Below are positions 1-39,191 of a DNA stretch of 39,191 bases, one piece after another. The notes below the pieces were generated by a model, which worked only from the letters and a program-made list of their open reading frames with translations, did not search any database and was not told the DNA's origin. The stretch spans positions 1 to 39,191 of the IMG/VR virus record IMGVR_UViG_3300017766_003831. One strand, given 5' to 3'. Position numbers and translations under genes: made by a program. The stretch is from a virus (lineage: Duplodnaviria; Caudoviricetes). The first letter of the stretch is position 1; every line of letters starts with the position of its first letter.

Positions 1-1527
1 ATTTTGACGAACAATCTCGTATGGGTTGATTTCTTTAAATGTCAAGAATATTTCTTTTTCCTCGTCAGTTAAAATATAATCAGGTAAACCTAAAACCGAT
101 CCTTGATCTTTTAAAATTTGTTCCCAAACACTATCAATGTTGTATCCTTTTTTCTCAAGTAAATCTTCTAAAATTCTATTACGTTTAATAAAAACACCTT
201 TTGCTGTTTTTAAGTTATAAACATTTGCAGGAATAGGTTCAATTGAAGGAGAAACACCACCTGAAATATGAGCATTCGATACTGTGGGGGCTGGGGCTAG
301 GTGGTGGGTATGTCTTAAGCCTGTTCCTTTACACCATTCTGGTTCACCGTATTGTTCTGCTTGATCACGAGATGCTTTTAATGCTTCTTTTTCAATAAAT
401 TCAAATATTATTCTTGTATAAGCATTTGCTTGAATACCTACAAATGGAATATTTTTTGCTTGTAAAAATGTATGCCATCCTAAAACACCTAATCCAATTG
501 CTCTACCTTTAGTAGCTGAACGAACTGTGTTTTCCATGAATTTAATGTTTTTAGCTCTATCAATAAATTCTTGCAATACACCTTCCAAAAACCAAACAGA
601 TAGTTCAGGTAAAGTCATTCCATTTTTAAATTTAAAATCTTTCCATTCATCCCAACGAGCTAAATTTAATGAAGATAAACAACAAATAAATGAATGTAAT
701 TCATCTGTATAAAGAGCAATTTCAGTACAAATATTAGTCATTGATACTTGTAAATTATTCTTTTTATATGCTTCAGGATTTGCTTTATTAACATTATCTC
801 CAAACATAATGTAAGGTTCACCTGTTTCAAGACGTGTTTTCAATATTTCACCCCATAATTTTAATGCTTTAGGATCTTTATTTTCTAATTTATCCATAAA
901 TTCATCATCAATAACAACACACTGATGTAAATTTAAGCACTGACGATTAACATCCCCTTTAGGACGGCGAATCATTAAAAATTCTTCCATGTCTGGGTGG
1001 TTAATGTTTAAATTAACCGATGCTGCTCCTCTACGTACTGAACCTTGATTAGTTGCTAATATAGTTGAATCATAAATTTTAGCCCAAGGAACTACACCTT
1101 CACTTACACCATTGTCTTTAATTTGTTTTCCTCTGCCTCTAATTCTTGATAAACCAATCCCAACTCCACCACCTTGAGAAGATAATCTCATTAATTCAGA
1201 GTTTGCATCAGCAATTCCTTCAATTGAATCACCTACATCAATTCCAAAACATGAAATAGGCATTCCACGTTCAGTACCCATGTTTGATAAAACAGGTGAT
1301 GCTAAACATAACCAATTTCTTTCTATTGCTTCGTAAAAGAATTGTTGTAAATCTTTACGTTTTAATCGGCGGGCTGCAAATTTGCTTACTCGTTTATAAG
1401 CATCAAAAACATTTTCGTCTGGGAGAAGGTATCCTTTTGATATCATACTTAGTCCTATTTCATCGAGCCATAAAGGAAAATCACGGTTTGGTTTCCAATT
1501 TAATGTGTTTGTTTCAATTTTACTCAT
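1..1527 (-). CDS. nrdA: Ribonucleotide reductase class I alpha subunit (3' end runs off the window; no ATP cone)
   Basis: Missing from the ORF track because it has no stop in the window. Manual translation from the ATG at 1527 is open to position 1: MSKIETNTLNWKPNRDFP...SPVLSN...PISCF...GGGVG...QGSVRRGA...TNICTEI...CCLSSLNL...RAIGLGVLG...APTVSNA..SGGVSPSIEP. These are canonical RNR alpha motifs, including the NxCxE active site. Confidence 0.96.
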   Translation of the reverse strand, partial: MSKIETNTLNWKPNRDFPLWLDEIGLSMISKGYLLPDENVFDAYKRVSKFAARRLKRKDLQQFFYEAIERNWLCLASPVLSNMGTERGMPISCFGIDVGDSIEGIADANSELMRLSSQGGGVGIGLSRIRGRGKQIKDNGVSEGVVPWAKIYDSTILATNQGSVRRGAASVNLNINHPDMEEFLMIRRPKGDVNRQCLNLHQCVVIDDEFMDKLENKDPKALKLWGEILKTRLETGEPYIMFGDNVNKANPEAYKKNNLQVSMTNICTEIALYTDELHSFICCLSSLNLARWDEWKDFKFKNGMTLPELSVWFLEGVLQEFIDRAKNIKFMENTVRSATKGRAIGLGVLGWHTFLQAKNIPFVGIQANAYTRIIFEFIEKEALKASRDQAEQYGEPEWCKGTGLRHTHHLAPAPTVSNAHISGGVSPSIEPIPANVYNLKTAKGVFIKRNRILEDLLEKKGYNIDSVWEQILKDQGSVLGLPDYILTDEEKEIFLTFKEINPYEIVRQN

Positions 1528-2243
1528 ATTATTCGTTTTCTATTTTTTGATTTTTTGTTAATTTTACCATAATTAGGATTAGGTTCAAATTTAATTTCAA
1601 ATCCTTCCCATTTAAATGGTTTATTACATTTAGGATTTTTACTTATTTTACCTTTATTAACCCAATTCCTTATTGTTAACTCATTTACTCCCCATTTTAT
1701 TAATGATTTAATATTTTTAAATTCTAATTGACTATTTAATGGATCTATCAAAATGTATTTACCTTTACTTGTTCCAAAATTACCTGCTAATTCTCCTGGT
1801 CTTTTAACACCATACATAGGATGCTTAGGGCCTTCCATAGGTTCAATAAATTTTAAATAAAATTCTTCATCAGATAAATTTTGGATATTTTTAATTATGG
1901 TTTGTTTTCGTTTTTCTATAATCTCAGGAGACCATTTTTTATTATTTTTACTTTCTTTGATTCTTTTAATTTTTAACTCTTCAATAGCTTGTTTTTTATT
2001 TCCATCAATTCCACTCATTAATCTATATGATATCCAATTATTATTTGTTGGTAACCATTTATATAAAAGAAAGTGAGCAAAAACATGTTGTTGATATGTT
2101 AATATTATTAAATTATTTTCACCGTCATCTCCTCCAGATGATTTAGGTATAATATGATGTTTATGATATATTTTACCTTCTTCTATTGGTTGATTTTGAC
2201 AATTTTCAATATGTTTGTAATATAATTTTTTCCAATCTATCAT
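1524..2243 (-). CDS. Free-standing HNH homing endonuclease, MobE-like, with NUMOD3-like C-terminal segment
   Basis: HKHHIIPKSSGG..ENNLIILT..QHVFAH HNH motif resembling T4 MobE; HPMYG NUMOD3-like motif; lies between nrdB and nrdA with an ATGA overlap at the nrdA start. The ORF track starts at 2258; the ATG at 2243 (MIDWKK) is preferred because the promoter motif overlaps the upstream ATG. Confidence 0.85.
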   Translation of the reverse strand: MIDWKKLYYKHIENCQNQPIEEGKIYHKHHIIPKSSGGDDGENNLIILTYQQHVFAHFLLYKWLPTNNNWISYRLMSGIDGNKKQAIEELKIKRIKESKNNKKWSPEIIEKRKQTIIKNIQNLSDEEFYLKFIEPMEGPKHPMYGVKRPGELAGNFGTSKGKYILIDPLNSQLEFKNIKSLIKWGVNELTIRNWVNKGKISKNPKCNKPFKWEGFEIKFEPNPNYGKINKKSKNRKRII

Positions 2244-2269
2244 AATATTATTTATCATAAATATTATGA
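2240..2269 (-). promoter_or_regulatory. Start-codon-sequestering hairpin overlapping a promoter motif
   Basis: Perfect 10-bp inverted repeat TCATAATATT (2240-2249) / AATATTATGA (2260-2269) contains the ATG at 2243-2241. The ATATTTAT promoter motif is at 2257-2264. Confidence 0.55.
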
Positions 2270-2292
2270 CTTTTTGTAAAAAAGTCTTTATA

Positions 2293-3243
2293 TTAAAGAT
2301 CTGACCAGTCAGCTGTTGACTTACTATAATCAGTTACACGTGAAGCGAAAAAATCGGTGTGGCTTCTACCACTTGTTAAATGACCAAACCATTCCATCTG
2401 TTTTAATAAATTTGGATCAATATCATTATAAATTGCTTGATATCCTAATTCAACTAATTTTTCATTTGCTCTTGCTTTAATAAATGCTTTTAATTGTTCT
2501 TTATTTAAACCATCTATATCTCCCATTTCAAATGCTTTTTCAATAAAGTCAAATTCTAATTGAACAGATAATTGACAAGCTTCTATAATTTTGTCTCTCA
2601 ATTCAAATGTATCTAAATCCGGACGTTCTTTTAGTAATGTTTTAAATAACCAACATCCTGCTTTTGAATGTAATGATTCATCTCTTACACTCCATTCAAC
2701 CACTTGAGCAGTACCTTTCATTAAATTACGTAATTGAAATGACATTAGCACGGCAAATGAGCTAAATAGATTTACACCTTCTGTAAAAGCAGAAAATATA
2801 GCTAATGAAATTGCTTGCTCTTCAATTGTGTTACCTTGTACTTCAATTAGTCGTTCAATTTTGTTTTTTGATGTTTCATCTTCTAAAAATGCTTGAAAAT
2901 TATCCAAACCTAATTCTTCATTTAAGCGAGCGTATGCTTCAGCATGTATAGATTCGAAATCAGCAAAAGCACGAGCCATCGCTTGTATTTCAGGTTTTGG
3001 AAACCAAACAGATACTTTTGTTGACCAATAATCATTTACGTGTACTTCTGTTTGAGCAAATGACTTTAAAATATTTCCAATTAAATTTTTTTCAGATTCT
3101 GTTAGTTTCAATTTCCAATCATTTAAGTCTGATGATAATGGTACTTCATCAGCAATCCAGTGTGCTCTGTGTTGATCTTTGTAAAAATTGAATGCTTCTT
3201 GGTATTCGAATGGTTTGTAAAATATTCGTGGTTCTGTAATCAT
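2293..3243 (-). CDS. nrdB: Ribonucleotide reductase class I beta subunit
   Basis: Ferritin-like dimetal ligands FAQTE, ESIHAEAY (radical Tyr), FTEG..LFSSF, RDESLH; C-terminal DFFASRVTDY. Confidence 0.96.
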   Translation of the reverse strand: MITEPRIFYKPFEYQEAFNFYKDQHRAHWIADEVPLSSDLNDWKLKLTESEKNLIGNILKSFAQTEVHVNDYWSTKVSVWFPKPEIQAMARAFADFESIHAEAYARLNEELGLDNFQAFLEDETSKNKIERLIEVQGNTIEEQAISLAIFSAFTEGVNLFSSFAVLMSFQLRNLMKGTAQVVEWSVRDESLHSKAGCWLFKTLLKERPDLDTFELRDKIIEACQLSVQLEFDFIEKAFEMGDIDGLNKEQLKAFIKARANEKLVELGYQAIYNDIDPNLLKQMEWFGHLTSGRSHTDFFASRVTDYSKSTADWSDL

Positions 3244-4619
3244 GATAAAGTTTGTTTTAATTCAAAAAATTTATTTTTTAATAATTCTTTTTCTTCTTTA
3301 TTTATTTCATTGAAGTTATTATTTTTGGGTTTAGGTGGGGGTAAATTAGATTCTCCATCTTCATCTAATTCAAATAACTCAAAGAAACCAGTAGATGTAT
3401 CTATAGTAGCATTATATGTCATACCATCCATTCCGTATCTATTTTTCATTATGTGGAATCTTCCAGTTCCGTTAACTTTATCTTCTTTTTTTCTTGATAA
3501 AGATGCACAAAAATCAGTAATCATTATTTTATTATAACTTCCTGCGGCTTTGTCACCCTCAATAATATCATCTTTGGCACCCATTCTATTAACCTGAGAT
3601 ACTGACCATACAGGTATATTCAACTCTCGGGCTAATCCTTTGGTACTAACATAAATATCATCTAGTTCTTCTTTTATTTCTTTACTTTTTCTATTTGATG
3701 AAAGTAGATCAACATAGTCAATAATAACTAAATCTGGGTTAAATCCCATATCTATGCATTTCTGTATATGCGATTCTAAAGTAGATATAGTAGCTTTTTT
3801 GGGTGAATATTCTTTAATAATTAACTGTCCAGGAATATCCGGTATTATAGATTCTACTTTAGCTCTTTGAGCAAATATAGTATTTACAGGAATTTGAGTA
3901 AAATAGGCATCATAACGACGTCCTACATACTCTGAACCTAATTCTAAAGTATAGTGTATTACATTGTATCCCATTTTTAGGGCATATCCTCCTAGTGCTA
4001 TTAAACTCCATGATTTACCACCACCTGGATTTCCAAATATTAGTCCAAAATCACCATTACCTAATCCACCTTGCAACAATTCATTAAATTGAGGCCATGG
4101 GGTTGGTACTGATACTCTATGGTCTTCTCTATAGCGTGATTCAATGTCTTTATTGTATTCGTTTCCTATATGTTTATCATTTCCTGCTTTTAAAGCATTA
4201 TCGATTAATAGACGGATAGAATCGTAATCACTAACTTTTAATAAATCTACTGATTTTGAAATTGCTTTTTTAAGTTGTTGATTTTTACAAAATCTAGAAA
4301 ATTCTTCTTCAATGTATTTTAGATCTTCATCAGATGTTTTATAAGCTTCTCTAACTTGTTCTTTGATAGATAATTGTAAAACTTCATTTTCTATTTTTTT
4401 CAATTCTACCTTTAACACTTCCATAGTGGGATTAGTGTGGTATTTTTCATAATATTTTAAGATTTCTTTAATAATCCATTTTGCTCCTTGATTATCAAAA
4501 AATTCATCACTTAAAACATCATGAATATTTTGTAAAAATATTTTATCAGTTAATAAAGCGGAAAGGACTTTAGTTTGAAAACCAGTTCCATACTGGTTTA
4601 TACTTGAAAGAGTAGTCAT
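3240..4619 (-). CDS. dnaB: Replicative DNA helicase, DnaB/gp41-like
   Basis: Walker A GNPGGGKS, YTLEL, Walker B VIIDYVDLL, SQVNR, KNRYG. Confidence 0.93.
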   Translation of the reverse strand: MTTLSSINQYGTGFQTKVLSALLTDKIFLQNIHDVLSDEFFDNQGAKWIIKEILKYYEKYHTNPTMEVLKVELKKIENEVLQLSIKEQVREAYKTSDEDLKYIEEEFSRFCKNQQLKKAISKSVDLLKVSDYDSIRLLIDNALKAGNDKHIGNEYNKDIESRYREDHRVSVPTPWPQFNELLQGGLGNGDFGLIFGNPGGGKSWSLIALGGYALKMGYNVIHYTLELGSEYVGRRYDAYFTQIPVNTIFAQRAKVESIIPDIPGQLIIKEYSPKKATISTLESHIQKCIDMGFNPDLVIIDYVDLLSSNRKSKEIKEELDDIYVSTKGLARELNIPVWSVSQVNRMGAKDDIIEGDKAAGSYNKIMITDFCASLSRKKEDKVNGTGRFHIMKNRYGMDGMTYNATIDTSTGFFELFELDEDGESNLPPPKPKNNNFNEINKEEKELLKNKFFELKQTLS

Positions 4620-4627
4620 TTAATAAA

Positions 4628-5665
4628 TTATTTATTGATATTATTTAAAGTATTGAAAGTATCTCGTAACCAAAATGAAGGATTCTTTATAGTTTTATTC
4701 AAACCATCTTCGTTATATAATCTTAAAAAAGATTCAATCTTTAAAGTTTCTGTAGGAGATTTTATTAAATTATCTAGGAGTTCTTTTTCATTTTCATCTA
4801 GTAAAGGATTATGTAAATCCATAACTTTATATTGATTTTCCAAATCTTTTGTTCCAAAAACTACTCTAGAATATATAACATGTTTATCATATTTTTCTTT
4901 ACTAATTTCTAAAATACTATTTAAAGTTAATTTAGATTCAGACAATTCAGGAAAAAATTTTAGTAATTTTCCTTTACCCAAACCTTTAACACCAGGTAAT
5001 TTATCCGAACCATCTCCTACTAATGTTTTATAAAGAATAAAATTTTCAGGAAAAACACCATATTCTTGTTTTACTTTATCAGGTGTGTAAAATTCTTTTT
5101 TTACAGGTCTATATAAAGTAATTCTTTTATCAATTAATTGAATAAAATCTTGATCAGCAGAAACTATAAATACTTTAGAAGTATATTGTAAAGTTAAACT
5201 TTTACTTAAATAAGCTATTATATCATCAGCTTCAACTTTATCTAAAGATATTACTTTGATTGGTAAACATTTTAAATAATGAATTAATCTAACTATTTGA
5301 TCTATTTTAGCCGAATTTTCTTCTTCTAAATTATTAAATATATCCCAATTAGTAAGTCTAGTAATATTTCTTCCGGATTTATATTCAGGAATAAGGTTCT
5401 TTCTATTAGTAGAAGAACCTTTTCCATCAAATGTGATATAAACTGATGTTGGTTTTATGGTGTGAATTAATGTTCCTAAAGATTTTAAGAATCCACCTAA
5501 ACCACCTATATGAACCCCTTCTTCATTAACAAAATTTATCATAGAAAAATTTCTAAGAAATAAATTAAGTCCATCAATGATCATTACTCGGTCATGGGGA
5601 TCAAAAGTAGATTCTTTACTATCTAAAGTTATTCCATCTAAAAGTTTAAACAAATTTTTATCCAT
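4628..5665 (-). CDS. 5'-3' exonuclease / flap endonuclease (T4 RNase H, Pol I N-terminal-like)
   Basis: IIDGLNLF, FDGKG, RK..PEYKSGR, EADDIIAY, SADQDF.QL, helix-hairpin-helix GDGSDKLPGVKGLG. Confidence 0.92.
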   Translation of the reverse strand: MDKNLFKLLDGITLDSKESTFDPHDRVMIIDGLNLFLRNFSMINFVNEEGVHIGGLGGFLKSLGTLIHTIKPTSVYITFDGKGSSTNRKNLIPEYKSGRNITRLTNWDIFNNLEEENSAKIDQIVRLIHYLKCLPIKVISLDKVEADDIIAYLSKSLTLQYTSKVFIVSADQDFIQLIDKRITLYRPVKKEFYTPDKVKQEYGVFPENFILYKTLVGDGSDKLPGVKGLGKGKLLKFFPELSESKLTLNSILEISKEKYDKHVIYSRVVFGTKDLENQYKVMDLHNPLLDENEKELLDNLIKSPTETLKIESFLRLYNEDGLNKTIKNPSFWLRDTFNTLNNINK

Positions 5666-5666
5666 A

Positions 5667-6758
5667 TTAATTTTCTTCTATTTCTAATAAATCAGAAATA
5701 TCTTTTTTCTCGTCCCAATCTGAGTTATCTTCTTTTATTTGGGTTTCACCTTCACCTAAAATATTAAACCATTCATGAGAATGTTCTTTTTTATATTTTG
5801 TTAAAGCTAATGTAGTATCCTCAATAAAACCATGTACTGTACTAACAATTGTTCCTTTAGTTGTGATTCCGTTAACGTGGTTTTTATCACACGATATTTT
5901 GGTTCTTAAAGCAAATTCTACTTCTTTTTTATCTTTAATAGCTTTAATTTTACTTGTACCACTATTTGTGACGTTACCAAATGTTAATACTAATGAAGCA
6001 TCATAAAAGAAAGTATCTCCACCTTTATTAGTCATTCTAGGTCTAGCCATAGGACCTTCAGCAGGAGAAACACCTGTTTTATTAATAATTAAAAATGTAT
6101 TAGTATATTTTTGATCTTCTTTTCGAGATAATACAATTTTTTGATTAACAAAATTACCAAATTGTGTAGCAATAGCTCCAGCGTTCCACATTGGGTTATT
6201 TTTACCTTGATCTATACTCATTTGACATGGAATAGAACCTACTGAATCCCAAACAAATAGTAAATCGTATGGTAAATTTCCTTTATGTTGTTCAGTTAGT
6301 AGATCAACCATAAAATCAGCAATATCTTCAATAGAATTTAGGGTACTTCTATCTCTATAGATAAAAAATCCACTATAATCTACTGTTTCACCATTGTCAT
6401 CTTTAATTTCTTCCATTTCGAATCCCATTGTTTTAAAATGGTTCCAATCATGTTTCATCTCGGTAATCATCAAAACAGGAAGAATTCCCATTTTTTGAGC
6501 ACTAACTATGGCTTCAATAGATGTAGTAGATTTTCCAGTATTGCTTTTTCCCCTAATCATAGTTATATGACCCATAGGGATTCCCGGTAGTGATAAGGCA
6601 TCTTGCAATGCCTTAGATACCGGAATCCATTTTTGATCTTTAAACTTAACACTATTGTTAAGCATCTTTTTCTCTTTAAATTTATTAAGATCGAAAGATT
6701 TTTTAAGTTCATTGGATATCGCTTCCGTTAAGGAAGTGTCTTTTTCCTTTTTAGCCAT
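5667..6758 (-). CDS. recA: RecA/UvsX-like recombinase
   Basis: GIPMGHIT.I.GKSNTGKS Walker A, WDSVG Walker B, GG..F.YDASL and KNHV RecA-family motifs. Confidence 0.88.
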   Translation of the reverse strand: MAKKEKDTSLTEAISNELKKSFDLNKFKEKKMLNNSVKFKDQKWIPVSKALQDALSLPGIPMGHITMIRGKSNTGKSTTSIEAIVSAQKMGILPVLMITEMKHDWNHFKTMGFEMEEIKDDNGETVDYSGFFIYRDRSTLNSIEDIADFMVDLLTEQHKGNLPYDLLFVWDSVGSIPCQMSIDQGKNNPMWNAGAIATQFGNFVNQKIVLSRKEDQKYTNTFLIINKTGVSPAEGPMARPRMTNKGGDTFFYDASLVLTFGNVTNSGTSKIKAIKDKKEVEFALRTKISCDKNHVNGITTKGTIVSTVHGFIEDTTLALTKYKKEHSHEWFNILGEGETQIKEDNSDWDEKKDISDLLEIEEN

Positions 6759-6777
6759 TTTTTATATAATTTTTTAA

Positions 6778-7617
6778 TTAATCTTCTTCGAATAAAGCAT
6801 CAAATTTGTCTGCTTTATTTTGAGGTTTAGCAGCTGGTGCTTTGAACGAATATTTTTTATTCGATTCTTCCTTTTTATCACCTTCCCAAGGTAAATCATT
6901 ACTTAAATCTTTCTCATCATCAATGATTTCATTTTCTTCAGTTTCTTCTTCCTCTTCAGGAGTTAAAAATGATTGAAGAGCTGTTTTCATTTCATCAAAA
7001 GAATAATGTTTGTATTCTTCAATAGGGTTAGGCTGTTCTTCAAGGAATTTCTTAATATACTCTTTACTATCAGCAATTGGTGTTTGTTTAGTTTTAGCTC
7101 TAACAGTTGATTTGTTATAAGCAGTCCCTGTAACTTCTGGTCCTACAGTATCTACTGTAATATCTCTACCTTCACTAATATCAGTATAGTCTCCAATATC
7201 TTCATCTTCGGCCATACTTAACAATTCCATATATGTTTCTTTTCCAAATTGCCACAATCTAACTCCTTTATCTTCTTCACCTCTAACAATAACCGGAGCA
7301 AAAACTCTCATTTTAGGATCAAGTTTTTTAGCTAATTGCCAATTTTCTTTATTGCTTGAAGATCTAAGTTGTTTAACAAATTCAGCAATTGGATCTTTTT
7401 CACCCCAAGATAATGGTGAAATCATTACTTTATTTCCAATATTATAATAGAAATATACTTCCGAAAAAGGATTTTTCTTATTAAATTTGGAAGGAAGAAT
7501 TCTAATTACTTGTTTACCAATGCTTGGTTTCCATTGTTTAGATTCTTTTTTTTCACCTTTCTTTCCAGGTTTTTGTTGTAGCGAACTTAATTTGCTACGG
7601 ATTTCATTGATGTCCAT
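6778..7617 (-). CDS. Single-stranded DNA-binding protein, T4 gp32-like
   Basis: WKP..G.Q.IRILP, DPIAE, LWQFGK, D.TD..EGRDI, acidic C-terminus ending KFDALFEED; adjacent to the recombinase. Confidence 0.85.
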   Translation of the reverse strand: MDINEIRSKLSSLQQKPGKKGEKKESKQWKPSIGKQVIRILPSKFNKKNPFSEVYFYYNIGNKVMISPLSWGEKDPIAEFVKQLRSSSNKENWQLAKKLDPKMRVFAPVIVRGEEDKGVRLWQFGKETYMELLSMAEDEDIGDYTDISEGRDITVDTVGPEVTGTAYNKSTVRAKTKQTPIADSKEYIKKFLEEQPNPIEEYKHYSFDEMKTALQSFLTPEEEEETEENEIIDDEKDLSNDLPWEGDKKEESNKKYSFKAPAAKPQNKADKFDALFEED

Positions 7618-7648
7618 TTTTATAACAGTTTATTGGTTTTTTAATAAG

Positions 7649-7679
7649 TAAATATACAAACAAATTTTTAATTATCAAA
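7649..7679 (-). promoter_or_regulatory. Putative promoter TTTG-N19-TATATTTA
   Basis: Minus-strand TTTG (7679-7676), 19-nt spacer, TATATTTA (7656-7649), about 30 nt upstream of the SSB start; geometry resembles the Bacteroidota -33/-7 consensus. Confidence 0.55.
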
Positions 7680-7680
7680 A

Positions 7681-8136
7681 TTAAATTTCGACAATTTTGT
7701 ATATTTTAGTCTTTAGTTGCTTTAACTCTCCTTTTTGAGTAATTAAAATACTATTTCTATAATCATTCCAGTTGATTTGGAAATTCTTATCTTCAATACC
7801 ACCATTTAGTGTTTTAACTAATTCATTAAGAGCATTTAAAGAGTATAAAGTATTACTTTCTTTTTTTCTATGTACTAAAACAGTATTATCTATTATACTA
7901 TCAACATTTCCTGTCTCAATGTTGTATGTACAAACATATTCATCATTACTTAATACGCGTAGTACAAATATTTTTTTATATAAAATGGAATATCGTCTTG
8001 ATATATCTGATAACAAATTATCTATGTTAGATAAATCTGTAAATGTGCAAAGTAGTCTATTATTCACAAAAGTTGAATCGTTAATATTATTTATAAAGTC
8101 ATATTTATTATAAATATTAATGTCTTGTAAAAGCAT
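7681..8136 (-). CDS. Conserved hypothetical phage protein (true start possibly GTG at 8067)
   Basis: ORF with LLCTF and HRKKESNTLYSLNALN motifs within the replication block. A promoter motif at 8109-8117 lies inside the annotated 5' end. Confidence 0.7.
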   Translation of the reverse strand: MLLQDINIYNKYDFINNINDSTFVNNRLLCTFTDLSNIDNLLSDISRRYSILYKKIFVLRVLSNDEYVCTYNIETGNVDSIIDNTVLVHRKKESNTLYSLNALNELVKTLNGGIEDKNFQINWNDYRNSILITQKGELKQLKTKIYKIVEI

Positions 8137-9400
8137 AATTTTTTCCTTTTTGTTGTTTATATTTTAATTTATTATTCTTAAATATATTTTCTATTTCTAT
8201 TAATATATTTTCTTCATTCTCATCAATATCAAATAAAAACGCATCATAAGTATACAACACCAGTTGAGTATTTTTTCCATTTAATAATTTTAATATATCC
8301 CATAACATATTAACATTACTAAAAGTTTCTTGATTCTGCAACAGATAATTAAATAGCTTAGAAGCATTCATATCTTTTAATTTATCTTTATAAAAAACAT
8401 GATTTGATCCAGGGCATGTAAACCTACCTTCAGTTTGAAATTCCTCCCATATTTTATTTGTATATTCTTTTATTAATTTAAAAAATTCAATGTGTTCATA
8501 TTGTTTATATATCCCACCATATAGTTGTTTAAACATGAGTATTTTAGCCTCTCCTACATCTATATTAGCTTCATGAGCAAAATATTCGTATGGATTTATT
8601 TCTCCAAAATCATATCCTACTAATTTAGAAGCTAATACCGGGTGATAAGCAGTAAAATCGTATTCTACAAATATGTTATTTTTAGGTATAAATGATTTTC
8701 TACAACCCGTATCCTTATTTAAAGCAGCAAAGTTGATAGAGTTAAAACTATTGGCGGGCCTTCCGGTTGTAGTATGTAAATTATAGTTGGTGTATATTGT
8801 GTTATATTGTATATTAAATGATTTATTGTCAATATAAAAGTATTTATCAAATATGTTTTCATCTATTTTAATACCGTTATTTTCAATTATAAAAAATATT
8901 TTAGCTAATTTACTATAATAACTATTAATTTCTTTACTAAAATTGTTTTTTATATTTTCCCATAGTAATTCACATTTTTCGTAGTGTTTAACTATCGGTA
9001 TAATTTTATTTATGTCGGGTTTTGATTTGTGTTTTTGGTAAAATATGTCGTGAGCTTTTGTTGAAGGTTGTATATACGGAGGTAGGGAGTGTGATATGTC
9101 AATAAAATGCTGTTTCGGAAAAAAATTTATTAATGTTTTGTAATTTCTACAATAAATTGTTTCAATATTTGATAATACTTTTTCTATATGGTTTTTTTCT
9201 ATAGATAATGTTTCATCATGTGAAATGCAAAGCATATATCCTTTATCTCCATTTAATGGTTTAATGTATAATAATGATAAATCATTTAGTAAAGGATGAA
9301 TATTATCATTAAAAAGTATAGGTTCTATAAATACTTCTTGATAGTTTTTATAGTAAAATTCTTTTAATTGATTTAAAGACTCTATTAACCAGTATAACAT
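8117..9400 (-). CDS. polA: Divergent family A DNA polymerase (short, altered motifs)
   Basis: TTTGRP.N...INFAALNK, motif A VEYDFTAYH, motif B AKILMFKQLYG, NYLLQ, motif C LYTYDAFLFD. Confidence 0.8.
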   Translation of the reverse strand: MLYWLIESLNQLKEFYYKNYQEVFIEPILFNDNIHPLLNDLSLLYIKPLNGDKGYMLCISHDETLSIEKNHIEKVLSNIETIYCRNYKTLINFFPKQHFIDISHSLPPYIQPSTKAHDIFYQKHKSKPDINKIIPIVKHYEKCELLWENIKNNFSKEINSYYSKLAKIFFIIENNGIKIDENIFDKYFYIDNKSFNIQYNTIYTNYNLHTTTGRPANSFNSINFAALNKDTGCRKSFIPKNNIFVEYDFTAYHPVLASKLVGYDFGEINPYEYFAHEANIDVGEAKILMFKQLYGGIYKQYEHIEFFKLIKEYTNKIWEEFQTEGRFTCPGSNHVFYKDKLKDMNASKLFNYLLQNQETFSNVNMLWDILKLLNGKNTQLVLYTYDAFLFDIDENEENILIEIENIFKNNKLKYKQQKGKNYAFTRH

Positions 9401-9421
9401 TTGTGGTAACCTTTATTTGAT

Positions 9422-9453
9422 TAAACATATGAACTTATGTTTAAAAAATCAAG
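9422..9453 (-). promoter_or_regulatory. Putative promoter CTTG-N20-TATGTTTA
   Basis: Variant of the recurring motif in the intergenic gap upstream of the polymerase gene. Confidence 0.4.
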
Positions 9454-9460
9454 CCTAATT

Positions 9461-9988
9461 TTAATAAAAAATTTCAATCAGTTTTATATTTCCTGATTGA
9501 TCATATCCTACATTGTTAATGTTAGGGTAGTCTATGTTTTCTCCTGTAGTTGGGATAATTTTGGTTTGGACAAAATTGTTTAATTTTTCTATTTTATTTT
9601 TTAAATCAGGTTTAATTATGTATTGAGGATATCTAACAGCAAATTCAAATTCATCATCTAAACCACTTTCATCAAATAAATCCTGTCCGTCTGATGATAA
9701 TGATAGTATAATATCTGTTTTAAGTTTTTTAGAATTTAATTTTTCTTGAGTTAAAGTACCTTTTTTAAAATTTAAATCAGATATCAATGCTATGTGTTCA
9801 GGGTATTTTTTACTTAATTGTTGTTCTTTTTTTAAGTTAGTTTTATCTACTGTTGTAGTAAATTTTTTAATTACTTTATTTGGATCATCAGGTGATTGAA
9901 ATACTTCTTTACTTCCACCACTTCCTAATTTACTTTCTTTGAATAAAGGATTGTTGTATAGGTATTTATTTAAATTAAAATCTTCCAT
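9461..9988 (-). CDS. Small protein-kinase-like protein
   Basis: Gly-rich loop LGSGGSKEVF, beta3 Lys (KVIKK), catalytic-loop-like DYPNINNVG and IKLIE at the DFG position. Confidence 0.55.
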   Translation of the reverse strand: MEDFNLNKYLYNNPLFKESKLGSGGSKEVFQSPDDPNKVIKKFTTTVDKTNLKKEQQLSKKYPEHIALISDLNFKKGTLTQEKLNSKKLKTDIILSLSSDGQDLFDESGLDDEFEFAVRYPQYIIKPDLKNKIEKLNNFVQTKIIPTTGENIDYPNINNVGYDQSGNIKLIEIFY

Positions 9989-9991
9989 AAT

Positions 9992-10618
9992 TTATTTTTT
10001 CCAAAATTTAAGATAATCGTTTTTTAAATATTGATTTAATAAAGTTAATTTGTGTTTTACAATCATAAAATTCACAGTAGATTCGTTATATGAAAATACT
10101 TTTTCTTTTTCACCAGATATAACCCATTGTAGTTTAAAAGGTTTATATAACTGCCAAAGTAAAGTTTTTGATCGTTTTAATAACTTATCATGTGTGTCTT
10201 TATTTATTTCAATATAAATTAATTCATTTGTTTTTTTACAAAAATAACGAGAAAAATTTCCTATAGAATAGTCTTCTTCAGTTGGTTGTGGATTGAAAGA
10301 AACAGGAATTTTACTAGGTTCTCTTAATTTATTGTTTAATTTATTGTATTCCTCTGTTAAAATATTAGATGGATTTAAATATAAAGAAGGAATCGGTTCA
10401 AATGCTTCTGAGGTTAGATTAGTATATTCTTTATTTTCTGAAACTTCTGCTGGGAGTAATTCTTGTATATTTTTATCTTGAGGAGTTTTTCCAGTATATA
10501 ACTTGCCGCTAGATGTTTTCCAGTAATATCCGATATATGATTCTTTGGTTGACGATAGAACATATTCTTGTCCATTAGTATATAAACCAGTTTCTATTTG
10601 TGAATTAGGATAATACAT
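9992..10618 (-). CDS. Hypothetical protein (baseplate region)
   Basis: 208-aa ORF translationally coupled to the baseplate hub gene. Confidence 0.7.
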   Translation of the reverse strand: MYYPNSQIETGLYTNGQEYVLSSTKESYIGYYWKTSSGKLYTGKTPQDKNIQELLPAEVSENKEYTNLTSEAFEPIPSLYLNPSNILTEEYNKLNNKLREPSKIPVSFNPQPTEEDYSIGNFSRYFCKKTNELIYIEINKDTHDKLLKRSKTLLWQLYKPFKLQWVISGEKEKVFSYNESTVNFMIVKHKLTLLNQYLKNDYLKFWKK

Positions 10619-13560
10619 TATGATATTTTAATAGGTTTTATTTTTCCTTGTTGAGCAAGGGATAAAGATTTATTTAATTCGTTTTGCGATTCGGCTCCTA
10701 TCCCCCATGAAATATGAAAATGATTTCCTGTACCTGCTTTTGTTAAATTTCTATATTCATCTATAAATCTAAAATTTGGATTGTTCCCCGCAGCATATCT
10801 TTGTAAAATATTAACTATTTTATCTAATGTTTTTGAGTCTGAAGGTGAAACTGCTAAATCAATAGCATTTCCAGCACTGTGACGAGAAACATATGATAAA
10901 GTTTGATGATATCTATCATTTCCTCCAGTAACTGTTACCACAACATTAGGTAATTCTTGTTTAATAGTTTTTAATACTGAAGAGGCTGCTTTTTCTATAT
11001 TTGAACTTATATCTTGTCCGCCATTATCAATTTCACTACCTTTTTCTCTATAACCCAATTGTTTTAAGGTATCTCTTAATTTATTAGCATTTGGATTATT
11101 TCTAGAAGCATTTTTTGCTGTGCTAGAAGAGGAAGCAAGAATAGCAGCTTGGGTAACAGTAGCTGCTTGTGAAGGTGATGTAGCACCAGTATATTCTACA
11201 AGATCAATAATAGGAACCGATACTGTATCTACAGTAGTTAACCATCCATTTCTATCTATTTTATGAGATACTCCTTTTATAATAAAATTCAAAGCAGCAG
11301 GGTAATCTGATGGTAAATAAGAAGTATCTACTTTTATTTTTTGATATGTTTTCATTCCTGAAAGGCCATCCATTGTTAAAGATAGATTAATAGGAAGAAA
11401 ACCTCTACTACTTGTTGCTGATACTGGGGATTTATTAGGGTTGTTAACTTTTTCTTTAAGTAATGCTAATTCATTTAAATAAACTAAATAATTAGCTACT
11501 AATTGAGAACCACCATCCATCAATTCGGCCGATAAATTAAAATCTATAGATTCATCTATAAAATTTCTAAAATCTGTCTCTAATTGCTCATTATCTTTTA
11601 TTAATTTATCTATATCAGCTTGTGTAGGAGCCGGTTTTGGTTCTTCGGTAGCGGCAGCTATGTTTGAATTAATTATAGGATATAGTCCTTTATTCCATTT
11701 TGAAAAAGCAGTAGCATCTTCACCAACAACTTTACCATTAGCTGTAGCTCCTATTGTTAAGGTTGCTGCTAAATTATTTGTTATCTCAGTTTTTAATTGA
11801 AAATCTTTTATAAACCCAGCATGTTGATTGGGGTTTCCATAATTGTAATACCCATATATATCAAATTGTGCTGATTCTTCATCTGGGTTAATGGGGAAAG
11901 CTAAATTTAATCCAGGGATTGGAGTGTTGTCAATAATTCTCAATACATTATCATTGCTGACTACGCATTCTAAATTATTTACGCTACCCAATGCATTGTT
12001 TATTCCATCTAAAATAGATTTTAATAAATCTAGTATAGTTACTTTTCCATTTTCATCTTTAGAATTTTCTAAAGTTTGAAGAATAAAAGTCATGTTAACA
12101 TATATGTTATTTATGTTACCGTGAAGAACATTATTGTTAACAGTATATTTGAAAGGATTAGTTTTCAATGTATCGTCTTCATTTAAAAAACTAACAGTAG
12201 AAGAACCATCAGGTATATCAAAGCCACCTACTAAACATACTCTGGGGTCTCCTGATATTTGGTAAGAAGTAGTGTACATAAATATCGATGTTGTGTCAAT
12301 ATTTAATATAGGAGTAGGAGGAGCAGTATCTTTATTAACAGGGATAAGTATTTGAATTAATCTAAGTAATTCTCCAAATCTAATATAAAATAATTCATCA
12401 AATCCATCTAAACCATACAAAATGTAATCTTTATCAGTTGTTGGTGTGCTAATTGAATTTATATAATTATTAACATTTTCATTTTGAGATTTAGTTAGTA
12501 CAGCATCTGGTGTAAAATCTGAAGGAAGTTGTAGAAAAGATTTTAATTCATCTTTATTTATTCCATCTATTTTATCTGTTTCTAAAGAATCATTTTTTCC
12601 AACAAAAAAACCATTTAAAGCATACATTGCTCCCCAAAATATATAACCAACAGAGTGAGAAAATTTAAATTTATTTATCCATTCTTCATCACTTTCTGGG
12701 TTATCATCAGTTGTGTCATTGTTTACAGGAGCAGATATAGAAAGATCTTTTAAGTAGGTATTAATTTTAAGGGATTCTATTACTGCTCCTATACTGATTA
12801 ATTTTAATGTTACATCATATGAACCATCTTTATTAAATGTCCAATCAAAGTTAACTACTTTACCGTACATCCCATCATAATTCCCCGCTGATTTTTTTCT
12901 TTGTTCTTCTAAATCTTTTAATACATCATTGTCTGTTTTGTATTTTTTAGCTAGGAAATTGCTGGAGAGGCTAAAGTTAGGATTTGGGTCAATATCTCCA
13001 TTAGTATCTATTATAATTGAGTGACCCCATTCTAAAAGCATAGGAAAACCAAGACGTAAATAAAGTAAATTTATTACTTCAAATTGGTTTCTGTTCCATA
13101 CTTTAATTTGAATATTGCTTTCTCTAATTGAACCTCTATTTCTAGATTTAATATCACATGATTTAATCCCAGGCATTGGTCTAATTCCAAATTCATTTCC
13201 TCCTATACCATAAGCGTGTTTGTTTAATATACTCTGTCCTATGTCTTGATTAGGTTCATTAGGATTAAGTCCATTTATCCCCCCAAAAAGAGTATTGTCT
13301 TTATCAGACACACCATTAAATAAAATAAATCTTTCAGCCAGTCCTGTATCTGCAAAAGAAGGATGACCTCCTAAATCAATTCGATCTAGTCTTTCATAAT
13401 CAAGAACTTTTACCCCTGATGTAAGTTTTATCCAAGATGTTTTTGAATTTAAATAAGAAAGAATAGAATTGCTTCTATTAGAAGCACCGTGAATTTTTTG
13501 TCTATCAACAATTTGTTTTGATACAAATTTATCAAAAGGTTCCCCAACAATATTAGCCAT
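10618..13560 (-). CDS. Baseplate hub-like protein with C-terminal peptidase M15 (LAS) domain
   Basis: Hub-like segments (YLRLGFPMLLEWGHS, NYDGMYGKV.NF.W, LSLTMDGLSG, FIIKGVSHKI...W.T) and C-terminal zinc motifs SRHSAGNAID and HFH. Confidence 0.7.
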   Translation of the reverse strand: MANIVGEPFDKFVSKQIVDRQKIHGASNRSNSILSYLNSKTSWIKLTSGVKVLDYERLDRIDLGGHPSFADTGLAERFILFNGVSDKDNTLFGGINGLNPNEPNQDIGQSILNKHAYGIGGNEFGIRPMPGIKSCDIKSRNRGSIRESNIQIKVWNRNQFEVINLLYLRLGFPMLLEWGHSIIIDTNGDIDPNPNFSLSSNFLAKKYKTDNDVLKDLEEQRKKSAGNYDGMYGKVVNFDWTFNKDGSYDVTLKLISIGAVIESLKINTYLKDLSISAPVNNDTTDDNPESDEEWINKFKFSHSVGYIFWGAMYALNGFFVGKNDSLETDKIDGINKDELKSFLQLPSDFTPDAVLTKSQNENVNNYINSISTPTTDKDYILYGLDGFDELFYIRFGELLRLIQILIPVNKDTAPPTPILNIDTTSIFMYTTSYQISGDPRVCLVGGFDIPDGSSTVSFLNEDDTLKTNPFKYTVNNNVLHGNINNIYVNMTFILQTLENSKDENGKVTILDLLKSILDGINNALGSVNNLECVVSNDNVLRIIDNTPIPGLNLAFPINPDEESAQFDIYGYYNYGNPNQHAGFIKDFQLKTEITNNLAATLTIGATANGKVVGEDATAFSKWNKGLYPIINSNIAAATEEPKPAPTQADIDKLIKDNEQLETDFRNFIDESIDFNLSAELMDGGSQLVANYLVYLNELALLKEKVNNPNKSPVSATSSRGFLPINLSLTMDGLSGMKTYQKIKVDTSYLPSDYPAALNFIIKGVSHKIDRNGWLTTVDTVSVPIIDLVEYTGATSPSQAATVTQAAILASSSSTAKNASRNNPNANKLRDTLKQLGYREKGSEIDNGGQDISSNIEKAASSVLKTIKQELPNVVVTVTGGNDRYHQTLSYVSRHSAGNAIDLAVSPSDSKTLDKIVNILQRYAAGNNPNFRFIDEYRNLTKAGTGNHFHISWGIGAESQNELNKSLSLAQQGKIKPIKIS

Positions 13561-13563
13561 AAC

Positions 13564-13860
13564 TTAAGAATTTATTCTTTTATAATCATTTATAATTTTT
13601 GATAAATTTGATGGAATTCTTAATTGAATACCTTCAGGGATTATTAGTGTATTTTGAAGTAAAGATTCATTAGCAATAGATATTACCCACCACAATGATT
13701 CGTCTTGATAGTATTTTAACGCTAAAACATCAAATCTATCTCCTTGAGTTGTGGTAACATATATATCATTTTCACTTAAAGGAATTTCAGGATAACGAAC
13801 TGTTCTATAAACAGGTTTGTTATTTATTTTAATTTGAGGTATGTTTTGATAACGATTCAT
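13564..13860 (-). CDS. LysM-like baseplate wedge protein (gp53/gpX-like)
   Basis: TTQGDRFDVLALKYY.D..LWWVI..AN....G.QLRIP pattern; position in the tail module. Confidence 0.8.
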   Translation of the reverse strand: MNRYQNIPQIKINNKPVYRTVRYPEIPLSENDIYVTTTQGDRFDVLALKYYQDESLWWVISIANESLLQNTLIIPEGIQLRIPSNLSKIINDYKRINS

Positions 13861-16040
13861 TAATAATTGCTAATACCGTTAGATAATGCTATAAATGGTG
13901 TACTTCCTAAATTAATATAATCTGCTTTTTTAGGAACAAAATTATGAATAGGAGTAAAGCTAAAATTACTAACTTTAATCATATGAGACAATTCTTTTAC
14001 ACTTGAATCATACTCTCCTTTTTCATCTATTCCTATTTCCCAAGATGATTCTTCAGGCATATCATAAGTTAAACCAGTTATAAACCCAGGTTGTTCATAA
14101 AAATATCCTCCAATTGTTAATGAAACTAAAGGACCTCGCATATATCCATTTTTACTGTAATCTGGGGCTAATTGTGAAGCAAGGTAGTTTAATTTTTTAT
14201 ACATTGGAAGTAATTCAATTTTTGATTGAGCTGCTACTGTAAAAGATAAAGAAACTTTTCTATCAAAACCATTATAGTTGTAAAAATTTTCACCTCTTCC
14301 TACATATTTTTCAGAGTTCCAATCTGATGAATATGAATCATTTATGTTGTTTAAAAATGCTCTAAAATGTATATAAACTTTGTTGGATGGAGAATCATTA
14401 TCTATAGCAGCTATTCTAAATTTTACTAGATCATTTGTATTATCTGAACTAGGGCCTTCTGAGTAGTATAGTGGTTTAGTTGTTATTCTATCATATGAAG
14501 TAGAAGAAGCAGCTCCGGTTCCATCATAACCTGCCGAATAAAATTCTAAATCTTTATCAAATATTTTTCCGGGATCTCCTAGTTCAACTCTATTTTCTAT
14601 ATTTTTTTTAGAATAATCAGGAGATCTAGATAAAACTTGATTCATTAATTTTTTAGAAGTTTCATCTGAATTTGAATCTTTATTGATTCTATTTCTAATT
14701 TGTTTTCTAAAATCTTGTATTCCTTTAGTAGTATTACTATAGTCGGTTATTTGAAGAAGTTCTTTATATGAAAAAGCATAAGCTCCTTGTTTGGTTTGGT
14801 TTACAGTATCTGTTGATATTGTACCATTTGAATAATTAAAAACATTATTTGATACATTATTTGTCCATTGCCAATTAGAATTAGTTGAAAAAGGACTAGT
14901 CTTTAATGAAGAAATATTATAGTTAAAATTTTCTTCAGATGGATCTACTGTATTAAAATCAGCGGCACTAATAGTTTTTTTAGCAGAATTTGCATATAGT
15001 CTTGATAAAGGAAAAGGATTTTGAATATCTCTTTTTATTTCATTACTAGACATAAACCCAGAACTTCCTGTTGGATTTTCTCCAGGAGTGTAAATAAGTC
15101 CATTTACTCCCGGTAAAGTATTTAATTTAGTAGTATAGTGTTTACTACCTGATTCGGGATAAAATTTATTAAGATCTGTGTATAAGTCTCGCCCAAATAT
15201 TTCACCATATTTGTTTGATAACCCTATAGGTTCTTGAATAATAGTTTTTCCTTGATTATTTTTATTTATAAGAAATTGAGGAACTTCACCAAAACTAGCT
15301 ACAGACACATATGTTTTAAAATCAATATCACTTCTGTCTGTTTCTTCTAGTTGGCCTAAACCTGTAAGATTTTTTCCTTGATTATTAATTGTTGGAACAG
15401 TTGAAGAAAATTTAAATCTTGTTTTTCCTATTCCTAATATGGATCCAGGACCCCCTGGGTATTCTAGTAAATTGATTGGGTCAATTTTAAAAGAATTAAT
15501 CCCGTTAATAAATGATGCCTCTTGTGTTCCTCTAATTTTAACTCTAAATAAAGAAACTAATCGATTTGAACTAACTTCAGTAGATATAGATTCTCTATTT
15601 AATATTGAATCTTCATAAGTCTTAATACTTCCTGGAAGTCCAGGAATAGGATTTAACCCTTGTTTATTAAAATGAAGTCCAATTCCATTAACACCAGCTT
15701 GGGCTAAAGTAGATAAAGGAGTATAAATGAATTCATTTAGAAGCCCACTAGCTTCAGTACGAACAGCATTTCTAGAAAGTAAATTTTGTTTAGCTATGAA
15801 TAGTAGTCCTGAAGGAGATTTTATGTCAATAAAATATTTTCCTAAACGGATAACATCGGTAGCTGCATTTATTGGATTTTTTAACCCACCTCTAAGTAAA
15901 AAATCAGGGGAATCAGGTAAGATGCCTTCCTTATCCGGAATATCAGATTGCATATAGGGTTGATTGGATGAACCTCCCCCCGGTTTATCTTTTCCGAATT
16001 TTAAACTTTTTAAGTTGGTTTTTAAATCAATTAAACCCAT
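13860..16040 (-). CDS. Baseplate / tail-tube initiator-like structural protein
   Basis: C-terminal domain FRAFL..INDSYSSDW...YVGRGE.FY.Y.GFDR.VSLSF...GP.V.LTIG resembles contractile-system tube initiators; lies between the tape measure and LysM genes. Confidence 0.65.
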   Translation of the reverse strand: MGLIDLKTNLKSLKFGKDKPGGGSSNQPYMQSDIPDKEGILPDSPDFLLRGGLKNPINAATDVIRLGKYFIDIKSPSGLLFIAKQNLLSRNAVRTEASGLLNEFIYTPLSTLAQAGVNGIGLHFNKQGLNPIPGLPGSIKTYEDSILNRESISTEVSSNRLVSLFRVKIRGTQEASFINGINSFKIDPINLLEYPGGPGSILGIGKTRFKFSSTVPTINNQGKNLTGLGQLEETDRSDIDFKTYVSVASFGEVPQFLINKNNQGKTIIQEPIGLSNKYGEIFGRDLYTDLNKFYPESGSKHYTTKLNTLPGVNGLIYTPGENPTGSSGFMSSNEIKRDIQNPFPLSRLYANSAKKTISAADFNTVDPSEENFNYNISSLKTSPFSTNSNWQWTNNVSNNVFNYSNGTISTDTVNQTKQGAYAFSYKELLQITDYSNTTKGIQDFRKQIRNRINKDSNSDETSKKLMNQVLSRSPDYSKKNIENRVELGDPGKIFDKDLEFYSAGYDGTGAASSTSYDRITTKPLYYSEGPSSDNTNDLVKFRIAAIDNDSPSNKVYIHFRAFLNNINDSYSSDWNSEKYVGRGENFYNYNGFDRKVSLSFTVAAQSKIELLPMYKKLNYLASQLAPDYSKNGYMRGPLVSLTIGGYFYEQPGFITGLTYDMPEESSWEIGIDEKGEYDSSVKELSHMIKVSNFSFTPIHNFVPKKADYINLGSTPFIALSNGISNY

Positions 16041-16312
16041 TAACCAGGTAAATTGTTAATATATTGACTTGGTGTTGTTCCGTTTAAATCTAATTGACTA
16101 GGTTGTGGAAGAATATTAGTTACTCCATCAACATACTGCTGATATTGAGAATTTACTGTTTGAGCATTAGCCCCATTAAGTGAATATCCTGGTAAATTTC
16201 CGTCAGCATGTAATTTAGATTGTCTTGTTGCTAATGGATTTACGGGTACTGCTGCTCCATCGGCAATGGATAAAACAGATCCTTGGTTTAATAATTTGTC
16301 TTTAAGTCCCAT
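16040..16312 (-). CDS. Small hypothetical structural protein
   Basis: 90-aa ORF with its own upstream promoter motif, coupled to the next gene. Confidence 0.65.
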   Translation of the reverse strand: MGLKDKLLNQGSVLSIADGAAVPVNPLATRQSKLHADGNLPGYSLNGANAQTVNSQYQQYVDGVTNILPQPSQLDLNGTTPSQYINNLPG

Positions 16313-16325
16313 GATTTATTTTATT

Positions 16326-16334
16326 TATAAATAT
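16326..16334 (-). promoter_or_regulatory. ATATTTATA promoter motif
   Basis: Recurring motif about 14 nt upstream of the ATG at 16312. Confidence 0.5.
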
Positions 16335-18979
16335 TATTGAATTTTAGAAGTTCCTACATTAATTGAAGTTCCTAATTGAGTTGCATTATTTCCTAATCCT
16401 TCAGCTATCTTTTTACCATCCATAGTAACAGCAACTTGTACTGGTTTTTGGTTTTGAGCTTGAGTAGCTGCTATAAGAGTATCTAGTTTTGCAATAAGTG
16501 CTGACATATCTGTACCTGATGATTTTATGTCTCCTTTATTTTTAAATTCAGTTGCTTTGCCTGGTTCAGATTTTATGTCGTCTCCTTTTTTATCAAATAA
16601 ATTTGTGCCTGCTATTACTGTGTCTTTATCATTTAAAGCAATTGCACCTTCTGGGCCCATTAATGTGCGTTTACCGTAGCCTGGGGAGAAAACGTCATTA
16701 CCCTGCACAAATTTGTAACCTAAAGCAGCTACGGTTCCAGCAGCTGCTAAGCCTAATGCCCAACCAACTATTGGAATAGCTGATAGAGATGATATAACTT
16801 TCATAGCTGCTTCACCTATTGATCTTATAAGACCTGTTTTTTGTGATAAAGCAGATTTAGCATCCATGCTTCCCATAGCTGATTTGTATCCTAATTGAAT
16901 AGCTTGTATAGCAGCTTTTCCTTTTTCTAAAATTAATCCTTTTTCATCCCACATTACTGATATTTGCTTTTGAGTTGCTATGGCTGTTGCTTTTATAGCA
17001 CTATAATTCATAGCTACTCCTAGACCAGCAGCTAAAGAAGATATAGTTACTAATACTGCTTTAGATTGAAATAACCACCCAACTAATCCAGTTACACCCC
17101 CAACTATCTTTCCAATAAATCCTGCTATCATTCCTACCGGTTTTAAAATAGCAGCAAAAATATCTAAAACAGGCATTAACGGAGATAATAAGGAAACAAA
17201 TATTTCTTTTAATTTTTCAATAGTATTATTAAAACGTTCCTGGATTGATTGTTGTTTCATTAATCCTTCTATACCTTGTTTTTTAATGTCTTCTTCAGTC
17301 ATTCCTCTAGCTCTAGCTGCTGCTAAAGCTGCTTTAGCATCTTCTGCTTGTTTACCAGATAATCCTTTTAATGCTTCTTGATCAGTTAAAGTAGCAGCTA
17401 ACTCTTCACGAGACATACCTACTGCTTTAGCTGCTGCTTCTTGTTGAATTCTATTCATTTTAGAAAATTCAGCAGCACTACCAAAGTTTTTTGCTATTTC
17501 TCTTGATAGACCTTCCATATCATTATTTAATGCATATAGACGAGCTTGTTCTAAATTTAAATTTTTTCCAATTAATAATTCTGCTTCTAATTCGTCTGAA
17601 ATAGAGGATTCGATTTGAAGCATTTTGTCAGCAATTGAATTTACTTGTTCTAAATTCATACCTAAAGCTTTAGCTTGGGCTGCTGCTTTTGCTAGTGCTT
17701 CTGGGTTGTTTTGTAATGATAATTTAGTAGCAGCTGATGCTTTTGCTACTTCCTGCATTATCATTTTTTCATTTAATAAAACACCGTTATTTAATGCTGT
17801 TGTTTTAGCGGCGTATAGTGTATTAGCAACATTATCTTCTAAATTTTTACCAGTAGCTAGAGATAACTTCTCCATTTGAGATAATTCATCATTAGTTAAA
17901 CCAGCTTGTTCTCTTAATTTAGTAAAGGTAACAGCATCTTTTTCGTTTAATATAGCATTACTTCCCATTGCTTGTCCCATTGCAAGCATTGTATCTCTAA
18001 TGCCTTTAGTAGTAACTGCTATATCATTAGATGAATTAGCTATATTATTAAATTCATTATTAAGTTTAGCAGCATCTTGGTAAGATAAATTCATCCCTTT
18101 AGCAAATTCACCTATACCTTTGTCTAAATCTTTAAAAACATCATATATTTGTTTTGCTAAAAATAATGAAATCGTTAAAGGATCTGTTAAACCTGCTTTT
18201 ACATCTTTTCCTACAGATTTTAAAGCTGCTTTCATTCCTCCTACAGCTCCTCCTCCTTCTTTAATAGAATTAGTAGCATCCTCTAAAGCTTTTTTAGTAT
18301 CAATAGCATCACCTATAAGTGGAATTTTACTAATACCTTTAAGAACAGCACCTGTAACTCCTAATTGTTTTTCTATTTTCTTTTGAATATCAAGTTCTTT
18401 TTCTAAGGAATTATTTAATTCTCCTAAAGTTATATCTTCATTTTGTAATAAATTAGAAATTTTTTCATGTTGATCTCGTATTTTATCTAATTTATTTTGA
18501 ATTGAAGCATATTTTGGATCTTGTTGATTGAGACCCCTTAATTGTTGTTGTAAATTTTGTTCTTCACTAGATAATATGTTTAGGCTTCTTTTTAAGCGAT
18601 CTCTCTCTAAATCAGCCTTTTGTTGAAGATTTTTTAAGTCTTTAGCTGATAGTTCATTGAATCCTTTTTGATGGGAGTTTAATTGCTCGGCAATACTTGA
18701 TAAATTTTTTAATCCCTTAGTTGATTCTTGAATACCAGTTGTAGAATTTTTTATTTTATTTGTTAATTCTTTAAAATTATCTATTAAATAATCAGTTTCA
18801 GCTCCTAATTCTCTTTCTTGTCTAATTAAATCATCAAATATAGATCTAATAGCTCCGGCGTTTGCTTCTAAATCTTGTAAGTTTACTGTGTTGATATTAG
18901 CACTAAATTTAGCAGAAAGTCTTTCAATTTCTTGAAGCATTTTTGCTAATTCCGCTGCTTGTTTAGGATCTAAAGCCAT
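16334..18979 (-). CDS. Tail tape measure protein
   Basis: 881 aa, Ala/Leu-rich helical coiled coil with hydrophobic segments near the C-terminus; lies downstream of the tube and chaperone genes and upstream of the baseplate genes. Confidence 0.85.
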   Translation of the reverse strand: MALDPKQAAELAKMLQEIERLSAKFSANINTVNLQDLEANAGAIRSIFDDLIRQERELGAETDYLIDNFKELTNKIKNSTTGIQESTKGLKNLSSIAEQLNSHQKGFNELSAKDLKNLQQKADLERDRLKRSLNILSSEEQNLQQQLRGLNQQDPKYASIQNKLDKIRDQHEKISNLLQNEDITLGELNNSLEKELDIQKKIEKQLGVTGAVLKGISKIPLIGDAIDTKKALEDATNSIKEGGGAVGGMKAALKSVGKDVKAGLTDPLTISLFLAKQIYDVFKDLDKGIGEFAKGMNLSYQDAAKLNNEFNNIANSSNDIAVTTKGIRDTMLAMGQAMGSNAILNEKDAVTFTKLREQAGLTNDELSQMEKLSLATGKNLEDNVANTLYAAKTTALNNGVLLNEKMIMQEVAKASAATKLSLQNNPEALAKAAAQAKALGMNLEQVNSIADKMLQIESSISDELEAELLIGKNLNLEQARLYALNNDMEGLSREIAKNFGSAAEFSKMNRIQQEAAAKAVGMSREELAATLTDQEALKGLSGKQAEDAKAALAAARARGMTEEDIKKQGIEGLMKQQSIQERFNNTIEKLKEIFVSLLSPLMPVLDIFAAILKPVGMIAGFIGKIVGGVTGLVGWLFQSKAVLVTISSLAAGLGVAMNYSAIKATAIATQKQISVMWDEKGLILEKGKAAIQAIQLGYKSAMGSMDAKSALSQKTGLIRSIGEAAMKVISSLSAIPIVGWALGLAAAGTVAALGYKFVQGNDVFSPGYGKRTLMGPEGAIALNDKDTVIAGTNLFDKKGDDIKSEPGKATEFKNKGDIKSSGTDMSALIAKLDTLIAATQAQNQKPVQVAVTMDGKKIAEGLGNNATQLGTSINVGTSKIQ

Positions 18980-18994
18980 TTAAAAATATTTTGT

Positions 18995-19003
18995 TATAAA
19001 TAT
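18995..19003 (-). promoter_or_regulatory. ATATTTATA promoter motif
   Basis: ATATTTATAACAA upstream of the tape measure ATG; the same 13-mer recurs at 22533-22545 and 25427-25439. Confidence 0.55.
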
Positions 19004-19018
19004 TGAAAGCTACAAGGA

Positions 19019-19348
19019 TTACTTGTAGCTAACTGGTTTTTTAGTGTTGTATGATTTCTGAGGGGTTGGTTGGTTTTGAAATAAGCTTTTATCTCTAACT
19101 AAACCATCCGTTCCAATTGCTGTGTTTTTATTGTGGTTAATAGCATTATCATGGGCTTCCTGTTCTTCATCATAATATTTTTTAATTTCGTTAAAAGTAT
19201 ATTTTCTTAACCAAATAGGCATGTTGTAAACTGTATTCCAGTCATATCCACCTTTTCCATGAAATACTATTTGATGTATTTGATTAAATAAATGTAATCT
19301 AACTTGAGGAGCTAGATTAGAGGTCAGGCCAAAAAAAGTTAAGTCCAA
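19019..19348 (-). CDS. gp51-like tail/baseplate assembly chaperone; possibly expressed as a recoded extension of the upstream gene
   Basis: QIHQIVFHGKGGYDW..VYNMPIWLRK motif; has only a TTG start overlapping the upstream gene, and the first ATG is at codon 43. Confidence 0.6.
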   Translation of the reverse strand: MDLTFFGLTSNLAPQVRLHLFNQIHQIVFHGKGGYDWNTVYNMPIWLRKYTFNEIKKYYDEEQEAHDNAINHNKNTAIGTDGLVRDKSLFQNQPTPQKSYNTKKPVSYK

Positions 19349-20072
19349 TTGGAATGTTTGTAACTTTGTCGCTTCCTTGGGGAAAAAAAGTTAAGTCAAC
19401 ATCTGGTTGAACTTGTTTAATGTGTTCTCTCAATGCCCGAGAATCTCGGGCTAGTAGATGATTGTCAACAAAATCTCTAATTGTTTTAACATCTCTATCT
19501 CCATTTACTGAAGTAATTATGTATTTTAATCTTGTAGATAAATCAGATGATGAATCTTTTTTTATTTTTTTAAGACCTTCTAATTCTTGTTCAATCTTTT
19601 TTTCATCAGAATGATTTAATATTTTAAAAGTAATATTAACTTCTGTGCTAGGTAACGTATATGAAAATTCATTTACTCCAGGAGTAATTAATTTTTCATC
19701 AAATGGTTTGTTGTTTAAGGTAGATAAATCTATAGTTTCTTCTACTCCGTTATATGTAAAAGTATAATCTTTTCCATAACCTAATATTCTAGAAGCTACC
19801 ATAATTGCATTTTTATCACCAACAATTAAATCACCATAATTAATATTAGATACAATTAGAGCTTGCATTAATTTATCTAAAACTACACCTTTTTGAATAT
19901 ATGATTGGTTAGTTAAGATATCTTCATGAGCTGCAGTCATGTATTTTAATTCAATTGTTCCTTTTGATAATGGATTTTCTTTGGGATACAATAATCCTTT
20001 TGATGGTAATTCAATAGTTTCTGTAGGGAAATTAAATTTTGTAGATTCTTGATTTACAACTTGTTGTTCCAT
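19317..20072 (-). CDS. Baseplate hub assembly chaperone, T4 gp26-like
   Basis: IELPSKGLLY, KYMTA.HEDIL, L..GD.NAIM...RILGYG, C-terminal IPIGLNFFWP. Confidence 0.8.
   Translation of the reverse strand: MEQQVVNQESTKFNFPTETIELPSKGLLYPKENPLSKGTIELKYMTAAHEDILTNQSYIQKGVVLDKLMQALIVSNINYGDLIVGDKNAIMVASRILGYGKDYTFTYNGVEETIDLSTLNNKPFDEKLITPGVNEFSYTLPSTEVNITFKILNHSDEKKIEQELEGLKKIKKDSSSDLSTRLKYIITSVNGDRDVKTIRDFVDNHLLARDSRALREHIKQVQPDVDLTFFPQGSDKVTNIPIGLNFFWPDL
19331..19397 (-). repeat. 15-nt direct repeat containing T7 runs (GACTTAACTTTTTTT x2, 52 nt apart)
   Basis: Plus-strand AAAAAAAGTTAAGTC at 19331-19345 and 19383-19397. Confidence 0.85.
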
Positions 20073-20100
20073 AATTTTTATTTAATGACTTAATGTTTTA

Positions 20101-20132
20101 TATAAATATATGAAAAAATAAAAAATATCCAA
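20101..20132 (-). promoter_or_regulatory. Putative promoter TTGG-N18-TATATTTATA
   Basis: Recurring motif upstream of the gp26-like gene, just downstream of a terminator. Confidence 0.5.
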
Positions 20133-20150
20133 GTTTTTTTAATTTATATA

Positions 20151-20183
20151 AAATAAAAATGTCCGATAGTAATATCGGACATT
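20151..20183 (-). terminator. Rho-independent terminator after the tail tube gene
   Basis: 11-bp stem AATGTCCGATA/TATCGGACATT (20158-20183) with a 4-nt loop, followed on the minus strand by a T-rich tract. Confidence 0.8.
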
Positions 20184-20215
20184 CTTGTAAAATTGTTAAA
20201 TAAACAATATTGTTT

Positions 20216-20704
20216 TTAGAAATTGAGAATGCAATAATCCATACCCAATGTTACTTCAATGTTGATAGCTGAAGCATCAGTGTCGTAATTATATTCACCA
20301 AAATTAGCAGATTTAATGAAAGCACCTTTAATGATCCATTCACTAACAATATCACCAACCGGACCTAATACATTAACTGTTACATCTTTCTTGTAAAAAT
20401 CAGAATAACCATCACGGCCAGTTACTGATTCATGATGTAAACGTACCCATTCCATTACTGCTTGAGCGCCCGATGGAGTAATAGGATCGAATAATGTCAT
20501 AGACATATCTGCCCATTTTGCTTTACCTTTAATTTTACGGTAAACGTTGATATGGTTTAATACTATTTCTCCCATTTCTACAGATACAGGAGCTATCTTT
20601 TTAATCATGAATGAAGGGATTCCATCTACATACATTACGAATCTGTTTGCTACTTTAGGTTCGAATGCTGTGAAAAATATTTCGTTTGGTGATAAAATTG
20701 CCAT
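20216..20704 (-). CDS. Tail tube protein (T4 gp19-like)
   Basis: FEPK..NRF, KGKAKW.D.S.TL.DPI.PSGAQAVMEW, YKKD, GPVGD.VSEW..KGAF; directly downstream of the sheath gene. Confidence 0.92.
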   Translation of the reverse strand: MAILSPNEIFFTAFEPKVANRFVMYVDGIPSFMIKKIAPVSVEMGEIVLNHINVYRKIKGKAKWADMSMTLFDPITPSGAQAVMEWVRLHHESVTGRDGYSDFYKKDVTVNVLGPVGDIVSEWIIKGAFIKSANFGEYNYDTDASAINIEVTLGMDYCILNF

Positions 20705-20737
20705 TTTATATTTTGTTTAAATTTTATTATTATTTAT

Positions 20738-20746
20738 TATACATAT
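20738..20746 (-). promoter_or_regulatory. ATATGTATA promoter motif variant
   Basis: One-mismatch copy of the recurring motif between the sheath terminator and the tube start. Confidence 0.45.
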
Positions 20747-20754
20747 TGTATTTT

Positions 20755-20784
20755 AAAAAACCTTCCCTTCTATTTGAAGGGAAG
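20755..20784 (-). terminator. Rho-independent terminator after the tail sheath gene
   Basis: 9-bp stem CTTCCCTTC/GAAGGGAAG (20762-20784) followed by T6 on the minus strand. Confidence 0.8.
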
Positions 20785-20798
20785 ATTAATTTTTATTT

Positions 20799-22508
20799 TT
20801 ATGCACTAAACGTAGCTCCAGTAGGTGTAATATTGAAATCTAGGTAAATAAATTCTGCTGTTTTGGTTGGTTGAATGTAAATAGCACCTACCATTTGATT
20901 TCTATCGATTACATCAGAAGTATTGTTTGATTCATCCATTACTACTTGGAATGCATATAAACCTTGTCTTTGTTGAACAGAAGATAAGTATGGATTAACT
21001 TGACTTAAGAATAAATTTCTATTAGCAATAGTATTTTGTTCAAATACTAAATTATTTGCTACTTGAGAAATATATGATTTAAGTTCAATTAATAAACGTC
21101 TTACATTTACACGATCTAAAGCAGATGCTTTTTGTTGTAATGTTTTCTGTCCGTAAATTACTATTCCTTGTCCTGGGAAAGTAGCTATTGGGTTGATTTT
21201 TCCTGAGTATAAGTTATCACGAGTTGTTTGATTTAATTTTTGTTCAACTCTGATTACTGTACCTAAACCACCTCTTTGAATACCTGCAGGAGCAAACCAA
21301 GGTTCACCTACTCTATCATTGTATGCAAATACTCCTGGGATCATGGTAGATGCAGGAACCCAAACATTTTTTCCAGTTCCTGGGTCTAGAATTTGGCACC
21401 ATGGCCAGTACATTGCAGCATATGAAGTATCACGAGATGCTGCTTCTGTAATAGCAGAATTTGATGTTGAACCATATACTACAGGATCTACTATATAAAT
21501 GTTGTCACCTCTTTCTTGAGTGTTTGTAATAAGAGTAGAAATAGTACTTGTGTGTAGTGAGTTAATTAAACCTGGGGTGAAAAGCATTTTAAATTGGTAA
21601 TCGTCTTTATTTGAAAGTAGATTAACCATATTAGTGTAATTAGCTGCTTCTAAACCTTGAGTATTGTTTGCAGATGAAATCGTGTTGTAAAAAGCTGCTC
21701 CACCTTTAATAGTACCAGTAGCACCTGTAAATGAACCACTTGCTGCTAAAGGAATTGAAGAAGTATATTGAGGTTTAGCTACACCATTATTATCAAAATA
21801 ATCTGGAGTTAATAAGTTTACTGAATCTACGTAAACAAAAGCTGAATTGTTTTTGTAACTTCCTGTTAATTCAATTTGATTAGTAGATGGATTGTAGTTA
21901 TACACATAATCACCTATAACTTTAGAAACAAAGTTAGGAGCTTTAGGATCTAATGATAAATTAGTAAATGTTTCTAATACTGTTTTACTATTAGTAATAT
22001 CATTACCTTGTCTAATCAATAAATTAAAAGTTCCAGATGCTGTATTAGGATTTACAATTTCCCATCTAATGTTATCTGTGGAACCACTTGCTAAAGCACC
22101 AGCACTATCTATTGAACTTGAACTGTTCATGATAATACCTTTAGAAATAGTTTTTAATACAAGTGCTGGTTGAGAAGAAGCGTTTGAACTAGCGCTAATT
22201 GCTGTACTAGTAGCTGAAGTATATGAACCTGATGCTACTCTTGCTACTACTAATGTAGTTCCACCATTATTAAAATAGTTGTAAGCTGCAATAGATGTAA
22301 AATATGAGTAAGTATCACTTCCACTAACTAATACATCACCAAATTTGTTTACATAATCACTATAAGAAGTTACTACAGTAGGAATTTCTACAGGACCTTT
22401 TACTGTTGGTCCTATAATAGCTGCTCCTACTTGAACAGGCTGTTGACTAACTTGAGATTGATCATTTTCTCTAGCTAATACTCCTGGAGATATTAATGTT
22501 TCTGCCAT
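20799..22508 (-). CDS. Tail sheath protein (T4 gp18-like)
   Basis: SPGV..RE.D, GPT.KGP, YWPW, WFAPAG..RG, INPI..F, GQKT, RVNVRRL, FEQN, PTKTAEFI. Confidence 0.95.
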   Translation of the reverse strand: MAETLISPGVLARENDQSQVSQQPVQVGAAIIGPTVKGPVEIPTVVTSYSDYVNKFGDVLVSGSDTYSYFTSIAAYNYFNNGGTTLVVARVASGSYTSATSTAISASSNASSQPALVLKTISKGIIMNSSSSIDSAGALASGSTDNIRWEIVNPNTASGTFNLLIRQGNDITNSKTVLETFTNLSLDPKAPNFVSKVIGDYVYNYNPSTNQIELTGSYKNNSAFVYVDSVNLLTPDYFDNNGVAKPQYTSSIPLAASGSFTGATGTIKGGAAFYNTISSANNTQGLEAANYTNMVNLLSNKDDYQFKMLFTPGLINSLHTSTISTLITNTQERGDNIYIVDPVVYGSTSNSAITEAASRDTSYAAMYWPWCQILDPGTGKNVWVPASTMIPGVFAYNDRVGEPWFAPAGIQRGGLGTVIRVEQKLNQTTRDNLYSGKINPIATFPGQGIVIYGQKTLQQKASALDRVNVRRLLIELKSYISQVANNLVFEQNTIANRNLFLSQVNPYLSSVQQRQGLYAFQVVMDESNNTSDVIDRNQMVGAIYIQPTKTAEFIYLDFNITPTGATFSA

Positions 22509-22536
22509 TTTAAAAAATATTTATTAATTGATTTGT

Positions 22537-22545
22537 TATAAATAT
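22537..22545 (-). promoter_or_regulatory. ATATTTATA promoter motif
   Basis: Recurring motif about 30 nt upstream of the sheath start. Confidence 0.55.
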
Positions 22546-22566
22546 CTAAAAAAAGGTCAAAAACAA

Positions 22567-22815
22567 TTAAGCGGCAACAAATTCTCCAGTATCTGGGTCA
22601 ATATTTACGTCACCGTATTTTTTCTGGAGATTGTTTAGGAAGGTTGATTCCGATTTTTTTAATGATTCTAAATTACTAATTAAATATTGTTTTTGAAAAT
22701 TAATATTTTGTAGTTCAATTTCCAATTGACCAAAATTAATAATTAATTGTTGATTTGAAAGTCTAAATTTGTTTAGTTCTTCTAATTCTTCTTGAGTAAT
22801 TTTATTATTTTCCAT
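22567..22815 (-). CDS. Small coiled-coil protein
   Basis: 82-aa heptad-rich ORF ending KYG...IDPDTGEF. Confidence 0.7.
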   Translation of the reverse strand: MENNKITQEELEELNKFRLSNQQLIINFGQLEIELQNINFQKQYLISNLESLKKSESTFLNNLQKKYGDVNIDPDTGEFVAA

Positions 22816-22860
22816 AAATTTTATTTTATAATATATAAACTTATTTTATGTTATCCAAAT

Positions 22861-23721
22861 TTATAATAATGGATTGTTTAAATTTCTTTCAGTTTCAATT
22901 CCAAATATAGTTTTTGTAACTACAGGAATTTTCTTTATAGCAGATACATCTTTTTGAAGCACATCCGGAATTATATGGCCATTTAATTTTATATTAAATG
23001 TACTTTTAACAGCTCTATCTTTCCCATCATTTACTTCTATTACTGTATTAAAAGAATCAATACGGGCGTTAAATTTAAATCGAGCTGGATCTCCCCAATA
23101 TGAATCTGAAGCATAATTTATTGCTTCAATTATTTTATTCATTTGCTCAACATAATAGGTGTATATAACACAACTATAAGTTATATTAACATAGTCAGGG
23201 ATTACTACAGCATATTGCTCACTTTCTGGTTTTATGTTGTTTAATACACTGAAAGATGAGTAAAAATTTCTTGGTGAATATTTTTTTATAAATGAGCTAT
23301 ACAGATGAGGCTGATTAGCATCAACTTTATTTCCTAAACTTCTATTTTTAGTTAAATCGTCTCTTTTAAATACTAAAAGAGGGGCCATTATTTTTCCATT
23401 TTTATCTCTATAATATCCATCTTTTTGGATTGATTTCCATTTTTCAGGATTTCCATAAATAACAGGAACAGCTATTCTTTCTCCATTTTCTACAACAGAT
23501 GGTTTAATTATTTCATTAAAATAATAGTAAATAGCTTCATCAATATCTTGAATACCTACAGAAAAGGGTTTTGTAGTATCGTCTTTATAACTAAGTTGAT
23601 TTCCTCTAATTGAGTTTTCAGGAACTTGACTGTTAGGATTTCCCCTTTCCTTATCATAAGGATTAATTTGTTCTTGAGATATTTCTCTTTGTGTTTTAGG
23701 GATTGGTTTACGATATTCCAT
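22861..23721 (-). CDS. Tail sheath stabilizer / tail terminator (gp15-like)
   Basis: VPVIYGNPEKW, P..V.ITY...I.T....QMNKIIE; lies between the neck and sheath genes. Confidence 0.7.
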   Translation of the reverse strand: MEYRKPIPKTQREISQEQINPYDKERGNPNSQVPENSIRGNQLSYKDDTTKPFSVGIQDIDEAIYYYFNEIIKPSVVENGERIAVPVIYGNPEKWKSIQKDGYYRDKNGKIMAPLLVFKRDDLTKNRSLGNKVDANQPHLYSSFIKKYSPRNFYSSFSVLNNIKPESEQYAVVIPDYVNITYSCVIYTYYVEQMNKIIEAINYASDSYWGDPARFKFNARIDSFNTVIEVNDGKDRAVKSTFNIKLNGHIIPDVLQKDVSAIKKIPVVTKTIFGIETERNLNNPLL

Positions 23722-23723
23722 GT

Positions 23724-24230
23724 TTATCTTTCTTTAGTTATTCCTATTTTATCTCCGGGAACGTAATGAGCAACACAATTAATTGATACTGAGTAGCCAT
23801 ATTCTTCTAGTTGAGAATTTAATGGATTTTCAGCATAATTGTAGTCAGGGTCTTTACCTACAAATAGTTGATTATCATAAGCTTGTTCAATTTCATAATA
23901 ACTATTATAATACATAATAACATCTCCTGGTTCAGGATAGGTGTTACTTGCTGTTAAATCATCTCTAAGAAATCTAAAGGTTAATACTCGAGTATAATCA
24001 GGTCCCATATCTGTTACTTCAAATTTAGGATCTTCTCTTACTATCAAACAATTAAGCAAAGTAGGTTCAGAAAAAAATCGTTTTCCAACGGATTCCCCAT
24101 ATAGGTTTGAAGTTGTTTTTTCTAGATTTACTTTATAAAAAGCAATCTGTTGAGTAATAATATTACCCAACAATTCTCTGTTTACGTGTCTAAAAACAGA
24201 TATATCTCTACTGCGTCCGAATTGTGCCAT
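23724..24230 (-). CDS. Head closure / neck protein (gp14-like)
   Basis: NLYGE, FLRDDL, PEPGDVI.Y..SYYEI; position after the gp13-like gene. Confidence 0.65.
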   Translation of the reverse strand: MAQFGRSRDISVFRHVNRELLGNIITQQIAFYKVNLEKTTSNLYGESVGKRFFSEPTLLNCLIVREDPKFEVTDMGPDYTRVLTFRFLRDDLTASNTYPEPGDVIMYYNSYYEIEQAYDNQLFVGKDPDYNYAENPLNSQLEEYGYSVSINCVAHYVPGDKIGITKER

Positions 24231-24231
24231 G

Positions 24232-25416
24232 TTATCCTATAAATATAGTCATTGGAACCTGTTGCAATTGTTTTTGTTGACTATCTATTTCTAAAGATTT
24301 AGCTTCCATTAATTTAGTTCTAGAAGTATTGTCAAAATATGCTCTTAATCTTTCAATTAAAGCATTTTTTTCAGCAGTTGCGGCTGTTAATAAATCTGCT
24401 TGATTTAATGTAACTTCAGCTCCTGGAATAGGTACTGTTGTATATTTTCCTCTAACATACCCTAGCATTTCTTTACATAATGCTAGTGTGTATTCAAAAA
24501 TCCATTGTCTTCCTATTGAGTTAATTTGACAATAAATAGGATTTTTAAATGGAACATTTGATACATTTGTGATTAATGAACTTCCACTAATTCCAGCTGT
24601 TGGATCATTTCTTTCAGTTAATTTAATATATTGGAAATATAAAAGTCCAGCAAAACCTTCTGCAGATCCAGAAACACTAGATGCTACTGAAGCTCCAGGA
24701 ATTGGAAATATACGTAATCTGTTATTTATTAATTCAAATGAAAATTGAGATTTACGAATTTGATCATTAAATTCTATTGCTTGAAGTTTTTGTAGATCGT
24801 AATTAATAGGCATCATTAGGAAATTAATAGCTGGTGAATAGTTTCCCCAACCAAAATTGTCCATTAAATTCATCATACCCATTCCTGTTCCAGCATATGG
24901 ATCAAAGTATTTAACAATTGCTGGTGGTGCTTCATAGAATATTTTTTTAATTTCTATTCCTCCAGAAATATTGTTATTAAGAGCCCATTGAGATAAATCG
25001 TAATCTTGTACGCTTGCTGTTAAAGGCAATGCTCCTCTATACCAAGTTGTTTTACCTCCAACTCCTGCTTCTTCACCATATTGATGAGAAAGTCTAACTA
25101 TGTTTGCAAAGTTAGGAGTAATTAAAGCATGATTTAAATTTGAACCGGTATTTGCTCCTTCTAAAGATAAATAGTCTTGTTGTACTTTGTAAGCATATAA
25201 TTCATTACCATATGTGGTAATTGCTTCTTCAAAAGCAGTATAAAAATTTAAATCTTGTAATTCAATTTCTACTAATGGATATCCTAAACGATATGCACAA
25301 AATTTTACTACTTTATCAGCATCTACTTGAAATTGATAGTCGTTATCGTAAAATCCAAAAGGAGTATTTCCTGGGAAAAACGATGATGAGCCCGGGTAAA
25401 TAGGTATATTAGCCAT
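24232..25416 (-). CDS. Neck / head-tail adaptor protein (gp13-like)
   Basis: RLGYP.VEIEL, WIFEYTLAL.KEMLG.VRGKY..VPIPG.EVTLN, C-terminal PM.IFIG. Confidence 0.75.
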   Translation of the reverse strand: MANIPIYPGSSSFFPGNTPFGFYDNDYQFQVDADKVVKFCAYRLGYPLVEIELQDLNFYTAFEEAITTYGNELYAYKVQQDYLSLEGANTGSNLNHALITPNFANIVRLSHQYGEEAGVGGKTTWYRGALPLTASVQDYDLSQWALNNNISGGIEIKKIFYEAPPAIVKYFDPYAGTGMGMMNLMDNFGWGNYSPAINFLMMPINYDLQKLQAIEFNDQIRKSQFSFELINNRLRIFPIPGASVASSVSGSAEGFAGLLYFQYIKLTERNDPTAGISGSSLITNVSNVPFKNPIYCQINSIGRQWIFEYTLALCKEMLGYVRGKYTTVPIPGAEVTLNQADLLTAATAEKNALIERLRAYFDNTSRTKLMEAKSLEIDSQQKQLQQVPMTIFIG

Positions 25417-25430
25417 TAGTCAAATTTTGT

Positions 25431-25439
25431 TATAAATAT
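25431..25439 (-). promoter_or_regulatory. ATATTTATA promoter motif
   Basis: Recurring motif about 15 nt upstream of the neck gene ATG. Confidence 0.55.
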
Positions 25440-25459
25440 GGCAGAGGGATTGGTTTTTA

Positions 25460-26281
25460 TTACACTTGTCTTCCTAAGTTAATTTGATAGCGTTGTACTA
25501 TATTATAGAAATTGATTGCATCTTGATCTGTTAATCCATCTCCTATTGAAATAAAGGCATATTGTTTTGTTGATGGATAAACTTGAGAACTATCTTCATT
25601 TAACGAACCTATATAAATAGTATTAGTTATTCCACTAATAGCACCTGAAGCACCAGTTTGTGTTGTACCTAATTGAGTATTATTTTTAAATACTTTAAAT
25701 ACATTTGATGAAGTTCTTGTAGATATAAATAAACCTCTACTATCTGTATTTGATGTTATTATTCTACCAGTCGTTGTGTTATATTGGTCAGAGTATAAAT
25801 TGTTTAAATATCTAACCGCATTCATGAAGTACCCTGCTGTTCCTGTAGTTTTTGAAGCTCCTATATCATAACCTAATTCATCTACATTAGTTCTAATATA
25901 CACTGAATTATGAGTATTATTTAATGTCAATATTGTGGATGGTGCTAAAAAAGTATTAGCATAAGCATTGCTTGGAGTCATTCCATTTGAACTATGAGTC
26001 CAACCATTTGAAAATGTTAATCTAAAAGCAGCATCTAAATCTCTTGGATCTTTCAAATTCCACTTATGAGCAGCAGCAGTTCCACCTACAACCGGATATA
26101 AAGCTTTCATTTTAGTCCACAAACCATAATACTTTAAATCAATAGTTAATTTATTTATAGCATTTTGTTGTGTACTATTTGTTATTCCTGCTGCTGTTAG
26201 GAATGTTTGTGCATCACTATCAAAATTTAAAATTTTAAAAGTTGCTATTGTTGATCCACTTTTTGATATTCTTAATGGCAT
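25460..26281 (-). CDS. Lectin-like virion protein, paralogue family 1 (copy A)
   Basis: Shared DAQ.F.TAA.IT...W.KMKA.YP.VGGT N-terminal block and SIGDGLTD...RQV C-terminal block. Confidence 0.7.
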   Translation of the reverse strand: MPLRISKSGSTIATFKILNFDSDAQTFLTAAGITNSTQQNAINKLTIDLKYYGLWTKMKALYPVVGGTAAAHKWNLKDPRDLDAAFRLTFSNGWTHSSNGMTPSNAYANTFLAPSTILTLNNTHNSVYIRTNVDELGYDIGASKTTGTAGYFMNAVRYLNNLYSDQYNTTTGRIITSNTDSRGLFISTRTSSNVFKVFKNNTQLGTTQTGASGAISGITNTIYIGSLNEDSSQVYPSTKQYAFISIGDGLTDQDAINFYNIVQRYQINLGRQV

Positions 26282-26290
26282 AGTTTTTTA

Positions 26291-26971
26291 TTATGATAAA
26301 TTAAATCTTGATTTAGTTGCATTGTAGTTTTGTTGGACTTCTGAGGCTGAGAGGGCTCGGTTGTATATTGATAAAGAAGATATATTACCACTTGTATAGT
26401 TTAAAGCTCTATTAACACCTATTGTAAAATTTGAAGCATATGTTTGTAAATCTAAAGCACTAGAACCTACTACTGTTACTGGTATTTTTGCTCCATTAAC
26501 ATAAATTTCGGCAGTCGTTCCAGTTCTAGTAAAACATAAATTATACCATTGACCTATATTTAGTGTAGTAGTACTTGTTGTATAAAAGTATGTATTATTA
26601 TTTAAGCTAATTTGAAAATATATATTTCTACTACCGTCTGTTCCAAACTGATTATTTTTTAAATTTGAATCATCATTATAATTACTTAAAATAGTAAATC
26701 TATTTCCATTCATATAAATCCAAGATTGTATAGTATAGGAATTATTTAATATAGAGTTGGGGGTTAATACATATTGATTAGTTCCATTAAATACAATACT
26801 TCCTCCATTTAAACTATTAAATGTTGGACTATTTACTAAAGAACCACTACTATTATTACCACTTAAATCAGTCCAAGTTGTTCCAGAACCAGGATAAGAT
26901 TTACGATTAGCAGCATCTAGGTTAAGTACTAATCCATTTGTTACTATGCTTGGTCTTGTGTATACTCCCAT
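26291..26971 (-). CDS. Concanavalin A-like / LamG domain virion protein, family 2
   Basis: IVTNGLVL.LDAAN..SYPG.GTTW.DLSG, W.N...T, IYVNG, IYNRALSA.EV LamG pattern. Confidence 0.8.
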   Translation of the reverse strand: MGVYTRPSIVTNGLVLNLDAANRKSYPGSGTTWTDLSGNNSSGSLVNSPTFNSLNGGSIVFNGTNQYVLTPNSILNNSYTIQSWIYMNGNRFTILSNYNDDSNLKNNQFGTDGSRNIYFQISLNNNTYFYTTSTTTLNIGQWYNLCFTRTGTTAEIYVNGAKIPVTVVGSSALDLQTYASNFTIGVNRALNYTSGNISSLSIYNRALSASEVQQNYNATKSRFNLS

Positions 26972-26978
26972 TTTTGTT

Positions 26979-27674
26979 TTATGATAAATTAAATCTTGAT
27001 TTTAATGCGTTGTAGTTTTGGAGGACTTCTTGAGCTGAGAGGGCTCTGTTGTATATTTGCACATTATAAACATTTCCATTAAATGCGTCAGAACCACCAG
27101 CATCTTTACCTATTTTAAGTGAAAGTGTTGATAAAAAACCTAAAGTTGTATTTTGACCTACTTGTATACCATCTACAAAAATTTTAGTACCTACTCCAGT
27201 ATGGTCGTAAGTTACAAAAACATGATGTATTGTAGTTAGTAAATTAGATATTGCAGAAGTTGATGTATCTCTAATAGCGTCATTTGAACCAGCTCTTCTT
27301 GCTATATATAATTGAGTTGAACTTGGGTACCCCCATATAATATCGGTTCCGTTCAACCCACTAGTAGAATCAGCATTACCTAACAATCTATTGGTCACCC
27401 CACTAGAAGTGGATTTGGCCCAAACCCCTATTGAATAACTTGAAGAACCGGCAAATATATAATTCGTTTGAATGTAATTAGTGGTGACACCATTAAACAC
27501 CACATTACCACCATTAGATCCATTAAATGTTACTGTATTTACTAAAGTCCCATTATTCCCATTACCACTCAAATCACTCCATGTTGTTCCAGTTGTTGGA
27601 TACGATTTACGATTAGCAGCATCTAGATTTAATATTAAACCATTAGTAACTATAGAAGGTGCTCCAAATATCAT
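26979..27674 (-). CDS. Concanavalin A-like / LamG domain virion protein, family 2
   Basis: Paralogue of 26291-26971 with HHVFVTYD, IFVDG, FNGN...VQIYNRALS. Confidence 0.8.
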   Translation of the reverse strand: MIFGAPSIVTNGLILNLDAANRKSYPTTGTTWSDLSGNGNNGTLVNTVTFNGSNGGNVVFNGVTTNYIQTNYIFAGSSSYSIGVWAKSTSSGVTNRLLGNADSTSGLNGTDIIWGYPSSTQLYIARRAGSNDAIRDTSTSAISNLLTTIHHVFVTYDHTGVGTKIFVDGIQVGQNTTLGFLSTLSLKIGKDAGGSDAFNGNVYNVQIYNRALSAQEVLQNYNALKSRFNLS

Positions 27675-27889
27675 AACAATTCTGGTGTTGGTTTTGCTTC
27701 GTAATCACTTAATGCTATTTCTAATAAATAAGCATATTGTGTTTGAGCTATAATTTCTTCATTTTGTTCACTTAAAAATAAAAACCAATTGTCATTTATA
27801 TCTTGTACAAAATGAAAAAAGGTTTCTGGTGTAAAGAATACTCCTTGTAATTCTTGTGCTTGTTGTTCTGTTACTATTCTTCCTTTCAT
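27671..27889 (-). CDS. Small hypothetical protein
   Basis: 72-aa ORF with an ATGA overlap to the next gene. Confidence 0.65.
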   Translation of the reverse strand: MKGRIVTEQQAQELQGVFFTPETFFHFVQDINDNWFLFLSEQNEEIIAQTQYAYLLEIALSDYEAKPTPELL

Positions 27890-27923
27890 ATTGTGTTTTT
27901 TTTATTTTTTTAATATATAAATT

Positions 27924-28727
27924 TTACACCTGACGACCAAGTGTTGTTTGGAATGCTTGTACTGCTGTATAGAAATTTGCTGCTTCTGTGTCTGTTAATC
28001 CATCTCCGATTGAGGCGAATGCACATTGTTTATTTGAATACAATTGTATTGAAGGTGATGTGTTCAATTGATTTCTTGCTCCAATATATATGTTACCCGC
28101 AGGTAAGGTGCTATTATCTGTGGTTGATGATGTCGCTTGAGTAGCTCCATTCAAGTAACCTTCTCTATCATTATTTGCTCTTTTAGTTCCTATCCAAAAA
28201 CCTCTAGCATCTGATATAGTAGTAAAATTAATAAATCCATTATTCAAATCGCCAGCATAGTAATTAGCTGCTGATCTTATTTGGTTAAAGGTATTGTTTG
28301 AAGCATTCCATATTCCTATTTCTACTTGTGTACCAACTGTTTGAGTTCTTGAATAGAAGGATAGATGATTAGTTGTTTGTACTGTATTAGATGCTAAGCC
28401 AGTATTAGCGTAATCACTTGTTCCATTTGGAGTCATTCCTGTTGAAGCGTGTATCCACCCTGCTGTAAAAGTTAAATTATAGGTTCCAGGTGTTTTGAGA
28501 TTAACAGCATGGGCTGCACTTGTTCCTCCAACAACCGGATACAATGCTTTCATTTTAGTCCATATGTTGTAACCTTTTAAAGCTATTACTAAATCATTAA
28601 CAGCTTTTTGTTGAACTATGTTTGTAATACTAGCAGCAGTAAGAAATGCTTGTGCATCACTATCAATACCTCTCCCATAGTTTAAATAACCTCTTGCTCC
28701 TGATAATTTGCTTAGTATTAGTCCCAT
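27924..28727 (-). CDS. Lectin-like virion protein, paralogue family 1 (copy B)
   Basis: Same conserved terminal blocks as 25460-26281. Confidence 0.7.
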   Translation of the reverse strand: MGLILSKLSGARGYLNYGRGIDSDAQAFLTAASITNIVQQKAVNDLVIALKGYNIWTKMKALYPVVGGTSAAHAVNLKTPGTYNLTFTAGWIHASTGMTPNGTSDYANTGLASNTVQTTNHLSFYSRTQTVGTQVEIGIWNASNNTFNQIRSAANYYAGDLNNGFINFTTISDARGFWIGTKRANNDREGYLNGATQATSSTTDNSTLPAGNIYIGARNQLNTSPSIQLYSNKQCAFASIGDGLTDTEAANFYTAVQAFQTTLGRQV

Positions 28728-28729
28728 TG

Positions 28730-29575
28730 TTAAACTTGTCTATTTAATGTTATTTGATAGCGTTGTACTGCTGTATAGAAATTTGCTGCTTCAGTGTCTG
28801 TTAAACCGTCTCCGATTGATATAAATGAGTACTGATTGTCCATATAATAATATGGTGTAGAAGTTGTATTTAATCTACCAATATTTAACGTTAAATTTGT
28901 TATAGTCCCTGTAGCTATGTTAGCTGTGGATGTTAGCACGCTTCCATTTCTATAAATTTTATGACTATTTGATGCGGTAGTTGACCCAATCCAAAAGCCT
29001 CTAGCATCACTGTAGGTTGTTAATAGTCTACCATTACTACTATAGTTACCAAAATCATATATGATTGGATTTGTATAAATACTCCAAGTTGGTCTTTTTA
29101 TAGCCAATCCAAACAATGGATCTGCTGTAGTAGAATTTCCAACTCCAATATCCCAGCCAGAGCCGGTTGGATTTTGTGTTCTAGAATAAATACACAAATG
29201 ACTGTTGTTTTTAAAATCAGCAAAAACTGTAGATGGATTTAAAAAGGTGTCTGCATAATCAGAGGTACCATTACCAACCATTCCAGTTGAGCTATGAGTC
29301 CACCCTCCAGTAAAAGTTAAATTATAAGTTCCAGGCGTTCTAAGATTAACAGCATGAGCAGCACTCGTTCCGCCAACAACTGGGTAAATGGCTTTCATCT
29401 TAGTCCATACACCATATCCTTTTAAATCAGTTACTAATCTATATATAGCAATTTTTTGTATTCCATTTGTAATACTGGCTGCTGTAATAAATGCTTGAGC
29501 ATCTACATCTGGTATTGTGTTGTAGAATGCTTGTGGCGTTGTTGTGAATGTGCTATTTTGAAATAATCCTCCCAT
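28730..29575 (-). CDS. Lectin-like virion protein, paralogue family 1 (copy C)
   Basis: Same conserved terminal blocks. Confidence 0.7.
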   Translation of the reverse strand: MGGLFQNSTFTTTPQAFYNTIPDVDAQAFITAASITNGIQKIAIYRLVTDLKGYGVWTKMKAIYPVVGGTSAAHAVNLRTPGTYNLTFTGGWTHSSTGMVGNGTSDYADTFLNPSTVFADFKNNSHLCIYSRTQNPTGSGWDIGVGNSTTADPLFGLAIKRPTWSIYTNPIIYDFGNYSSNGRLLTTYSDARGFWIGSTTASNSHKIYRNGSVLTSTANIATGTITNLTLNIGRLNTTSTPYYYMDNQYSFISIGDGLTDTEAANFYTAVQRYQITLNRQV

Positions 29576-29576
29576 A

Positions 29577-30368
29577 TTACACTTGACGTCCTAAAGTTGT
29601 TTGAAATTTTTGTACTGCTGTATAGAAGTTTGCTGCTTCGGTGTCTGTTAAGCCGTCTCCGATTGAAGCAAAGGCACATTGTTTATTTGAAAATTCAATA
29701 CCACCACTATTCGAGTTTCCACCTAACCATGTACTTAAAGTGGATAAAGGATTAGTATTTGCTGTTGTACTAGTACCTAACAAAATATTATTAAAATATA
29801 ATTTAATAAGGCTATTAGATGTTATTGAACCTACAGCTAAACCTCTTGTATCACTAACTCCAGGATTTTTGAATATTCCTGTTGTTGTGTTATTGCCAGC
29901 TAAAAAATAAGTTTGTCCATAAGAATGTATACCAAGTAAACTTGTTTGTGTTGCTGATGTTTGAGAACCTACATCTACTCTTCCTTGAGCACCAGTGGAT
30001 ATGGATAATGTTCTTGAATAATATGAAAAATGATAATTATAGTTAGTTAGTATGTTATTTGGGATTAAAAAAGTATTAGCATAATCACTACTCCCATTAG
30101 GAGTCATTCCATTTGAACTATGCACCCACCCTGCTGTAAAAGCTAATCTATAAGCTATATCTAAATCACGAGGATCCTTTAAATTAAATTTATGAGCAGC
30201 AGCAGTACCCCCCACTATAGGATATATAGCTTTCATTTTATTCCATATACCCGCATACTTTAAATCAGCAACAAGAGTAGATACCGCTGTAATTTGGGTT
30301 CTATCTGTTATTCCTGTTGCTTGAATAAAGTTATGTGTGTCTGGTGGTGAGTTTTTATAAATAGCCAT
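29577..30368 (-). CDS. Lectin-like virion protein, paralogue family 1 (copy D)
   Basis: Same conserved terminal blocks. Confidence 0.7.
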   Translation of the reverse strand: MAIYKNSPPDTHNFIQATGITDRTQITAVSTLVADLKYAGIWNKMKAIYPIVGGTAAAHKFNLKDPRDLDIAYRLAFTAGWVHSSNGMTPNGSSDYANTFLIPNNILTNYNYHFSYYSRTLSISTGAQGRVDVGSQTSATQTSLLGIHSYGQTYFLAGNNTTTGIFKNPGVSDTRGLAVGSITSNSLIKLYFNNILLGTSTTANTNPLSTLSTWLGGNSNSGGIEFSNKQCAFASIGDGLTDTEAANFYTAVQKFQTTLGRQV

Positions 30369-30376
30369 AAAATACT

Positions 30377-30583
30377 TTAAACAATAGTGTTATGTATACT
30401 GATGAAAGTAATATCATATATTGTAGATTCTGATTGTTGATTTTGATAATATAGTGTAATTTTATCTTTAACAGCATCTTCATTATCTGCTTCTACTAAA
30501 TGAGTATCAGTAAGTGAATATGTTTTTGTATATTCCTCTACTGTCTCTGTTTTATTTATTCTAATTGATGTTATATACAACAT
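30377..30583 (-). CDS. Small hypothetical protein (possible fibre assembly factor)
   Basis: 68-aa ORF tightly packed downstream of the fibre gene. Confidence 0.6.
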   Translation of the reverse strand: MLYITSIRINKTETVEEYTKTYSLTDTHLVEADNEDAVKDKITLYYQNQQSESTIYDITFISIHNTIV

Positions 30584-30593
30584 AATAAATTTA

Positions 30594-33416
30594 TTATTGA
30601 TTTACAAAGAATCTTTCAACTAACACACTAATGTTTCCACCATAAGTTGTATTACTTCTAAACATGGTAATTCTATAGAATGGATAATTAGCATCAGATC
30701 CAGCGCTTATGGTAATATCTAATCTCATGTCAGATCCCATTCCTGTTGGATATATATCCACTATACCTGAGGCTACGTTAATATCACTAGTAACAGTTGT
30801 TGCTGCTGTTGAACTAAATACGTGACATTGAACTCTACCTGAAGCTGGATCTGTTAATACTGTTAATTCTGGATCAGTACCTGATGAGTCATATCCTAAA
30901 AGAATGTAGTTATCTTGGTATATAGGTCGAGTTGTAGTTAAGTAACTAAAACTTCTATATTTTGTAATACCTACATTGTAATTTTGTGTAGATGATCCAG
31001 TTGGTATAGTGAATGTTAAAGAAGATGTTGTTTGGGAACTAGTAATACCACCTGGTCTTATGTTTAATGATCCTGATATGTTTACTAAACTACCTGTTTT
31101 TTTCAAAACAACATTTGGGTAATCATATATATTAACATCCCAATTTGAAGTTGCTTCAATTATTGGTAAACCAGAAACATCATTTACCATGTAAATAGAT
31201 CCTGATGTTACATCATTTACTGTAAATTGGCTACCAACATTTGATGCTCCAAAATCTACTATTAAATTTTGTGTATTAGATCCACTGAAAGATCCAGTGA
31301 AAGTTGGTAACAACCTTAATGCAGTTGAAGTTTGATTTGGTGAGTTATTTGTGAATACTGGAGCAATGGTTGTTTGGAATATTCTTGAACCAGTTGTAGC
31401 AGGATGAGTTAATCCTTGATTTATGTTTTGTACTGATTCTGAATTAAGTACTGAGAATGATCCAGTTAATGTTTGTCTACCAGTTATTGTTAATGAACCA
31501 GTCATTAACGCTGAACCAGTTGCTGTTAAAGCTCCATTCATTGTTAATGGACCTACTAAAGTTAAAGAACCAGTTAATAATGATGATCCAGATACGGTAA
31601 ACGTTTGTACTAGTCGATTAACGAACGATGCTGTACTTGCAAATGATGATGATAAAGCTGAATCTGCTCTTGAAGCTGATACTGTTCTCGATGAACTTAC
31701 TGCCCAAGATCCAGTACCAAACAAACTACCCGATAAAGAACCAGTGAAACTACCAGTAATATTACCAAAAGTAATACTTGCTGTTCCAAATGTAGAAACG
31801 GCTTGTGTAGCATCTAAAGCTGATTGAAATATTGTACTTCCTGAAAATAAGAAGCTGTCAAAATCAAAATCAAGGTACGAAGCAGATACAGAGAATACAC
31901 TTCCTGTTGCTGAACCAGATATTGTTAAAGATCCAGTGAGAATTACATTTTGATTAAGTGGATTAACAAATGATGCTGTTGAAGCAAATGAACTACTTAC
32001 TGCGTTTAATACGTATGAGGCGGTTGTTGCATTACTTGCCCAACTTGCTGTTCCAAATAAACTACCAGTTATGTTTGGTAAATTAGCACTACCTGTAACC
32101 TCGAGGCTACCACTTACTATTGTTCTACCAATAAGTGTTTGTGTATCATTTGTTGCATCTCCAAATTGATTTGAACCTGATGAATATATTATTGAAGCTG
32201 ATTCATATGCTACATTTAGATATGCTATTGAAGCGGTTCCATTGATTGATACATTGCCATTAACAATTACGTTTTGATTTAGTGTGTTTAGATAAGATGC
32301 TGTTAAAGCATTAGATGCTGTGCCAAATAGGGATCCAGTTACACCTCCATTAGTTACACTCAAACTTCCAGTTAATCCATATGAACCACTTAATTGATTT
32401 GTGTGTGTCCAAACTCCATAAGACCCTGACTGCACATATGTCCACAAATCTCCGTATGCATAGTTTCCTTGAACTCGGACTGAACTTAAATCTGAAAAAT
32501 CAATGGGCTCTTGTACAGCTACATAAATGATACCACTACCTCCAGGACTTGCTTTTACACATACTCCTACAGGAATAATTTCAAAAGGTGCTTCAGGAGC
32601 TGTTCCTGTTAATAATCCTGCTGTTGTTGAAACATATAAGGTTTCACCTTCAATAAAGGCATTTGTGTTTAATCCTCTAACTAGTCCTTGAGTAGTAACA
32701 TATCCAAAACTATTTGCTTCAATATTGTGAGTAGCAAGACCTAGGATCTGATTATCAACATTAACACTTCCTGACACTGCTATAGACTGTGCTAAAACGG
32801 CTGTTGGAACATCCCCTTGAGATCCATCTAATCGAACAACAGAACCATTTGCTATTGTTACTCCAGTGTTATTACGTATTCTAGTCCAATTTTCTTGTCC
32901 TACTTGCAAAGTAACATCCGCTTCAGCATTATATACATCTAAACAACTATCTATATTGTTCCAATATACTCTACCTGATTTCCAAGCAGGTGCTGCTGAT
33001 CCAGTATTAAAATCTATGTAATTTACACTTGTAATACTGCCTAATATAGTAAAGTCATTAGCATATGAAGCTGTTTCAGCATAAGAACTGCTTAATGATT
33101 TGTTAGAATAAGATGCGGTACCTAATAAAGATCCAGTAAATCCATCCGTTGATAGGATAGATCCCGTTACAATTAAACTACCAGTTATTTCTGCACTTCC
33201 AGTAAATGGAAATCCAGCTCCACTTCCTCCACCTCCATTTAAAGCATAAGAAGCTGTTAAGGCATAAGATGCGGATTCAATGGTTCCTAATAAAAGGGAG
33301 GCTGTTAAAGCATATGATGAGGTTCCTTCAAGTGAACCTGTTATTCCGTTTGATACGGTTAATGTGTTTAAAGATGCGTCACTACCCGATGTAATGACTT
33401 TTTTCCAATTTGGCAT
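30594..33416 (-). CDS. Ser/Thr/Gly-rich tail fibre-like protein
   Basis: 940 aa with many TGS/SGS and TASYA motifs, beta-rich segments and an internal globular domain (GLAT..I....FGYVT..GLV....T..F.EGETLYVS). Confidence 0.7.
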   Translation of the reverse strand: MPNWKKVITSGSDASLNTLTVSNGITGSLEGTSSYALTASLLLGTIESASYALTASYALNGGGGSGAGFPFTGSAEITGSLIVTGSILSTDGFTGSLLGTASYSNKSLSSSYAETASYANDFTILGSITSVNYIDFNTGSAAPAWKSGRVYWNNIDSCLDVYNAEADVTLQVGQENWTRIRNNTGVTIANGSVVRLDGSQGDVPTAVLAQSIAVSGSVNVDNQILGLATHNIEANSFGYVTTQGLVRGLNTNAFIEGETLYVSTTAGLLTGTAPEAPFEIIPVGVCVKASPGGSGIIYVAVQEPIDFSDLSSVRVQGNYAYGDLWTYVQSGSYGVWTHTNQLSGSYGLTGSLSVTNGGVTGSLFGTASNALTASYLNTLNQNVIVNGNVSINGTASIAYLNVAYESASIIYSSGSNQFGDATNDTQTLIGRTIVSGSLEVTGSANLPNITGSLFGTASWASNATTASYVLNAVSSSFASTASFVNPLNQNVILTGSLTISGSATGSVFSVSASYLDFDFDSFLFSGSTIFQSALDATQAVSTFGTASITFGNITGSFTGSLSGSLFGTGSWAVSSSRTVSASRADSALSSSFASTASFVNRLVQTFTVSGSSLLTGSLTLVGPLTMNGALTATGSALMTGSLTITGRQTLTGSFSVLNSESVQNINQGLTHPATTGSRIFQTTIAPVFTNNSPNQTSTALRLLPTFTGSFSGSNTQNLIVDFGASNVGSQFTVNDVTSGSIYMVNDVSGLPIIEATSNWDVNIYDYPNVVLKKTGSLVNISGSLNIRPGGITSSQTTSSLTFTIPTGSSTQNYNVGITKYRSFSYLTTTRPIYQDNYILLGYDSSGTDPELTVLTDPASGRVQCHVFSSTAATTVTSDINVASGIVDIYPTGMGSDMRLDITISAGSDANYPFYRITMFRSNTTYGGNISVLVERFFVNQ

Positions 33417-33432
33417 ACTATTTTAATTTTTT

Positions 33433-33492
33433 ATTGTGGTTAGATACATACACTTATGCCGTGTATATGCCTACTTCCTTTCGGCCAACAAT
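33433..33492 (-). ncRNA. Candidate structured cis-regulatory RNA (three-way junction) in the fibre gene 5' leader
   Basis: GC-enriched island in an AT-rich spacer; P1 AUUG(U)UGG/CCACAAU, P2 CC-GAAA-GG, P3 UAGGCAUAUACAC/GUGUAUGUAUCUA; lies between a promoter motif and the ATG. Confidence 0.55.
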
Positions 33493-33501
33493 GTATATTC
33501 A

Positions 33502-33532
33502 TAAATATACTATTTTTTAAGAAAAAATCAAA
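33502..33532 (-). promoter_or_regulatory. Putative promoter TTTG-N19-TATATTTA
   Basis: TTTG (33532-33529), 19-nt spacer, TATATTTA (33509-33502), immediately upstream of the leader structure. Confidence 0.55.
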
Positions 33533-33535
33533 TTT

Positions 33536-33712
33536 TTAATCTTCTTTTACGAACAAATCGTCCCCTACTTCTTTTACTTTAGGTTCAGATAGTTCTCTTA
33601 ATTTTTGTTCTACTTTTAATTGAAGTTGAGTTAAAAATTTTGAATCAGCTCCTTTAATAGTAATGTGATCTAAAGCTGCTCTAACTATTTGTAATTCAGG
33701 TAACGTAAACAT
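33536..33712 (-). CDS. Small helical hypothetical protein (58 aa, not in the ORF track)
   Basis: Manual translation MFTLPELQIVRAALDHITIKGADSKFLTQLQLKVEQKLRELSEPKVKEVGDDLFVKED*; overlaps the end of the glycosyltransferase gene; loosely similar to the C-terminal half of 36472-36708. Confidence 0.65.
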   Translation of the reverse strand: MFTLPELQIVRAALDHITIKGADSKFLTQLQLKVEQKLRELSEPKVKEVGDDLFVKED

Positions 33713-34757
33713 ATTCTTTTATTTTTTCTTCTATTGTTTGTAATACATCTTCTTTAGATACAGGGTGTAATACTTCTTCATACTTTATAATATCTCTTGG
33801 ATATTCTTTATTGTATATTCTAGTATAATTTTGTGTTGGTTCATGATATGGAGGAGTAAAGTCACTTATTAATATAACATGCACATTACATCCCCAAGCT
33901 AACCAGGATAACCCAGATGAGTTTCCAACAAAAAATTGTGATTCTGCTAAATCTTGTATTCTATCGGTTAATGGGTAATCTCCAGACTTGTTTGTAACGT
34001 TTTTTAAATAGGACGATTCTTTACTAATTACTACAACTTCATATCCATACGAAACAAATAAATCTACTATTGCTTGCCAACCACCTATAACATTCCAATC
34101 TTTTACTTTAAGTGAAGCATATTCACTAATGCAAACTTTCTTTTTACGAGGAACTAGTGGATAATCAATTCTTGGTTTTGCTTCTACATACTCTAATCCT
34201 AAAATATCTGATGCTATCTTTTGTAGTGGATTGTTTAAATATAAACTAGGTTGGTATGTAAGGTTTACAAAATTAGAAGTTCCAATATAATATTGAGCAT
34301 ATACATTATGTATTTTTGTATTTGGAGCTACAAACATTATGTCTGGATATGTGTTTATGAATAAGTCGTTCCAAAAGGTTGAGCATATAACTCTACAATT
34401 ATGTTTTACTCTGAATTGTTCTATATAATCAATCCAAGCTAAATTGTCACCTAATGCTCTAGCATCCATTTTAATAAATACCACTTTATTTTCTAGGTCT
34501 AGGGAGTGAGTGTGTATTATATTATTCTGTGCATCTTTAAATACTATTTTCCACTTGGTGTAGTATTGTCTAATCCCTACAATAGGTTTATTTTTTTGCT
34601 TTAGTGTTCTGGTTTCTATTAGATCTCCAGTTTCATCATCTATGTAGTCCACTACTACTTCATTCTCTAACTCCTCTTGTGTTTGTGGATATAGTGTTAT
34701 AATAGGTGTTCCTACTTCAAATGGTAGGTTTGTTACAAAGTCTACTTTTACTTTCAT
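33696..34757 (-). CDS. Aah/TibC-like autotransporter O-heptosyltransferase family glycosyltransferase (GT9-related)
   Basis: N-terminal beta domain (YYTKWKI), V.I..DARALGD.LAW, FR.KHNC.VICSTF, K.W...GWQ..VD, FVG.SSGLSWLAW, VILISDFT. Confidence 0.75.
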   Translation of the reverse strand: MKVKVDFVTNLPFEVGTPIITLYPQTQEELENEVVVDYIDDETGDLIETRTLKQKNKPIVGIRQYYTKWKIVFKDAQNNIIHTHSLDLENKVVFIKMDARALGDNLAWIDYIEQFRVKHNCRVICSTFWNDLFINTYPDIMFVAPNTKIHNVYAQYYIGTSNFVNLTYQPSLYLNNPLQKIASDILGLEYVEAKPRIDYPLVPRKKKVCISEYASLKVKDWNVIGGWQAIVDLFVSYGYEVVVISKESSYLKNVTNKSGDYPLTDRIQDLAESQFFVGNSSGLSWLAWGCNVHVILISDFTPPYHEPTQNYTRIYNKEYPRDIIKYEEVLHPVSKEDVLQTIEEKIKEYVYVT

Positions 34758-35185
34758 TTGTTAAAAGAAATTTTAAACCATGCTTTTTCATGTAAAAAAT
34801 AGATAAATGGTTTAATTAGTAATTCACCAACTCCTAATAAGGAGTATACTTCCCAAGATGCTCCTAAACAATAGGCTGTAGCTACTGTAGTAGCTGTGGC
34901 TGTTAGTCTATAAGTAATTGTCTTTAATAAATGTCTTAAATTTGGATTGTCTGCTCGTTTTGTTTTGATATAAGCTACACCATCCTTAACTTCTAGAATA
35001 CCTTCACAAGTAATGTGATATTTGTTTCCTAAATTTTCAATATAATCCTTTGTTGTTCTAGTTTGTGATGTAATAACAATATCAGAAACTAATGTTTCCT
35101 TACCATCATTAATTAATCTCCAGCTTTCACTGTCGTTTTTTGAATTAGTGTTATATCGAATTTGATAGGTTTTTTGTTCGCTCAT
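34754..35185 (-). CDS. Fusion of a small beta domain and a DUF2061-like membrane domain
   Basis: C-terminal RHLLKTITYR..AT..T.......ELLIK...YFLHEKAW matches the DUF2061 pattern. Confidence 0.65.
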   Translation of the reverse strand: MSEQKTYQIRYNTNSKNDSESWRLINDGKETLVSDIVITSQTRTTKDYIENLGNKYHITCEGILEVKDGVAYIKTKRADNPNLRHLLKTITYRLTATATTVATAYCLGASWEVYSLLGVGELLIKPFIYFLHEKAWFKISFNK

Positions 35186-35633
35186 TTAATTTATTTTTAA
35201 TATAATCAAAACAATCATTAGGTAGTATGTTTGTTGTATCAATGTCTATAAAATTAGTAAGTGGAGCTTCATATTCTGTTGTGTGAAAATGTTCTCTACC
35301 ACGTACATCCGTTGTATGTACATATAATTCAACTATACTATCGCCTAAAGCAGTTTTAAAAGATTCACGTAATTCTCTATAAGGAGCTACCAAACTAACT
35401 ATAACATTATGTCCTCCATGAAATATAAATTTAGCAATGTCTTGAGCTCGTTTGATATTTTCTTCTCTTCCTTCTCTACCATACTTGGAATTGTTGAAAA
35501 GAGCTCTAAGTTCATCACCATCAATATGGAAAATCTTTTGTGTATTTTGTTTTTCTAAATACTCTTTTAGTAGCTTTGATAAAACTGTTTTACCAGCACC
35601 CGGCTGACCTGTAAACCAATAGATCTTATTCAT
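35151..35633 (-). CDS. cysC: Adenylyl-sulfate (APS) kinase
   Basis: WFTGQPGAGKT P-loop, IDGDELR, GREENI, VSLVAPY...R, YEAP; the lid region is shortened. Start placed at MNKIYW (35633). Confidence 0.85.
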   Translation of the reverse strand: MNKIYWFTGQPGAGKTVLSKLLKEYLEKQNTQKIFHIDGDELRALFNNSKYGREGREENIKRAQDIAKFIFHGGHNVIVSLVAPYRELRESFKTALGDSIVELYVHTTDVRGREHFHTTEYEAPLTNFIDIDTTNILPNDCFDYIKNKLNERTKNLSNSI

Positions 35634-35634
35634 T

Positions 35635-36453
35635 TTAATTATATTTAAACTCTCTAAAAAACCATTCATACTTTGACTTAATAAAATTACAAGTGTTGGT
35701 TCCTAAAATTTCTTTGTAATTGTTTTGTATAGGTTCTATTTTTTTACGAATATTATGATCTCCATAAATTCCATATACTTCATCATCTTCTACTGTAATT
35801 TGTTCCACATTATCAAAGTCATGTTGATAGTAAGGTAATTCTAAATAGTTGTAAATTCGTTTTAATTCTGCTTCTGGATTAGAACATAGATCTTCAAATT
35901 TTACAAATAGCATTTTACTATTGATTCCTTCATGAAATATCTGTTGTATTCTTTCGAATGCTAATCCAACTGGTGGAGTTGATGACCACGTTTCTACTCT
36001 TTTTTGAGTAGTTGTATTCTGCATTTTCGAATGGTTTACAATACCCGAATCTTTATCTTGATTTTTTCTAAAGTTTTTCTCCATGGAAGCATATATTGCT
36101 CTTGGATCTCGAATCATGCAAATAATTTTTGGATTAGGATAGAAAGAATTTAAGAACCCATAATGAATACCCCAACCTCTGCTTTTATCTAAAACATAAG
36201 GTTTGTTTGTTACTCCGTTATAGAAACCGGACATTCCGTACAAACAGAAGGATCTAAATCCTTTTTGCATTAATGTAGCATCTTGAGCTTTGAACTCTGG
36301 AGAATTTGTGTAGTTCCCCCTTGCTGCATAAAGCAATTCAAGTACTCCGGATGTTGGAGTAACGTAAAAATCAGGGTTTTGTCCTATTATATTTTGTAAT
36401 AGAGTTGATCCAGCTCTTGGTAGAGATGATTGAAAGAAAATTTGATTTGGCAT
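35635..36453 (-). CDS. PAPS-dependent sulfotransferase
   Basis: 5'-PSB motif SLPRAGSTLL, DKSRGW, 3'-PB motif IRDP..IYAS, VKFEDL..NP. Confidence 0.88.
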   Translation of the reverse strand: MPNQIFFQSSLPRAGSTLLQNIIGQNPDFYVTPTSGVLELLYAARGNYTNSPEFKAQDATLMQKGFRSFCLYGMSGFYNGVTNKPYVLDKSRGWGIHYGFLNSFYPNPKIICMIRDPRAIYASMEKNFRKNQDKDSGIVNHSKMQNTTTQKRVETWSSTPPVGLAFERIQQIFHEGINSKMLFVKFEDLCSNPEAELKRIYNYLELPYYQHDFDNVEQITVEDDEVYGIYGDHNIRKKIEPIQNNYKEILGTNTCNFIKSKYEWFFREFKYN

Positions 36454-36471
36454 AACTTTTTTTAATAGATT

Positions 36472-36708
36472 TTATTTAGTTAAATAATACTTTTGTAATT
36501 TAAAGACTAAATTATATAATAATTCTAAATTTTCACCTTTAAATGTAGAGTTTTTAATTAACGTTAACATAAGCTCTATTTCTTGTTTTTCCAAAGAAAA
36601 ATTGTTTTCTTTTAAAGAAGTGTTGTTTTCTTTTAGAGAAAGATCTCCTTCCTTTACGGAAGGAGATTCATTCTTCATTTTGTTTAGTATTCCCATAACT
36701 AAATTCAT
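36472..36708 (-). CDS. Small hypothetical protein (possible fibre chaperone)
   Basis: 78-aa ORF following the fibre gene; FKGE....LY.LV.KLQ; short SLKENN duplication. Confidence 0.65.
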   Translation of the reverse strand: MNLVMGILNKMKNESPSVKEGDLSLKENNTSLKENNFSLEKQEIELMLTLIKNSTFKGENLELLYNLVFKLQKYYLTK

Positions 36709-36714
36709 AGTTTA

Positions 36715-39189
36715 TTAAGCGTAAATGTAAATATCACCACCATCAACTTTAATGTTACCATTCTTTTCATATTTTGGTACCATTATTTGACCACCATCTA
36801 CATCTACTACAGCAGCTATATAAGCATCTGGAGTAAATGAAGTTGCAGTTGCATCAAATGATGAGGTAAAGCCCCAACGAGCAGCACTGTTGTTGAATCC
36901 ATATAATTCACCAAAGTTCTGTACTCCTTGTTGTACTACAATACCACCATCTCCTGCTGCATTTGAACCTGAAGCAAATAGAACAAATCTATCTGATACT
37001 AGTAGATTTTCTGTGCTTTGGAATGATGCTGTACCTTGTACAGTGATATCACCTTCAAATAAAGCATTAACACCTACAGTTACTAATGAACCATCATCAG
37101 TGATGTTTGTGTCTGCAAATGCATTGCCAGTCCATTTTGTAATTGTGTCAGTAGACAATGATGCAGCACCTGATACAGCTACAGTAGCTGTAGTAGAACC
37201 ATCAAATGTAAAGGCTGTAATACCTGTACTTTCAGATAGCGAATTACTTACTGTTGCTACTACTCCTGTTAATAGAGAACCATCACCTACAAATGAACCA
37301 CTAAAGATTGAGCCTGTTACTGGTGCGTTGAATGTGATGCTATCAACATTGAATAATGCTAAGTCGCTTCTGTTATTATCATCAGTACCGTTACCAATAA
37401 CAACTAATGAAGTTGTATTGTTCTGAGTATTGTAAGCACCTGCTGCTAATTGACCTGAGCCTGATGCTATAGTTCCAAGACCTTCAGCATGAGAATAATT
37501 TCCTAAAGTTACTGTACCATTACCTTCAGCATGAGAATTGTCTCCTGATGCTGTTGTGTTTACACCTTCAGCGTGTGAGTAACTTCCTGATGCTATTGTG
37601 GTATTACCTTCAGCATGAGAAGCTTCTCCTGATGCTGTTGTTTGTCTACCTTCAGCGTGTGAATAATTTCCACTTGCTATTGTATTATTACCTTCAGCAT
37701 GGGAATAATCTCCTAATGCTGTTGTATTATTACCTTCAGCATGGGAATAATTTCCTGATGCTGTTGTAGTATAACCTTCAGCATGTGAAAAACCTCCATT
37801 TGTTACTGTCAATCGACCTTCAGCGTGTGAATAGTTTCCTGATGCTGTTGTTTGTCTACCTTCAGTATGAGAATGACTTCCACTTGCTACTGTTTCCATA
37901 CCTTCAGCGTGTGAACTTTGTCCAACTGCTGTTGTACTCTGTCCTTCAGCGTGTGAATAATATCCTGATGCTGTTGTTAGATAACCTTCTGCATGAGAAT
38001 AGTATCCAGATGCTGTTGTTTGTCTACCTTCAGCGTGTGAACCATATCCTGATGCTGTTGTTAAGTATCCTTCAGCGTGAGAATAATTTCCACTTGCTGT
38101 TGTATTACCTCCTTCAGCATGTGAATAGCTACCACTTGATACTACATTAGCTCCTTCAGCATGACTCCAATCACCACTTGCAGTTACATTATATCCATGC
38201 TCAACACCACCATTTTTCTTAACGTTAAATAAAGTAGTTGAACCAGATACAATTGTAAATGAATTATCAGCTACATCTACTGATGCTGTTACTGAACCAG
38301 TTGCAATTGCACTTAAATTTAATCCTGTGATAGAACCTGCTGGAATGTTTGTTAATCCTGCACCATCACCTTCAAAAGATCCACTGAATGAACCACTTAC
38401 TCCTGCTGTTACAGTTAACGAACCAGTGATTTGTGTAATTGATCCACTGTTAAAGATAGTTGAATCTTGAATGTGGTTGTCATCTTGAGCTACTGGTACA
38501 AAGTATTGTGTTAATCCTTGTTCATCACCTAATGATCCTGTGTTTTGAGGACCTGCAATAAACATACCACCAGCTGGTGTAGAGCCACTTACGTTTTGAT
38601 ACACAAAATGATTATGTAATGAATCCCAAGCAAATGAAGCGGTTGCTGATGAAGAACCTGAATCATAAATCTTTAATCCACCAAATCTTTCAAGAGGTTC
38701 AAATACATTTACTGAAATAAATGAAGCACTTACATCAAGTTGTGATGCTGTTACATACTGGAATGAAGTTGAACCATAAATTGTTGCTCCTTGTAATACT
38801 GTTAATGAACCAGTGATTAATACATCTTGGTTTAAAGTATTTACATAAGATGCAGTTAATGCACTGTCTGCTGTAGAAGCATTGTTTGCATATGATGCAC
38901 TTGTAGCTGAGTCTGCTGTAGATGCATTGTTTGCGTACGATGCACTAGTTGCGCTATCTGCTGTTGATGCGTTGTTTGCATAAGATGCACTTGTAGCCGA
39001 ATCAGCTGTAGAAGCGTTATTAGCGTAAGAAGCACTAGTTGCTGAGTCTGCGGTTGAAGCATTCGATGCATAAGAAGCAGATACAACACCTGTTAAACTA
39101 GCTCCATCACCTTGGAATGATCCACTGAATGATCCTGAGAATAGACCATTTTCCCAATCATCTGATACTGTTGTTCCGTCTGATTTGAT
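36715..39189 (-). CDS. Tail fibre / adhesin with YadA-like head repeats (5' end beyond the window)
   Basis: The frame of the ORF-track call 36715-38604 stays open to the window edge (IKSDGTTVSDDWENGLFSGSF...); contains 17 SHAEG repeats and 5 SASYANNASTADSAT-type repeats. Confidence 0.8.
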   Translation of the reverse strand: MKSDGTTVSDDWENGLFSGSFSGSFQGDGASLTGVVSASYASNASTADSATSASYANNASTADSATSASYANNASTADSATSASYANNASTADSATSASYANNASTADSALTASYVNTLNQDVLITGSLTVLQGATIYGSTSFQYVTASQLDVSASFISVNVFEPLERFGGLKIYDSGSSSATASFAWDSLHNHFVYQNVSGSTPAGGMFIAGPQNTGSLGDEQGLTQYFVPVAQDDNHIQDSTIFNSGSITQITGSLTVTAGVSGSFSGSFEGDGAGLTNIPAGSITGLNLSAIATGSVTASVDVADNSFTIVSGSTTLFNVKKNGGVEHGYNVTASGDWSHAEGANVVSSGSYSHAEGGNTTASGNYSHAEGYLTTASGYGSHAEGRQTTASGYYSHAEGYLTTASGYYSHAEGQSTTAVGQSSHAEGMETVASGSHSHTEGRQTTASGNYSHAEGRLTVTNGGFSHAEGYTTTASGNYSHAEGNNTTALGDYSHAEGNNTIASGNYSHAEGRQTTASGEASHAEGNTTIASGSYSHAEGVNTTASGDNSHAEGNGTVTLGNYSHAEGLGTIASGSGQLAAGAYNTQNNTTSLVVIGNGTDDNNRSDLALFNVDSITFNAPVTGSIFSGSFVGDGSLLTGVVATVSNSLSESTGITAFTFDGSTTATVAVSGAASLSTDTITKWTGNAFADTNITDDGSLVTVGVNALFEGDITVQGTASFQSTENLLVSDRFVLFASGSNAAGDGGIVVQQGVQNFGELYGFNNSAARWGFTSSFDATATSFTPDAYIAAVVDVDGGQIMVPKYEKNGNIKVDGGDIYIYA
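37474..38187 (-). repeat. Coding tandem repeat, 17 x 42 nt (TTASGxYSHAEGxx)
   Basis: Seventeen SH[AT]EG units at 14-aa spacing, counted in the translation. Confidence 0.9.
38845..39081 (-). repeat. Coding tandem repeat, about 5 x 45 nt (SASYANNASTADSAT)
   Basis: Near-identical 15-aa units with synonymous codon variation. Confidence 0.9.
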
Positions 39190-39191
39190 TC

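Follow-up and report, generated by a model that had tools for sequence, protein, structure and literature searches.

A widespread three-way-junction leader RNA upstream of a fibre-like phage gene, absent from Rfam 15 and probably a translational switch

The leader of a gene for a fibre-like virion protein in a T4-like myovirus contains a structured RNA element that is a widespread motif absent from Rfam 15. We suggest, with a probability of about 55%, that the element is a translational off-switch bound by a factor, probably a phage protein. The factor would bind the invariant junction and lock the three-way-junction fold, and the locked fold would keep ribosomes off the start codon, in the copy described here by means of a six-pair pseudoknot formed by an apical loop. 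Relatives would act on the start region in other ways, namely through a loop of the other arm, a rewired loop or a mutually exclusive fold in a long leader, such that one binding core would serve swappable read-outs.

The element was identified in the IMG/VR virus record IMGVR_UViG_3300017766_003831 (Duplodnaviria; Caudoviricetes), and the whole stretch of 39,191 nucleotides that was analyzed is referred to here as the window. This fragment contained genes for sheath, tube and neck proteins, gp32, UvsX and NrdAB, and the completeness of the virus record was estimated at 24%. The element is located in a gap of 119 nt between 2 minus-strand open reading frames of 58 and 940 amino acids, the latter of which starts with MPNWKK (Table 1). 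It ends 16 nt before the ATG at position 33416, and both the sequence and the coordinates given in the first-pass annotation were correct. The helices were named P1, P2, and P3 according to convention.

Table 1. Coordinates of the leader element and of the associated features in the window.
Feature	Position	Strand	Basis
Whole element, three-way-junction leader RNA	33433..33492	(-)	Fold, RNAalifold, covariation; single strong covariance model match in the window, 59.6 bits (model includes the window copy)
P1 5' strand: AUUGU, bulged U, GG	33485..33492	(-)	Lower pairs covary, 1-nt bulge conserved
P2 mini hairpin CC-GAAA-GG	33477..33484	(-)	Length varies in the family; anti-start loop located here in one subfamily
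Invariant junction strand AAG plus U-R-G-R, foot of P3	33470..33476	(-)	Family pairing counts
P3 apical loop GGCAUAA	33454..33460	(-)	GGCAUA (33460-33455) exactly complementary to the start-codon region, free duplex -9.1 kcal/mol
2-nt bulge, invariant C-Y-A-A-C-C, P1 3' strand	33433..33445	(-)	Invariance and covariation in the family
UAUGCC: base -1, start codon, 2 bases of the Pro codon	33412..33417	(-)	Would pair with the P3 loop in the predicted pseudoknot
ATATTTAT, late-promoter-like motif	33501..33508	(-)	Recurs before structural genes
940-aa MPNWKK fibre-like virion protein, gene likely controlled	30594..33416	(-)	Position, sequence searches
58-aa helical-hairpin protein, candidate ligand or fibre chaperone	33536..33712	(-)	Co-conserved upstream gene
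78-aa likely paralogue of the 58-aa protein	36472..36708	(-)	95.5% probability; alignment already held second-type sequences

The minimum-energy fold of the element was the three-way junction that had been proposed from the sequence (-14.1 kcal/mol), and its G+C content of 40% exceeded the 6% to 28% of the 10 other spacers of at least 34 nt that were measured, as had also been remarked. The single-sequence fold was not significant (z -1.59), since 19 of 200 shuffled sequences were equally stable, and the opposite strand gave -9.6 kcal/mol (z -0.20). It is thus because of the family, and not because of the single fold, that the element is considered to be more than chance. An intrinsic terminator or transcriptional attenuator was rejected, as there was no terminator-like site with a hairpin and a U-tract in positions 33000 to 34000, in agreement with the U-tract having been reported as missing. 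An 8-bp hairpin was predicted at positions 33376-33396 (-), inside codons 7-14 of the fibre gene.

To describe the pairing in the family, we used a pooled set of 149 sequences that was anchored on the invariant letters, without any pairing filter. The inner pair of P1 was G-C in 142 sequences and A-U in 6, with a single mismatch, and the R-Y pair in P3 was G-C in 93 and A-U in 55, again with a single mismatch. The next pair in P3 was G-U in 134 and A-U in 13 of the 149 sequences, which bears out the earlier argument that the G-U pairs favour a function as RNA on the minus strand. The lower pairs of P1 also covaried (A-U 79, G-C 59, U-A 7). RNAalifold recovered the same three-way junction from a MAFFT alignment of 72 of 148 members, hand-picked for diversity. 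In this alignment, double changes were observed at 12 of 17 pairs and 96.8% of the cells paired, compared to 83.8% in shuffled controls, a test that is inflated by kinship among the sequences, and 20% to 53% in slid controls. Hence, both the conservation and the covariation in homologous leaders that the first-pass annotation had proposed to look for were found.

The earlier description of the P3 stem was partly revised. The stem itself was recovered, but the register with a C-A mismatch at its foot was not that of the family, in which G23-U47 and C24-G46 pair in 147 and 147 of the 149 sequences, respectively, and 2 bases are bulged on the 3' side; for the window copy alone, the single-sequence energy prefers the mismatch register (-14.1 versus -10.3). 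P1 contains a 1-nt bulge and P3 a 2-nt bulge, the lengths of P2 and P3 vary, and 12 bases around the junction were invariant across very divergent phages. Invariant unpaired junction bases in combination with 2 arms that are free to vary form the pattern of a binding site, and the junction core is therefore a candidate binding site. Tandem G-A / A-G pairs extend to k-junctions, and a k-junction was rejected because the invariant 3' junction strand of the element is without a G. Such tandem pairs have been described for k-turns (PMC5435971).

The association of the element with a single type of gene was examined from both sides. A 17-mer from the core was found at 55 viral loci, in 54 of which a protein starting with MP[N/S]WKK began about 53 nt downstream, while the remaining locus was at a contig edge. 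Conversely, a pattern for the first codons retrieved at least 123 loci with 114 distinct upstream regions, of which 105 were fibre-like. The core was present at 96 of the 99 MP[N/S]WKKV genes in this gene-anchored set (93 near and 3 far) and at none of 6 MPTWKKV paralogues; of the remaining 3 MP[N/S]WKKV genes, one had an apparent variant by eye (L057) and 2 were without the core. An element-anchored set contained 247 distinct copies after pairing filters, with an MPx start within 45 nt in 238 of these, including one HNH fusion. The other 9 copies comprised 3 with long spacers, 2 with GUG starts, 2 located before other nuclease genes, 1 that was cut off and 1 with no such start within 150 nt. 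The full element at locus L573 was not followed by an MPxW start in the next 150 nt. Open reading frames for HNH (Pfam PF01844) and GIY-YIG-like proteins were located directly behind the element in L188:261-485(-), L588:375-578(+), and L269:3-284(-), and since the 2 HNH frames begin with MPNY, their insertion seems to have taken place at the fourth codon of the fibre gene, by which they took over the controlled start.

In 5 genomes that were complete or nearly so, the covariance model identified a single copy each. Among cultured phages, the element was found in one group only, represented by Flavobacterium phage immuto (host Flavobacterium sp. LMO8), in which it precedes a gene annotated as a "putative tail fiber-like protein". 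In total, we estimate that a thousand or so viral contigs carry the element (about 780 and about 1100 stored stretches, with chance matches among the latter). For bacterial and archaeal genomes, 120 of an estimated 3300 or so matches to the core pattern were examined, all chance-like and with no true copy among them; the search covered 3 of 64 parts, and host copies are thus possible. One weak, coding-like match was noted (L344), and matches to the core pattern in Prochlorococcus were not the element.

The 940-aa product was confirmed to be fibre-like, whereas its assignment to the tail was not established. Residues 205-299 gave a weak match to Phage_cement_2 (E 4e-4; window 31200-31500 (-), the residue coordinates being the reliable ones), which along with look-alikes in the Atlas suggests that the protein may be attached to the capsid or the neck and not to the tail. 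No solved relative of the protein was found. A sulfotransferase, an APS kinase, a DUF2061 protein and a weak match to glycosyltransferase-9 were encoded between fibre genes at 33696-36453 (-), a cluster with a possible role in sulfation or glycosylation of the virion fibres.

In 133 of 148 loci, the nearest upstream gene encoded a homolog of the 58-aa protein, as determined by 3 rounds of profile search, and the protein family included 801 representatives. The protein had no convincing match to PHROG, PDB sequence, fold, or Atlas families and no RNA-binding signature, and was modelled as 2 helices with low confidence (pLDDT 59, no fold match). A likeness to Rop was unsupported. In immuto, 2 small genes were located in tandem at the corresponding place (gp054, gp053), and at locus L170 a look-alike small gene abutted an MPSWKK gene without the element, as judged by eye. 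The acidic C-terminal GDDLFV of the small paralogues also resembled, by eye, the ends of neighbouring fibre proteins. Loop classes were scattered in a tree of the small proteins (90 sequences and 73 alignment columns, built by a quick method from both paralogue types together, with P2-loop members not represented), which is too weak for the origins of the classes to be counted from it.

The element starts just after the motif ATATTTAT, which had been taken for a promoter. The window contains 11 minus-strand copies of this motif, and since 6 copies besides that of the element are located 16-37 nt before the starts of structural genes, we consider the motif to be promoter-like and infer that transcription starts from it. 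It was present upstream of the element in 107 of 148 family members, and because motifs of this type precede the GG of P1 by 10-33 nt, the fold is likely kept in the late transcript. Timing of the T4 gene e type, with a promoter inside the hairpin, was ruled out by the spacing. One motif copy was found 6 nt from the called start of a free-standing HNH endonuclease gene at 1524-2258 (-), between 2 ribonucleotide reductase genes.

The translational control by a protein or ligand that the first-pass annotation had put forward is consistent with the anatomy of the leaders, that is with the pairing of a loop with the start codon and with the predicted 2 states of long leaders. A conserved structure that overlaps or pairs with the initiation region, as in a translational operator, was found in the family. 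For the window copy, a loop-start pseudoknot of 6 pairs is predicted, in which the P3 loop would cover positions -1 to +5. Among the first 148 members, 45 had a P3 loop of the GGCAUA type and spacers of 19-25 nt, while 24 had a UGGCA-type loop on P2 facing UGCCA (22 with a GGAG motif and 1 with the promoter motif). In another 2 members, which had the longest spacers, a different loop faced AGUGAG directly upstream of the AUG; overall, 5 members had a rewired loop and a matching new target immediately before the AUG, and both GUG-start members had a CAC-led loop.

Loop-start pairing was scored at the start window in 58 of 76 cases in the first set, versus 75 of 1289 downstream control windows, in 37 of 54 versus 45 of 666 for loci fetched later, and in 95 of 128 versus 180 of 3581 for all loops of at least 6 nt, counts that are not independent events because the members are related and the loop classes correspond to about 3 inventions. 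Per distinct loop, the score was 7.45 versus 6.23 +/- 0.17 for shuffled loops, with a small excess (6.51 versus 6.08) when GGCA-type loops were left out. A U at position -1 was present in 41 of 45 P3-loop, 35 of 63 loopless and 1 of 24 P2-loop members. The Pro codon was CCA in all 24 P2-loop members and CCG in one that was identified later. The loop variants GGUAUA, GGCAUG, UGGUA, and UGGCG still pair via G-U, and the pair-breaking variants, 3 GGCAUU loops and 2 UGGCU loops on P2, lose one pair. Strong loop-start pairing was absent in 119 of 240 members, and the predicted end of P1 was nearer the AUG in members without loop pairing (median 8 nt versus 13). An alternative pairing of the 5' strand of P3 with the start (-10.7 kcal/mol) was rejected, as it requires P3 to be opened and is not kept in the family.

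Five distinct leaders had spacers of 117-126 nt in which the P1 3' strand occurs a second time. In all 5, an alternative fold was predicted from nearest-neighbour energies to be favoured over the junction state by 2.2-5.7 kcal/mol. A ribosome covers roughly positions -12 to +13 or more, and opening of -12 to +13 would cost 6.1-9.7 kcal/mol in the junction state versus 3.4-5.6 in the alternative fold, whereas the mean-unpaired measure differs by just 0-0.10 between the states. The 2 folds are predicted to be mutually exclusive, with the junction state freeing a strand to enclose the AUG. These leaders represent a single lineage, their switch helices hardly covary, the consensus fold is a mixture, and the alternative strand may in part have arisen by duplication. 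The leaders at L198:540-652, L139, L144, L497, and L660 also shared a conserved stem-loop in their middle, GACUCAU...UGUC. The default-on, bound-off logic of the long leaders is the main ground for suggesting that the junction is bound by a factor and that this leads to repression.

The core occurs both in leaders that have a Shine-Dalgarno motif and in leaders that lack one, which may belong to different hosts, and the host genome matches that were examined included no copy. This makes a phage-encoded protein likelier than a host-specific factor, with a universal metabolite as a less probable candidate. Candidates for the factor are the small protein encoded upstream, which is co-conserved, and the fibre itself, and the purpose would be feedback on the copy number of the fibre. 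Two interconvertible leader folds, one of which is stabilised by a protein and represses translation, have been described for the rpsO (S15) operator of E. coli (PMC3985624); the element differs in that it precedes a phage structural gene, has a three-way-junction core and several read-outs, and has no match to an Rfam r-leader. Initiation is also blocked by a protein or a covered AUG at the T4 gene 32 pseudoknot, the gene 43 hairpin and occluding hairpins (PMC3014915), but the products of genes 32 and 43 are nucleic-acid-binding enzymes or factors.

Much of the same evidence would be expected of a small-molecule or ion riboswitch, in which the junction binds a host metabolite and lowers fibre synthesis, as the combination of an invariant core, interchangeable read-outs and an exclusive fold in long leaders is riboswitch architecture and the core is indifferent to the presence of Shine-Dalgarno motifs. 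The GAAGUR strand also resembles the junction strand of the glutamine-I riboswitch (glnA RNA, RF01739; 5DDO/5DDP), which is likewise a start-proximal three-way junction of about 60 nt with a GAAGUA-type strand (PMC6698751). However, the RF01739 covariance model gave no match in the window, with a positive Synechococcus control, and loop E of the riboswitch (GAAGUAA / UGAAGC; PMC5393176) is absent from the element, in which the 3' strand is C-Y-A-A-C-C and the R-Y pair is Watson-Crick in 148 of 149 sequences. The ligand contacts reported there (C1:G59, G22, C58, and the G23-C60 pair; PMC6698751, PMC5393176) are not kept: just AAG is found between P2 and P3 in place of the G22-G23 linker, and the outer pairs of P1 vary. 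The riboswitch also precedes different genes, whereas the element always precedes the same structural gene and never a metabolic one, and the genome matches that were examined included no true copy. A phage-confined riboswitch class with one aptamer and at least 4 interchangeable expression platforms, by which a host metabolite or ion sets the number of fibres per virion, is accordingly an unlikely explanation.

We regard as similarly doubtful a constitutive attenuator without a ligand, the fold of which would fix a low translation rate for stoichiometry. Initiation is tuned by mRNA structure in Flavobacterium (PMC6847099), fixed hairpins are used by T4 e, soc, 49, and I-TevI (PMC3014915), and in loopless members the predicted end of P1 is close to the AUG. 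Yet neither 12 invariant bases in very divergent phages nor an alternative fold in which the junction is lost would be needed for a fixed rate, and the T4 hairpins contain a late promoter that removes them, while the element is downstream of its motif.

Slightly less probable still is an element for processing, stability or enhanced initiation, such as a nuclease site, a 5' protector or a ribosome-recruiting fold. Such a role would fit the location of the element, which in most members is at the predicted 5' end of a late transcript and in 23 of the 24 P2-loop members is intergenic with no promoter motif, and enhancing folds occur in T4 genes 38 and 25 (PMC3014915). These are located between the Shine-Dalgarno motif and the AUG, whereas the element is upstream of both, and the start-codon complementarity and long-leader energetics point to occlusion rather than enhancement. 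A DNA-level site, either a recombination point or a palindrome bound by a protein, marking the edge of a variable fibre module, is largely refuted by compensatory changes and strand-specific G-U pairs in 3 helices and by the single copy per genome, although the sequences diverge soon after the first codons and homing-endonuclease genes insert right behind the element.

The earlier failure to assign the element to a known family was upheld: searches of Rfam 15 gave no match in the window at the gathering cut-off and a best E-value of 5.8, with none on the element, and the one match in 6 relatives (E 0.058) was outside the element. Candidate structured RNAs that are located no more than 25 nt from structural genes of phages have been mined from IMG/VR, including GP20-a, GP20-b and other motifs (Fremin et al. 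2023; PMC10690425); the element compares with these in position, and has no Rfam match. The motif had no match in 4 supplementary files of that study and may be among its 8495 unnamed candidates, and the literature searched, exclusive of subscription papers, contained no description of the motif. The accessible text of a T4 review from 2010 names no riboswitch for T4 (PMC3014915).

The off-switch reading places the element in a sparsely populated category, as few protein- or ligand-bound leaders are to our knowledge known for phage structural genes. A compact invariant junction that is kept, by our estimate, in roughly a thousand viral contigs would imply an unrecognised RNA-binding partner or ligand, and the motif points to feedback on the number of virion fibres. 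One core would have evolved several routes to the start codon, also without Shine-Dalgarno pairing, and the cultured pair of immuto and Flavobacterium sp. LMO8 makes the motif testable.
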